From Ignavibacteriota bacterium (GTDB lineage: Bacteria; Bacteroidota; Ignavibacteria; UBA10030): 64,000 bases of DNA. Position 1 is the first letter of the stretch. The number at the start of each line of letters is the position of its first letter. The notes under the pieces were generated by a model that was not told the DNA's origin, did no database searches, and saw only the letters and a program-made list of their open reading frames with translations. The DNA is taken from positions 800,001 to 864,000 of the forward strand of contig OY969585.1 in assembly GCA_963701295.1 (NCBI GenBank). Reading direction: 5' to 3'. Below are positions 1-64,000 of the stretch, piece by piece. Made by a program: the position numbers and the translations under genes.

Positions 1-259
1 TGTGCACGCGTGCATTCCGTTCTTGGAGAATATTTTCGCCGATAATTCCAAGGTCTGCAACGCCATCCTGCACATATTCAGGAATATCATCATCCCTAAT
101 CGCCAGCACGTCCAGATCAAAGTTGCGACAGGGTGAATAGAGGCTTTGCTTTTGAAATTCGAAGCTCAATCCGCATGCGCGGAGCAGCGCTACCGAATCC
201 TCGGTGAGGCGTCCGTTACGTTGGATAGCTATTTTCATTCTTCCATTGGTTGCTAACAT
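1..259 (-). CDS. hisG: ATP phosphoribosyltransferase, N-terminal part (runs off window start)
   Basis: Manual translation from ATG at 259: MLATNGRMKIAIQRNGRLTEDS...IRDDDIPEYVQDGVADLGIIGEN, typical HisG motifs; not in the ORF track because it is truncated. Confidence 0.95.
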   Translation of the reverse strand, partial: MLATNGRMKIAIQRNGRLTEDSVALLRACGLSFEFQKQSLYSPCRNFDLDVLAIRDDDIPEYVQDGVADLGIIGENILQERNARVH

Positions 260-278
260 ACTTTATCCTAATAAAGTG
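259..278. promoter_or_regulatory. Palindromic operator overlapping the hisG start codon (putative HisR site)
   Basis: TACTTTA-TCCTAA-TAAAGTG inverted repeat; a similar site lies at 579-598. Confidence 0.75.
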
Positions 279-294
279 TAAGAGGCAAAAAAAA

Positions 295-579
295 TTATTT
301 GGCTGTTCGTTTCAACATCATCGTATATCCGCCTTTGCCCTTCTTGAGCCACCTGCCGACGCGGGCGATGGTACGCGTGCTGAGCCCTGTTTCCTTTTCG
401 ATCTGTGTGTAAGGGATGCTTTCTGCTAGCATGCGCGCAGCTTTCCATCGTTTTACAAATTCTTTGACTTCATATTCCGTCAAGAGGTCGCCGAAAAAAC
501 GGCGGCACTCATCCAGCGATTCCAACTGGAGGATGGCGGTATAGAGATCGTCAATTTCTTTAATGCTGGGTTTCTTCAT
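295..579 (-). CDS. TrpR-like YerC/YecD family repressor, probable histidine regulator (HisR)
   Basis: 94 aa; ECRRFFGDLLT.YE...RW..ARML...Y..IEKETGLSTRTIARV...L..G.GGY pattern; directly upstream of hisG. Confidence 0.9.
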   Translation of the reverse strand: MKKPSIKEIDDLYTAILQLESLDECRRFFGDLLTEYEVKEFVKRWKAARMLAESIPYTQIEKETGLSTRTIARVGRWLKKGKGGYTMMLKRTAK

Positions 580-598
580 ACTTTACTCTGATAAAGAT
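579..598. promoter_or_regulatory. Palindromic operator overlapping the regulator start codon and -10 box
   Basis: TACTTTA-CTCTGA-TAAAGAT. Confidence 0.7.
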
Positions 599-623
599 TA
601 CGAAAACTTTACCTTAGTGTCAA
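595..623 (-). promoter_or_regulatory. Sigma70-type promoter for regulator-hisG
   Basis: Minus strand TTGACA (623-618), 17-nt spacer, TAATCT (600-595), 15 nt before the ATG. Confidence 0.7.
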
Positions 624-995
624 GCCTTTTTTTCATAAGTTTATACATCATCCAAATGCTGTCAGGACTTTTTTTACCCGCCGATGTCTGGAGGGCGTCT
701 TGACAGTTAGAAAGCTGTCATTAAGTGCTGAATTTAATATCCCTTTAAAGTGCCAGAGGAAACTCCCAACATCATTTGGAACAATTTCTTCCCGTTATTC
801 TGCAGAATGGATAAATTCGATGACCGTTTAACATCGGATCTGTGGAACTAATGTTCTTCGCATAGCTGTTTAAGAACACAACGTGTTTTGCGAAGATGGA
901 CTTGTTCGTTTCTAAAAACTTTCATATTTTGAATAAGAAAAAGTATGCATATCACAAATTAACCAATCATCAGTTACTCATTACGAATTATAAAC

Positions 996-1742
996 ATGAA
1001 ACTTGCAGTTTGTATTAATCACGTACCCGACACCGCGGCAAAGATCAACATTGCTGCCGACGGGAAAAAAATCGACACAACGGGCATCACGTTCGTTCTC
1101 AATCCATACGATGAGATTGCGATTGAAGAATGTCTCCGTCTTAAAGAAAAAAGCGGCGGCGAAGTTATCGCTATCTCGCTCGGCGGGGATGCACATAAGG
1201 AAACGCTGCGCAAAGCGTTGGCAATGGGAGTCGATAAGGCTGTACTTTTAAAAGACGACTCTCCCCGCGACTCTTCCTCCGTTGCACGGGCTCTCGCCGA
1301 TTATTTGAAAGAAATTTCGCCTGATGCTATTTTCTTCGGCAAACAATCTGTCGATTCGGATAGCGCTGCAGTTGGCACAATGGTTGCCGAGATGCTGGGA
1401 TTACCCTCTGTCTCCGTTGCTGTCAAGTTGGAAATCACGAACGGCATTGCCATTGCCGAACGTGAGATCGAAGGCGGCAAAGAAAAAGTTCAGACTGCAC
1501 TTCCAGCGGTATTCACAGCACAAAAAGGATTGAACGAACCGCGCTATCCTTCACTCAAGGGAATCATGGCAGCCAAGAGCAAGCCAATAGAAGAGAAAGT
1601 ACCGACAGCCGCACTACCAAAGGTTGAGGTTGTTACATTGCGTAAACCTCCTTCAAAAAATTCCGGTAAGATTGTCGGAACTGATGCAAGCGCGGTACCA
1701 GAGTTGGTACGTTTGCTTCACGAAGAAGCGAAAGTGATTTAG
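996..1742 (+). CDS. etfB: Electron transfer flavoprotein beta subunit
   Basis: VCINHVPDT, NPYDEIAIEE, GKQSVDSD, NEPRYPSLKGIMAAK motifs. Confidence 0.95.
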   Translation: MKLAVCINHVPDTAAKINIAADGKKIDTTGITFVLNPYDEIAIEECLRLKEKSGGEVIAISLGGDAHKETLRKALAMGVDKAVLLKDDSPRDSSSVARALADYLKEISPDAIFFGKQSVDSDSAAVGTMVAEMLGLPSVSVAVKLEITNGIAIAEREIEGGKEKVQTALPAVFTAQKGLNEPRYPSLKGIMAAKSKPIEEKVPTAALPKVEVVTLRKPPSKNSGKIVGTDASAVPELVRLLHEEAKVI

Positions 1743-1836
1743 AAATTTCCAATTGAGTGGTTCGTAATTTGATGATTGGTAAAACTAAAACTTCTTAAGG
1801 CATTTTTTCTTTTCGCCTTTTAACTTTTTATTGAAT

Positions 1837-2811
1837 ATGAAAATACTGGCAGTTGCAGAACAACGAGATAATAAATTTAAAAAGTCCGCATTTGAAGTTG
1901 TACGTACTGCTCGGACAATTGCAGATCAGACGGGCGACGAGATCATTGTGCTTGTGATTGGCGGTCAGGTGCAGGCGGTTGCTGGTAAACTGGGCGGATA
2001 TGGAGCACAGAGAGTTCTTGCAGTCCAACAACCAAAACTGGAAAAATATTCCTCCACGGCGTATTCGAAAATCATTGCAGAAGTGGTAAAGAAGGAACAG
2101 GCATCAATAGTTCTCCTTCCCGCAACAGCGATGGGCAAAGATTGTGCACCGCGTGTTGCTGTAAAACTTGATGCCGGCATTGGGTCAGATTGCATCGCAC
2201 TGAAAGTCGAAGGCGAAAACATTATTGCAACGAGACCGGTCTATGGCGGCAAAGCATGGACGGACATTAAGATTAACTCTACTGTGAAAGTATTTACTCT
2301 TCGGCCGAATGTTTTTGCCACAGGAACAAGTAGTGGGATTGTAGCAAATGTTGAAGTTGTGGATATTCCTCTAACAGATTCTGATTTTGCATCACTCGCA
2401 ATCGAAACAGCACAGGCATCCGGTAAATTAGATGTTGCCGAAGCCGAAATCATTATCTCAGGCGGGCGCGGCTTGAAAGCTGCAGAGAATTTCAAAATGA
2501 TCGAAGATCTGGCAGGTGCTATCGGCGGAGCTGTCGGTGCTTCGCGCGCAGTGGTCGATGCCGGATGGCGTCCGCACAGTGAACAGGTCGGACAAACGGG
2601 AAAGACTGTTTCGCCGTCATTGTATGTTGCTGTTGCTATTTCGGGAGCAATTCAACATCTTGCAGGTATGTCCTCCTCGAAGTATATTGTTGCTATCAAC
2701 AAAGACAAGGACGCACCTATCTTCCAGATAGCTGATTATGGCATTGTCGCAGATGCATTTGAAATCGTTCCCGCACTTACGCAGGAAATAAAAAAACTTC
2801 TCGGAAAATAA
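1837..2811 (+). CDS. etfA: Electron transfer flavoprotein alpha subunit
   Basis: GGRGL, GASRAVVDAGW, QVGQTGKTV, ISGAIQHLAGM, AINKDKDAPIF; ATG at 1837 preferred over TTG at 1831. Confidence 0.95.
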   Translation: MKILAVAEQRDNKFKKSAFEVVRTARTIADQTGDEIIVLVIGGQVQAVAGKLGGYGAQRVLAVQQPKLEKYSSTAYSKIIAEVVKKEQASIVLLPATAMGKDCAPRVAVKLDAGIGSDCIALKVEGENIIATRPVYGGKAWTDIKINSTVKVFTLRPNVFATGTSSGIVANVEVVDIPLTDSDFASLAIETAQASGKLDVAEAEIIISGGRGLKAAENFKMIEDLAGAIGGAVGASRAVVDAGWRPHSEQVGQTGKTVSPSLYVAVAISGAIQHLAGMSSSKYIVAINKDKDAPIFQIADYGIVADAFEIVPALTQEIKKLLGK

Positions 2812-2812
2812 T

Positions 2813-3403
2813 ATGTCCGCTGAGGATAGAATTCAAGTAGATATATTGGGATTGTCCAGCAGTCAATCCAGCGGCGGTGCATACGCATTGATACTAAAAG
2901 AAGTCAACGGAGCGCGCCGTCTGCCGATCATCATTGGTGCATTCGAAGCACAATCCATTGCACTGGAGATGGAAGGCATCAAGCCTCCTCGTCCGCTGAC
3001 GCACGATTTGATGAAGAATCTCATCGATTTGCTGGGAGGTGAGTTGGTCGATGTCTATATTAGCGAGTTGCGTGAAGGCACATTCTTCGCCCGTCTTACC
3101 CTTGACACACAGGAAATCGATTCACGTCCGAGTGATGCAATTGCATTAGCTGTTCGTTACGGTGCGCCTATATTTGTCGCTGAGAAAGTGATGGCAGAAG
3201 CCTCCTTCCTTTCTGAAGGTGAAGAAGGAGAAAAAGGAATACCACCTACGGCGAAACCCGAACAATCGGAGACATCGAAGCCTTCGCTATCCAAGCTTGA
3301 ACAGTTAGAGCAACAACTTGTTGATGCCATTGCAAAAGAGAACTATGAAAAAGCTGCACAGATCCGCGATGAAATTAAGCAGTTGCAAGTGCGTAATTCG
3401 TAA
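2813..3403 (+). CDS. Bifunctional nuclease (DUF151) domain protein with C-terminal UVR domain
   Basis: LPIIIGAFEAQSIA, PRPLTHDL, IDSRPSDAIALA; C-terminal ENYEKAAQIRDEI. Confidence 0.9.
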   Translation: MSAEDRIQVDILGLSSSQSSGGAYALILKEVNGARRLPIIIGAFEAQSIALEMEGIKPPRPLTHDLMKNLIDLLGGELVDVYISELREGTFFARLTLDTQEIDSRPSDAIALAVRYGAPIFVAEKVMAEASFLSEGEEGEKGIPPTAKPEQSETSKPSLSKLEQLEQQLVDAIAKENYEKAAQIRDEIKQLQVRNS

Positions 3404-3460
3404 AAGCATTATATTCAATCTTACATATCTTCAAGAGCCGTTCATCTTTATTCACCCCCC

Positions 3461-4276
3461 ATGGAGGATATCGCTTTGAAACAAAAATCAACTTCTCTCC
3501 TATTGATTCTTTCATTTGGATTTCTTATTTCGGCAACAAATATAGCTAGAGCATTAACCGCAGACGATTCCACCCATGTCAGCCAACTTATCGCACAAGG
3601 AAATGAATTTTCAGAAAAAGTATTCGACAACCAAAAAGCTCTCGAGAAATACAGCGAGGCGCTTGCTCTTTCCCCCGACAATTATGAAATCCTCTGGCGA
3701 TTGAGTCGCACGTATGTCGATATAGGCGAACATCTTCCCAAGAATACTGATGCAGAGAAACAAAAACAATTGGAATGGTATGAAAAGTCGTTAGACTTCG
3801 CCAAGAAAGCTATCGCTGCCAATCCAAAAGGAGCGATGGGGTACACACGGAAAGCGATTGCGAATGGACGCATTGCCCTCTTCCGTGGCGTTTGGGAATC
3901 TCTTGACCTCGTAAAACAAACAAAAGCCGATTGTGAAAAAGCAATTGCATTAGATTCAATGGAAGCAACAGCATATTATGTGCTCGGAAGAGCGCATGCA
4001 AAAGTATGCGAAAAACCAAAATTCATCCGCTGGCCGCTCGGGCTTGGCTGGGCAAATATGGATGATGCAGTGAAGAATTATGAGAAAGCTATTGAACTTC
4101 GTCCAAGTTTTATTATGTACCGGCTTGATTGCGCTCGTGCTTATGTTGGGATGGATGAATATGGAAAAGCACGTGAACACTTGACGAAGATCGCTTCTTT
4201 ATCGAAAGAAGATGAAGATGATGACGTCTTTAGGAAAGAGGCAGCAGAATTGTTAGAAAGAATAAAGGATGAGTAG
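3461..4276 (+). CDS. Exported TPR-like protein (RMD1-like)
   Basis: N-terminal signal-like segment; helical repeats such as YSEALALSPDNYEILWRLSR and YEKAIELRP. Confidence 0.7.
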   Translation: MEDIALKQKSTSLLLILSFGFLISATNIARALTADDSTHVSQLIAQGNEFSEKVFDNQKALEKYSEALALSPDNYEILWRLSRTYVDIGEHLPKNTDAEKQKQLEWYEKSLDFAKKAIAANPKGAMGYTRKAIANGRIALFRGVWESLDLVKQTKADCEKAIALDSMEATAYYVLGRAHAKVCEKPKFIRWPLGLGWANMDDAVKNYEKAIELRPSFIMYRLDCARAYVGMDEYGKAREHLTKIASLSKEDEDDDVFRKEAAELLERIKDE

Positions 4277-4349
4277 TCGGCCATTGAAGAACCTGCATCA
4301 GAATTGATTCCGGTTCTTTTATATTCTTTTTGTTAGAAAAATATTATAC

Positions 4350-4907
4350 ATGCGCATCATTCGCCTCGTTCTATACTGCATTCTCATCGTATGCCTCTGT
4401 TCCTTTACCTATTCTCTCGCGACAAATTATCAAAAGAATGAAACGCGCAGCCGATCGTCTTTTGTTATTTGGGTTATTGATACGATCGACCTCTTCATCC
4501 ATGAAACAGGACATTCGATCTTTGGCATATTTGGACGATTTATTTACTTTCTCGGGGGTTCCTTATTTCAAATTATCATCCCCAGCGCAACTGTTCTTGT
4601 CTTCGCTCAATCATCCTTGAGATCAATTCCGTTTACTTTGTACTGGACTGGCCAAAGCATCGTGAATGTTTCTATCTATATCGGTGATGCACCCTATCAA
4701 CGATTGCATTTGATCTCCCATGCCGCGATCCATGATTGGCGATGGCTCTTGAGTTATACTGGAACAATGGAATATGCTGAAGACATCGCTATGATCGTCA
4801 ATATCGCCGGCCTTTTAACTTGCTGCATTGGAATTGGTATTGGTTTTTATTTCCTTACCCACGACTTTTTTCGCCTTCTCTCGCCAGAGAAATATCAGCA
4901 CACATAA
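4350..4907 (+). CDS. Membrane protein with HExxH motif (M50-peptidase-like)
   Basis: LFIHETGH, GGSLFQ, HDW motifs; several hydrophobic segments. Confidence 0.6.
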   Translation: MRIIRLVLYCILIVCLCSFTYSLATNYQKNETRSRSSFVIWVIDTIDLFIHETGHSIFGIFGRFIYFLGGSLFQIIIPSATVLVFAQSSLRSIPFTLYWTGQSIVNVSIYIGDAPYQRLHLISHAAIHDWRWLLSYTGTMEYAEDIAMIVNIAGLLTCCIGIGIGFYFLTHDFFRLLSPEKYQHT

Positions 4908-5160
4908 TAACTTTACACCCTTTCGGTAGTAGTATCCATATTCTGCTTTTTAAACCCTTTCTGTTCATCCGCGAATAAAACTCCTGGCCTGTTTATCATC
5001 TATTGGATATGTGCGTTATATTCACTTTAAAAATAAAGTGATCAACGGGTAGAATTACCTTGATTATTTAATAAATATCGTTATATTACTATATATAGTA
5101 AGGTACTTTAACTCCAAAACCTTACTACATTATTACTCATATACACAGTGAGAACATTTT

Positions 5161-5499
5161 ATGAAAAAAATTGAAGCAATAGTTCGTCCTCATGCCGTGG
5201 ATGACATTCGTGAGGCACTCCAAGAAGCCGGGTTTCGCGGAATGACAATGCAAGAAGTCAAAGGCTTTGGCAGGCAAAAAGGACATTCCGAAGTTTATCG
5301 CGGAGCCGAATATCATGTAGATTTTTTGCCGAAGATCAAATTAGAAATCGTTGTTCCAGATGGACGTGTAGAAGAAGCAGTCTCGATCATCATCCGCATC
5401 GCAAAAACGGGTAAGGTCGGCGACGGCAAAATCTTCATCTATCCAGCAAATGACGCAATCCGCGTCCGAACAGAAGAGACAGGAGAAGAGGCATTATGA
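5161..5499 (+). CDS. glnK: P-II nitrogen regulator (copy 1)
   Basis: [23 protein letters not shown]; overlaps amtB start (ATGA). Confidence 0.95.
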   Translation: MKKIEAIVRPHAVDDIREALQEAGFRGMTMQEVKGFGRQKGHSEVYRGAEYHVDFLPKIKLEIVVPDGRVEEAVSIIIRIAKTGKVGDGKIFIYPANDAIRVRTEETGEEAL

Positions 5500-6722
5500 G
5501 AATAGATACTGGTGATACGACATGGATGTTGGTGTCCACAGCGCTTGTTATGCTGATGACACCGGGATTAGCATTATTCTATGGCGGCATGGTGCGCCAA
5601 AAGAATGTGCTGGGTACTATTATGCAAAGCTTTGTGGCATTAGGGCTAGTAACGGTGCAATGGGTACTGATTGGCTATTCACTTTCATTCGGTCCAGATA
5701 TTAAAGGGATCATCGGCGGCTTACAGTGGGCTGGTTTACAGAGCGTGGGGCTCGAGCCCAATCCAGATTATGCTACAACAATACCCCATCAAGCATTCAT
5801 GATGTTTCAAATGATGTTTGCAATCATCACGCCCGCTTTGATCTCTGGTGCGTTTGCGGAACGCTTTAAATTTAGTACATATTTGGTTTTCGTTCTTCTC
5901 TGGTCAACTCTTGTGTATGCGCCGCTCGCGCACTGGGTGTGGGGTGTTGGTGGATGGCTTCGATCGCTGGGTGCATTGGATTTTGCAGGCGGACTCGTAG
6001 TACATATTAGTTCCGGCATGTCTGCTCTTGCAGCAGCAATTATCATAGGGAAACGGAAAGGACATGGGCACGAACATATGCCACCTCATAATTTAACCAT
6101 GACATTACTTGGTGCTACATTGTTATGGTTCGGTTGGTTTGGATTTAATGGAGGAAGTGCTCTTGCCTCTGGTGCGCTTGCAACGTCTGCATTCTTAACG
6201 ACTCATATTGCAGCTGCAACAGCGACACTTTCGTGGCTCATTGTTGAATGGAAGCACCGCGGCAAGCCAACGCTTCTTGGTGCAGCGTCGGGTGCGGTTG
6301 CCGGTCTCGTAGCTATTACGCCGGCATCCGGTTTTGTCGGTCCTCTTGCCGCGCTTGCAATCGGTTTTGGTGCAGGTGCGGTCTGCTATTTTGGTGTGAA
6401 CATCAAGAACTTCTTCGGTTATGATGATTCACTCGATGCGGTCGGAGTTCATGGCGTCGGCGGCACGTTTGGGGCACTTGCAACAGGCCTCTTTGCATCG
6501 AAGGCAATCAATGCCGCCGGAGCCAATGGAGCATTCTTCGGCAATCCGTCTCTCTTTCTTGTCCAACTCTTAAGCGTTGCAGTAGCAATTGTATATGCAT
6601 TCAGTGTTACATGGATCATTCTCAAAGTACTTGATCGGACCATGGGATTACGAGTTCAACAGGAGGAAGAAGTGCAAGGGCTGGATCTCAGCCAGCATGG
6701 TGAAAGCGGCTATATTTTCTAA
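5496..6722 (+). CDS. amtB: Ammonium transporter (copy 1)
   Basis: MTPGLALFYGG, DFAGGLVVH, WFGWFGFNGGS, DDSLDAVGVHG, GLDLSQHGE. Confidence 0.97.
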   Translation: MRIDTGDTTWMLVSTALVMLMTPGLALFYGGMVRQKNVLGTIMQSFVALGLVTVQWVLIGYSLSFGPDIKGIIGGLQWAGLQSVGLEPNPDYATTIPHQAFMMFQMMFAIITPALISGAFAERFKFSTYLVFVLLWSTLVYAPLAHWVWGVGGWLRSLGALDFAGGLVVHISSGMSALAAAIIIGKRKGHGHEHMPPHNLTMTLLGATLLWFGWFGFNGGSALASGALATSAFLTTHIAAATATLSWLIVEWKHRGKPTLLGAASGAVAGLVAITPASGFVGPLAALAIGFGAGAVCYFGVNIKNFFGYDDSLDAVGVHGVGGTFGALATGLFASKAINAAGANGAFFGNPSLFLVQLLSVAVAIVYAFSVTWIILKVLDRTMGLRVQQEEEVQGLDLSQHGESGYIF

Positions 6723-6734
6723 TTCGAACTGCAC

Positions 6735-6777
6735 AAGGGGGCGCTTAGAAGCTGTGAGTATGAAGCGCCCTTTTTTT
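6735..6777 (+). terminator. Intrinsic terminator after amtB copy 1
   Basis: GGGCGCTT...AAGCGCCC stem followed by T7. Confidence 0.8.
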
Positions 6778-6999
6778 ATCCAATTATTTTCCGCATAAGC
6801 GATAATCCTTTTCTCTCCTTCCATTTTTACATTTCTTTCATCTCCATCAACTTTTTTTACGAATACACATATTTATTCTAACGTCGAAAAAAAGGATACA
6901 ATTTGATAACAACCTTGATAAACTAGTAACAATTATTAAATTACTATAGTAAATAAGGCATTATAGCTCTAACACTCTATATTTTTTCTTTATTAATAA

Positions 7000-8579
<1,580 letters not shown>

Positions 8580-8614
8580 TCTCCAAGCATAATAGTAAGT
8601 ATGAATATATAATG

Positions 8615-8664
8615 AATCTGCCGTAGGAGAGGATATATTTGTTTCTTCCGGCAGATTTTATTTT
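8615..8664 (+). terminator. Probable terminator after amtB copy 2
   Basis: AATCTGCCG...CGGCAGATT stem followed by TTATTTT. Confidence 0.65.
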
Positions 8665-8925
8665 AAAGTGTTCGCTGTTTACCCTTCTTGCAGTAAGGGT
8701 TTCCAGACAAGATTTTACTTATCCCTTTCATTCTTATATTTTTCCTTGAATCAATCGGTTTGGCTCTCTCATAAACTTTTCTTATCTTATAGAAGAATGA
8801 TCATGCTTTCAAGCTGCATAAAACTTTCACCACCGTAGCTTTTCCTCTATTCTTTGAGGCATTATGCATGCCTCGCTTTTCTTGTACTCAAAAAGAATCA
8901 GACTTTCTAATCAGATTAATTATTA

Positions 8926-10551
8926 ATGAAACATAACGAACTTACAAGGCGCCGAACATTTGGCATTATCAGTCACCCTGATGCTGGAAAAACAACACTC
9001 ACTGAAAAACTGCTGCTCTTCGGCGGTGCAATTCATACGGCAGGCGCAGTGAAGAGCAACAAGATCACAAAAACCGCTACCTCTGATTTCATGGAAATTG
9101 AAAAGCAACGCGGCATCTCCGTTGCAACTTCTGTGATGGGCTTCGAGTACAAAGGATACAAGGTCAACATTTTGGACACACCGGGCCACAAGGATTTTGC
9201 CGAAGATACCTACAGAACTCTTACAGCTGTAGATAGTGTTATCCTTGTGATCGATTGTGTAAAGGGCGTAGAAGAACAAACACGAAAGCTCATGAGCGTC
9301 TGCCGCATGCGAAGCATACCGGTGATCGCGTTCATTAACAAACTGGACAGAGAAGGACGTGATCCATTTGCACTTTTAGACGAACTGGAACGTGAGCTCG
9401 GCATTCATACGCGTCCGCTCACGTGGCCCATAGGCATCGGTGTGCGATTTCAGGGTGTGTACAATTTATTTGAAAAACAATTAGAGCTCTTCTCCCCCAA
9501 TAAAACACATATCTCGGATGATATCGTTGCCATTGACGACATTGCAAGTCCGCTTCTTGATGAACATATCGGTACTGATTCCGCCGCTAAACTTCGTGAG
9601 GATATTGGAATCGTTGAAGGGGTGTATGAGCAGTTTGAGGAAGAACATTACCGTGATGCATATCTTGCTCCGGTTTTTTTCGGCAGCGCTATCAATAATT
9701 TCGGGGTAAAGGAACTTTTGGATACTTTTGTGAAGATTGCTCCTTCTCCACAACCAAGGGAAACAAGTATTAGAACGATCGATCCGGTAGAAAGTTCCTT
9801 CAGCGGGTTCATTTTTAAAATTCATGCGAACCTCGATCCTAACCATCGGGACCGTATTGCATTTTGCCGTGTGTGTTCCGGCAAGTTTGAGCGGAACAAA
9901 TATTATTATCATACGCGTTTAGAAAAAAAATTTCGCTTTGCCACTCCCACAAGCTTCATGGCAAATGAAAAAAGTATTATCGATGAAGCATGGCCTGGTG
10001 ATGTGATTGGACTGTATGACACAGGATACTTTAAGATCGGCGATACGCTTACAGAAGGTGAACATTTTGTTTTTAAAGGGATACCGAGATTTTCACCGGA
10101 AATCTTCCGACAGCTTATCAACAGAAATCCGTTCAAGGCCAAGCAATTAGATAAGGGGATTCGGCAACTTTCCGATGAAGGTGTCGCTCAACTCTTCCTT
10201 CGCCAGCAAGGCAATGTGAAGATCGTCGGTACTGTCGGTGAGATGCAATTTGAAGTTATTAAATTTAGATTGCTGCACGAATACGGTGCGGAGTGCGATT
10301 TACAGTCACTCAATATCTATAAAGCTTTTTGGTTCACGTCGATAAATAAAGAACAATTTGAACGCTTCCTCTCTTTTCAGAATCCCCATATTGCATATGA
10401 CAAAGATGACCATCCGGTCTTTCTTGCCGAAGGAACGTGGTCATTCCATACAGCACAGGAGATGTTTCCTGACATCGAATTCCATCTGACATCCGAGTTT
10501 AAGCACGATACAGATATTGTTCAAAGCATTGGACAATGGGGAACATCTTAA
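8926..10551 (+). CDS. prfC: Peptide chain release factor 3
   Basis: [56 protein letters not shown]. Confidence 0.97.
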
Positions 10552-10659
10552 ATCCCATCTCATGCGTACTCATCCTGACTGAGCGCATAATCAAAAATTA
10601 GTCTATAATTTATTCAAGTAGTTCCGAACGTAGTATGAACGCGAGTAATTCGCCTGCTT

Positions 10660-11421
10660 TTATTTTTCTAATTCGTATGATGTTGGCGTTTTTTTTTTCA
10701 GTATAGCACGTTCAATGATTGTGTGTACTCGCTGGACTTCCTTCAGTACGTCGTTGCCTTGCAATACCGGTCCATGGCCGCACACCAACACCTCTGCCTC
10801 AAGTGCTACAACACGATCCAATGTCGAAAGCCATTGCTGCCAATCCCTGACACTACCTCCCTCGAGATTCGGCAAATATCTACTGACTACACTATCACCA
10901 CAAAAGAGAACTCGTTCCGCAGGCACAAACACACAGAGATTCGTCGGAGTATGGCCTGGGGTAAGTAAAACTTCAGCGTTGAGATTTCCCAGATTGAACT
11001 TTATCTCTGATGTTATTTTATGAATCGGATTGACAATTCTGGTACCTGTATAACCAATTGCTGCTTCCTGTCGTGCCCGCCGGACATCATTTGGAGTACA
11101 TGCTATATACTCATCAATATCGTTTTTTAATTCAGAATCTTGTCGTTGAATGCCAACATGACCGTACACCTCAACACCATAATCTGCAAAATGACTATTG
11201 CCGCTTATATGATCAAGATGCCGTTCTGTATTGATCAAAAGCAACTGATTGGACGGCCGAACTGCTTGGGCATAGCCCCTGATCGTTGCCGCGGCAAGTG
11301 CGTTTGGACCGCTATCTACTATAAGCGTTTTTTTATCGCCAACAATGAATCCAGCATTAACACTCCACGGAGGAGTATATGCAAACCCCAATAAAGCAAA
11401 ACAATGTTGTGTTATTTGCAT
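10660..11421 (-). CDS. MBL-fold metallo-hydrolase
   Basis: NAGFIVG, LIVDSG, NTERHLDHISGN (ExHxDH variant), TPGHT, GDSV, GHGP. Confidence 0.85.
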   Translation of the reverse strand: MQITQHCFALLGFAYTPPWSVNAGFIVGDKKTLIVDSGPNALAAATIRGYAQAVRPSNQLLLINTERHLDHISGNSHFADYGVEVYGHVGIQRQDSELKNDIDEYIACTPNDVRRARQEAAIGYTGTRIVNPIHKITSEIKFNLGNLNAEVLLTPGHTPTNLCVFVPAERVLFCGDSVVSRYLPNLEGGSVRDWQQWLSTLDRVVALEAEVLVCGHGPVLQGNDVLKEVQRVHTIIERAILKKKTPTSYELEK

Positions 11422-11444
11422 TGATCATTTTGATTTTTTGTATG

Positions 11445-12203
11445 CTAATTATCCTTAAAGTTTTTTGGAGGTACTTTTTTATACCCTGTAGGAACTTCAA
11501 ACTCACTCGCGGCAACTGTCTTTTTCTCAATCTTTGTAACGATCGTTGTCATACCTGCGATGGTTGTTTGGACAGGAAATCCCTCTACCTTCGTCATTGC
11601 TGCAACCATTTCTCCCGCCTTCGGCATCTGAGCTGCCATCCGTTGACTAAATTCTTTAAAATCCTTTTGCATGCTGCTGAAATCGGGCACGTCGGCCGTT
11701 GTCCACACGCTTCCCACTTCGGCGGTATCCTCTTTCATTGTATACTTGTTACATATATACCCGCTGATGTTTTTTTTCTCGGCAGTTTTTATCACGTCGA
11801 TTTTAGCATGTTGTCCTCCCAAAGCTGCTTTCCCCATCATTTGTTCCATCATTTTTCTTTGTTCGGGAGGTAGGTTTTTTAACTTTTCATTCATCTCTTC
11901 CAGTTTTTTATTCGCTTTTTTTGTGTACGCTTCCATTTCTGCGAAGGTCATCTCAGAATATTCTTTCTTTTGTGTGTCTACAAGGTACATCATTTCCTTA
12001 TCGAGACGGAAAATCGTTACATTATTTTCAGCCGATTGCTTAAACATGTGTGATATGTAAGATGATGTAGAATGAATTTGCTTTCCGTTAGCAATCAATA
12101 TCGTTGTGGTGCTTTCCCAGTACAATCCCTGACTAAGGACCATACCAATAGCCGTGACAATCAGCACGATTAGTATTGTTCCCTTCAAAATAATATTTTT
12201 CAT
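11445..12203 (-). CDS. Exported DUF4412-like protein
   Basis: Signal peptide; K.ISGY.C.KY...VWTT...GFPV...FEVPTGYKK pattern. Confidence 0.7.
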   Translation of the reverse strand: MKNIILKGTILIVLIVTAIGMVLSQGLYWESTTTILIANGKQIHSTSSYISHMFKQSAENNVTIFRLDKEMMYLVDTQKKEYSEMTFAEMEAYTKKANKKLEEMNEKLKNLPPEQRKMMEQMMGKAALGGQHAKIDVIKTAEKKNISGYICNKYTMKEDTAEVGSVWTTADVPDFSSMQKDFKEFSQRMAAQMPKAGEMVAAMTKVEGFPVQTTIAGMTTIVTKIEKKTVAASEFEVPTGYKKVPPKNFKDN

Positions 12204-12298
12204 GGCTGCTCCTTATGGTTAATGAATGAGACTATTTAATGTAAAAAAATCGTTCATTACTCTCAACAAACAAATTTTATTCTATTTCCTGCACTTTT

Positions 12299-15067
12299 TC
12301 ATCTTTGCACCCGAGAAGTGCCACATATCGATTTCATCGGGCAACCCGGGCATGATACGTTTACATCTTTTGGGGCTTGGAAAGGAACGTTCGCATCGAG
12401 TATTTCTTGGAAGAGCCTCGCAAGGAATTCTTCGATCTTGTGAAGTTCATTCATCTGCTGCATTGTATCTTCGTACAGCGGAACTTCACTTGCCATCGTT
12501 ATCGTCTTCTCACCAAGATATAGATATGCTGGAATGATTTGTTCCGCCGGTAATCGCGATGCATCCCTGTAGAGCAACAGATACAGCGGCAATTGCAGGG
12601 AATGTACTGCATCGCTCCAAGTTGCACGATCATCGAAAGCTAATTTATCAAATCGAATGGGCTTCTTTTTCGGATTAGCACCGGTTTTATAATCCAGAAT
12701 GACATGCGCACTGCCCCGTTCCTCTATACGGTCGGGTTTCCCTTCGCACTTGACGCCCTTGATAAGAGTTGTGAATTTATTTTCAAGCATACGAATAACA
12801 ACTTTTCGGTGTTTAAGCACCTGTGCTTGATATTCCGTCAAATACTCCTTCAACCGACGCTGAATCTGTTGTTTCAAAAGATACACAGCACCACCTGGTT
12901 CTTTTCCGAATGTTTCTGCAAAGAGTTCTTCTGTAAGATCATCCATACGTGCACCGTCAAGGTCAGAAGACTTCACTGAAATATTTATCAATGGTTCAAA
13001 ATACTTTTTCAGCACTGCATGCACGAACTTGCCGACATCCTTCGCTTCGAGGTCATCCGACGCCTTGTCTTTTTCTTCAAGCTTCAAGAGATATCTATAA
13101 TAGAACTTGATTGGACAACGCAGATACGTATCGAAAGCACTCGCACTGAACGAGAATCCGCGCAGCACCGACATAACCTGCTCAGACTTTTCCACAGGAG
13201 CCGGTAATTCATTCGCAAGCTTCAATGTATAACGAACTGTCGCGATCTGCTCTTCGGAGGAACAAGATCGTTTCTTTTTTTCCTCTTCCCACAACAGTTT
13301 TTCGACAAACCGGCTTTTCGTCGTATCTCCTGTATCGGTATAGAAAAGATGAACACGCTTGGCACTCCGCACCAGCAAATTGAAATAATACTCTATCAAA
13401 GCATTCCGATCATGGCGTGTTTCCAACCCAAGACGGTCGCGCAATTGCTGGGGTAACAGCACATCGCTTGTTGGACTGCCGGGAAGAATTTCATCATTCA
13501 CATTGAGAATATAGACATCATCGAACTGTAAGCCGCGGGTTTCCAGCATTCCAAGTACCTGTAAACCACGCAGCGGTGTTCCAGCAAATGGTACTTCTTG
13601 CATCCCAACATACTGCCGGAGAAATGTGAGATACCCCTGCACATCCCGGAACGACACGTTTCCGATCAAAGAATGTTCTACATACTCGAAAACCTCGATC
13701 ATCGTTTCAGCATAGCGCCGAAATAATGGATGTAATCGCGCAGTACTTTCTTCATACATATAGGAAAGCAGTGCAATAGACTTTTGTGAAAACTCAGTGA
13801 GTGAGCCAAGCTGATCAAATGCTCGTATGGTCTGATTGTGGATCGTGCGTACGTGTCGTTTAAGTTGCTCCGGTGTTATTTCCACTCCTTGTTCATTTAA
13901 TACAAAGGCTACGCTGGTAAAGATATCCTCTGCCAGTTCGACATCGTTCAATGACATGAGTTTTTTTGATGCATCGCTTGATATTTTTGTTTCAATCGCG
14001 TGAAACAGAATACGAGTTACGTCGGTGCGTTGGTTCCAGCGGATGTTCTTCGTGTACGGATGAAGAATGAATTTAATATATGATGATGCCGAGAACACAT
14101 CGTTTTGTTTTGTGGTAAGAAGATCAAGCAAATTGTTGAAGAACCCGAAGATCGGTGTCCGGACAACAGGATATCCGAGAGCAATGTTGTACTCTTCTTC
14201 GCCAAGCAAAGTAAGCGTTTGGTGATACACCGGAAAGAGAGAATCAGGCGATGGGAGAACGATGACTGAATGTTCATCCAGAGGCGTTCCTTTCTTCAAC
14301 TGCCGCTCAATACATGCCGAAAGTGCAAACACTTGGCCGTGTGTATCGGATGCTTTGGTATAATGAATCTCTGGCTCATTCTCATCTCTCTTATCGGACT
14401 GATACACCATCCAAACATTCTGGTGATTTTCGATCTCTTGAAAGATGATTTGTTCGGAATGCGTCTGCTTGAAGAGTCCAGCAATGACGATCTTTGAATA
14501 TCTCTCCAGATCAATTTCCTGAATACGGCCTGCAACACCCGCATATCGCATGGCGCGAGTCGCATACCCCGATTCCTCAACGAGTGCATAGAACTGTTTG
14601 TAGTATGCCTGCAAAGAGAAGAGCCGATTGTGTGTTAGCATGCCTAATTCTTCTTCAATCCGTCGATCCGGCAGATGAGCGAGACAAAGTTCTTCCAACT
14701 CGCCGAGGAGTTTCATTCCAAGCGGAAGGAATTCATCGAATGCAGTAAAGTGCTCACCGCCCAACCGTTCACTCAACCCTGCGTGAATGTGATATAATAA
14801 AGCAATTGCATCCATCGGCTCCAGATCTTTACGCGGCTCAGCAAGCTGTTGATAAAGGGAAAGAACAAAATCATCGATAGAGAATATTTTAGGCGGAATA
14901 AAGCTACTGCCAACACGTACTGCAAGTTCCTTGCGAATAAAATGTGCGGGGCGTTTTCCGGGAAACACAACAGCGATACGAGAATAGTCTTTTATGTCCT
15001 TCGGTAACTGGTCGATGACTGTTTTGACAAGAGAATCTTGCGGGCTGATGACAATGCGTCCGTTCAT
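12299..15067 (-). CDS. addB: AddB/RexB-like PD-(D/E)XK nuclease subunit
   Basis: VVFPGKRP, GLQVLGMLETRGL, FSASAFDTYLRCP, GKPDRIE...LDYKTG, QLPLY; terminal CPGCPMKSIC completes a four-Cys Fe-S staple; overlaps addA stop. Confidence 0.85.
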   Translation of the reverse strand: MNGRIVISPQDSLVKTVIDQLPKDIKDYSRIAVVFPGKRPAHFIRKELAVRVGSSFIPPKIFSIDDFVLSLYQQLAEPRKDLEPMDAIALLYHIHAGLSERLGGEHFTAFDEFLPLGMKLLGELEELCLAHLPDRRIEEELGMLTHNRLFSLQAYYKQFYALVEESGYATRAMRYAGVAGRIQEIDLERYSKIVIAGLFKQTHSEQIIFQEIENHQNVWMVYQSDKRDENEPEIHYTKASDTHGQVFALSACIERQLKKGTPLDEHSVIVLPSPDSLFPVYHQTLTLLGEEEYNIALGYPVVRTPIFGFFNNLLDLLTTKQNDVFSASSYIKFILHPYTKNIRWNQRTDVTRILFHAIETKISSDASKKLMSLNDVELAEDIFTSVAFVLNEQGVEITPEQLKRHVRTIHNQTIRAFDQLGSLTEFSQKSIALLSYMYEESTARLHPLFRRYAETMIEVFEYVEHSLIGNVSFRDVQGYLTFLRQYVGMQEVPFAGTPLRGLQVLGMLETRGLQFDDVYILNVNDEILPGSPTSDVLLPQQLRDRLGLETRHDRNALIEYYFNLLVRSAKRVHLFYTDTGDTTKSRFVEKLLWEEEKKKRSCSSEEQIATVRYTLKLANELPAPVEKSEQVMSVLRGFSFSASAFDTYLRCPIKFYYRYLLKLEEKDKASDDLEAKDVGKFVHAVLKKYFEPLINISVKSSDLDGARMDDLTEELFAETFGKEPGGAVYLLKQQIQRRLKEYLTEYQAQVLKHRKVVIRMLENKFTTLIKGVKCEGKPDRIEERGSAHVILDYKTGANPKKKPIRFDKLAFDDRATWSDAVHSLQLPLYLLLYRDASRLPAEQIIPAYLYLGEKTITMASEVPLYEDTMQQMNELHKIEEFLARLFQEILDANVPFQAPKDVNVSCPGCPMKSICGTSRVQR

Positions 15068-18000
15068 ACGACCACTCGGAGATTCATTCTGTCAACAAAC
15101 GCAAGGACACCCTGTATGCTTCGTTCCGGATAGTAGTTCTTCAGGATATCCATATACCTTTGTACCTGCTCAGTATATCCTTCTTTGTCATCGCCGGTTT
15201 TAAAATCGATCACCGTAACAGTATGCGCATCCACCACAATACGGTCCATGCGGAACAGTCCGCCCTCAGCACTGACAAATTCCTGCTCGTTGAGAACTCT
15301 TCTTCCTGCCTGAGGGGTAAACCATGGTATTATCTCAGGAGAAGATAAAAATCCTGACAGCGTATTCTGCAAACGATGAATATCCATCTCTGCCGTTGCA
15401 TTCAGCGCAAGTTGTTCTATGAGTACGTGGAGTGAATTTTCAATATGCTCGTCAACAAATTCTATCTGCGATAAGATCGCATGAATACGATCACCGCGCT
15501 GTCGTTCATACACAGCCAATTTTTCTGCACTCGTTGTATTCACCGAGATGGAGCGCGTGGCAAACCTTTTTTCTGCTTGCGGCATGAGAATCAAATCTTT
15601 CTTTTCAACATTGGGCTTTGTCGTCTGTTCATAGCCCGTCTGCGGCAGGAATTTAGAAGGCTCGTCGTACTTCTCACTCTTCACGCTGAGAACATACATC
15701 TCTTCCCGCGCACGCGTAAACGCTACATAAAGCTTATTCAGGTCGTCCACATCGTGCGTCAACCGATGCTCATCGTACAACTGCCGGAATTCCTCCAGCG
15801 ACTCCGCTTCTTTCTTCGTTATGTGAAGCAGTCGTATTCCGTCCGTTTCTTCCTTGAAGATGCGTGATGATGGATTCTTCTTCGTATCATACAAGAGAAC
15901 AAGCACCACACGATTGTCAAGACCTTTCGCTTTGTGAATCGTCATGACTTCCACAGCGGCGGTTCCGCGCGGAAGGATGATATTCCATGAACTTTCATCG
16001 CTTTCCTCTTCGGCAAACGTGAGGAAGTCTTTCAGGTTGTTTTGTCCAAGATCTTCAAAGTTCTTGATTACTTCTAACAACTTTGCCAGCGTTCCTTCTT
16101 CTTCACTCACCAACGAGAAGAGCTGGAACCGCTTGAAGATTTCCGTCGCCAGATCATACAAAGGCAAATATCCGACAACCGTAAAAAGTTGTTCAAAATA
16201 TTGCTGCCAAAGCGAAGGATATTGTTCGCGAAATATGATATACAACGGCGCTTGTCGATTTTTTTGCCGCGATTCCAGAACGAATGCTTGAAGATCTTTT
16301 ACGACCAGTGCATTCGATTGTGCACGCAGCATGCATATAAATGTTTTACTCAGAATGAACGATACGAATGCAAGATTGTCGATGGGCGAATCGAGGAAAC
16401 GCATAAGCGCAAGAAGATCGCCAGTAATTCTTCTGCTACGGATATCAAGACTGCTATGCGAGACGAATGGAATCTGTGCACTGTTAAGCCAGCCGCTCAC
16501 TTCCACCACGTCGCTGTTTTTCGGTGTGAGAATGGTGATGTCACCAAACTCATACCCGCGTGCACGGCAATCGGCGATAATGTCCAGAATCTTCTTTCGC
16601 TCCGGCAGAAGCTCGTCATTCGGTTCAAACGAAATGACTTCCACGTACCCTTTGCTGCGGCTATTTTCTTGTACTTCCTGTCTAAATGTGGAAAGCCCAC
16701 TCGCATTCGGTGCATCACTATTGTAGTGCGTCGGAACGATCTCATGAAATACTGTTGTGCTGAACTCGACGATCCGTTCGTAACTTCGATAGTTAACAGC
16801 AAGATCCTTTACCTGTGGTTGTGCGGAAGGGAACACCGTCGTCTCCATGACCTGCTTCATAATGTGCCAATCGGCATGGCGGAAGGCATAAATGGACTGC
16901 TTCGTGTCGCCCACGACAAAGAGACTGCCGCCTTTCGAGAGCGTTTCTTCCAGCAGCGGCTTTAATGCCTCCCACTGAACGCGTGATGTATCCTGAAATT
17001 CGTCGATGAGGTAATGCGCAATCGCATCGCCTAAATAGAAGTACACCTGCGGCACAATTTCTTGCGAGATATACGACACCAGCGCGCGGTTCACATCCGC
17101 AAGATAGATTTGGTTGCTGCGGCGCATACTTAGCTCGATATTCTCACGGAATATCTGGTGCGCCTCAATGGAGGAACGATAATACTGCTCAGCAGACAAA
17201 CGGATATACGCAATCTTCAATGCACGAAACTTTTCTAGGACCGGCTCAAACTGCGCATTCCAATGTTCAACTTTTTCCTTCTCTGCTTTTGTCTTACCTG
17301 ACTTGAGCGGTTTCTCGATGCTTTTAAGCGAAATCAGTTTATCGATGTCGCCGGCATCTGCGGCTGCTACAATATTCTCAAACATCGATGATGTCTCCAA
17401 GCCAGACTGGAGAACGAGTTTTAGTAATTGCTGAAACGTCGCAAGCAGTTCTTTCTGCAAATCTCGCATGCGGGCGCCATCATCATCCGGCAGAAGAACA
17501 TCCTTCGACTGCGCACTGAGTGTATCGTACAATTCGCGCACTTGCTGTGAAAGTTTTTGGAACGGATTCCAGACATAGCGCGCCTGTGATTGCGACTCCA
17601 CAAGCCGTGCGATGAGTTCTTCCAGCAGGCGCTTCTTCGCCGGCTCCGTGGAAAGCTTGCGCACAAATTGTTCAAATGCAGCATCGAGTAAGGGGCGGCT
17701 ATCGAGAAGAATTTCTATGGTTGGAGAGTATCCAAACTCCAGTGCCGATGCGCGGAACACACGCACCAAAAAACTATCGATCGTCTGCACTTGAAATGTA
17801 GAGTAATCTCGCAAAATAGCATCGATCAATTCTCCGCATCTCGCACGGAGCTGTTCTTCGTCCATTGAAACGACATCGAGTAACCAACCAAGAACTTCAT
17901 GGTCGCCATGATATGCTTTCTTCAAGTATTCGAGAACACGTTGGCGCACCTCAGCGGCTGCGTTTTTAGTAAATGTCATTGTCAAGATATTGTTCAGGCC

Positions 18001-18141
18001 ATTGTTTGGGATACACTGAGAGAGCAGCAGTTGCAGCAACTTTAAGGTGAGCGTATGGGTCTTCCCCGATCCTGCTGAAGCAGAAACGACTGTAAAATTG
18101 GGCAGATGAAGTTCGATATCGTTAAGAAGAATGGGGATCAC
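15064..18141 (-). CDS. addA: AddA-like UvrD helicase-nuclease
   Basis: SASAGSGKT, TFTKNAAAE, IDEFQDTS, VGDTKQSIYAFR, MTIHKAKGL, LYVAFTRA, RMDR...IDFKTG. Confidence 0.9.
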   Translation of the reverse strand: MIPILLNDIELHLPNFTVVSASAGSGKTHTLTLKLLQLLLSQCIPNNGLNNILTMTFTKNAAAEVRQRVLEYLKKAYHGDHEVLGWLLDVVSMDEEQLRARCGELIDAILRDYSTFQVQTIDSFLVRVFRASALEFGYSPTIEILLDSRPLLDAAFEQFVRKLSTEPAKKRLLEELIARLVESQSQARYVWNPFQKLSQQVRELYDTLSAQSKDVLLPDDDGARMRDLQKELLATFQQLLKLVLQSGLETSSMFENIVAAADAGDIDKLISLKSIEKPLKSGKTKAEKEKVEHWNAQFEPVLEKFRALKIAYIRLSAEQYYRSSIEAHQIFRENIELSMRRSNQIYLADVNRALVSYISQEIVPQVYFYLGDAIAHYLIDEFQDTSRVQWEALKPLLEETLSKGGSLFVVGDTKQSIYAFRHADWHIMKQVMETTVFPSAQPQVKDLAVNYRSYERIVEFSTTVFHEIVPTHYNSDAPNASGLSTFRQEVQENSRSKGYVEVISFEPNDELLPERKKILDIIADCRARGYEFGDITILTPKNSDVVEVSGWLNSAQIPFVSHSSLDIRSRRITGDLLALMRFLDSPIDNLAFVSFILSKTFICMLRAQSNALVVKDLQAFVLESRQKNRQAPLYIIFREQYPSLWQQYFEQLFTVVGYLPLYDLATEIFKRFQLFSLVSEEEGTLAKLLEVIKNFEDLGQNNLKDFLTFAEEESDESSWNIILPRGTAAVEVMTIHKAKGLDNRVVLVLLYDTKKNPSSRIFKEETDGIRLLHITKKEAESLEEFRQLYDEHRLTHDVDDLNKLYVAFTRAREEMYVLSVKSEKYDEPSKFLPQTGYEQTTKPNVEKKDLILMPQAEKRFATRSISVNTTSAEKLAVYERQRGDRIHAILSQIEFVDEHIENSLHVLIEQLALNATAEMDIHRLQNTLSGFLSSPEIIPWFTPQAGRRVLNEQEFVSAEGGLFRMDRIVVDAHTVTVIDFKTGDDKEGYTEQVQRYMDILKNYYPERSIQGVLAFVDRMNLRVVV

Positions 18142-18332
18142 AATTTAGTCAGCTACCATTTTTTTTATCAAAAATGTAGCCAATAAGTCGCTGGGTTGCA
18201 ACGCTGATGCAGGAGAAAAACGAGTTCTATGTATTGTCTTCGAAAGGGAATTAACAACGACAGAAGTAAGCAAGAAAAACATCGGGCTGTGAAGGTCTTT
18301 GTTGCCCACACAGCCGTTCTAATTTCTTTCGC

Positions 18333-18902
18333 TTAATGCTTTTCGGGATTTTTTAAATCAATAGAGTGAATAATCGATTCCGCTATTTCCACACCGATAC
18401 CGAGGCTAAGGCCTAGCCAGAGCCCCTCAAGATAATTCTTTTGAAACAATGCCGGAGGCAATGCTCGTACTTTGGTGAGAAGAGCAACCGATAATGTCAA
18501 TAGCACAAAGACAGCTCCGTAAAAAACACCTACGAAGAGAAATTTCCATTGTTTAAAATTCGCCAGCTTACGTTCGAAGAGGAAGGCAATGACGACCACC
18601 GACAGGTTGACACCAAAAGACCAGATGGCAGCATTCAATACGGGCATCCATACTGTAGCTATGACGAAAAGAAGTGCACCGACTGAAACAGCTGCGGTGA
18701 TCGTGTTAGAAAGTCCACGGACATGATAAAAAGCAAAAATAAATGATGTACTCATACCATACATGATGAAGTATGCAAATCCGGCTGACTGCGGATCGAA
18801 GATCTCGCTGCCATACACCATCAGTCCGGCAATCATACCTCCTAAAAAACCAAGAACTGTAATCAAAACAAGTCTCCAGAATTCTCCAAACCACTTTTTC
18901 AT
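18333..18902 (-). CDS. Hypothetical integral membrane protein
   Basis: 189 aa with about 6 hydrophobic segments; AAGGAG SD upstream. Confidence 0.75.
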   Translation of the reverse strand: MKKWFGEFWRLVLITVLGFLGGMIAGLMVYGSEIFDPQSAGFAYFIMYGMSTSFIFAFYHVRGLSNTITAAVSVGALLFVIATVWMPVLNAAIWSFGVNLSVVVIAFLFERKLANFKQWKFLFVGVFYGAVFVLLTLSVALLTKVRALPPALFQKNYLEGLWLGLSLGIGVEIAESIIHSIDLKNPEKH

Positions 18903-18962
18903 TTTCTTTCTCCTTGTGTTGTCTTTGTAGTATGAACTTTCATTCTGTATCGATCTGCCGAC

Positions 18963-21900
18963 TTAATATATAGGTTTCTCTGTTTTTTCCAATTCCTCAA
19001 AATATTTTCGTATCAACTCCTGATAATCTTTGGAATACCCTTGCTCCAGGGCTTTCAGGAGCTCTTCCTGTAATTGATTTTTCCCTTCCAGCGAATTCCA
19101 ATCCAGATCTTTTGGACTGCGGCGCGTAATTTGTGTACCGGTTTCTGCTTTACGTTTCTTCTCATAGTCACGTTCATGCGTAGATTTAGAAGCATCCAGA
19201 AGACGGGAAAGAATGCGTTCCTGTCTCTTGATCGTTTCGGGATTTACATTATTCTGTTCGAGATTCTTGACAACTTCATTCATTTCTTCCGCAATTTTTT
19301 GAAGATCACCCAATAATTTCTTCTGATCGCCGCTTTGCTGTGCTTCACGATTCAACTCCTCAAGTGATTTCTGGATTGCTCCCTGTTCTTTCGCCAGCCG
19401 AGCCGCTTCTGCCGCTTGCTGCGGAGACATCCCGCCCATTTGTTGTGTCTGCATATTGAGAGACATTTGCTGACCTGCCATCATTTGTAATTGCTGCATG
19501 AGACTTCCTGCACCGCCTCCGCTTCCTCCTTGCATCATTGCTTGTAGCGCATTCTCCACTTGCATTGCTGCGCGATTAAGTGCCGCCATAGCTTGTTGCT
19601 GTTCTTGTGACGCCATCGCACCGTTTCGCATATCCAAAGCGCGCATGGCATTATTCATTCGTGCCAATGCCTCACCAATTGCTTTGCCCATTTCTGGTGT
19701 TACAGCAAAAGATTTTTGCGATAACTCGCTCAATCCATTAATGATATTGTTCAAGTCTTGAGCAACACGCTGCTGCTCCTGCGCATTTTGCCGAAGCTGC
19801 GGAGAATTCTGCGGGGCTTGTTGTGATTGCTGCTTCAGTGCTTCTTCATCTTTCGAAAGTTCCAAGATATTATTGATCGCTTTGCGCATTTCGTTCATCA
19901 CATATTGCGATTGCTGCTGAAGCATCTGCTGCTGCATTGCATCCATTTGCTTGCTGAACTGCTTGAGTTGTTCTCCAGTCTCCTTCTGTGTTTGTTGTGC
20001 CGCCTGTATGTTTCCCGTTTGCATTTGCTGCGACGCTTGCTGCATCTTTTGACCCAATTGCTGCTGCTGCAATTGCTCCAGAGATTTCTGCAGCTTATCT
20101 GCGGGCATTTCAGTAAAGAACTCTTCCATTCGGTGTTGAAGATCAGCGGCTTCGCGTTCCATCGCCTGTTCTTTCTTGGCAAGATCAGCTTGTTTTTTTG
20201 CTAATTCTTGCTGTCTCTGAGAGTCGTTGGATGCCTTCGAACTTTCTTCCTGCAATTCCTTCTCCAACTTCTCCAACTCCTGCGCACGTTTTTTCACTTC
20301 ATCCATTTTCTGTTCGATCTGGAGGCGTTTAAGCAGGTTCATTGTTCGCTCTATGCTCTGGCGAAAACGTTCTTCAGAGAAGGTCATGTTTTGCATTGCC
20401 TGCTGGAGCTGCTCTTTGCTGATGTTCGGCATCTGCTGCTGCAATTGCTTGAGCGTCTTCTGTAATTCCGTGGCATCAAACTGCTGGAAGAGCTGCTGAA
20501 GCTCCATGTATTTCTCCATAGTTTCTTTCGAAAGCACGTTTTGCTGTTGCATCTGCTGTGCCATTTGCTCAACACGGGATTGCACATTCTCCAGTTTCCT
20601 TTGTACTTCTTGGTACTGCTTTGCCATCTCTTCCATCTTTTTTTGTGTCTGCCAATCGGGATCCTTGTTCTTCTTCAAGTCACGGTTGATAGACTCAATA
20701 TTCTCTTTCAATTTCTTTGCATCATCAAATGACTGCTTCAGATCATCTATCGAACGTTCATGTTCTTTATCAACATCGGAAAATACTTCATCTAGTGAAG
20801 GAAGCCGGAGAAGATAAAGATTGCTGCGTCCGCTTTTCGGGCCTGTGATTGCATCGTTATCAAAAACTTCTGCGAAGTATTCAACAACATCTTCCGGTAC
20901 AAGATTGAGGTTGGTGAGGTTCCAGGTGTACGACAATTCAACCTGTCCCTCAGGTGCTTCAGGGAGAGGAATCGAAAAAAAGGTATACTCAGATTGCGCC
21001 TGTTCGTAACGCGATTTCACTAACCTATAACCGAGACGCATGCTAGAAAATCCGAAATCATCTTTTGCTTTTAAAAAGAGTGGAATCGATTGATCGCCAG
21101 CAATATCAATGTTACGGCCTGGATCGATGATCGTGATAGTGGGAAATTCGTCTTTCACTGCTTTCAGTTGGTAGTGCACGGGTTCGCTATTTGACAATCC
21201 TTCTTCATCAAGAAGAGAGATACAGTATGAATTATCTGAAGACAGAGGAAACGATGCAAAGAATTTTTCTCGGTGTATTGTAAGCATCAGCTTCGTATTG
21301 TTTCCGAATTGTATAACTGCTTCTCTTAATGATTTGCTTGCTGTCCCTGCTATGGTAACACGTGTACCTATCAATGCCGTAACATCACCGACAAACTCAT
21401 CCATCATTTTCGGCGGGATTTTTGTATAGGAAGGATAATCGAGGCGCACACGAAATGATCGTATCAACGGACGATCCAACACGGTGAGTTCATAGCGTTC
21501 ACTTTCAGCATCGGCATATTGAACATAATACATTGTCGTTGTGTGAACAGCCTCGAATGTTGTGTTGAACACACCAATTGAATCCGGTTTGACTTTTAAT
21601 TCATCGAAATTTTCCTGTCCCGCCTGCTGTTGAAAAATAATAAGTTCCTTTGTACGCAGTGTAAATTCCGGAAAAAGCGAAGTCACCTTCACCCGCACAT
21701 CAATATTCTCGCCTTTGACTATTTCTTTATTACCTGGTGAAAGTTCAATTTGATACTTCGGTGGCGGTGTAAATTCTTTTGTACAATGAATCAATCGGTA
21801 TGCCGCACCGGAAATCGATGCAGGAAACATGAGAAATATCAAGATCGCACTACCGAGACTCATCATCAGCCAGCGGCGATATTTGGGAAGACGGGTTGTA

Positions 21901-22367
21901 TTCACAGATTGCGCGAAATCGAGCAGTTGAATTTCTTTAGCAAAATCCTTTAATGTTTCATCAATTAATTTCGTTGAGTAAAACTTAGAAGCCAAATCGA
22001 TTTCTTTCGCAAGCTGAAGAGCATTCAACAACCTATCCTTGAGAGAAGAAAAGAATGCGCCAACGTGTCTCGCGATCTCATCTTCTGTGATCGATGACAG
22101 CGCACCGATCAATCGCAGGAAAGGACGACCGATCATCCAACTGCCGGCACACATAAGCGATAGAGTAGAGAGAATGGCGATTATCGTTCTCGCCATTTTG
22201 GAAAAATCGAACAATGTCTCTGCGAGAACAAGCATTGTCGTTGTAACGAGTACACCAGCACAAAAAACGAGAGTATTCGAAAGGAGATCCACGCGGTTCT
22301 GTCTGTTACGAACCAGACGTATTCGATGCGACAGCATTGTTAATATAGTAGAAGATCCTTGCATCAT
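18963..22367 (-). CDS. DUF4175-like membrane-anchored coiled-coil, Gln-rich protein
   Basis: N-terminal TM segments, Ig-like region (AKDDFG, YFAEVFDND...GPK), long Gln-rich coiled coil, RQERILSRLLDA...Y..LIRKYF tail. Confidence 0.75.
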   Translation of the reverse strand: MMQGSSTILTMLSHRIRLVRNRQNRVDLLSNTLVFCAGVLVTTTMLVLAETLFDFSKMARTIIAILSTLSLMCAGSWMIGRPFLRLIGALSSITEDEIARHVGAFFSSLKDRLLNALQLAKEIDLASKFYSTKLIDETLKDFAKEIQLLDFAQSVNTTRLPKYRRWLMMSLGSAILIFLMFPASISGAAYRLIHCTKEFTPPPKYQIELSPGNKEIVKGENIDVRVKVTSLFPEFTLRTKELIIFQQQAGQENFDELKVKPDSIGVFNTTFEAVHTTTMYYVQYADAESERYELTVLDRPLIRSFRVRLDYPSYTKIPPKMMDEFVGDVTALIGTRVTIAGTASKSLREAVIQFGNNTKLMLTIHREKFFASFPLSSDNSYCISLLDEEGLSNSEPVHYQLKAVKDEFPTITIIDPGRNIDIAGDQSIPLFLKAKDDFGFSSMRLGYRLVKSRYEQAQSEYTFFSIPLPEAPEGQVELSYTWNLTNLNLVPEDVVEYFAEVFDNDAITGPKSGRSNLYLLRLPSLDEVFSDVDKEHERSIDDLKQSFDDAKKLKENIESINRDLKKNKDPDWQTQKKMEEMAKQYQEVQRKLENVQSRVEQMAQQMQQQNVLSKETMEKYMELQQLFQQFDATELQKTLKQLQQQMPNISKEQLQQAMQNMTFSEERFRQSIERTMNLLKRLQIEQKMDEVKKRAQELEKLEKELQEESSKASNDSQRQQELAKKQADLAKKEQAMEREAADLQHRMEEFFTEMPADKLQKSLEQLQQQQLGQKMQQASQQMQTGNIQAAQQTQKETGEQLKQFSKQMDAMQQQMLQQQSQYVMNEMRKAINNILELSKDEEALKQQSQQAPQNSPQLRQNAQEQQRVAQDLNNIINGLSELSQKSFAVTPEMGKAIGEALARMNNAMRALDMRNGAMASQEQQQAMAALNRAAMQVENALQAMMQGGSGGGAGSLMQQLQMMAGQQMSLNMQTQQMGGMSPQQAAEAARLAKEQGAIQKSLEELNREAQQSGDQKKLLGDLQKIAEEMNEVVKNLEQNNVNPETIKRQERILSRLLDASKSTHERDYEKKRKAETGTQITRRSPKDLDWNSLEGKNQLQEELLKALEQGYSKDYQELIRKYFEELEKTEKPIY

Positions 22368-22430
22368 TTATTCACACAATCACAAAATTACTCAACCGCA
22401 AATCATAAACTTTTTATTCTTCAATCATGT

Positions 22431-23099
22431 TTAATGTGTCAGCGCCCAAACAACAATATTGGTTCCGAATCGCAATGCTTCCTGTCGTACCGATTCAGGA
22501 TCACCGTGTTCTTCCGGGTCATCCCAGCCATCGCTTGGATTCGATTCATACGTATAATAGGCGACAAGTCGCCCTTTAAAAAACAACCCGAATCCCTGCG
22601 GTGGTTTTCCATTGTGCTCATGTGTTTTCGGTACACCATTGGGGAAATCAAAATGACAATGGTACAACCCATAGCTGAAAGGTAATTCAACAAGCTCTTG
22701 GTCGGGGAATACTTTTTTTATCTCACGTCGAAATGCTTTATCCAGTCCATAATCATCGTCAGCATACAAAAATCCGCCTTGCTGAAGATATAAGCGGAGT
22801 CGCTGAACTTCATAATCCGAAAAAGAGATATTGCCATGTCCTGTCATAAAGAGGAATGGATACGAGAAGAGTTTATCGCTGGAAAGATCGACAAATTCAT
22901 ACCGCGGGTCGCAATCGATGTTGGTGTTTTGTTGGACGAATTTTAGCAGATTGACTTCTTCTGTCGGACCGTTGTACCAGTCACTCCCGCCACTGTATTT
23001 CAGGCGTGCAATGCGAAATTGAGATTCTATGCGTGGTTGTGCGTCTATCCTATGCAATCCACACAAAACAACGAGTAATGAATAACTGATTATTCTCAT
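22431..23099 (-). CDS. DUF4159 domain protein
   Basis: ARLKYSGGSDWY, YPFLFMTGHG, GGFLYADDDYG, SDGWDD...H...FGTN; start could be 23126. Confidence 0.85.
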   Translation of the reverse strand: MRIISYSLLVVLCGLHRIDAQPRIESQFRIARLKYSGGSDWYNGPTEEVNLLKFVQQNTNIDCDPRYEFVDLSSDKLFSYPFLFMTGHGNISFSDYEVQRLRLYLQQGGFLYADDDYGLDKAFRREIKKVFPDQELVELPFSYGLYHCHFDFPNGVPKTHEHNGKPPQGFGLFFKGRLVAYYTYESNPSDGWDDPEEHGDPESVRQEALRFGTNIVVWALTH

Positions 23100-23250
23100 T
23101 ATTACACTTCCCAATCTTACAATCACTCAATTCTATATACTCACTACAATCAATGTAGAAAATGGTGATGCGAGAATCAAACGATGATATCTTGCAAATC
23201 TGGCTTCTTCTTTCTAAGTTACCAATAATAAAACAATTATTGGTGCATTC

Positions 23251-24762
23251 ATGAACACCACCAAAATCTTCTTTCCCTTCGTTTTTTGTATTCTCGTTTT
23301 CTTCACCGACTGCCAAGCACAAAAGGAACGCATTGACCGCCAGCCTGCAGTGGCGGGACAATTTTATCCGGCAAGTCGCGAAGAACTGAATTCTACACTA
23401 AAACAACTTTTCTCAAAAGCAGTGCCATCAAGAAATATCAAAGACGTCATTGCCATCATCTCACCGCATGCTGGGTATGTGTTTTCGGGAGAAGTGGCAG
23501 CGTCGAGTTTTAATCAACTTGACACGGAAAAAAAGTACGAAAATATTTTTGTTCTCGGTTCGAGTCATTATGTTGCGTTTGATGGAGCGTCGATCTATTC
23601 GCAAGGCAATTTTATTACGCCCTTTGGTACAATAAAGGTAAATACTGAGCTTGCCAATCAACTCATAAACAAGAATAGTATTTTCTCCAATCGCACGGAT
23701 GCTCATGCACGCGAGCACAGTCTGGAAGTACAGCTTCCATTTCTTCAATACCTGTTGAAGAAGGATTTTAGGATTGTTCCCATTATCCTTGGTACACAGT
23801 CGCCGGAAACCTGCAAGCGCATTGCCGAAACATTGAAACCGTATTTGAATTCAAAAAATCTTTTCGTCATCAGCACCGATTTTTCGCACTATCCATCATA
23901 CGACGACGCCAAGAATGTTGATAAATCCACTGCAGATGCGATTCTCACTAACTCACCGGAAAATCTCATCCGTTCTCTAGCGAGCTATGAACGGAAAGGT
24001 ATTTCCAATCTTGCCACGTGCCTCTGCGGATGGACAAGTGTGCTGACGTTGATGTATATGACGGAAAATAATCCGGACATCACCTTTACGCACATTCAAT
24101 ACAAAAATTCTGGAGACACAGAGTACGGCGAAAAGAACAGAGTCGTCGGTTACAACGCGATTGCAATTGCGTTGAAGGAAAGAAAGGCTCATACAGAATT
24201 CAAGCTCAACGATAAAGATAAGAAGGAACTGCTGCTGATTGCACGCAAGACGATCATTGAATATGTGAAAAATCGCAAGACGCTAGAGATAGACGAGAAG
24301 GATCTATCACCAATGACGAAAACAAATTGCGGCGCTTTTGTCACGCTGAAGAAACATGGCGATTTACGCGGTTGTATCGGTCGTTTCGATGCAAGCGAAC
24401 CGTTGCACAAAGTAGTACAGGACATGGCAATTGCGTCGTCAACACAGGATTATCGATTCACACCGGTTGCGCCCGATGAAATTCCGGAATTAGAAATTGA
24501 GATCTCCGTGCTTACACCAATGCGGCGTATTTTTTCCGTAGATGAAATCGAATTGGGAACGCATGGCATTTACATCAGAAAAGGACAGAACTCCGGAACA
24601 TTTCTGCCACAGGTGGCTACGGAAACCGGATGGACAAAAGAAGAATTTCTCGGCCACTGTGCGCAGGATAAAGTCGGCATCGGTTGGAATGGATGGAAAG
24701 GTGCCGAGTTGTTTGTATATGAGGCAATAGTTTTCAGTGAAAAAGCATTAGAAGGTAAGTAA
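23251..24762 (+). CDS. AmmeMemoRadiSam protein B (MEMO1) - protein A (AMMECR1) fusion with signal peptide
   Basis: RQPAVAGQFYP, PHAGYVFSG, EHSLEVQLPFL, STDFSHY; then GAFVTL...LRGCIG, EIEISVLTP, TFLPQVA. Confidence 0.92.
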   Translation: MNTTKIFFPFVFCILVFFTDCQAQKERIDRQPAVAGQFYPASREELNSTLKQLFSKAVPSRNIKDVIAIISPHAGYVFSGEVAASSFNQLDTEKKYENIFVLGSSHYVAFDGASIYSQGNFITPFGTIKVNTELANQLINKNSIFSNRTDAHAREHSLEVQLPFLQYLLKKDFRIVPIILGTQSPETCKRIAETLKPYLNSKNLFVISTDFSHYPSYDDAKNVDKSTADAILTNSPENLIRSLASYERKGISNLATCLCGWTSVLTLMYMTENNPDITFTHIQYKNSGDTEYGEKNRVVGYNAIAIALKERKAHTEFKLNDKDKKELLLIARKTIIEYVKNRKTLEIDEKDLSPMTKTNCGAFVTLKKHGDLRGCIGRFDASEPLHKVVQDMAIASSTQDYRFTPVAPDEIPELEIEISVLTPMRRIFSVDEIELGTHGIYIRKGQNSGTFLPQVATETGWTKEEFLGHCAQDKVGIGWNGWKGAELFVYEAIVFSEKALEGK

Positions 24763-24769
24763 CTCTACG

Positions 24770-25912
24770 ATGCTGAAGAAAGAATTTCCAAAAATCTCTA
24801 AACGCGAATTTCTTCGTCAATGCGCTTTTTGTGCTGGAGGACTTGCGCTTGGAGTGTACAGACCAAATGTATTTTCTATTTCATCGGACATTGATTTAGG
24901 AAAGTTTAGCAAGGAAGCACTCTTCTACACAAAAACCTCCGATGGATTGCAATGTGAAAAGTGTCCACACGGTTGTTTGTTACTGAATGATGGCGATGTT
25001 GGATTCTGCCGCAATCGTGTTGCAAGCAATGGAAAAATCTATTCCATCGCGTACGGTAATCCATGCGCGGTGCATATCGATCCGATCGAGAAGAAACCAT
25101 TTTTCCATTTTCTTCCGACGACACACGCGTTCTCTATAGCTGTTGCTGGGTGCAACTTCCGCTGTCTCAATTGTCAGAATTGGCAGATCTCGCAGATCAG
25201 TCCGAAGGAATCCGACAACATCGATTTAATGCCGGAGGAAGTAGTCAAAGCTTGCCTAGCAACCAAATGTGAATCAATTGCTTACACGTATTCCGAGCCG
25301 ACAACCTTCTACGAGTACGCATATGATACAGCGAAGCTTGCAAGAGAGCAGAAGATTCACAACGTTTGGAAATCCGCCGGCTACATTAACGAAAAACCTC
25401 TTCGTCAATTATGCAAAGTGATGAATGCGGCAAACATCGATCTGAAAATATTCGACGATGCAATATATGCAAAGCTCAGTGCTGGCAAACTTGCTCCGGT
25501 CCTCAGAACACTGAAAATTTTCCATGAAGAAGGTGTTTGGTTAGAAATCACCAATCTTGTTATTCCGACCTGGACAGATAATTTCGATACTATCAAAAGA
25601 ATGTGCGAATGGTTATGTTCCAACAATCTATCGGATACGCCACTACACTTCAGCAGGTTCACGCCGCTTTATAAACTTAGCCAGCTTCCTTCCACACCGA
25701 CTGAAACGCTGGAAAAGGCGCACGCAATCGCAAAAGAATCAGGAATCAAGTTTGTCTATCTTGGCAACGTAGCCGGACACTGGGCAGAAAACACATACTG
25801 CCCAAAGTGCAAGAAAATCATCGTCGAAAGGCGTGTGTTCACAATCCTGAGCAATAACATCGTGAAGGGGAAGTGTAAATTCTGCGGAGAAAAAATCTCC
25901 GGCGTTTGGTAA
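24770..25912 (+). CDS. amrS: AmmeMemoRadiSam radical SAM enzyme
   Basis: DPIEKKPFFHF, CNFRCLNCQNWQISQ (CxxxCxxC), AYTYSEP, LHFSRF, C-terminal CPKC/CKFC. Confidence 0.93.
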   Translation: MLKKEFPKISKREFLRQCAFCAGGLALGVYRPNVFSISSDIDLGKFSKEALFYTKTSDGLQCEKCPHGCLLLNDGDVGFCRNRVASNGKIYSIAYGNPCAVHIDPIEKKPFFHFLPTTHAFSIAVAGCNFRCLNCQNWQISQISPKESDNIDLMPEEVVKACLATKCESIAYTYSEPTTFYEYAYDTAKLAREQKIHNVWKSAGYINEKPLRQLCKVMNAANIDLKIFDDAIYAKLSAGKLAPVLRTLKIFHEEGVWLEITNLVIPTWTDNFDTIKRMCEWLCSNNLSDTPLHFSRFTPLYKLSQLPSTPTETLEKAHAIAKESGIKFVYLGNVAGHWAENTYCPKCKKIIVERRVFTILSNNIVKGKCKFCGEKISGVW

Positions 25913-25918
25913 TATCTC

Positions 25919-28162
25919 ATGGATCGACCACAAGCACTTACACTGCACGTATCTCTCGTTTACATCGGTTTCGGTTCCATCCTCACACAAATTCTTCTTA
26001 TTCGTGAATTCCTCGTTAGTTTCTATGGCAACGAACTAAGTATCGGCATAATCTTTTCTGGCTGGCTGATCTGGATCGGTATCGGAAGTACCGTTGGAAA
26101 CAAGTTGATCAAGAGATTGCAGAGTATCTCGCATCTTTTCTTTATTCTCATCGTTTTAACGCCGCTCGTGACGTTCATGCAAATCCTCGCTGTGAAGTTT
26201 GTCCGAGCGTTTTTACACATTCCAACCGGTGAATTCCTCTCTATGATGGAACTCTTTGGTTTTTCATTTTCGGTTCTCAGTGTTGGATGTTTTTTGTGGG
26301 GGATGCTATTTACACTTGGTGCAAAGATGTTCTCATCAGAAAAAGAAGAACTCTGGCGAGGTGTGAATAAGGCATATGTGTTGGAATCTATCGGAAGTGT
26401 CGCCGGTGGATTGCTTTTTACGTATGTACTTGCATCATTGTTCTCAACTCTGCAAACTGCGTTTTTTTTGCTTTTCAGTACTTGGAGTATGGCGTTTTGG
26501 CATGGTTTGAAAATCAAGAAACAGTTCAAGACAGTCGCTCTTCTTTGTCTCATCGTCTTGTATTATATTTTTTTCCAGCCAATCCGTACGCTTGAACGCC
26601 AGATGAATGCATACGAGTGGTCGCTCATCAACGATAAACTCACATTCGTACGATCGATTGATACAAAATACCAGAATCTCTCGCTTCTCCGTCTGGAAAA
26701 TCAATGTACGATTTACACAGACGGGCGTCCGGCGTACAACATCCCCAACACCTACGAAGCCGAAGTCTTCATACATTCCATTCTGGTTCACCGTTTTGAT
26801 GCAAAGCGTGTGCTTCTTCTCGGCGGTGGATTCAATGGCATACTCAAAGAAATATTAAAATATCCTGTTCAAGAGATAGAGTACGTGGAGATCGATCCCG
26901 CACTTCTTCCCTTTGTCGAACCGGTATTGGACAAACAAAATCAGCAAGCACTTCGAGATCCTCGAGTTAAAATTATATCTGGAGATGGGCGCGAATTTCT
27001 ATCTCGGAATCAGGGTTCCTTTGATGTTATCATCCTGAATATTGGAGAACCGTCGACGGCAAGTTTGAATCGTTTCTTTACCTTGGAATTTTATCAGCAA
27101 TGTTCAACCCGATTGACATCAGATGGTATTCTTGCATTTTCTGTCCCTTCCTCTGCCGAATATATTACAGATGAAATGAAAAACCTGAATGCTTCCATCT
27201 ATCATACATTCAAACAGGTATTCCAGACTGTATTAGTCATACCCGGTGATCACGCCATTTTGATAGGATCGCGGAGTCAAAGACCGTTCATACAAGACCC
27301 TGATTCGCTTGCACATCTCTATGCGATTACAAAAATTTCAGCAGAGTACTTTTCAAAATACATGTTTGAAGAAAAGATGCCACCTGAGAGAATCAAATAT
27401 ATCACAAACGCGTTGGAATCTGTACAAGACTATAGAATCAATACCGATACTGATCCTGTGACATACTATTTCGACTTATTGCTCTGGAATCGATTTCTGC
27501 ATGGAGACAACAGATTTTTTTCTTCCATTAGTCGTACGGGAATATTTGTTGTTGGCGCTCTTGCTGTGGGAATTCTATTCATCATCCTTGTACGTCGCAG
27601 GCAAATTGAAAAACGGGAGCGGAACGCACTTGCTATCATCATAGCCTGTGGAGGAATGATCGGCATGGCACTCAATCTTCTCCTTTTATTGAATTTCCAA
27701 GAAACGTTCGGATCTATTTATGAAATGCTGGGTGCAATGTCGGCCGTGTTCATGCTTGGGTTGGCACTGGGAGCGATGTTTATTGTACGAATCACTCAGA
27801 ATCACAAGATGAAGTTCATCTTGCTTGTTGTTCTCATTGCACTTGTGAGTCTTGTCCTTTTATTGCCGCATTTGTTACATTTTTTGCTTCGCATGCGTTC
27901 CATGCCATTCACACTTATCATCACTATGTCCTGCGGCGGACTCATCGGAATGTTATTTGGGATTGTCAACCGGCTTTATTCTCATCGCGCAACAGATCTT
28001 GGCAGTATCTATGCTTATGATGTATTCGGCTCTTCTGTCGGTGCGTTGATAGCGTGTTCTCTGCTCCTGCCGGTGCTGGGAATTCAAGAAATGACCATGT
28101 TCCTAACGCTCGTCCTCGTACCAGCAATGATTGCAGCAATATTTACTCAGAGAGGTTTCTAA
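25919..28162 (+). CDS. Polytopic membrane protein with central spermidine-synthase-like SAM-binding domain
   Basis: Q..LIREF...FYGNEL start; VLLLGGGFNG, VEIDP, GDGREFL, FDVIIL, NRFFTLEFY; TM blocks on both sides. Confidence 0.85.
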   Translation: MDRPQALTLHVSLVYIGFGSILTQILLIREFLVSFYGNELSIGIIFSGWLIWIGIGSTVGNKLIKRLQSISHLFFILIVLTPLVTFMQILAVKFVRAFLHIPTGEFLSMMELFGFSFSVLSVGCFLWGMLFTLGAKMFSSEKEELWRGVNKAYVLESIGSVAGGLLFTYVLASLFSTLQTAFFLLFSTWSMAFWHGLKIKKQFKTVALLCLIVLYYIFFQPIRTLERQMNAYEWSLINDKLTFVRSIDTKYQNLSLLRLENQCTIYTDGRPAYNIPNTYEAEVFIHSILVHRFDAKRVLLLGGGFNGILKEILKYPVQEIEYVEIDPALLPFVEPVLDKQNQQALRDPRVKIISGDGREFLSRNQGSFDVIILNIGEPSTASLNRFFTLEFYQQCSTRLTSDGILAFSVPSSAEYITDEMKNLNASIYHTFKQVFQTVLVIPGDHAILIGSRSQRPFIQDPDSLAHLYAITKISAEYFSKYMFEEKMPPERIKYITNALESVQDYRINTDTDPVTYYFDLLLWNRFLHGDNRFFSSISRTGIFVVGALAVGILFIILVRRRQIEKRERNALAIIIACGGMIGMALNLLLLLNFQETFGSIYEMLGAMSAVFMLGLALGAMFIVRITQNHKMKFILLVVLIALVSLVLLLPHLLHFLLRMRSMPFTLIITMSCGGLIGMLFGIVNRLYSHRATDLGSIYAYDVFGSSVGALIACSLLLPVLGIQEMTMFLTLVLVPAMIAAIFTQRGF

Positions 28163-28177
28163 CTTTTTTCTCAATTT

Positions 28178-29317
28178 CTATCGAGTCCTTTGTCCTACGA
28201 ATTGTTGAACCCGTTTATCGAGTTGGGGCAGACTACCATCCCGCAAACATGCTTGCAGGTACGTCAAAACAAAAGAGCGGGCTCCATTCATTAGTGTTGC
28301 CGTAAGCGCCGGCCTGCCAAGGTGGGTGTCAATCTCATATGCCATCCGTAGCCCAGAAGTAGCTCCGTAATTGCCTTCGAACGAACCGGAAAGATTCGCA
28401 TCCATTAGTAGTTCCTGTGCGCGTGCACGTGTTAGATTCGGCGACAGTATTTCCCCAAGGACACGGTTCAGCATGTCCACTGCTTTTGATGTCTCGTCAA
28501 ACCACTTTCGAGCAGGAGTCTCTCCTCCAAGATGCGTTTGCAGAGAAAGGTAGTACGCAACACCTTCATTCTGTACTATCTCAAGCAGTTGATCAGCAAT
28601 GTTTCTTGGCCTTAGTGAGTCAGGGAGGGATTTCTGCAGCACGGAAAATGCGGCATGGAAACGTTCATGCGCTGTTGTGCTAAGCACTTCAATGAACTGA
28701 GCGTGTTCGTTTGGTGGCCCTTCAATCAGGCGAGCGAGATTGACAACAATAACAGGTTCTCCTTCCCCTTCGTTGACAAATGTGGGAGTGTCAAAATTCC
28801 ATACAACCCGGCGCACAAACGCAGTGGCTCGTTCATTTCCAATTACAACAAGATACACCGAAAATCGAGTAGAAATTTTTGCTTGTTCCGGAAAAAATGA
28901 GGCGATCGTTGCAACAATACGACGATCAAGCTGTCGTTGTTTAATAGTGTTGAGAAGTTTTCGAAGCTCAGGTATGTGATTTTTTGCGGGAAAAAAACCA
29001 TAAACATCACTTTCGAATCTCGTAATATTCCGCGCCAGTTCAAGCTGGTCACGGAAGTCATCATCCGATTTCGTCGTGCGTGCCAGCATCACGCTTGTAG
29101 CTGCCGCAAGTTGATTACCGCGAAGTTTCGCAACACGATCTGCATTGCCGCTTTGGCGATCAAAAAAATCAAGTGTCTGCTCAGCGGCACTGTAGTCGAC
29201 TCCCAGCGAGAACTCAAAGTTCGGATGTGTTTGTGCGCGTAAAACCTCAGTCGTCAAACTAAGGGATAGCATCATTGCTACAATTGTGTTTACGATGGTA
29301 TATGATTTAAAGTTCAT
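28178..29317 (-). CDS. Exported putative Zn-dependent protease (DUF5700-like)
   Basis: Signal peptide; AHERFH (HExxH) plus downstream QNEGVAYY. Confidence 0.65.
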   Translation of the reverse strand: MNFKSYTIVNTIVAMMLSLSLTTEVLRAQTHPNFEFSLGVDYSAAEQTLDFFDRQSGNADRVAKLRGNQLAAATSVMLARTTKSDDDFRDQLELARNITRFESDVYGFFPAKNHIPELRKLLNTIKQRQLDRRIVATIASFFPEQAKISTRFSVYLVVIGNERATAFVRRVVWNFDTPTFVNEGEGEPVIVVNLARLIEGPPNEHAQFIEVLSTTAHERFHAAFSVLQKSLPDSLRPRNIADQLLEIVQNEGVAYYLSLQTHLGGETPARKWFDETSKAVDMLNRVLGEILSPNLTRARAQELLMDANLSGSFEGNYGATSGLRMAYEIDTHLGRPALTATLMNGARSFVLTYLQACLRDGSLPQLDKRVQQFVGQRTR

Positions 29318-29481
29318 AAGAATTCTCTACGTTTATAAAAAAGGTAAGAGGAAAGTAGAAGGATGTCAAATCTCATTGTTCCTTTTTCTTGCTCCAACAC
29401 AATTTTTCTTTCTTACAACATTTCCATACATTTATGTAATGAGACAACGATAGTTTCTTGAATTAAATTCTAAAAAAATCT

Positions 29482-30372
29482 ATGCCTTATGCCGGCGAGC
29501 TGAGCGCTCTTATGACCTCAATAATGTGGACGGGAAGCGCGCTTGCATTCGCTGCTGCAACTACTCGTGTTGGTTCGGTCTATGTGAATATAGTTCGGCT
29601 TCTTGCTGCTGTTATACTTCTTTTTGTTACAATTATTGTTTGGAACATTCATGACAACATTTCAATTTTACAGACTGTATTTTTAGTCGTGAGCGGTTTG
29701 GTTGGGTTTGTTTTCGGCGATACCTTCCTTTTCAAATCATTTGAATATAACAGTGCGCGGATCGGCATGCTTATTATGTCGGTTGCACCGGCAGTGACTG
29801 CGTTGCTTGCATTTATCTTTCTCGGCGAGACACTCACACCCATGGGCATGGTTGGCATGGCCGTCACGCTTACAGGTATTATGTTGGTTATACTTGAACG
29901 TAAGGAAGTGTCAACGCATCATTTACCTGTATCAATGGCAGGAGTATTCTACGCTTTTCTCGGTGCGCTGGGTCAAGCAGGCGGATTAATACTGGCAAAG
30001 TTCGCATTCGTTATAGGGCCAATGAATGGATTTATCGCTACGTTCATTAGAGCATTTGCCGCTACCTTGGTACTCATACCACTGAATTATTTTACAAATC
30101 GATTTGCACGACCGAGAACCGTATTTTCAAACAATCCGAAAGCATTGGCTTTTACATTGCTCGGCGCGGTTCTTGGTCCATATCTCGGTGTTACATTCAG
30201 CCTTATTGCCATATCGATGACCAAAGTTGCTATCGCAGCAACAATTATGTCGATTGTTCCTATCCTTATGCTTCCAACTGTGTGGATTCTCTTTCGTGAG
30301 CAGCTGTCGTGGCGGGCTATTGTTGGCGCCTGTATCGCCGTCACCGGAGTTGGGATTTTATTCCTTCGGTAA
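29482..30372 (+). CDS. DMT/EamA family transporter
   Basis: About 10 TM in two repeats; SGLVGFVFGDTFLF, GPYLGV. Confidence 0.9.
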   Translation: MPYAGELSALMTSIMWTGSALAFAAATTRVGSVYVNIVRLLAAVILLFVTIIVWNIHDNISILQTVFLVVSGLVGFVFGDTFLFKSFEYNSARIGMLIMSVAPAVTALLAFIFLGETLTPMGMVGMAVTLTGIMLVILERKEVSTHHLPVSMAGVFYAFLGALGQAGGLILAKFAFVIGPMNGFIATFIRAFAATLVLIPLNYFTNRFARPRTVFSNNPKALAFTLLGAVLGPYLGVTFSLIAISMTKVAIAATIMSIVPILMLPTVWILFREQLSWRAIVGACIAVTGVGILFLR

Positions 30373-30472
30373 ATCGGGCAAACAGGGTTGAACGATAATA
30401 TTTAGTACGCTAAAGAGAGAATATTTAAATGTGTAATCGGTTATGTGGTGTCTTAATGTTTGCGGAAAAAAA

Positions 30473-32020
30473 TCAGTCTGGCATTTGAAATTCTTTATCC
30501 GGCGGGCGGATATCATCGTGCATTCTGCGTAGTGCGCGGTATGCTGTCTCGCTTCCCCGTTCCATACACTTGTGAAACTTGCGGTAGGCTTCTCCTATGT
30601 TGAGTGGTACACAAATTCCATGCTCGGCACAATAGGCAAGCGTCAAACTTGAAAGCAATGACCCTTGTTTTGCCATGGTATGAAGGAATGTCAGTGCTGT
30701 ATCGGCATCCTGCGTGTGTAATTGACCTATTACATTCGCAGCCGCAAGACGAACCTGCGCCTCTCGGCTTCCTAAAGCAGCGGCTCGTGTCCATAGTTCT
30801 GCGGCCTTCATGCGATCCTGCTGCGTCCATCGTCCGACGAAATAGCATGAACCTAATTCCACGATCGATGGAACGTGTTCCATCACAGCGGCGCGCAAAA
30901 GCAATTCAAACGCTTGCTTCTCATTCAACATTTTGCTAAAACCCAACGATGTTAATCCTGACCATACATATAGCGCGTCCGGATTCCTCTTCGATGACTG
31001 TAATTCAAGCTCCCGCCCAAACTCTTCTGAATTCGTCAGCTTCCAGAGCAATGCCGGCGCACGAAAGGAATCCAGATGAAGCGCGCGGAGATAATACACC
31101 GCGGCAAGGAGAGGATCTTTCATGACATTCAATCCATGTTCATAGCAGCGACCGAGCAAGCAGAGGGCTTCAGGATTACCCGCTTCCGCCGACGCAAGGA
31201 AAAACGAGTGTGCACTCGAATCTAATATCGATGCTTGTTCGCCTGTGACTGGTTGTTTCACCAACGGCACACCAACGGCTTTGTACGCTTCACGAATCAA
31301 TGTTGTGTCCGCAACACTGGTTGCCGTGTCCGTGTGAAAATCGATAAACAGAAGTGCGACACCTGTGTCTGCTGCAGTACGGCGTGCGGCAGTGTTTTTT
31401 TCATCAGGCATAGTGTTTGTTTCTACCGTATCGAATCCGCGCCGCAGCATTTCTTTCATCGTTTGTCTTGCATCTTCAAATCCAAGTTCCGCCGCCTTCT
31501 TGAAATAGCGATAGGATTTTGGCCAATTGCGCGGAACAACAAAATTCTCCGTGTATTGCAGCCCGAGAACGTACACTGCCTCCGGAACTTCCTGTGTTGC
31601 CGCTACGCAAAAATACTTGAACGCCTTGAATGGATTCCATTCAACGCCGTCGCCGTTGATCGACAGCAGTCCGAGATTGAATTCTGCCAGTGGAAGTTGT
31701 TGATCGGCTGCCCGCTGAATCCAGTACACAGCCTTCGGGGTATCAACAGGAAATCCTCTCCCCAGCAAATACCTCAATCCTAGCTCATGCTGTGCAGGAG
31801 CCTCTCCGGCATTCGCTTTTTGCATAAGGACGAATTCCTCGAGAAGCTGATACTCAAGCGTTGAGGGAAGAACATATGGAAGAGCAAACGCCGTCTCTGC
31901 ACTTTTGAATGCCTGCGGTTTTTTCTGCTGCTGTGCCAGCAACAGGATAGGGGCAACCAGTAGGAATGTGCATACACCGTATGCAATGGTATGGATTCGT
32001 CTTTGGATGACTTTCGCCAT
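30473..32020 (-). CDS. Exported Sel1-repeat protein
   Basis: Repeats such as AQHELGLRYLLGRGFPVDTPKAVYWIQRAA and ALCLLGRCYEHGLNV. Confidence 0.9.
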   Translation of the reverse strand: MAKVIQRRIHTIAYGVCTFLLVAPILLLAQQQKKPQAFKSAETAFALPYVLPSTLEYQLLEEFVLMQKANAGEAPAQHELGLRYLLGRGFPVDTPKAVYWIQRAADQQLPLAEFNLGLLSINGDGVEWNPFKAFKYFCVAATQEVPEAVYVLGLQYTENFVVPRNWPKSYRYFKKAAELGFEDARQTMKEMLRRGFDTVETNTMPDEKNTAARRTAADTGVALLFIDFHTDTATSVADTTLIREAYKAVGVPLVKQPVTGEQASILDSSAHSFFLASAEAGNPEALCLLGRCYEHGLNVMKDPLLAAVYYLRALHLDSFRAPALLWKLTNSEEFGRELELQSSKRNPDALYVWSGLTSLGFSKMLNEKQAFELLLRAAVMEHVPSIVELGSCYFVGRWTQQDRMKAAELWTRAAALGSREAQVRLAAANVIGQLHTQDADTALTFLHTMAKQGSLLSSLTLAYCAEHGICVPLNIGEAYRKFHKCMERGSETAYRALRRMHDDIRPPDKEFQMPD

Positions 32021-32198
32021 GATAGTGACCTATTCTACAATTTCGTATATTGTCATCGTAATTGCCAGTGTAAACCTGTTCCGCATCTGCGCCCAGGATA
32101 GTTAGACGCACGCAGGACACTCCCGGTTTCTTAGAAGTGAGGCATTGCAGCCTAAAAGAAAAAACAGAATAAAGCGTTTCTTTAACGAAAGAAAACCT

Positions 32199-33872
32199 AT
32201 GAGTGACAATAAAATTATTTTTTCTATGATCGGTGTTGGAAAAGTTGTGAAACCGAACCGTCAAATTCTGAAGGATATTTATCTCTCTTTTTTCTACGGT
32301 GCGAAGATTGGCGTTCTCGGGTTGAACGGCGCAGGGAAGAGCACACTTCTTCGTATTATTGCCGGTTTTGACAAAGACTATCTCGGTCAAATCACGGCGC
32401 AAAAAGGAATCACCTTTGGGTTCTTGCCGCAAGAGCCGGAGCTTGATCCGACAAAAACAGTTAAAGATATCGTGGAAGAAGGTGTGCAGGAAATTATAAA
32501 TTTGGTGAAGGAATACGAAGCTGTAAATCTTCAGCTTGCCGAACCAGATGCTGACTACGATACATTACTGGAAAAACAAAGTAACCTTCAGGAAAAGATC
32601 GATCATCTGAATGCATGGGATCTCGACAGTAAACTTGAGCAAGCGATGGATGCGCTGCGTTGTCCGCCGCCGGAAACATTCATAAACGTTCTCTCCGGCG
32701 GTGAACGCCGTCGTGTGGCCCTCTGCCGTCTCTTGTTACAAGAACCTGATGTGTTGCTGCTCGATGAGCCGACCAACCATCTCGACGCCGAATCCGTTGC
32801 CTGGCTGGAACATCATTTAGGTCTTTACCAGGGTACCGTCATCGCTGTCACCCATGATAGATATTTTCTCGACAATGTTGCCGGGTGGATTCTCGAACTC
32901 GACCGCGGCGAAGGAATACCTTTTGAAGGTAATTACTCTTCATGGCTCGATCAGAAGAAACGCCGATTAGAAGTAGAAGAAAAACATGAATCAAAACACC
33001 AGCGCATGTTGCAGAGAGAACTTGAGTGGGTGCGTCTAAATCCAAAGGGACGTCATGCAAAAAGTAAGGCACGCATCGCTTCATACGAAAAATTGCTTAC
33101 CGAACAAACAGATAAACGCGACGAAGAGATGGAAATCTATATCCCACCAGGTCCACGGTTGGGGGATGTTGTCATCGAAGCAGCTGGAATATCAAAAGCG
33201 TATGGAGACAGGATTCTTTTCGAGAATATGAACTTCGCACTCCCTCCCGGCGGTATTATTGGTGTCATCGGTCCCAACGGCGCCGGTAAAACCACTCTCT
33301 TTAAACTCATTACCGAACAGGAGCAGCCCAACGAGGGAACAATCAAGATTGGCGATACGGTGAAACTTGCTTACGTCGATCAAATGCGGCCTCTTGATCC
33401 AGACAAAACAATCTGGCAGGAAATCTCTGGTGGAGAAGATCTTATTATGCTTGGCAACCGCGAAGTAAACTCGCGCGGTTATGTGGCACGATTCAATTTC
33501 AGCGGAACCGATCAACAAAAACCAGTCGGAAAACTTTCCGGCGGTGAAAGGAACCGCGTTCATCTTGCAAAAGTTTTGAAGGATGGCGCCAACGTGCTAC
33601 TGCTTGATGAACCAACAAATGATCTTGACGTCAACACACTTCGAGCGTTAGAAGAAGCGCTAACTGGTTTTGCAGGATGTGCCGTAATCATCTCGCATGA
33701 TCGCTGGTTCCTCGATCGTGTGGCGACACATATTCTAGCATTTGAAGGTGACAGCAGTGTCGTGTGGTTCGATGGAAATTATTCGGAATACGAAGAGTAT
33801 CGGAAGAAACAGCTTGGTATTAGTGCCGACCAGCCGCATCGCATGAAGTACAAGAGGCTAACAAGAAGTTAA
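32199..33872 (+). CDS. ettA: Energy-dependent translational throttle A (ABC-F)
   Basis: LSFFYGAKIGVLGLNGAGKST, LSGGERRRVALC, ELEWVR, second ABC domain; ATG at 32199 preferred. Confidence 0.95.
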   Translation: MSDNKIIFSMIGVGKVVKPNRQILKDIYLSFFYGAKIGVLGLNGAGKSTLLRIIAGFDKDYLGQITAQKGITFGFLPQEPELDPTKTVKDIVEEGVQEIINLVKEYEAVNLQLAEPDADYDTLLEKQSNLQEKIDHLNAWDLDSKLEQAMDALRCPPPETFINVLSGGERRRVALCRLLLQEPDVLLLDEPTNHLDAESVAWLEHHLGLYQGTVIAVTHDRYFLDNVAGWILELDRGEGIPFEGNYSSWLDQKKRRLEVEEKHESKHQRMLQRELEWVRLNPKGRHAKSKARIASYEKLLTEQTDKRDEEMEIYIPPGPRLGDVVIEAAGISKAYGDRILFENMNFALPPGGIIGVIGPNGAGKTTLFKLITEQEQPNEGTIKIGDTVKLAYVDQMRPLDPDKTIWQEISGGEDLIMLGNREVNSRGYVARFNFSGTDQQKPVGKLSGGERNRVHLAKVLKDGANVLLLDEPTNDLDVNTLRALEEALTGFAGCAVIISHDRWFLDRVATHILAFEGDSSVVWFDGNYSEYEEYRKKQLGISADQPHRMKYKRLTRS

Positions 33873-33900
33873 TTTTTAAAATTGCATAGATTTTCTACTG

Positions 33901-33926
33901 ATTGCATCTTCTGTAGAAGATGCAAT
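33901..33926. terminator. Hairpin between convergent ettA and thioredoxin genes
   Basis: ATTGCATCTTCT-GT-AGAAGATGCAAT perfect inverted repeat. Confidence 0.65.
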
Positions 33927-34005
33927 AATGACGGCGCTAAGCCAATTAAGTATCTTGACTCATCCGAGGACAATGTGAATACACGCATACGTCCGATGAT
34001 GCCTG

Positions 34006-34536
34006 CTATTGATCGTCATGAACGCTTTTAAGATATTCTTGGAATGAGTACTGAGTATAATATTTTTCGCGAATGTATTTCAGATATCGAATAAATTTCT
34101 TTGGTTCTCTATAACCGCTAAATCGTGAGATAAGTTGAAATCTTTTATCATATACCATTATTGTCGGATAACCATTCACACCTAACATTTTTGCCCATTC
34201 TTGTTCTGTATACTTGTTCGTGCCATTCGTTATCAAATTCGTTGATTCAGCATTGAGTTTGATTGGAACAAAACTCGCTGCAAGTAATTGTTGAACCTCC
34301 GGATGAGCATACACCGCTCGATCCATTTTCTTGCACCACCCGCACCAGTCTGTATAAACATCAACCAGCATGTACTTTCCTGAAGTCTGTGCCGCAATAA
34401 CGCCTTCATCCCACTGATGCCATTGAAGCGATGCAAGCTCATCATCAGTCTGCGCAAATAAAACTACAAAAGGAAGAAAGAAAAACACACAGAGAAAACA
34501 TGAGCATCGATAAGTAAAATAATGATGTCGCACCAT
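34006..34536 (-). CDS. Exported thioredoxin-fold protein (SoxW-like)
   Basis: DVYTDWCGWCKKMD, GYPT; N-terminal hydrophobic segment. Confidence 0.85.
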   Translation of the reverse strand: MVRHHYFTYRCSCFLCVFFFLPFVVLFAQTDDELASLQWHQWDEGVIAAQTSGKYMLVDVYTDWCGWCKKMDRAVYAHPEVQQLLAASFVPIKLNAESTNLITNGTNKYTEQEWAKMLGVNGYPTIMVYDKRFQLISRFSGYREPKKFIRYLKYIREKYYTQYSFQEYLKSVHDDQ

Positions 34537-34614
34537 AACGACTTCCTCTACAATGAAATTCCTCTGTCGAAAGTGTTGAAATGGGAGAACGGAGTTGAGG
34601 AAACAATTAATATG

Positions 34615-34705
34615 CTATTTCTCCAGCTTCAACAGCATGGCTTCTAGAAGAATTTTTGCCTCGATCATCTCTTTTTGATTCCCAATTTCTGATTATTCTC
34701 TTTGC
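34615..34705 (-). pseudogene. Relic of a merR-type gene 3' end
   Basis: Translates ...KEMIEAKILLEAMLLKLEK*, versus KEMIEVKEFLEDILVKLEK* at the end of the MerR CDS. Confidence 0.75.
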
Positions 34706-34730
34706 CGAGACAGAAAGAAACCTCACATTA

Positions 34731-36013
34731 TTACATTCGTTCACGGAACGGTGTATAATGAGTCAACGTTAGTCCGGTATATACCTGACGCGGACGATAA
34801 ATACGGCTGTCCTTTGCGTCATGAATCTCCTTAAAATTTGCTATCCAGCCCGGCATACGCCCGATCGCAAACATGACAGTGTACATACTAACCGGAATTC
34901 CGATAGCCCGCATAATAATACCGCTGTAAAAATCTACATTGGGATACAGTTTCCGTTCAATAAAATAAGGGTCGCTCAATGCAGCATCTTCCAAACGTTT
35001 AGCAATATCAAGCAGTGGATCTTTCCTTTTCAACACTGCTAATAACTCGTCGCATTTTTTCTTAATAATGCGCGCCCGCGGATCGTAATTCTTGTAGACA
35101 CGATGGCCGAATCCCATTAGACGTTTTCCTGACGTTTTGTCTTTTGCCGCTTCAATGAATCTTGATCCGTTATCGCCTGACTTATGGATTTCTTCAAGCA
35201 TCTCAAGAACAGCCTGATTCGCGCCGCCATGGAGCGGTCCCACAGCGCGCACACACCTGCTGCTGCGCATGCAAACAAATTGGCTTGACTTGATGCTACC
35301 ATCCGTACAGTTGAAGTAGAACAATTCTGTTCGTGATCTGCATGCAACAAGAAAATCAGATCGAGCGCATTCACAACTTCGGGCTGCAATTCGTAATCCT
35401 CATATGGTTCAGAGAACATCATATGGAGAAAGTTTGCGGTGTACTTGTATATTGGTTTAGGATAAATGATCGGAAGTCCAAGCGATTTCCGATAGGAGAA
35501 CGCTGCGATCGTTCGTACTTGAGAAAGAAGTCGCGCAGCTTGCGTCAGAAAAACTTCATCAGGGTTCAATACTTCGGGAAGGAAACAACCTGCAGCATTG
35601 ATCATAGACGAAAGGATCGCCATTGGATGTGCATGTGTAGGAAATCCCTCAAAATGAAATTTCATGTCCTCATGAAGCATCTCATTTTTCGTCAAGAGAT
35701 TTGAAAAGTCCTTCATTTCCTGAGAATTTGGCAGCTTGCCATAGATAATAAGGTAAGCTGTCTCAACGAACGTCGATTTCTCTGCTAATTCTTCTATAGG
35801 TATGCCGCGATAACGGAGGATTCCTTTTTCACCATCAATGAAGGTAATGTTACTAAGGCAGGAACCGGTGTTTCCATATCCTTCATCCAGGGTGATATAT
35901 CCTGTCTTACTTCGAAGTGTTGAGATATCAAGTGATTGTTCACCTTCTGAACCCACAACAATCGGAAATTCGTACACTTTGTTATTCAATTCGAGTTTTG
36001 CAACTTTGCTCAT
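34731..36013 (-). CDS. gltA: Citrate synthase, interrupted by an apparent 1-nt deletion near 35240 (sequencing error or pseudogene)
   Basis: Two ORFs join: ...[11 protein letters not shown]...GVCALW | GPLHGGANQ...GFGHRVY...PNVDFYSG; CTG TGG GA CCG lacks one G. Confidence 0.92.
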
Positions 36014-36114
36014 ATCTATTCCTTATTTAATAATATTCCTCTTCCCACAATAATAAAAACCTATTCTTATCGAAAGAATAAGATATGTCACATCCCCCAA
36101 CAACCAACTCTTTT

Positions 36115-36498
36115 CTATTTCTCCAATTTCACTAAAATATCTTCCAGGAATTCTTTTACTTCGATCATTTCTTTTTTGATTTCTTCATCCTGAATTTTTT
36201 TCTTCTGCGGAACGTTGATCAATTCGAGTTGCTCTCCGGTATCCGGTTCCGGGATAAATTCTTTCATCACCTGCTTAGCACCTTCGATAGTATACTTCTC
36301 ATCACGCAGCAGCTGTTTGATGTGCATAATAAGTTTAATATCTTTGTTGGTATAGATACGGTTGCCGGCGCGGTTCTTTGCTGGTTTGAGTTCAGGAAAT
36401 TCTGTCTCCCAGTAACGCAACACGTACTGCTCTAGTCCGATGATCTTGCTGACTTCGCTGATAGAATAATAGAGCTTCTTGATGCTGGAATGTTTCAT
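36115..36498 (-). CDS. MerR family transcriptional regulator
   Basis: KLYYSISEVS...YVLRYWETEFPELKPAKNRAGNRIY...YTIEGAK; GAGGTG SD before ATG 36498 (alternative start 36513). Confidence 0.9.
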   Translation of the reverse strand: MKHSSIKKLYYSISEVSKIIGLEQYVLRYWETEFPELKPAKNRAGNRIYTNKDIKLIMHIKQLLRDEKYTIEGAKQVMKEFIPEPDTGEQLELINVPQKKKIQDEEIKKEMIEVKEFLEDILVKLEK

Positions 36499-36629
36499 AG
36501 ACACCTCATTCATAGGTCAGTTTTTCGAAGGAAAAGTAGTAAATGTTGCGGTGAATTGCACTCGGGCAACATTGTAATGCATGTGTCGTAATGATATTGA
36601 GAGAGTTTTTGGAAAATTTTCATTCCAAC

Positions 36630-37514
36630 CTATGCAGGAAGTTCTGTGTGAACGTAGCGGTGGAAATTCTTAGGAAAATTCTTCCGCAACTGCATGGCCA
36701 TCGCGACAAGAATCTTCAGCGGTGAAGACAGCCGGATGCGTTTAGTGAAAACATCATAGTGAGCACGCTCGATACGAAGAAGAAGCAGATAATAGATGTT
36801 TCCCATCGTACGTGCGGCGGTAAAAAGCGGTTTGTCTTCTTCGGCGAGGCATGCTTTTGCGCGGCGAAAATATTCGTGAGCGCGTTCGCACTCGAATTTC
36901 ATCAATTCAACAAAGCGATTGTTATATGTCAAGTTCAACAACTCTTCTTCAGTATACTTAAAGTTCCTTAAATCTTCTAACGGTAAATAAATGCGTCCGT
37001 TCTTGGCATCGGCTTTGATGTCGCGCAGAATGTTTGTGAGCTGTAATGCTATACCAAGGTTGATGGCGTACTGTTTCGTCTTCTCGTTTGTATAACCGAA
37101 GACTTCTGCACAAATCAACCCAACCGTAGACGCGGCGCGATAACAATACTGCTCCAATTCAATGAACGTGCCATACCGAGTGTTCCGTAAATCCATCTCC
37201 ATTCCCTTAATCAATTCATAAAAATGTTCGATGGGAATATGGAACCGATGAATAATGGCCGCGAGTCTGTTTAACAGAGAGTAACGCGAAATGCCGTAGA
37301 GTGATCTCTTAAGTTCCTCTGTCCACTGCAGCAGCAGTGCATGCTTTTCTTTTTCGTCTCCCGCTTCATCGACAATATCATCGGTGAAGCGGCAAAATGC
37401 ATAGATGGTTTCGATGGCGTCGCGTTTCGGGCGCGGCAAAATGAAGAACGAGTAATAAAAACTGCTCTTTCGATTCTGCGAGAAATTCGGTATGACAGAT
37501 ACTGCTGTTTGCAC
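36630..37514 (-). CDS. hpnD: Presqualene diphosphate synthase / phytoene synthase family
   Basis: SSFYYSF, YAFCRFTDDIVD, YCYRAASTVG, ALQLTNILRDI..D...GRIYLP. Confidence 0.85.
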   Translation of the reverse strand: MQTAVSVIPNFSQNRKSSFYYSFFILPRPKRDAIETIYAFCRFTDDIVDEAGDEKEKHALLLQWTEELKRSLYGISRYSLLNRLAAIIHRFHIPIEHFYELIKGMEMDLRNTRYGTFIELEQYCYRAASTVGLICAEVFGYTNEKTKQYAINLGIALQLTNILRDIKADAKNGRIYLPLEDLRNFKYTEEELLNLTYNNRFVELMKFECERAHEYFRRAKACLAEEDKPLFTAARTMGNIYYLLLLRIERAHYDVFTKRIRLSSPLKILVAMAMQLRKNFPKNFHRYVHTELPA

Positions 37515-37523
37515 GATTCTAAG

Positions 37524-38402
37524 TTACGATAAAAATGAACGAAAGAGAAGTCCCAGTTTGTCTAACGTGCTCAGTGCGGGCCGTTGTATCAGCACATTAT
37601 AATCCTGTTTGTGTATTTTCTGCAAAATTCGTGTGCCGCCATTCCACGTGAGTCTCAGCTCTCGCGACAGGTCTTTACCAATCCTTGATAGTAACGGTTT
37701 TCCCTCTACAAAAAGTTCCGCTGTCCTTTGAACTTGAAATGCCATCAATTTGCGGAACCTGCTGTCAAACTTCCGGTTTAACAAATCCTGTTCGGAATAG
37801 GTAAAATCTTTCAAATCCTCCAATGGAAGATAAATGCGGTCTTTTTGCAAATCCACAGATATATCCTGCCAAAAATTGGTCAATTGAAGCGCTGTACAAA
37901 TAGAATCAGACAGCTCCATCATCGTTTCGCTTCGGTAATTGAACAGGAGCAGCACCAATCTCCCGATAGGATTCGCGGAGTTACAGCAATATTCCAGCAA
38001 TTCCTCATACGTTTCGTACCTTTTTACCGTGACATCTGAACGGAAAGCCGTAAGAAGATTTTGAAACAATTCGACAGGAATTTGGAAACGCTCCACTGTC
38101 TCAGCTAAGGCAGCAAAGACACGATGCGTCGGATTACCGTTATAGCATTCATCAAGATACTGTCCCCACTGGGAGAGGTTATCCATCCGTTCTGCGAGAG
38201 TATAACCCGGCTCATCGGCATAGTCATCGGCGATACGGGCAAAAGCATAAATCGCCCAAATGTACTTTCGAATTTCTTTTGGAACAAACCAAGAGGCTAT
38301 TGGAAAATTTTCGTAATGACTTCGTGCAATCTGTTCACAATATCGGAACCCTTCTTCCGATGACCAGTGTTTTCGTTTGGTATGAAGTTTTGAATCGTGC
38401 AT
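37524..38402 (-). CDS. hpnC: Squalene synthase HpnC
   Basis: HYENFPIAS, YAFARIADDYADE, SANPIGRLVL, LQLTNFWQD. Confidence 0.92.
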   Translation of the reverse strand: MHDSKLHTKRKHWSSEEGFRYCEQIARSHYENFPIASWFVPKEIRKYIWAIYAFARIADDYADEPGYTLAERMDNLSQWGQYLDECYNGNPTHRVFAALAETVERFQIPVELFQNLLTAFRSDVTVKRYETYEELLEYCCNSANPIGRLVLLLFNYRSETMMELSDSICTALQLTNFWQDISVDLQKDRIYLPLEDLKDFTYSEQDLLNRKFDSRFRKLMAFQVQRTAELFVEGKPLLSRIGKDLSRELRLTWNGGTRILQKIHKQDYNVLIQRPALSTLDKLGLLFRSFLS

Positions 38403-38474
38403 ACTTAAGAGAACGATAGGAATACATTTCTATAGGACTAATATGAGAAACGGCAGCGGGAAAAGCAAGCCGAT

Positions 38475-40445
38475 TTACTGAATGGTTTCATCTACCGGCA
38501 CAGTGTACACTTCAATCGGTGTGTCAAGCCCTTTGACAAGAACAGGCTCGTGCGGTTCTGTAGGAATCTGACCTTTGATAAGTTCATACGTGCGTTTGGA
38601 AATCATGATACCTTCCACCGGTGCATTAGATTCAAGACGGTTAGCGAGGTTGACATCTGAACCAAGCACGGTGTAGGCAAGCTTTTTTCTCGTTCCCATA
38701 TTCCCTACAACCACTTCGCCTGTGTTGATACCAATACGGATTTTGAGCGGGAACAAACCCTTTTGTATCCACTTCTCTTTCAGTTCGCGGCATTTTTTCT
38801 GCATCTCAATAGCTGCTTTTATGCAACGTACCGCATGGTCGGCTTGCGGTTCTGGAGCACCGAAGAATACCATCAGCCCATCGCCGATATATTTATCGAC
38901 CGTTCCTTCATACTTGAAAACAATCTGAACCATAGCATCAAAATACTCAGCAAGAAAATTTTGAATTTGATCCGGTGACATTATCGAAGAATACGTGGTA
39001 AAGCTTTTTATGTCGGTAAACATGATTGTCAGCTCTTTTTTCTGAACCTCGAAGATCGATTCCGGGTGCGCAAGCTGGCGTTTGACTACCGACGGAGGCA
39101 AGTACGATTCAAAGGACCTGCGTGTGGCTTCTTTTTCCCGTTCCTCGTTGATAAAGCGATAGACAAGCACGCCAAACACTGCTGTCACCGTGATAAGAAT
39201 AGGCCGCACCAAATTAACGATGAGATTGCCATAGAGAAAGACGGCAATAATGAAAACGATGTAGCTAACTAACAGGACGAGAGCACCGACCCAGAGCCCG
39301 CGCGAAGAAAATTTGACAGCAAACACACCGAAAATAATTAATAGGAAAATTTCGACGCCAAGTTTCTCCACCGGATTCGCTTCTATGAGAAAATTCTCAG
39401 TTAAAATCGTATTCATGACATTAGCATGCAGACCTCCCAACGGATACCAACTTTCGACAGGCACTTGTTGTATATCTGAAGCTCCCGTAGACTCTTGATT
39501 CAAGACAATAAGTTTACCTTCAAATTTCGGTTTCCAATCAAACTCCATCGCATCACGATCTTCCGACAATTTATAAATACGAGGCATAGTGTAATGCACC
39601 ATACTTTTCCATGGACCGATAAAGTTGACAATCAGGTTGCAGCGTTCATCAACGGGGATAACAATATCGTGCGGCTGCCGCCCTGGACGAAAGGCTCCTT
39701 TGAGTGTAATGCTTTTCCCGGGATGAACGACAATTCGTTCCGGTACGACATGCAAATAGTCACAAATTGCACGGAACGGAAAGCTGGGATAAAAGCCATC
39801 TTCATAACGAACCAAGAGCGGGGCACGTCGGAAAACACCATCGCGGTCGAATTGCAGACTCAGAAACCCCACGCCGCGCGATGATGCTGCAAATTCCGGA
39901 AATGTGATGATCGGATTTGCACCAAAATACATTCTGCTCACGTCTCCATCGATCTGCACCTTCCATTTTGTTTTTGAAAGATATTCCCAGTGAGACGCTG
40001 GAAGCGGTGATTTTTGTTTTGGTTGTTCATTTTTCAAATCAAAGGCGATGCCGAAATACGCATTTCCTGCCTGTCTATTGCTCACAAAAAAGATTGAATC
40101 TTCTTCTGGGGATAAAGGCGCTCGAAAGATATAGTCCCAAATCTGAGCTGCCGCCTTCATTTCACCAAGATTGCGGACAATCTGTGCATAAGGTTTGCGC
40201 GTTGTGTACGAACTCGTGAGTTCCTGAACAGTACTGTCCGTCTCACAGACATGGACAATAGTATCATCGTATGGAATAAGGGAAGGAAAGTACGTATACC
40301 GAAGTACAAAGAGCCGATCGAACGCCTGGGAATTCCACGTTTCGAAGAGGCTTGGCAGGAGCCAGAATAGAAAATGTCCGAGCAAGAGAGAGAACACGAT
40401 GATGATCACCGTGTCCCTCAACGTTCGTTTCTTACTGATGGTCAA
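38475..40445 (-). CDS. CHASE2-domain class III adenylate/guanylate cyclase
   Basis: TM, then CHASE2-like region (DRDGVFRR, GGLHANVMNTIL), 3 TM, then FTDIKSFT, DKYIGDG, YTVLGSDVNLANRLE; probable TTG start at 40445. Confidence 0.9.
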   Translation of the reverse strand: MTISKKRTLRDTVIIIVFSLLLGHFLFWLLPSLFETWNSQAFDRLFVLRYTYFPSLIPYDDTIVHVCETDSTVQELTSSYTTRKPYAQIVRNLGEMKAAAQIWDYIFRAPLSPEEDSIFFVSNRQAGNAYFGIAFDLKNEQPKQKSPLPASHWEYLSKTKWKVQIDGDVSRMYFGANPIITFPEFAASSRGVGFLSLQFDRDGVFRRAPLLVRYEDGFYPSFPFRAICDYLHVVPERIVVHPGKSITLKGAFRPGRQPHDIVIPVDERCNLIVNFIGPWKSMVHYTMPRIYKLSEDRDAMEFDWKPKFEGKLIVLNQESTGASDIQQVPVESWYPLGGLHANVMNTILTENFLIEANPVEKLGVEIFLLIIFGVFAVKFSSRGLWVGALVLLVSYIVFIIAVFLYGNLIVNLVRPILITVTAVFGVLVYRFINEEREKEATRRSFESYLPPSVVKRQLAHPESIFEVQKKELTIMFTDIKSFTTYSSIMSPDQIQNFLAEYFDAMVQIVFKYEGTVDKYIGDGLMVFFGAPEPQADHAVRCIKAAIEMQKKCRELKEKWIQKGLFPLKIRIGINTGEVVVGNMGTRKKLAYTVLGSDVNLANRLESNAPVEGIMISKRTYELIKGQIPTEPHEPVLVKGLDTPIEVYTVPVDETIQ

Positions 40446-41133
40446 TGGTAATAGTCTTGCTGAAGAAATTGTTTGCTGAAATTTGCGTGGCAATATCAGC
40501 AACATCTGGACGGCGCACTATTTTTATCGTATCTGTGCTTCGGATATTCCCTCCGATGGTCAACGGTTTCTCTGCAATCGTTGCAAAAGTGGAATACCGT
40601 TTTCGAAGTCCGCGGATTTCCGATACGACTTCATCAGCAAGCGGTTTCCTATTCGAAAGGTCAGCAGAATAGTAATTTCCTAATTTTACCTCAAGATCAA
40701 GAAGTCGTTCGGTCGAGCCTATGAGGAAAAAGACTTCTTTTCCTGTGTTTTTATCCAGCATCATCCAATTACGACCTTTGGGGATGTAATACGGTTTCGC
40801 TACGACATAATCGGTCTGTAATTGACGGATTGAATAAGGAAACAGTAAACTGAGATCCCCTTGTGAATCGAGGTAGACAGCATAGACATAACACTCTTTC
40901 GTTATTTTCACCATCATTTTAATTTCATCTCCACTTTTCAAAATTGTATCACGAGTGATAGGGATGGGGACTGGTGTTTTCCCATTGTATCCCAAGACGC
41001 CAAAAGCCCATTCAAATTCGATGTTCGCATCATTTTGCTGAACCATGGGTGTGGATGCAATTGGTTGTTCGCCGAATCGAAATCCGACCACTAAAAAACT
41101 TAGAATGACCGCAAGAAGAATAATTGAGCGCAT
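40432..41133 (-). CDS. Exported DUF4384-like protein
   Basis: Signal peptide; LKSGDEIK...CYVYAVYLDSQG...LLFP...YYIP...W..LD..TGKE pattern. Confidence 0.75.
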   Translation of the reverse strand: MRSIILLAVILSFLVVGFRFGEQPIASTPMVQQNDANIEFEWAFGVLGYNGKTPVPIPITRDTILKSGDEIKMMVKITKECYVYAVYLDSQGDLSLLFPYSIRQLQTDYVVAKPYYIPKGRNWMMLDKNTGKEVFFLIGSTERLLDLEVKLGNYYSADLSNRKPLADEVVSEIRGLRKRYSTFATIAEKPLTIGGNIRSTDTIKIVRRPDVADIATQISANNFFSKTITIDHQ

Positions 41134-41149
41134 AATTGAAATCCTTTCC

Positions 41150-43585
41150 TCAGTGAGGAAGAACTGAAATCGTCATCTCTTTATCGTACTCTGTCTGACT
41201 GCGTGTTGGATTCTGCGCGCCATGTGTCTTACGTTTTACCTGTTCTTCTACATATTGCATTAATTCATTGATCGTGACTGTATAGTCATTATTATAGTCT
41301 GCCTTGCCTTCCATACCTTCCAGCAAATAATAGGTAAAGACTCCGTGAGCCATTTCGGGGAATTCCTGCGATACTTCCCCGGATGCACTAGCGGTAAACA
41401 CAACGACACCTTCTTTTGACTTTGACAGATCCGAAAGATATTGATTCACTAAGTTTTCTTCAGTAACACCGACGCCGCGTGTTGCAAAATTTACGCTGAT
41501 ATTACCACTATGACAAGCATCGGAGAACACAATAACGCGCTTTGCATTAATATAACGCGCCAATACGGTCTGAATATCCCACATGGGAAATGCCGTAGTA
41601 CCAAGCGCAGATGGATCGCTATCGCTCGTCAGCAGGTAAATATTTTGCGGACGTGCAGGTTCTGGTGCGCCATGTCCTGCAAAATAAATGAGCACGAGAT
41701 CCATGTCAATTGCCTGATTCAGGAAATTAATAAGCGCATCCCTCACGTTTGCAAGTGTCGCATCTTTATTCAGCAATACTCTCATATGGTCAGAATCATA
41801 TCCGCCGCCTTCAGGTCGCCGGAGAAAATTTGCCAGCGCTTCTGCGTCCTTATCGGCGTACTTTAAACTCGGAATTCCAGGATTCGTATATTCGGATATT
41901 CCCACAATAACCGCCCAGCGCTGCGGACCGGAACCACCCCGCTCCTTTTTTGTCCCGCCAGAAACAGATGAAATTCTAGAAAGTGCCGAGAGAGTACGAT
42001 TAACACTAATCGTTTTTGAAAATTTGTCACCCGCCTTACTTATGATCGATAATTGAATTTGATTATAACCGAGAACAATTGGAATATCTTCCGAAATGAT
42101 ATCGCCTGCTGTCTTGAATCCAGGCTCCTGCCCGTTCACAATATCTACCATGTTGGATGAAATCGAATATGAAGAAATATCGAACCATGTCCGAAATTTA
42201 AGAGGAAGAGAAACCGCACCGGTCTCAGAATTATTTACCGGGTTTTCGATTTCCACTGCTTGATCACTTGACAGCCGCCGAATCTCTCCGTTGAGAGTCA
42301 CCGAATGATGAGCATTATCCGAAACACGGATCTCGTATGGAATCAACCCGATCGAATCAAGCTTCACAAGAGTGCTGAAGCGTTTTGCAGATTTCATTCC
42401 AGCAGGAATTTTTGCCGCATCTTCTGCAGAAATTGCAATGAGCTTAACAGGTGTACCGTTTATTGTCACTTCTTTTACGTTGGTATCGTCATACACCAAA
42501 CCCCGAAGTTCATATTCACGGGCAAAAACTTTTGCAGAGACCGACCCAGCCACAGGCTGTTCCATGACAATGCCCGGATTGATTGAATCAGGTGGAGTAA
42601 GAGCCACCTTCCAGCTCTTCAAGAGGCCTGTACTTGTCCCGGTCAGGAGCGTTTCATCATTGAGAAAAACTGCATAGGTTGTATAACCATCATGCTCGGT
42701 CATGGTCTTCACATTCATCGATGCTGCTAGGTCGAAGATTTTTATTGTGCTATCCGCCGACGTTGAAACAACCCATCGCGTTTTTGGATCAAAGGCTACA
42801 GACCAGATAGGGCCGTTCTGTGCATATCTATTTTTCAATATACCGCATTGTGCATCCCACAGAAGTACCTTTCCATCGGCAGTACCGGTAGCAAGATATT
42901 TTCCATCTGCGCTGTAGCATAATGTCATAATTCTATCTTTTGCATCGTTGAATGTAGAAATCGTCGATAATGTCCCAATGGAAAAGATATTGACTTGACC
43001 CTTCGACAATCCAACCGCACCGTTTTTTGCATCCGGTTGAATAGCAAGCGCGGTAATTTCTTCTTGAAATGCCGGCACAGATCCTATAGCAGTACCGCTG
43101 ACAGCATCGGTAATAGTCACCATTTTGTTTGCGCCTGCAGAAAAAATCCATCCTTCATCTTGGAATACCACCGCATTGACAGCCTGCGAATATATCGATA
43201 GCGATTTTGCTATAGCTCCAGTTGTCATATCGAATAAGAGTACTTGTCCATCGATTGCACCGAGTGCTAATGTTTTCCCGGAGGCGGAAAAAGACAATGC
43301 ATTTATACCTGTTGGCATGCTGATGGGGGACAATTTCTCCTTGAGTGAAAAAATATCATAAAGCCTCAATATCTTTTCCTGTGAGAGAACAGCCAAGAGA
43401 TTTGCTTTTGAAGAAACAACACCACACATAACCGGCCCTTTGAAGGCTTCTACAGATTGAAGCTGTTCTACGTATAATTCCTGCTCGCCGACGTTCAAAG
43501 AACTCAGGCGAGCTTGCTGCGAGTACGCAACAGCAGTGACGGTAAGTATCGTCATCCATATAGAGAAAACAATTCTTCGTCCCAA
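41150..43585 (-). CDS. Exported WD40-repeat plus caspase-like (C14) protease
   Basis: Signal peptide; WD repeats (YLATGTADGKVLLWD); RWAVIVGISEY, YFAGHG, SDACHSG, HGVFTYYLLEGM. Confidence 0.92.
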   Translation of the reverse strand: MGRRIVFSIWMTILTVTAVAYSQQARLSSLNVGEQELYVEQLQSVEAFKGPVMCGVVSSKANLLAVLSQEKILRLYDIFSLKEKLSPISMPTGINALSFSASGKTLALGAIDGQVLLFDMTTGAIAKSLSIYSQAVNAVVFQDEGWIFSAGANKMVTITDAVSGTAIGSVPAFQEEITALAIQPDAKNGAVGLSKGQVNIFSIGTLSTISTFNDAKDRIMTLCYSADGKYLATGTADGKVLLWDAQCGILKNRYAQNGPIWSVAFDPKTRWVVSTSADSTIKIFDLAASMNVKTMTEHDGYTTYAVFLNDETLLTGTSTGLLKSWKVALTPPDSINPGIVMEQPVAGSVSAKVFAREYELRGLVYDDTNVKEVTINGTPVKLIAISAEDAAKIPAGMKSAKRFSTLVKLDSIGLIPYEIRVSDNAHHSVTLNGEIRRLSSDQAVEIENPVNNSETGAVSLPLKFRTWFDISSYSISSNMVDIVNGQEPGFKTAGDIISEDIPIVLGYNQIQLSIISKAGDKFSKTISVNRTLSALSRISSVSGGTKKERGGSGPQRWAVIVGISEYTNPGIPSLKYADKDAEALANFLRRPEGGGYDSDHMRVLLNKDATLANVRDALINFLNQAIDMDLVLIYFAGHGAPEPARPQNIYLLTSDSDPSALGTTAFPMWDIQTVLARYINAKRVIVFSDACHSGNISVNFATRGVGVTEENLVNQYLSDLSKSKEGVVVFTASASGEVSQEFPEMAHGVFTYYLLEGMEGKADYNNDYTVTINELMQYVEEQVKRKTHGAQNPTRSQTEYDKEMTISVLPH

Positions 43586-43860
43586 GGGACACTCCTTATT
43601 CCATACTAGCGCTTTTATAATAGCGATTGACGCAGTATGTTACGTGGTGTTTCGTACGAAAAGAAAAGAACGATCGTACATTCTCATTAGTGAGATGCGA
43701 TACAAGGAGCTATAATTTTGTATCAAAAAGAATCCGAAAATGACGGAGTTTTAGTTAGGATTATTCCTATATGTGCTGATTTTATTGAGCAAATTATCGA
43801 GGATTTTCAAGTAAATATCATTTATACATCCTGAGATCAAAATATCTTAATCAGAGACAT

Positions 43861-44139
43861 TTAAAACTGTTGTGCCGCCTTCACAAAGAGATTGATGAGA
43901 CGGGTGCGAACACTTTTATTTTGCAGCGTAATTTCCGGATTTGATTCGAGCCCGTAGATGATATCGCTGAAGGATGAGAGTGGAATTTGTGACTTTGGAT
44001 TCTGCCGTAAGAAATCCTGCAGATGATTGAGAAACAAGAGGATTTCATCAGCACATCCAATAATTTCGTAATCATCACCCTTTAATAAAATTTTACCAAG
44101 GCTGGAAACCTGAGAAACAAGATGACGTTTTAGAGCCAT
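43861..44139 (-). CDS. Hypothetical protein
   Basis: 92-aa ORF starting 3 nt after the rarA stop on the same strand. Confidence 0.6.
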   Translation of the reverse strand: MALKRHLVSQVSSLGKILLKGDDYEIIGCADEILLFLNHLQDFLRQNPKSQIPLSSFSDIIYGLESNPEITLQNKSVRTRLINLFVKAAQQF

Positions 44140-44142
44140 AAA

Positions 44143-45468
44143 TTACCGTTGCTTCTTTTTCCACCATCGATTGAGCCGTTCGCGGATATCTTTTTCTCTT
44201 CCAAGATCTGTGGGTTTATAATAGAGCTTCTCTTTCAAATTATCCGGCAAAAATTGCTGTTCAACAAAGTGACCGGGAAAATCGTGGCTATATTTGTATT
44301 CTTTCCCATAGCCGAGTTCGTTCATCAATTTTGTTGGAGCATTGCGGACATGAAGAGGCACGGGAAGATTCGGAAGATTTCGCACATCACCCCACGCTTC
44401 TTCAATTGCACGGTACGAAGCATTGCTCTTCGGACATGAAGCGAGATATACCGCCGTTTGCGCAAGCACGATACGCGCTTCCGGCATGCCGATGTAATCG
44501 ATTGCGGTGAAACACGATGTCGCCAATGTAAGAGCGTACGGATCGGCGTTACCAATATCTTCTGAAGCAAGCACGATCATCCGGCGCGAGATGAATTTCG
44601 GATCCTCGCCACCGTCGAGCATACGTGCCATCCAATAGACAGCGGCATCAGGATCGCTGCCTCGCACACTCTTGATAAATGCTGAAATAATATCATAATG
44701 TTGTTCGCCTTCTTTGTCATAGAGTGTAAATTTTCGCTGGAAGGCTTCTTCAATTTTCTGTTTGGTGATCGTCACAGAACCATCAGCGGCCGGTTTTATC
44801 AGGCGGATTGCATTTTCTAATCCATTGAGAAGTTTCCGTGCATCACCACCAGATAAAAGCATCAGGAATTCACGATCAACAATTTTGATCTTACGTTTCG
44901 ATAGAATCGTATCGCTTTCCAGAGCATGAGTAAGAATTGCATTCAGCGAATCTCTGTTTAGCGATTCCATGACATACACCTGACATCTTGAAAGAAGCGG
45001 CGATATAACTTCGAACGATGGATTCTCCGTCGTCGCACCTATTAATGTGATTATCCCTTCTTCGACCGAATGTAGCAGCGCATCTTGCTGTGCTTTGTTG
45101 AAACGGTGAATCTCGTCAATAAAAAGGACAGTACGTTTGTTCAGTGACCTGAGATTTTTCTCGGCACGAGCGATAATTTCTCGGACGTCTTTCACACCGG
45201 CGGCGACCGCATTGAGCTGATGAAACTCTGCTTCCACATGATGTGCCACCAAACGTGCTAATGTTGTTTTGCCCACTCCTGGCGGACCCCAGAAAATCAT
45301 GGATGCAATTTCTCCGCCTTCCAGCATTAACCGGAGCGGTTTATCGGGCTGAGTCAGGTGGTCCTGCCCGACAAATTCGTTCAATATTTTCGGGCGAACG
45401 CGTTCCGCTAATGGCGCCAATGGGGGACGAGCAGAACGAGATTCTTCTTTAGAAAACAAATCAGACAT
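44143..45468 (-). CDS. rarA: Replication-associated recombination protein A
   Basis: [57 protein letters not shown]. Confidence 0.96.
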
Positions 45469-45556
45469 TGATATGAGAAATTGGGTGATTGAATAACTTT
45501 GTGATTTAATGATTTGGAGATGTCATTTACAGAAACATTCATTCTGCAACATTCTT

Positions 45557-45598
45557 CTATTCACCATTTACTATTCACTGTTCACTATTTACCACTTT
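45557..45598. repeat. Degenerate heptamer tandem repeat (about 6 units)
   Basis: CTATTCA CCATTTA CTATTCA CTGTTCA CTATTTA CCACTTT. Confidence 0.7.
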
Positions 45599-45627
45599 CT
45601 ATCTTCTGTCTTCCACAGTATTTATTT

Positions 45628-46029
45628 TCACTTTCTTCCAATCTTTACCTTCTCTGATTCTTTTCGAGATGTTGTTTCATCCATTTCCAGATGGAACCTA
45701 TGCAGAAAACGATGAAACACCGGTACAACCAAAAAGCCGACAGCGATGATAAACATAAGTCCGCAATACATGGAATAGATGCCCGCAAAGATTTTTCCGG
45801 CATCGTTGTGAAACTCGTTCACAGGGCACATCCCGCCCATCAACATCGAAGCGTTCACAAAAGCATCGACCCACGAAAAATTCCCGAAGATTCGATATCC
45901 AACCATTCCTGTCAGCAATGAGACAGTCACGAATCCGGCAGAAAGAAGCGCAAAGGGAATCATCCGCTTTATGAATTCCAAACGCGGCAACAGGGGTTTG
46001 CTGCGGTACTCAAACACGCTGCTCTTCAT
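45628..46029 (-). CDS. Small 2-TM protein with channel pore-like segment
   Basis: GMVGY...WVDAFVNASMLMGGMCP...GKIFAGIY...HRFLHRFH. Confidence 0.7.
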   Translation of the reverse strand: MKSSVFEYRSKPLLPRLEFIKRMIPFALLSAGFVTVSLLTGMVGYRIFGNFSWVDAFVNASMLMGGMCPVNEFHNDAGKIFAGIYSMYCGLMFIIAVGFLVVPVFHRFLHRFHLEMDETTSRKESEKVKIGRK

Positions 46030-46041
46030 AGAGAATAATCC

Positions 46042-46386
46042 TTATTTCTCTTTTTTCACCTGATAGACCGTTTCGCCTTCCCGCTTCATTCCGTACTTTT
46101 CACGGGCGATTTTTTCGATCGTTTTCTTATCCCCCTCCAACGCTTTGATCTGTTCCTGGAGCCGTTTAGTTTCTAAACTATCGGCTTTGAGTTTTTCGAT
46201 CCATTCATTGTGCTGCGATTCAAGACTGAGTCGTTTGAGAATCCCTTTATTATCAAATATAAGGTAGAGAAAGAGAAAGAAGAGAATAATGAGAAGTATC
46301 GTGCGTCTTTTGTTTTTTGCCGCCTTCTTTGCAATTCGTTTCAGGAAGTGATCCGGCTGGATGTTTCTATAGAATTGATTGTCCAT
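46042..46386 (-). CDS. ftsB: Septum formation initiator (FtsB/DivIC family)
   Basis: TM plus coiled coil, IEKIAREKYGMKREGETVY. Confidence 0.85.
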   Translation of the reverse strand: MDNQFYRNIQPDHFLKRIAKKAAKNKRRTILLIILFFLFLYLIFDNKGILKRLSLESQHNEWIEKLKADSLETKRLQEQIKALEGDKKTIEKIAREKYGMKREGETVYQVKKEK

Positions 46387-46397
46387 CAGACTACTAC

Positions 46398-47540
46398 TTA
46401 TGTATACCAATTATTTTTCGGATGGTATGTTGTTTTGAGTTTCTTTTTTGTGGTATGCCGTTCGATTGCAAGCTGAATTAATGTATCTAACAATGCGGAA
46501 TAGGACAGTCCGGAAGCCTGCCAGAGTTTCGGATACATGCTGATGGAAGTAAAACCGGGAAGAGTATTGATCTCGTTGAGAACAATATGATTTGTTTTTC
46601 GATTCACGAGAAAATCAATGCGAGCCATACCTGCACAATCCAAGATCCGAAATGCATTCAACGCATACATTTGTATTTTCTTTGCAATACTTTTCGGTAG
46701 TTTTGCAGGGATGATTTCCGTTGTCTTTCCATCAACATACTTCGCATCGTAATCATAAAATTCATTCGATGGAACAATCTCGCCTAAGACCGATGCAGTG
46801 GGATTGTCATTGCCCAATACACTACATTCAATCTCGCGTGCGTTTTTTACTCCACGTTCCACTAATATTTTTCTATCAAACTGCGCCGCTTGTTCTATCG
46901 ATGCAAGTAATTCCTTACGGCAGCCTGCTTTACTAATACCAATACTCGAGCCGGAGTTCGCCGGTTTAATAAAAAGCGGATATTTTAATTTTCGCTCGAT
47001 CTTTGTAACATATTTTTGCTGCTGTACTTTGTATATTTCATATACAAACCAGACGGCAGGTGATACAGGAATATGTGCCTTCAGTAATAATTCTTTTTGA
47101 ACAATTTTATCCATTCCGACTGCTGAGCTGAGCACTCCAGCGCCAACATACGGAATATCTGCGAGTTCCAATAATCCCTGAAGCGCGCCGTCTTCACCAT
47201 AAGTGCCATGAATTAAAGGGAAAATAACATCGAGCGGCCTCCCGGCACTGCCGCTCTCACCGAGAACAACCAACGATTGCTTGCGTGGGTCAGGTACAAG
47301 CATGTGCTCCGGTTCGTTATCGATAGATTTTTTTTCTTTCAGCAGGCGAAGAGTTTTTCCAGAGCTGAGCCATTGTCCGGTTGAGGCTATTCCGATAGGA
47401 ACAACTTCATATTTCTCTTTATCCAGCGCATTGATGACAGATGAGGCGGAGACAAGCGAAACTTCATGCTCGACTGATCGCCCGCCAAAAATGATACCGA
47501 TGCGGATTCTGTGATTAACTGGTTCTTGGCTTTTTGTCAT
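46398..47540 (-). CDS. ddl: D-alanine--D-alanine ligase
   Basis: [46 protein letters not shown]; ATG 47540 preferred over 47690. Confidence 0.95.
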
Positions 47541-47728
47541 AGACAATTGACTATTTTTCTGACTTGGACATTCCATATTTCTACGTACTTCGTGAATATG
47601 ATAGGGAAAAGAGTGGAGAGGTGCAACGAATTCCGGAGTGACGTATTGCGTTTCGATGGAAAACTCAGTAGGTTTTTTCAATTGGATCATTCATCAGGCT
47701 TATCATTTATTACTGGAGATCGATTTTC

Positions 47729-49255
47729 ATGAGCAGCCCACTGTTCGCAAAAAAACCACTATCCCTCCTCCTCGAAGAAATGAAGGGAGAGAATCGCTTA
47801 CGCCGTGTACTCGGGCCCGTAACCCTTACCAGTCTTGGAGTTGGGGCTATTATTGGAACCGGTATTTTTGTATTAACAGGTGTCGGTGCACATGATAAAG
47901 CAGGCCCAGCATTGATTCTTTCCTTCGCTACAGCAGGAGTCGCATGTGTTTTTGCCGCACTCTGCTATGCAGAATTTGCTTCGATGGTGCCTGTTGCAGG
48001 TTCGGCTTACACCTATGCATACGCAACACTCGGCGAACTTTTTGCTTGGATTATCGGATGGGACTTAGTTCTAGAATATGCTGTCGCTTCAGCGGCAGTT
48101 GCACACGGGTGGTCTGCCCATTTTCAAGATCTTCTTAAGAGTTTCGGTATTGTCATTCCCTTTTCACTTTCTACTGCACCAATTGACTTCAATACAGGAA
48201 CCAGCCGTTTCTTTGCTACCGGATCGTACTTTGACCTCACTGCTGTCATTATCACAGCGATGATCACTACTATCTTAGTAAAAGGAATAAAAGAAAGTGC
48301 CGTATTCAACACGACCATGGTTATCATCAAGCTTGTAATCGTGCTTTTTGTGATCGTCGTTGGAGTCTTCTATATTGATCCGAATAACTGGCATCCGTTT
48401 GCTCCTTACGGGCTTACCGGTATCAGTTTCTTCGGGCATACATTGTTCGGACAAACTGCCAGCAATGGCGTTCCGCTTGGGATGCTCGCAGGCGCGGCTA
48501 TTATTTTCTTTGCTTACATCGGTTTCGATTCAGTTTCCACGCATGCAGAGGAAGCACGAAATCCGCAGCGCGATGTACCAATTGGTATTATTGCTTCCCT
48601 TCTTATTTGCACGGTATTGTATATTGCAGTCTCTGCAATCATTACCGGCATGGTTCGTTATGATCAAATTGATATCAATGCTCCCGTTGCAAATGCTTTT
48701 GCACAAAAGGGATTGCCATGGGCGCAACGCCTTATTGATGTCGGAGCCATTACAGGCATTACATCTGTACTGCTCGTGATGATGTTAAGCCAGCCGCGGG
48801 TACTTTTAGCAATGGCACGTGATGGTATGGTACCTGAGAGTTTTTTTGGCGCAGTGCATTCGAAATTCCGCACACCGTGGAAATCGACCATTCTTACCGG
48901 AATCTTTGTCGCTGCAATGGCAACACTCCTTCCACTTCGTATACTTGCGGAGCTGACAAACATCGGAACTTTGCTGGCATTCGTAATCGTTTGTACGGCA
49001 GTGCTCATTATGCGCAAAACAAATCCTAAAGCGGAACGCCCATTTCGTGCTCCTTTCGTACCTTTTGTGCCCATTGCAGGTATTGTATGTTGTTCGATAC
49101 TCATGTTTTCACTACCGGTAGAAAACTGGTGGCGTTTGTTTATCTGGCTGGGAATCGGTTTCATTATTTACTTCAGCTATGGCCGGCGGCATTGTGTAAC
49201 AGCACGCATCCGTCGTGGCGAAGTGGCTGTGCCAAAGATGGAAGATCCGGTATAA
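47729..49255 (+). CDS. APC family amino acid permease
   Basis: GVGAIIGTGIF, CYAEFAS, GSAYTY, FFAYIGFD, EEARNPQRDVP. Confidence 0.93.
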   Translation: MSSPLFAKKPLSLLLEEMKGENRLRRVLGPVTLTSLGVGAIIGTGIFVLTGVGAHDKAGPALILSFATAGVACVFAALCYAEFASMVPVAGSAYTYAYATLGELFAWIIGWDLVLEYAVASAAVAHGWSAHFQDLLKSFGIVIPFSLSTAPIDFNTGTSRFFATGSYFDLTAVIITAMITTILVKGIKESAVFNTTMVIIKLVIVLFVIVVGVFYIDPNNWHPFAPYGLTGISFFGHTLFGQTASNGVPLGMLAGAAIIFFAYIGFDSVSTHAEEARNPQRDVPIGIIASLLICTVLYIAVSAIITGMVRYDQIDINAPVANAFAQKGLPWAQRLIDVGAITGITSVLLVMMLSQPRVLLAMARDGMVPESFFGAVHSKFRTPWKSTILTGIFVAAMATLLPLRILAELTNIGTLLAFVIVCTAVLIMRKTNPKAERPFRAPFVPFVPIAGIVCCSILMFSLPVENWWRLFIWLGIGFIIYFSYGRRHCVTARIRRGEVAVPKMEDPV

Positions 49256-49680
49256 TGATCCGAAAAGCGCTCGTCAGCGACGTTCAAGCAATACAAATAT
49301 TATTTCAGGAACTCACCGGATCTCCAATTTCGGGCGATGAAGTTCTTAACCGGATACAGTTCGTTCAACAAAGCTCTATTGATACATTATTCGTTTATGA
49401 ACACCAGAAGAGCGTTGCCTGCCTGCTTGCTTTCAGGATTCGTGAAAACATCGAGGCAAACAGTCGGTTCGGGGAAATATCTGTTCTTGTCGTCCGACCA
49501 GAATTTCGCAAAAGGGGAATTGGCAAAGAACTCATGGAGTATGCCGAACACCTTGCCCGTGAACAAAACTGCATCGGGACATGGCTTGTCAGCGGATTCG
49601 GAAGAGAAGAAAAAGCACACGCGTTTTATAAATTGCTCGGATATGAGACGACCGGGTATCGGTTTGTGAAACGATTCTGA
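49255..49680 (+). CDS. GNAT family N-acetyltransferase
   Basis: Start overlaps the permease stop (TAATG); VVRPEFRKRGIGKELM, AHAFYKLLGY. Confidence 0.88.
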   Translation: MIRKALVSDVQAIQILFQELTGSPISGDEVLNRIQFVQQSSIDTLFVYEHQKSVACLLAFRIRENIEANSRFGEISVLVVRPEFRKRGIGKELMEYAEHLAREQNCIGTWLVSGFGREEKAHAFYKLLGYETTGYRFVKRF

Positions 49681-49692
49681 CATGAGAATTCT

Positions 49693-51174
49693 ATGACCAA
49701 TTTAGAAAGTGGACACCAATTCAAACGCGGACTCGGACTGCTTGACTCGACTATGATCGTCATCGGCTCGATGATCGGCTCCGGAATTTTTATCGTGAGT
49801 GCTGATATCGGACGTATTGTCGGAGCGCCGGGATACCTGCTTTTGGTTTGGCTGATCACCGGTGTGATGACGATGATTGCCGCACTCAGTTATGGTGAGC
49901 TCGCGGGTATGATGCCTCACGTCGGTGGACAGTATGCCTATCTCCGTAAAGCATACAATCCATTCATTGCATTTCTTTATGGATGGACATTGTTCCTAGT
50001 TATTCAAACAGGAACAATCGCTGCGGTAGCGGTCGCCTTTGCAAAATTTACGGGCGTTCTGATTCCATGGTTTAGTGAAAAAAACTTCCTTTTTTCCGTC
50101 GGCAAGTTTCACATTACTGCAGCACAAATACTTGCAATGGTGAGTGTCATTCTTTTAACCTCTGTAAACATGCGAGGGTTGCAAGAAGGAAAAATTGTCC
50201 AGAACATTTTCACATTTACAAAAATCATCGCTCTTCTTGGATTTGTTTTTCTCGCATTGTTCATAGGTCAAAACACATCTGCAATTGCTGCAAACTTCAA
50301 TAACTTTTGGAATGCAACCTGGACACAAGCAGCAGACGGCAAGATTCTTTCCATCACTCCACTCTCGGGTATGATGCTTCTCTCCGCCATCGGCGTAGCA
50401 ATGGTCGGTTCTCTTTTCTCTGCTGATGCATGGAATAACATAACATTCACTGCAGGAGAAGTCACAAATCCAAACCGCACTATTCCGTTAAGCCTGGCAC
50501 TTGGAACAGGAACGGTGATACTTATCTATATTCTTGCAAATATCGGTTACTTGTTGGTTCTCCCTTTGGCTGGTTCTCCGGAAGCGACTGATGCGGTGGG
50601 ACGAGGAATTCAATTTGCCGTCAACGACCGAGTCGGAACAGCAGCCGCTTCTGTCATTTTCGGCGAGAGTGCTACAATTATTATGGCAGTGATGATCATG
50701 ATCTCTACATTCGGATGCAATAACGGATTGATACTCGCCGGAGCACGAGTATATTATGCGATGGCAAAAGATAAATTGTTCTTTAAAAGTGCCGGCATAT
50801 TGAACGACAAATCCGTCCCAGGTGCGGCCTTGGTAGTACAATGTATCTGGACATGTCTATTGTGCCTTTCCGGAACATATGGAGATCTGCTCAATTATGT
50901 CGTTTTCGCAGTTCTGTTGTTTTATATTTTGACGGTAATTGGAATTTTTATTTTGAGAAAGAAACAACCGAATGCAAAACGGCCTTACAGAGCATTGGGC
51001 TATCCCATGATTCCGATAGTTTATATTTTCCTCGCTGCTGCTATTTCGATTGACTTGCTCATTTTTAAACCTCAATACACCTGGCCGGGATTGGGTATTG
51101 TGGTGTTAGGAATTCCAGTGTTTTTCTTATGGAGAAGGCAGACCGATGAACATGATAATCTGAAGGTGAAGTAA
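49693..51174 (+). CDS. APC family amino acid permease
   Basis: GSMIGSGIF, YGELAGMMPHVGGQY, LFSADAWNN, FGCNNGLILAGARVY. Confidence 0.93.
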   Translation: MTNLESGHQFKRGLGLLDSTMIVIGSMIGSGIFIVSADIGRIVGAPGYLLLVWLITGVMTMIAALSYGELAGMMPHVGGQYAYLRKAYNPFIAFLYGWTLFLVIQTGTIAAVAVAFAKFTGVLIPWFSEKNFLFSVGKFHITAAQILAMVSVILLTSVNMRGLQEGKIVQNIFTFTKIIALLGFVFLALFIGQNTSAIAANFNNFWNATWTQAADGKILSITPLSGMMLLSAIGVAMVGSLFSADAWNNITFTAGEVTNPNRTIPLSLALGTGTVILIYILANIGYLLVLPLAGSPEATDAVGRGIQFAVNDRVGTAAASVIFGESATIIMAVMIMISTFGCNNGLILAGARVYYAMAKDKLFFKSAGILNDKSVPGAALVVQCIWTCLLCLSGTYGDLLNYVVFAVLLFYILTVIGIFILRKKQPNAKRPYRALGYPMIPIVYIFLAAAISIDLLIFKPQYTWPGLGIVVLGIPVFFLWRRQTDEHDNLKVK

Positions 51175-51423
51175 ATATATATTTTCAAAAAAACTTTTTT
51201 TCATCAGACGATTTCGTCTTCTATCGGAACATGAGAAGCGTGTGCCAGTATAATAGAGGGAAACCGTAAAATCATTGCAGGCGAAGAACATCGTCCTCAT
51301 AAGGATTTTTTGTTTTCTAGAGAGTTTTGTTCTTCTTTGCATAAAAAATTCAGTTTACTTACATTTACAGAATATACTTATTCTCATAGTTATTACTAAC
51401 TCTTCAATAATTTCTTTATATCT

Positions 51424-53346
51424 ATGAAAAATACAAGGCCATTGTTAATTGCAGTGTGCATTATTTTATTATCGACACGATTATATCCACAGACAGTTAA
51501 TTTTACTATTACCATAAACAATTCGCCTACGTTTATAAGCCCTTACATCTACGGTGCCAATCCGCAGTTTACGGCAAACGAGAACTTAGGAGCACGCAGA
51601 CTGGGCGGAAACAGATTAACCGGATATAACTGGGAAAACAATGCTTCAAATGCCGGAACCGATTGGAACAATGAGAGTGACGATTACTTGTCATCCGGAC
51701 TCCCCAATCCGAATGCACCCGGAGCTGTTCTTACTTCTTTTCATGACGATGCTCTCAGCGTCGGCGCTTATCCGCTCATCACTTTGCAAATGGCCGGGTA
51801 TGTGGCAAAAGACGAAAACGGTGAAGTATTAGCATCTGAGACTGCCCCATCTCCGCGATGGGATAAAGTGCAGTTTGTAAAAGGAAGTGCTTTCTCTCTA
51901 AAACCCAGTCTTACAGATACTTCTGTCTATATGGATGAATGTGTAAACTTCTTGGTAAATACATTCGGCTTGGCCAATACCGCTAATGGTGTCAAGGGTT
52001 ATGAGCTGGATAACGAGCCAGCTCTCTGGCCATCGACACATCCGAGAATACATCCTGATACAACGAGATGCATAGAGATTGTCCAGAAAGGTGTTACTCT
52101 CTCAAATGCAGTGAAAATTGTCGATTCAACTGCAAAGATTTTTGGACCAGTGTTGTATGGATTCAGCGCATATTACAATTTCCAGGGTGCTCCTGATTGG
52201 AATTCTGTAAGCAAGGGAAAAAATTATTCATGGTTCATCGATTACTATCTTGATCAGATGAAACAAGCGGAAACAACCTACGGAAAACGGCTGCTGGACG
52301 TACTTGATATCCACTGGTATCCCGAAGCAATAGGGGACAGCAGAATCACGGACACAAGTGCAAATTCTGCAAACGATAAAGCAGCAAGACTTCAAGCTCC
52401 TCGGACATTGTGGGATGCGAAGTACGGCTATTCAGCATCGAATCCAGCTATTGGCGAAAACAGCTGGATCAGCCAATGGGACCAACAATATCTTCCGCTC
52501 ATCCCCAGGCTCATGGCTTCAATCAATAAATACTATCCTGGCACAAAGCTCGCCTTCACCGAATTTACATATGGCGGAGAACATGACATTTCCGGCGCTC
52601 TTGCGACCGCAGATGTTCTAGGCATCTTTGGTAAATATGGTGTGTACTTCGCAACATTCTGGCCTGGCAGTGATAATACATTCTACGTTCAAGCTGCATA
52701 TAGAATTTACAGAAATTATGACGGATCGAAATCCGCGTTTGGCGATGCTTCCATACCCGCCCGTACAAGCGACAGTGTCAACACTTCCATTTATGGATCC
52801 GTGAAAACCGGAAGCAATGAGATACATTTAGTAGTCATTAATAAAAACCTGAGCAGCAGCAGGATGGGCAACTTTACAATATCGAACACTTCCTCTATCA
52901 CGGGAGGAAATGTTTGGATTCTTGATAGTAGCAGCACTCAGATCAGAAATGCAGGTACCGTAGCATCGATTGCAGGCAATTCTTTTTCTTATACATTACC
53001 GGCGGGTTCCGTGTGCCATTTTGTACTACAGACCTCTGGTACATTTGTAGATCAGAATCCGACAACTGCACGGCCTACGAAAATGGAAATACGAACATAC
53101 CCCAATCCATTTAATCCCTCTTGTAAAATTGAGTACACATTACCTGATAATTCTGAATATACTATAGCAATAGTAGATTTAATGGGACGAGTGATAAAAA
53201 CGTATCGCCAACTTTCTCAAAGTGGATCCGTACAATGGGATGGAAGAAACGAACAGAATCAGACCGTTGCATCAGGTGTCTATTGCGTTATCGTACGCGG
53301 AGGGAATCAACAGCCTTTGTCAAAGAAAATTGTACTCATAAAATAG
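51424..53346 (+). CDS. GH44 endoglucanase/xyloglucanase with C-terminal FlgD/T9SS-like domain
   Basis: RLGGNRLTGYNWENNASNAG, LDNEPALW, LDVLDIHWYPE, AFTEF; YPNPFNP...WDGRNE...VASGVY tail. Confidence 0.88.
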   Translation: MKNTRPLLIAVCIILLSTRLYPQTVNFTITINNSPTFISPYIYGANPQFTANENLGARRLGGNRLTGYNWENNASNAGTDWNNESDDYLSSGLPNPNAPGAVLTSFHDDALSVGAYPLITLQMAGYVAKDENGEVLASETAPSPRWDKVQFVKGSAFSLKPSLTDTSVYMDECVNFLVNTFGLANTANGVKGYELDNEPALWPSTHPRIHPDTTRCIEIVQKGVTLSNAVKIVDSTAKIFGPVLYGFSAYYNFQGAPDWNSVSKGKNYSWFIDYYLDQMKQAETTYGKRLLDVLDIHWYPEAIGDSRITDTSANSANDKAARLQAPRTLWDAKYGYSASNPAIGENSWISQWDQQYLPLIPRLMASINKYYPGTKLAFTEFTYGGEHDISGALATADVLGIFGKYGVYFATFWPGSDNTFYVQAAYRIYRNYDGSKSAFGDASIPARTSDSVNTSIYGSVKTGSNEIHLVVINKNLSSSRMGNFTISNTSSITGGNVWILDSSSTQIRNAGTVASIAGNSFSYTLPAGSVCHFVLQTSGTFVDQNPTTARPTKMEIRTYPNPFNPSCKIEYTLPDNSEYTIAIVDLMGRVIKTYRQLSQSGSVQWDGRNEQNQTVASGVYCVIVRGGNQQPLSKKIVLIK

Positions 53347-53381
53347 CAATCTCCTTTTGTCCGGAAGAATGATCGCTCAGT

Positions 53382-54647
53382 CTATAATTCTTCCATTGTT
53401 TGGCGTGGCCGGATGATACGTACACGATCACCGTTCACAAGAATTTCAGCGGGACGAAGTCGGCCATTGTAATTGGAACTTAGCACAAAACCATATGCGC
53501 CGGTCGTGAGCACTGCAAGATAATCCCCTGCGTTGGTTTTTGGCAACAATCGTTCCCGTGCAAAAAAATCGCTGCTTTCACAGATCGGTCCAACAATATC
53601 AACCTTCTCGTGTTCGTATGTATCAATGGATACTGGAACGATTTGATGATATGCCTGGTAGAGACTAGGCCTCAGCAAGTCGTTCATGCCGCTATCGATG
53701 ATGATAAATTTTTTCGACGAGTTCTCTTTAACAGAAATGACACGGGTTATTAATACTCCGGCGTCTGCAACAATCGAACGCCCCGGTTCAAACCAAAGAG
53801 AACAACCAGATGGCTGCAAAATGGGCAACACTGCTGTAAGAAAATCTGTGGGTGTTGGTATACTAGTATCCGGCGTTTCTTCTTTTGGAAGCGCTTCATG
53901 CACAATGGCATTGGCATACTGAACACCAAAACCACCGCCAAAATCAATATGCGTCAAATTGATGCCGGTTGAACGCAATTTTTCGATCAATCCGACCACA
54001 TAGTTTGCCGTTGCTATAAACGGTTCAACTTTTGCAATTTGTGATCCAATGTGAGTATGAATTCCAATCAGTTCCAGCGATGATAACGAGGCTGCGTACT
54101 GAAATACTTCGAATGCTTTTGATGCTTCGATGCCAAATTTAGTTGTTTGTAGACCCGTGGTAATGTACGGATGGCTTTGTGCATCGATATCTGGATTGAT
54201 GCGAAGTGCAATGCGGGCTTTCTTTCCCATTCGAAGTGCTGCACGTGAGATCATATGCAGTTCTGCTACCGATTCAACATTGAAGGAGAAAATGTCCTGC
54301 TTCAATGCGTATTCGATTTCATCTTCTCGTTTCCCTACACCTGCAAAGACAATCTTGTCCTGAGGGAACCCGGCTTTTAACGCAAGATACAACTCCCCAG
54401 TGGAGACTACATCCGCACCAGCACCTTCTGCAGCAAGTAATCTCAAAATAGAATGATTCGCATTCGCCTTCAGTGCATAACACACGAGGTGATTCGTTTC
54501 TCCCAGCACGCCATGAAGTGATCGATAATTCTCCGTGATTTGGTTCTTGCTATAAACGTATAATGGCGTACCGTACTCTTCCGCTAATTCTTTTAAGGGA
54601 ATGTCTTCACATATGAGAGCGTTTTCTTTATATGTTATATAATTCAT
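53382..54647 (-). CDS. lysA: Diaminopimelate decarboxylase
   Basis: GTPLYVY, YALKAN, HIGSQ, EPGRS, GPICESSD, GAYG...SNYN. Confidence 0.96.
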   Translation of the reverse strand: MNYITYKENALICEDIPLKELAEEYGTPLYVYSKNQITENYRSLHGVLGETNHLVCYALKANANHSILRLLAAEGAGADVVSTGELYLALKAGFPQDKIVFAGVGKREDEIEYALKQDIFSFNVESVAELHMISRAALRMGKKARIALRINPDIDAQSHPYITTGLQTTKFGIEASKAFEVFQYAASLSSLELIGIHTHIGSQIAKVEPFIATANYVVGLIEKLRSTGINLTHIDFGGGFGVQYANAIVHEALPKEETPDTSIPTPTDFLTAVLPILQPSGCSLWFEPGRSIVADAGVLITRVISVKENSSKKFIIIDSGMNDLLRPSLYQAYHQIVPVSIDTYEHEKVDIVGPICESSDFFARERLLPKTNAGDYLAVLTTGAYGFVLSSNYNGRLRPAEILVNGDRVRIIRPRQTMEEL

Positions 54648-54709
54648 GTACGATTTAAGGTTTTCGATTGATAAGAAAGCATCGTGATATATCTATTTCT
54701 ATTCCTCAT

Positions 54710-55375
54710 TTATGTAAGCAGCCCAATAAGCATATCTAACGGCATGCGCAGTGTGAGTACTACAGAAAAAACAGCATGTTGAAATGGCGCTATTCGCATC
54801 AGCATAATAACAATGAGGATTCCGAAAAATCCGATTTGCCGAAACTGCTCGCCTTTTTTTTCTGGAAGCAACGATGATAATACATGTGAACCATCTAACG
54901 GTGGAACAGGAATCAGATTAAAGACAGCAAGAAAAATATTTAGCGTGATACCGGCGGCAAACATGCGAATCACAAATGTTGCCATTTCACGTTGAAGATC
55001 ACTTTCGACCAATGTTATCGAACCGAAAAAATTCACCAAAAGAATGTAAAAAATCGAACAAAAGCATGCTATCAATAAGTTAGAAAACGGACCAGCGATG
55101 GAGACAAGAATATCGTCCCGGTGATAATTACGAAAATGAGCTGGATTGATTGGGACCGGTTTTGCCCATGCAATAAACACAGATCCAGCAGAGATAAACG
55201 ACAACAATGGAATGGCAATAGATCCGATTGGGTCAATATGGGGAATCGGATTAAATGTTAACCGACCGGCGTCGCGTGCAGTCGAGTCACCCAGACGCAG
55301 CGCCACCCATCCATGCGCTACTTCATGCACGACAATAGAAAAAAGCAGAATCGGTAATACATAAAGAGAATCCAA
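54710..55375 (-). CDS. Site-2 protease (M50) family protein
   Basis: HEVAHG, NPIPHIDPIG, AGPFSN, FNLIPVPPLDGS; TTG start with AAAGGA SD. Confidence 0.92.
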   Translation of the reverse strand: MDSLYVLPILLFSIVVHEVAHGWVALRLGDSTARDAGRLTFNPIPHIDPIGSIAIPLLSFISAGSVFIAWAKPVPINPAHFRNYHRDDILVSIAGPFSNLLIACFCSIFYILLVNFFGSITLVESDLQREMATFVIRMFAAGITLNIFLAVFNLIPVPPLDGSHVLSSLLPEKKGEQFRQIGFFGILIVIMLMRIAPFQHAVFSVVLTLRMPLDMLIGLLT

Positions 55376-55398
55376 GAGAATGTCCTTTCAAAAACAAT

Positions 55399-55422
55399 CC
55401 GTCCCGCTGCGATGCGGGACGG
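55399..55422. repeat. GC-rich REP-like hairpin
   Basis: CCGTCCCGC-TGCGAT-GCGGGACGG. Confidence 0.6.
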
Positions 55423-55588
55423 GCAAAAAATACTATCTGCATTCAATACCTATATATAGGTACCAAAAAATGTGGTGGAATTCAAGAAGTTCCCGTACAT
55501 GAATCATTGCATCTGCGGCACTGTTTTTCTATATTCATTCCATATTTCATGTAACATCCTTATATACTTTGACAGTCCGAGGTTTCCA

Positions 55589-57502
55589 ATGAACATTAGA
55601 TTCTTGTCCTTACTCTCTGGTATCCTTTGCGTTGCTACGATTCTCAATGCTCAGGCACCTTCTATTCAGTTGAAGATTAAAGAAAAATCCGGTTTCTTAG
55701 GTATGGGCGGTCCTCGCACACTGAAGATCGAACTCTCAAATCAAAATCGCCAACAACGATTAACAAGCGACAGCGTTAACAGCGGGGAGTACTTCTTCTT
55801 TCTTGTGACACCCTTAGAAGATTGGAGGCTCGATGAGGATTTTGCAAAGGAAGAGATTTCTAAAATCAGTATTAGTCAAGACGGAAATAAAATCTCCATT
55901 GCATGGAAGAGTGATCTGATCAAGGGGGGAAACAATGCCTTATTGCTTGGATTCTCAAAGACATTCAAGTTTAACCTTCCCTTTTCGTTCCAATATCCGG
56001 TCGATGACGTAATGAATCAGGCAGAGTATATTGTACCACAGGAATTATGGCCAGGGTTTACGACAATCACCGATCTTACGAAGCAAGCCGAAACCGCGAT
56101 AGCTGCGAAACAATTCAAATCAGCTATTGGATTCTACGGGCAGATTCTGGGGAACAAAAACTTGCAGATTTTCCCTCAATATGAAGAATCAAAGAAAAAG
56201 CGTACTCAATGTTTCGATAGTTTTCATAACGAAACTTCTTTATCGTTCCAAGCAGCAGCTACAAATGCACAAATAGATTTGAATTCACGTATAGCTCTTA
56301 TGGATGGGTTTAAGCCGAACTTGAAGATGATACTCGATTCATTACCGCAGGCCGAATGGAACATCGGTTCGCTTGATTCGGCTGTCGCCCCTATTTTAAA
56401 TCAATGCCGAAATTCACTCGCCCATCTCAACAGTTTTCGTGATTCGCTCCAGCATATTTTGGATGATCAGAACGTACGATGGATTATCGAAGGCTCCGCA
56501 ACAGGTAAAAACGGTTACCTCTATGTATACATGATCGAAACATTAGCATCGGCTTTTTCATCTCTCAATTTTGCCGACACACTTGCACTAGAATTGAAAG
56601 TGAAGATATCAGATGAATATCAGACACGGTTGACAAAATATGACATCATGTCGTCTTATGAGACATTCATCCGCATTTGTAACGAACGGTATCAAACACA
56701 TCTTCCTGTTTTCCCGATCGATTTCCTTCCCAACCTCAAGAAAGACAGCATTTCTTTTCCACTGCCCTATTATTCAATACTCAAAGCAGTAAATGATTAT
56801 TACTATGGCGACTTTGCAAGCGCAAAGAAAGAGATCATCCATATCTTCCGCACGAATTACGAACCAGATATCAATAGCCGATTTGACATAATGCGTGTGG
56901 TCATTGCGAACCGCGAACAACGTATTTCACCGGACGTGATGAAGATGTTCGAAGAAGCAGAACAATTGGAAAAAGTAAAAGATCTTCAGAATGCACAAGA
57001 CAAATACCGCCAAATTACATTGATTGCACCAAATTTTGCGTATGGTTTTTTTATGCTCGGAAAATTTTACAGTCGCACAGGTGATCCCATCCGGGCAAAT
57101 TATTCATATCAACGGGCATATCAAATTGACTCGCTTTATTTAAGCGCCTATCGCGAGAGCTATAGTATCTTTCTAAAGCAAAGCAACTTCAAAGAAATTA
57201 TTAACATGTATTCCATAGCACTTTCTAAAGGGAACAATTATTGGGAAATTAATTATACTCTGGGCGTAGCTTTTACCGGTGAGGCAGATCCAGCACGCGC
57301 CATCCAAAGTTTTGAACGCGCACTCGTACTCAATCCAAAAAGCTACAAAACAAATATCCAGATTGGACTCGCGCATCAGAATGTTAAGAACTACCAAAAA
57401 GCACGCGAGTATTTTAACAATGCCATCGGCTTAGATCCTACGCGGCAGGAAGCAGTCGATTATCTGACAAAGTTGAACGAACTCCAGCGAACCGGCAGAT
57501 GA
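55589..57502 (+). CDS. Exported protein with C-terminal TPR repeats
   Basis: Signal peptide from MNIRF; TPRs such as FERALVLNP and YFNNAIGLDP. Confidence 0.8.
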   Translation: MNIRFLSLLSGILCVATILNAQAPSIQLKIKEKSGFLGMGGPRTLKIELSNQNRQQRLTSDSVNSGEYFFFLVTPLEDWRLDEDFAKEEISKISISQDGNKISIAWKSDLIKGGNNALLLGFSKTFKFNLPFSFQYPVDDVMNQAEYIVPQELWPGFTTITDLTKQAETAIAAKQFKSAIGFYGQILGNKNLQIFPQYEESKKKRTQCFDSFHNETSLSFQAAATNAQIDLNSRIALMDGFKPNLKMILDSLPQAEWNIGSLDSAVAPILNQCRNSLAHLNSFRDSLQHILDDQNVRWIIEGSATGKNGYLYVYMIETLASAFSSLNFADTLALELKVKISDEYQTRLTKYDIMSSYETFIRICNERYQTHLPVFPIDFLPNLKKDSISFPLPYYSILKAVNDYYYGDFASAKKEIIHIFRTNYEPDINSRFDIMRVVIANREQRISPDVMKMFEEAEQLEKVKDLQNAQDKYRQITLIAPNFAYGFFMLGKFYSRTGDPIRANYSYQRAYQIDSLYLSAYRESYSIFLKQSNFKEIINMYSIALSKGNNYWEINYTLGVAFTGEADPARAIQSFERALVLNPKSYKTNIQIGLAHQNVKNYQKAREYFNNAIGLDPTRQEAVDYLTKLNELQRTGR

Positions 57503-57553
57503 ATCTTATGTTTCAAGAAATGCTACTGAAGGAATTCCAAGGTGAACCCTTTT

Positions 57554-57582
57554 TTGCTTTTCATTCAATCGGTTCTTATATT
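57554..57582 (+). promoter_or_regulatory. Candidate sigma70 promoter for the tRNA locus/tig
   Basis: TTGCTT, 17 nt, TATATT. Confidence 0.45.
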
Positions 57583-57644
57583 GAAATGCCCAATTGCAGG
57601 CGTTTATGAGAGAACGCTCAGCTTATTGGGCATTTTTTACAAAG

Positions 57645-57853
57645 GGGCACATGGCGAAACTGGCAGATGCGTCCCGCAAAACGATTTCGGGTAGATGGCG
57701 AAACTGGCAGACGCGCTAGCCTTAGGAGCTAGTGGAGTAATCCATGGGGGTTCAACTCCCCCTCTACCCACAGAGGTTTGCGGGATGGGGAAACCCATGT
57801 GGGTTCCCAGCCGGAGGCTGATGCGCTTATAGCGCAGAGTCCGTCCGTGCCCA
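57645..57853 (+). ncRNA. tRNA-Leu-shaped shell interrupted by a nested tRNA and a T-loop insertion
   Basis: GGGCAC/GTGCCC-A acceptor stem; D-arm nearly identical to the inner tRNA; TCCCGCAAA/TTTGCGGGA stem; GGG-GAAA-CCC variable arm; GTGGGTTC...GAGTCC T-arm. Confidence 0.7.
57689..57770 (+). tRNA. tRNA-Leu (anticodon TAG)
   Basis: GGGTAGA/TCTACCC-A acceptor; CTAGC-CTTAGGA-GCTAG anticodon arm; GGA-GTAA-TCC variable arm; GGGGG-TTCAACT-CCCCC T-arm; CCA not encoded. Confidence 0.95.
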
Positions 57854-57881
57854 CAAATCGTGTATTATAAATTAAAGGAAG

Positions 57882-59153
57882 TTGAGCGTGGAAGTAATTA
57901 TTCAATCTTTGTCAGATGTCTCACGCGAAGTGGAAATCACCGCCACAACTGAAGACCTTATGCCTCATTTTGATAAAGCATATTTAGAGTATAGAAAAAA
58001 AATCGAAATTCGTGGATTCCGGAAAGGGAAAGCGCCCTTAGACATCGTCAAAAAACTTTATGGCGATTTAATTGAAAACGATTCTCTGAACGAAGTCGCT
58101 ACCGAGATGTACCGCAAAGCCGTAAAAGAAAAAGAATTGAAACCCATCGGCGAACCTGTACTCGTTGACATGGATTATAAACGCGGCGAAAGTTTTCGAT
58201 GTAAGATTCAATATGATATTCGTCCGACCATAGAGGTGAAACAATACAAGGGTATTGCAGTAGAGAAAAGTGTGCATACCATAACCGATGACGAGGTTGA
58301 AAAAGAAATCATTCGTCTGCAACGGATCAATGCTATGATGGAAGAAGTGGAGGTTGTCACCGATCCAGAGCATATTGTCACCGCGACTCTCCAGGACCTA
58401 GATGACAATGGTACTCCGGTAATCGGGAAGAAAAGTGATGATATTCGTTTTTATCTCGCCGATGATCAGCTTGAACAGCCATTTAAGGATACATTACGAG
58501 AAGCGCGAAAGGGCGGTAATTATCGCGTGCAATTTGAACATAAGCACGGTGAGCATGCACATACCGTCAACACACAAATCATCGTCACGAAGATTCAAAA
58601 AGTCACACTCTCGCCGCTGGACGATGCGTTTGTCGCTAAGGTCACAAAAGATAAGTTCGTAACTGTCGATTCATTACGGGCTGGAATTCGGGAAGATATC
58701 ATTTCTTATTGGAAGGAAAAAACCGAACGTCAGGTGATCAATTCGATAACATCTGAAATTATCCGACTTCATGAATTTCAGGTGCCGGAATCGCTTATAC
58801 GCAGTGTGCTTGAAGGACTGTTGGAAGAAGTGAAGAATGAATATCCCAATAAACGATTACCGGATGAATTTGACATCGAGAAATTTAACGAAGAGAACCG
58901 CGCATATGCCATCTATCAGGCAAAGTGGGCATTATTACGCGAAGAGTTGATCAAAGCAGAGAATATCACCGTTTCCGATGAAGACCTTGAAAAGTTGGCA
59001 GAAACAGAATCTGACAAAATTAAAATTCCGAAAGATCGTCTTATCAGCTATTACAAATCTTCCGAACAGATCAAAGATCGCCTTATCGGCGATACGCTAT
59101 TGAAAATTCTTGTGGACTCGGCAAAAATAAGGGAAGTCCCTGAAAAAGCGTAA
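57882..59153 (+). CDS. tig: Trigger factor
   Basis: GFRKGKAP ribosome-binding motif; lies upstream of clpP-clpX; TTG start with AAAGGA SD. Confidence 0.93.
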
Positions 59154-59173
59154 GAAAAAAGGAAAAAATCATT

Positions 59174-59800
59174 ATGGCATATACTGAAATCTATGATCAA
59201 CTCGTTCCCATTGTCGTAGAACAAACCGGCCGAGGTGAGCGATCATTCGACATTTTCTCGCGGCTGCTGAAAGAACGGATTGTATTCCTCGGCACACCTA
59301 TCGACGATACCGTCGCCAGTCTTACGATTGCCCAGTTATTGTTCCTCGAATCGGATGACCCCGACAAGGACATTCACCTCTACATTAACAGCCCGGGTGG
59401 AAGTGTGTCTGCAGGCCTTGCCATTTATGATACGATGCAGTATATTCGTCCAGATGTTTCCACCATCTGTATGGGTATGGCGGCAAGTATGGCAGCTGTG
59501 CTGCTGGCAGGTGGAATGAAAGGAAAGCGTACAGCACTTCCTAATGCGCGAGTGATGATTCACCAGCCATGGGGCGGCGTGCAAGGTACGGCGTCTGATA
59601 TCAGTATTCAAGCAGAAGAGATTCTCAAAACCAAGAAACGGATTAATGAGATTCTTTCCATGCATACCGGACGTTCACTTGATCAAGTTGAAAAAGACAC
59701 GGATCGAGATTATTACCTTGCTGCCGATGAAGCAAAAGAGTACGGATTGATTGATAATATTCTCGTAAAGCGAGTCGGTGAAGTAAAGAAAGAAAAATAA
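59174..59800 (+). CDS. clpP: ATP-dependent Clp protease proteolytic subunit
   Basis: [29 protein letters not shown]. Confidence 0.97.
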
Positions 59801-59842
59801 TCGTTCACAAATTACCGGTAATGAATAAAAGCCGGATAGGAT

Positions 59843-61102
59843 ATGACACAGAAACCTAGGCAAGGCGAAAAAATTGCGTGCTCCTTCTGCGGACGCACGC
59901 CGGAAGAAGTCAACAGTATCATCGCAGGACCGGATGTCTATATTTGCGACCTCTGCGTTGGAAGTTCCGTTGACATCATCAAGAACAATATGGCGGCAAT
60001 TAATGCGCGGCGGTTTGGCTTCCGTCGTTCACTAACACCTGTTGACATTAAGAAGTCACTTGATGAATTTGTCGTTGGACAAGATCATGCCAAGCGTACA
60101 CTCGCAGTTGCAGTATACAACCATTATAAGCGCATCGATGCAAGTGATCAAATGGCAAATCTCGATGAAGTAGAAATCGAGAAGAGCAACATCCTCCTCG
60201 TTGGACCAACTGGAACCGGTAAAACACTGCTTGCACAAACACTCGCGCGAATTCTTGATGTGCCTTTCGCCATTGCCGACGCAACAACATTAACAGAAGC
60301 TGGCTATGTCGGTGACGATGTTGAAACGATCCTCGTCTATCTTTTACAGAATGCCGATTATAATGTTGAGAAAGCTGAGCGAGGTATCGTTTATATTGAT
60401 GAGATTGACAAAATTGCCCGTAAAGGCGACAGTGCTTCTATTACACGTGATGTTTCCGGCGAAGGTGTACAGCAAGCACTGCTGAAAATCCTTGAGGGCA
60501 CCATCGCCGGTGTCCCACCGAAAGGCGGACGCAAACATCCGGAGCAAAGTCTCATTAACGTCAATACAAAGAACATCCTCTTCATTTGCGGCGGTGCATT
60601 CGATGGATTGGAAAAAATTATCGAGCGGCGTGTGAGTCAAAATCCTGTAGGGTTTGGAGCTGAGCTTAAAGGAAAGAAGAGCAAGTCCCGTGGAAAAATT
60701 TTGCAGCAAGTAGAGCCGGATGATTTGCTCAAGTACGGATTAATTCCAGAATTTATCGGCCGGTTACCCGTTACCGCTTCACTTGATCCTCTTGACGAAA
60801 TTGCGCTCTTGAACATCCTGACACAGCCGCGCAACGCAATCGTAAAGCAATATCAAAAACTCTTTTCACTGGAAGGTGTAGAATTGGAACTTGAGGAGAG
60901 TGCTCTCAAATCAGTTGTCGATAAAGCGATGGAACGGGGCACAGGTGCCCGTGCCCTTCGCTCTATTATTGAGGCAGTAATGCTTGATGTGATGTATCAT
61001 CTTCCCTCGCGAAGCAATGTTTCGAAGTGCATCATCACGAAAGATACTATCCTCAAAGCAAAAGATCCGATTTACCTCTACGAGGAACGAAAGTCGGCAT
61101 AA
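59843..61102 (+). CDS. clpX: Clp protease ATP-binding subunit
   Basis: CSFCG...ICDLC zinc finger, [31 protein letters not shown]. Confidence 0.97.
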
Positions 61103-61136
61103 AGCAGTTTTAACAATTTACTGTCAGACATAATAT

Positions 61137-61175
61137 CAACGCCTGTTGGAGTCTCTCTTGCGGGCGTTGTTTTTT
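61137..61175 (+). terminator. Intrinsic terminator after clpX
   Basis: CAACGCCTG...CGGGCGTTG stem followed by T6. Confidence 0.7.
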
Positions 61176-61255
61176 AGCAGTATAATCCATCGTAAACTCC
61201 GGTTTGCTTTGGAGAACAACGATATGCATGTTGTTGTAGACGGCAGGAAGTATGT

Positions 61256-62029
61256 TTAGACGACTTCTATTTTTGAATTCACAACTGATTTCATTTCAAA
61301 TATCTTGAAGTGACCCATCCCCCATTTGTTCAACCTGAATTTCAACGCCGTGTTCAGGCAACCCAAACCATATTTCATACTCTGAACAAAATTAATGGAA
61401 GATGCTTCTGGAAAATATTTTGCCGGACACGTTATCTCACCTACACGGAACCCTGCATACAGGATCTGTGAAAGCATCTGATTATCGAAAACAAAGTCAT
61501 TTGAATTATCATCCAAGGAAATCGCTTCCAGGACTTTCCGAGTAAAAGCACGGTAGCCCGTGTGGTATTCCGATAGCTTTTCACCCATCATAACATTTTG
61601 GATGAGTGTTAACAAACGATTATTTATATACTTATATATTGGCATCCCTCCCTGAATGGCTTTTCCTCCAAGGATACGAGAGCCAAGTACAACGTCATAT
61701 TCTCCCGACAAAAGAAGGAACGCCATTGCGGGAATCAGTTTTGGAGTGTACTGATAATCAGGGTGAAGCATTACGACGATATCCGCGCCACTTTGAAGAG
61801 CTGCCCGGTAACAGGACTTTTGATTTCCTCCATAACCAAGATTCTTCGCATGGACGAGCGTACGGATATTAAGACTCTTTGCGACTGCTACCGTGCGGTC
61901 GATACTGGCATCATCAACAAGAAGAACCTCGTCAACAATGTCGAATGGTATTTCGCGATAAGTTGTTACTAGAGTCTTTTCTGCATTATATGCTGGGAGA
62001 ACGACAACGATTTTTTTATTTCGTACCAT
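61256..62029 (-). CDS. GT2 family glycosyltransferase
   Basis: VVLPAYNAEKTL, VDDAS, GYGGNQK, HPDYQY, SEYHTGYRAF. Confidence 0.93.
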   Translation of the reverse strand: MVRNKKIVVVLPAYNAEKTLVTTYREIPFDIVDEVLLVDDASIDRTVAVAKSLNIRTLVHAKNLGYGGNQKSCYRAALQSGADIVVMLHPDYQYTPKLIPAMAFLLLSGEYDVVLGSRILGGKAIQGGMPIYKYINNRLLTLIQNVMMGEKLSEYHTGYRAFTRKVLEAISLDDNSNDFVFDNQMLSQILYAGFRVGEITCPAKYFPEASSINFVQSMKYGLGCLNTALKFRLNKWGMGHFKIFEMKSVVNSKIEVV

Positions 62030-62090
62030 TGACCTGGAGACCTTTCATTAACTTATCTGCACTTGTTCAATTCTAAGAACAATCCATTTA

Positions 62091-64000
62091 TTAATATGCA
62101 ACGCCTCTATTATTGCTTTGTTTGGTGATCTTAATATCTTGTAATTGTGGTGCTTTTACTTTCAATTCAAATCTATATCCTTCAAGAGGTCCCATCGGGA
62201 ACCATGAAAAGTTCATCTGCCAGCAGTGGAGATCCCGCGTAACGCTGACGGACGGAATGAAGTGTTGTTTACTAACAAAGTCATATTGACCACTGGTAGA
62301 GATCTGCCACTTTTCCGTAAGATTGAAAGAAAGGCTTGCATTCATAGTAGATTGACGAGAATAACTTTGTGGAGTTGGCTGCGATTGGGAGAAGTTAAAA
62401 CTCACGCTGATGTTCCAAGGAATACTGAAGTCTGCATCTTCACGGTCATAAATTGAATAATTAATTTTTTTCTGACCTAAAGAAGTCGCCGTTTGCCCTG
62501 AAGCTCTTTCCTGCTCTTGTATGGTACTATCAGGGATACCTGCGTTGCTCGGCTTCTGTTTCTTCTCGCCTTTGAATGATGTGGATAAACTGAGCGAGAA
62601 CGATGTCAAATCACCAAACTTGCCCACTTCCTTCAGCAAGAACTTGTTGACACGCGCGCCTTTTGTACCATTGGCAGTAACAGCATTTGGATCAAAAGCA
62701 TAAAGATTGTAAACCGCATTTCCTGAAATACCAAGATACTGTCCGATGTCTGTACGAAAGTTAATATTCACAGGACTAAAGTTCAACGAGTCGGCAACAA
62801 AGTTATAGTTTGTACTTGCGCCGATATTGATTAACTGGATTTTGTTTTCTGTTTTCGCGCTGTCATTTTTTTGTATTTTCATCTCAAAATTATTTCCAAC
62901 ATTAAATGATCCCGTCATCGAATACTTCTGCATATTGTCGCCATAAATCTGCTTATTGTAAAAAAGTCCGAATTGAGGTGTAACAGTATGACGAATTGCT
63001 GTTATACCGAACATGTCAGGTTGAAACATTCCAAAAAACTTAGTGCTGACATTTACGCCAGTGTTCACAGTTCCTATTATAGTTTTCGTTCGGGAAGTGC
63101 TGTCAGCGAGCAGACTATCTGTGATATTGCGAATCGGCGTTTCATTTTGTGCCCATGTCCGCGCATCATTGAAAGAAAGCGATGGTGATACATTGAAATA
63201 TCCGAGCTTGGGGGGGGAAATCGAGAAAGTAAGTCCTTGTGAGAGCGATTGTGTCTTGGTGTTGAGAAAATCATTGATGGTTGTAAGATTTTGCTCAGAT
63301 GGTGATGATTTAGCTGAATCTACTACCGTAGGAACTTTTGACTGGCTATTGCTTGCATTCGCATTATAGCTAAAACCCAGCATATCAGTAAAGCTCTGAT
63401 CCGATCCTGCGGTTGAGGTAAGTCCTCTCGTCTTAATCGTTTTACGAAAAGGATAAAGAGTAGTTTGCGTAAATGAAATAGATGGCAGCAATTCGTCTAT
63501 TTCACCGGTATCAAGATGTTGTTCACGATGGGCATTGATGGTCAATGACGAGTTTGATGACTCCCAGCTTTTCCAATACGTAGCATCTGAATAGACAATT
63601 TGCTGGAGAATATCGGTCAAGTTGGTACTAAAGTCTTTGAAGTAATTGGCACTTGTAAATGTAAAATCGACATCCAGATGCGAAGATGGGCTGATTTGTT
63701 GGCCATGGGTAATGTGTACATTGTATTCCCGTGATTTATTATAATTGGGATCACTCGGATCTCCTATTGGAGTGCTTGTAATCCGAGCCGTGATGCTGCC
63801 TCCAAAGTTATAGCGCAGTGCGTAGCGAATGTTTGTTTGATCCTGCCATCGTCCGCGTGAATAGATATCGAACATTGTCGCTATATCCCAATAATCGCTT
63901 ACTGCCCAATAATATCCAATATGGCTCAGGTACCATCCATACGTGGCATCTTCACCATAGGCAGGAGTGATAATACCGGACGAACGTCCGGCATGGGCAG
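62091..64000 (-). CDS. lptD: LptD-like LPS assembly outer-membrane protein, C-terminal part (5' end outside window)
   Basis: Frame stays open past 63875 to the window edge: RSSGIITPAYGED...GYYWAVSDYWD; ends RDLHCWQMNFSW...LQDIK. Confidence 0.8.
   Translation of the reverse strand, partial: AHAGRSSGIITPAYGEDATYGWYLSHIGYYWAVSDYWDIATMFDIYSRGRWQDQTNIRYALRYNFGGSITARITSTPIGDPSDPNYNKSREYNVHITHGQQISPSSHLDVDFTFTSANYFKDFSTNLTDILQQIVYSDATYWKSWESSNSSLTINAHREQHLDTGEIDELLPSISFTQTTLYPFRKTIKTRGLTSTAGSDQSFTDMLGFSYNANASNSQSKVPTVVDSAKSSPSEQNLTTINDFLNTKTQSLSQGLTFSISPPKLGYFNVSPSLSFNDARTWAQNETPIRNITDSLLADSTSRTKTIIGTVNTGVNVSTKFFGMFQPDMFGITAIRHTVTPQFGLFYNKQIYGDNMQKYSMTGSFNVGNNFEMKIQKNDSAKTENKIQLINIGASTNYNFVADSLNFSPVNINFRTDIGQYLGISGNAVYNLYAFDPNAVTANGTKGARVNKFLLKEVGKFGDLTSFSLSLSTSFKGEKKQKPSNAGIPDSTIQEQERASGQTATSLGQKKINYSIYDREDADFSIPWNISVSFNFSQSQPTPQSYSRQSTMNASLSFNLTEKWQISTSGQYDFVSKQHFIPSVSVTRDLHCWQMNFSWFPMGPLEGYRFELKVKAPQLQDIKITKQSNNRGVAY

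Follow-up and report, generated by a model that had tools for sequence, protein, structure and literature searches.

An intact tRNA-Leu(TAG) gene was found inside the two separated halves of another tRNA-Leu(TAG) gene in the window, a stretch of 64,000 nucleotides of an Ignavibacteriota genome. To judge from its sequence, the outer shell is what remains of an earlier resident tRNA-Leu(TAG) gene; a cassette of about 115 bp, composed of complementary arms and a complete tRNA-Leu(TAG) gene, has taken the place of its anticodon arm. We have little doubt that the shell is dead and that an insert interrupts it. It is reasonably likely that the cassette spreads between species as a non-autonomous element, served in trans by a small tRNA-linked GIY-YIG nuclease. 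The evidence consists of the anatomy of the locus, the shell's identity and its decay without compensation, the patchiness with which the cassette is distributed, the co-variation of its arms, and the occurrence of the same hairpin and junction beside GIY-YIG genes.

Anatomy and predicted fold of the locus

Every part of the nested arrangement proposed in the initial annotation was found where it had been placed (Table 1). Both ARAGORN and Rfam call a single tRNA here, the inner gene (57689-57770/1, tRNA-Leu(TAG), 56.5 bits), which is also the sole Leu-UAG gene among the 48 ARAGORN calls of this single-contig genome. Since the inner gene alone is called, standard annotation hides the nesting. 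No second copy of either shell half was found in the genome. The insert amounts to a tRNA plus 32 nt, and no ORF was found inside its 114 bp. A sigma-70 scan of the locus returned no promoter on the + strand. The start codon of tig is probably the GTG at 57888, which is common to most relatives, and not the TTG at 57882 (57882-57890 of the window). Titled records that share the left junction are labelled Bacteroidota or Ignavibacteriota.

Table 1. Features of the nested tRNA-Leu(TAG) locus, in window positions, and tRNA-linked GIY-YIG loci of the same genome (G000).
Feature	Coordinates	Strand	Remarks
TPR-domain gene, upstream (context)	55472..57502	+	
Hairpin and T run 5' of the shell (context)	57616..57636	+	Same in simple and nested genomes
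Remnant of the earlier resident tRNA-Leu(TAG), 5' half, through position 26, with D arm and acceptor 5' strand	57645..57671	+	2 substitutions relative to the intact G001 gene, both uncompensated
Inserted cassette replacing the 17-nt anticodon arm	57672..57785	+	114 bp here, 115 in G010; 7/16 genus genomes lack the cassette and have a normal arm between the same flanks
Cassette left arm, TCCCGCAAA	57672..57680	+	Pairs with the right arm; 11-12 pairs in G010, G009, G005, G012
5' linker of 8 nt, a predicted leader for the inner tRNA	57681..57688	+	From sequence; length varies among cassettes
Inner intact tRNA-Leu(TAG)	57689..57770 (end 57770/1)	+	CCA not encoded; 0-2 nt differences across the 9 nested genomes
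6-nt 3' linker	57771..57776	+	From sequence
Cassette right arm, TTTGCGGGA	57777..57785	+	By alignment, one T shorter than the G010 and G009 arms
Remnant of the same earlier tRNA, 3' half, from position 44 on, with variable and T arms, acceptor 3' strand and discriminator A	57786..57853	+	1 substitution and one insertion relative to G001
Double hairpin of 30 nt, inserted later and separately into the dead shell's T loop	57807..57836	+	Absent from G010, G009, G005, G012
Trigger factor gene tig, then clpP and clpX (context)	57882..59153	+	Pfam Trigger_N/C, CLP_protease, zf-C4_ClpX
tRNA-linked GIY-YIG loci L142, L143, L145	G000:C1:2356095-2356520, 3414881-3415240, 3297422-3297830		Ala, Cys, Leu(CAA)

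The junctions were crossed by contigs from unrelated runs: X17 (57600-57763), X19 (57600-57760), X20 (57629-57779, continuing into the right arm) and X3 (57625-57712). The eight sequencing runs aligned represent contigs of related strains, no run containing more than 0.15 of the query words, and gaps in their coverage carry no weight.

The region folds at a z-score of -4.66, and none of 200 shuffled sequences equalled its folding. Predicted pair probabilities were 0.98-1.0 for six pairs of the shell acceptor and 0.9-1.0 for the seven outer pairs of the arms, in agreement with the earlier claim that the halves pair with each other through acceptor and arms. In the predicted precursor, the T stem of the shell had a pair probability of 0, and the acceptor and T stems of the inner tRNA formed. 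The TCCCGCAAA/TTTGCGGGA stem does not represent an anticodon stem native to the shell. The intact gene of the relatives carries CTAGC/GCTAG at this place, and the two arms are therefore the ends of the insert. Two T-stem mismatches had been counted as imperfections of the shell; one of them (U50-U64) has to be withdrawn as a sign of decay because the intact genes of the seven simple genomes have it too. Lastly, persistent pairing of the stems had been held to speak against plain decay; the stems still pair because the shell derives from a real tRNA that died recently.

The former resident gene and its replacement

The nested state, a cassette of about 115 bp with inverted arms and a different tRNA-Leu(TAG), occurs in 9 of the 16 genomes of the genus. 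In the seven simple genomes, the shell-type tRNA-Leu(TAG) gene is intact and single, between the same flanks, upstream of tig. The natural intact gene of one of them, G001, whose rpoB is about 95% identical to that of the window's clade, was used as reference. Over 66 nt, the window shell departs from this gene by three substitutions and an insertion of 30 nt; what it lacks is exactly the 17-nt anticodon arm (positions 27-43), and the cassette fills that gap. The shells of G000, G010, G009, G005 and G012 have two to four changes each, none compensated and some at conserved positions (loss of U8 in G005 and of a D-loop G in G009 and G010). The shells of G013, G008 and G003 are far more decayed, and their arms are broken as well.

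The window shell has also received an insert in its T loop. A motif search in 279 loci returned seven matches, all of which follow the T-loop GGTTC of dead tRNA copies (two are loci of the same genome); judged by these occurrences, the T-loop insert is a separate recurrent element. In G004, a 48-kb tyrosine-integrase island occupies the anticodon loop of the inner gene; an inner-type 5' half has been restored, and the shell halves now lie 48 kb apart. By this arrangement, it is the inner gene that the island treats as functional. The island (G004:C55:69044-117148) has ends similar to those in L013 and L024, and the acceptor type of the restored 5' half matches each host. Because the inner gene is conserved while the shell decays without compensation, gains hairpin inserts and is split by the 48-kb island, a functional scaffold is unlikely.

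These data bear on the two options left by the initial annotation: either the locus is a processing or regulatory scaffold, or it is a scar left when an incoming tRNA put the resident gene out of action. The second option is supported: the shell is of the resident type of the genus, and the inner gene and the arms form an insert that has apparently moved between clades. What had been overlooked was the deletion of the anticodon arm, the membership of the arms in a GIY-YIG-associated class of hairpins, and the recurrence of the arrangement in several layers.

The distribution of the cassette was compared with an rpoB tree of the 16 genomes. Nesting needs at least four state changes, gains and losses counted alike, which are forced by the starred branches; in clustering and scatter the nested label stays within the range of shuffled labels, 85 of 500 shuffles giving a count as low. 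G001 is simple within a nested clade, so that a clean reversion or an extra gain is needed. Over a 116-nt stretch of the cassette, G005 and G012 differ from G010 by 2 and 3 nt at an rpoB identity of 81%; over the same stretch, G013 (87% rpoB) and G008, both members of G010's clade, differ from it by 9. The 3' shells of G005 and G012 have 3-4 differences to the intact gene of their own clade against 8-11 to that of G001, and no more than 3 nt beyond the right junction they already follow the local allele. The four or more changes on the tree and the near-identical cassette at 81% rpoB identity indicate horizontal movement, and the cassette has probably been transferred between species. Under a single old gain, the shell would have had to remain almost intact and to regain function on several occasions.

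Recurrent nests, hairpins and small GIY-YIG genes

The family sample comprised 86 genomes, 75 of which had an intact Leu(TAG) locus (11 were dropped); a half gene was called if it exceeded the 99th percentile of 900 shuffled flanks. In 19 of the 75 genomes, the intact Leu(TAG) gene lies between both halves; the 5' half alone is present in 9, the 3' half alone in 9 and neither in 38, with the qualification that two 5'-half calls (G017, G085) are located at scaffold gaps and that G068 is partly a tandem duplicate. Reciprocal nests (L016, L055) and nests of at least three layers (L046, L066) were observed, as were nests at other loci and at tRNA-Leu(CAA) (L108, L121). The acceptors of shell and inner gene differ in all 13 cassettes, in some by one base, two of the shell starts being obscured by inserts; nests of the same type would presumably collapse without trace. 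A second type of junction (L097, L092, L063, L058, L089, L094) consists of an insertion in the D arm with other hairpin ends, the anticodon arm being kept in the 3' part. The ends of this second type recur as short inserts in the T loops of dead shells.

The arms co-vary. At six positions beyond the core, 4.69 pairs form within cassettes versus 2.78 across cassettes, a difference reached in 0 of 20,000 permutations; the test used 13 distinct cassettes with both cores intact, among which kin are not independent. The same arms are carried by shells that differ in acceptor type, several such types being represented, and also by copies of Ala, Val, Gln and Thr tRNAs. The TCCCG/CGGGA stem is also found as the anticodon stem of working tRNA-Leu(TAG) genes upstream of tig, in 15 pattern hits (L227, L230, L232 and L233 among them), 11 of which are titled NC10/Methylomirabilota. 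On account of these 15 genes, the cassette arms could descend from a real tRNA stem; such a stem may have arisen from a hairpin that became a genuine arm, or may itself have given rise to the hairpin.

The genome of the window contains a second nest, at tRNA-Thr(CGT) (G000:C1:2036513-2036722, L279), with a shell of the other acceptor type, 13-bp arms and a similar T-loop insert. Among the 14 tRNA-Thr(CGT) loci of the genus, those of G000 and G010 show the nested state, an insertion splits the gene in G004, and G009 and G015 are half-nested; hairpin-bearing dead copies flank the gene in G003, G006, G007 and G008, and five loci are simple. The simple, empty-hairpin, half-nested and nested states of this gene have one common junction.

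Hairpins of this class also accompany small nuclease genes. The genome has six GIY-YIG matches, four of which are in short single-domain frames; all four small proteins scored above the Pfam GIY-YIG cut-off, and an NCBIfam search of the four gave nothing above cut-off. Three of the four genes are situated between an intact tRNA and a dead hairpin-bearing copy (Table 1), and their products are 35-44% alike and 28-32% alike to the fourth. In the dead tRNA-Ala(GGC) copy, a TCCCG...CGGGA hairpin has supplanted the anticodon arm and is bounded at 26/44, as is the insert in the window. GIY-YIG relatives were found in 76 and 74 of the 86 family genomes. Among the best 58 of about 500 GIY-YIG matches outside this genome, which had been found with the tRNA-linked queries, an ARAGORN tRNA lies within 250 nt in 46 cases (one false, on dead copies) and a TCCCG...CGGGA hairpin was detected in 30. 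Empty hairpins at the tRNA-Leu junction of dead copies occur in four records from other phyla (L250, L256, L263, L269).

No GIY-YIG gene was detected at the Leu(TAG)/tig loci (tblastn, four queries, L001-L163 with flanks of 1.5-3 kb), at the 55 pattern hits or at the 14 tRNA-Thr(CGT) loci, and no cassette with both a nuclease and a tRNA was found among them. The involvement of a nuclease, to which the shared junctions point, is about as likely as not.

Several observations on the hairpins and nuclease genes stand apart. The fourth small GIY-YIG gene (L144, G000:C1:2938600-2939600) is located amid many repeats of another hairpin family and not at a tRNA; it may be Ssn-like. Its repeats were considered as SRM-type hairpins (see below) and rejected, since the published pattern does not match them. 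Tandem arrays of near-identical small GIY-YIG genes were seen at G002:C2:365003-369130 (about 14 genes), G055:C18:93009-97653 (about 13) and G019:C9:1492184-1494253 (about 7). In the genome of the window, a relic resembling the right arm lies behind tRNA-Tyr (G000:C1:1974118-1974140), and a dead tRNA-Gln(TTG) copy, devoid of a nuclease gene, has a TCCCGC hairpin replacing its anticodon arm (G000:C1:2549700-2549780).

Proposed origin and spread of the cassette

The following course of events may be envisaged. A nuclease would cut close to the anticodon arm, either in the intact gene or in the incoming hairpin. Repair through the shared D arm (20 nt) and the variable and T arms would then swap in the hairpin for the anticodon arm. 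An empty hairpin would be lethal in a single-copy gene, so that at the resident site only hairpins with a working tRNA in their loop would survive. RNase P, together with trimming at the 3' end, would free the inner tRNA from its precursor. The old halves would decay, gain further hairpin inserts or be lost by recombination between the repeated arms, and the new gene would again be a target, giving rise to several layers. In its most general form, which we put forward tentatively and with somewhat more doubt than conviction, the cassette would be a minimal mobile element: a gene-less DNA hairpin with a working tRNA gene as its loop, homing into the matching essential tRNA gene by means of tRNA-specific mini GIY-YIG nucleases. 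It would make itself indispensable by destroying the resident anticodon arm and would drive repeated replacement of core tRNA genes across species, earlier invasions being recorded in layers.

Several known systems resemble parts of this scheme. Tyrosine-integrase islands that occupy tRNA anticodon loops retain the loop as a direct repeat, reconstruct one gene out of a host half and an element half, and encode their integrase. As in such islands, of which G004 offers an example, the target here is the anticodon region of the same tRNA; unlike them, the 114-bp insert has no integrase gene, its ends are inverted and there is no direct-repeat core. Archaeal split or intron-bearing tRNAs are likewise interrupted in the anticodon region. 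Group I introns occur in bacterial tRNA anticodon loops (10.1101/2020.01.27.920355), so that the site of the interruption is shared with both. No group I ribozyme core was found in the insert, and an Rfam scan of 55000-60000 gave only the tRNA above threshold. Removal of the insert could not yield a working tRNA because the anticodon arm is gone, and no joint of the shell halves skipping the insert was found in the contigs of the eight runs. In distinction from split or BHB-intron tRNAs, the halves have no anticodon, decay without compensation and do not make up a full tRNA together.

In the tRNA-dependent lysogeny of mycobacteriophages, a host tRNA is disrupted and complemented (PMC10865867). 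Here too a host tRNA is broken and a tRNA matching it in isotype supplied; unlike that system, the locus has no integrase, prophage or att core, the insert is about 115 bp with inverted ends, and the anticodon arm is deleted. SegB of phages T4 and T6 is a free-standing GIY-YIG homing endonuclease that spreads neighbouring tRNA genes between genomes; this phage enzyme recognises a T-arm motif and moves a whole region including its own gene (PMC2330249, PMC13096335). It shares with our loci the tie between a GIY-YIG nuclease and tRNA genes; the present cassette differs from what is described there in being gene-less (no ORF fits), chromosomal and nested in the gene that it replaces. The Ssn nucleases are described as single-domain GIY-YIG proteins of 80-105 aa that act on single-stranded DNA and are flanked by their own NTS/SRM hairpins; SsnA cuts single-stranded DNA beside its hairpin, and the loop is dispensable for cleavage (PMC11893778). 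A hairpin loop of tRNA size is plausible since SsnA, albeit another protein, does not need the loop. The word tRNA is absent from the main text of that paper (PMC11893778), and the published SRM pattern has no match at 57600-57900 of the window or at the four GIY-YIG loci of the genome, and one match among the 58 family loci.

Nests could alternatively have formed passively, from tandem dead copies by deletion or recombination of half-nested alleles, and have spread by ordinary homologous recombination, the shell still being a dead resident-type gene. Tandem empty-hairpin dead copies and half-nested states do exist at Thr(CGT) in G003, G006, G007, G008, G009 and G015, one half alone is present at Leu(TAG) in 18 of the 75 family genomes, and the Leu(TAG) locus has no nuclease. 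However, the match between left and right arms is specific to each cassette, which fits a single origin of both arms, and the return of the G005 and G012 shells to the local allele is shorter than expected from ordinary recombination tracts. A passive origin is unlikely.

We consider it distinctly improbable that the cassette is all that is left of a larger prophage or island which broke the tRNA, brought a complementing copy as in tRNA-dependent lysogeny, and later lost its body. The logic of disruption and complementation is established (PMC10865867), the site serves as an integration target for the G004 island, and the left linkers range from 15 to 66 nt, the right linkers being short. Against such a residue, a tRNA follows the left junction within about 100 nt and without cargo in 9 of 9 tRNA-type genome hits and in the 14 tRNA-bearing hits among 43 from metagenomes; moreover, the cassette has inverted ends and the gene has lost its anticodon loop, which the G004 island preserves as a direct repeat. 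Searching for a parent element by the left-junction pattern gave 10 genome hits (9 tRNA-type and 1 by chance in a coding region), 43 metagenome hits and no viral hit, and no cargo was found behind the arm in these hits. The 48-kb element of G004 and a 6.5-kb element of G078 were rejected as parents, being separate integrase elements with direct-repeat ends. The latter (L054, G078:C48:10989-17656) lies in tRNA-Leu(TAG) with its crossover in the T loop instead of the anticodon loop. An arm 10-mer was also tried as a dispersed IS end and discarded: only one of its 18 genome matches is at a tRNA.

The scaffold option of the initial annotation, in which the shell would be maintained as an RNA that governs release of the inner tRNA or transcription into tig-clpP-clpX, fares worse and is very improbable. 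The precursor is predicted to fold with the shell acceptor and arm stems, the arms co-vary, and contigs of RNA libraries, though possibly DNA, cover the shell and the inner gene jointly. Such a scaffold is difficult to reconcile with the absence of the shell from 7 of the 16 genus genomes, the lack of any compensated change in it and the loss of conserved positions, a shell T stem that is not predicted to form, the heavy decay of the G013, G008 and G003 shells with their broken arms, and the separation of the halves in G004. It is hardly credible that the shell is a tRNA-Leu with a native TCCCG/CGGGA anticodon stem whose anticodon loop received the new gene: working genes of this kind exist upstream of tig (the 15 hits mentioned above, mostly titled NC10), but the shell-type gene of the genus carries CTAGC/GCTAG, and the same arms are found on several shell acceptor types and on copies of four other tRNAs. 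Repeats of tRNAs are frequently misassembled, and duplicates at scaffold gaps occur in two family loci (G017 and G085), yet a misassembly of two tRNA loci, against which the initial annotation had asked for a check, has a negligible probability because 9 of the 16 genus assemblies are nested, contigs of unrelated, separate runs span the junctions, and the genome has no second copy of either shell half.

We regard the nested arrangement as a real and recurrent way of replacing an essential tRNA gene, apparently undescribed, and not as a new functional RNA. No description of this nested arrangement was found among the literature matches listed; these mostly leave aside subscription journals and supplements such as the Ssn neighbourhood tables, which may bear on novelty. 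The simple, empty-hairpin, half-nested and nested states of two tRNA genes in one genus tie nested tRNAs to GIY-YIG/hairpin units, and the mechanism is testable with proteins of 80-90 aa and short oligonucleotides. Stability and vertical inheritance are taken for granted when core tRNA genes serve as markers; the one described here has been exchanged repeatedly, and a quarter of the 75 family genomes keep both halves of an older copy and half keep at least one. The swap of acceptor type may in addition alter which integrative islands can use the gene, as the G004 island restores a matching 5' half.
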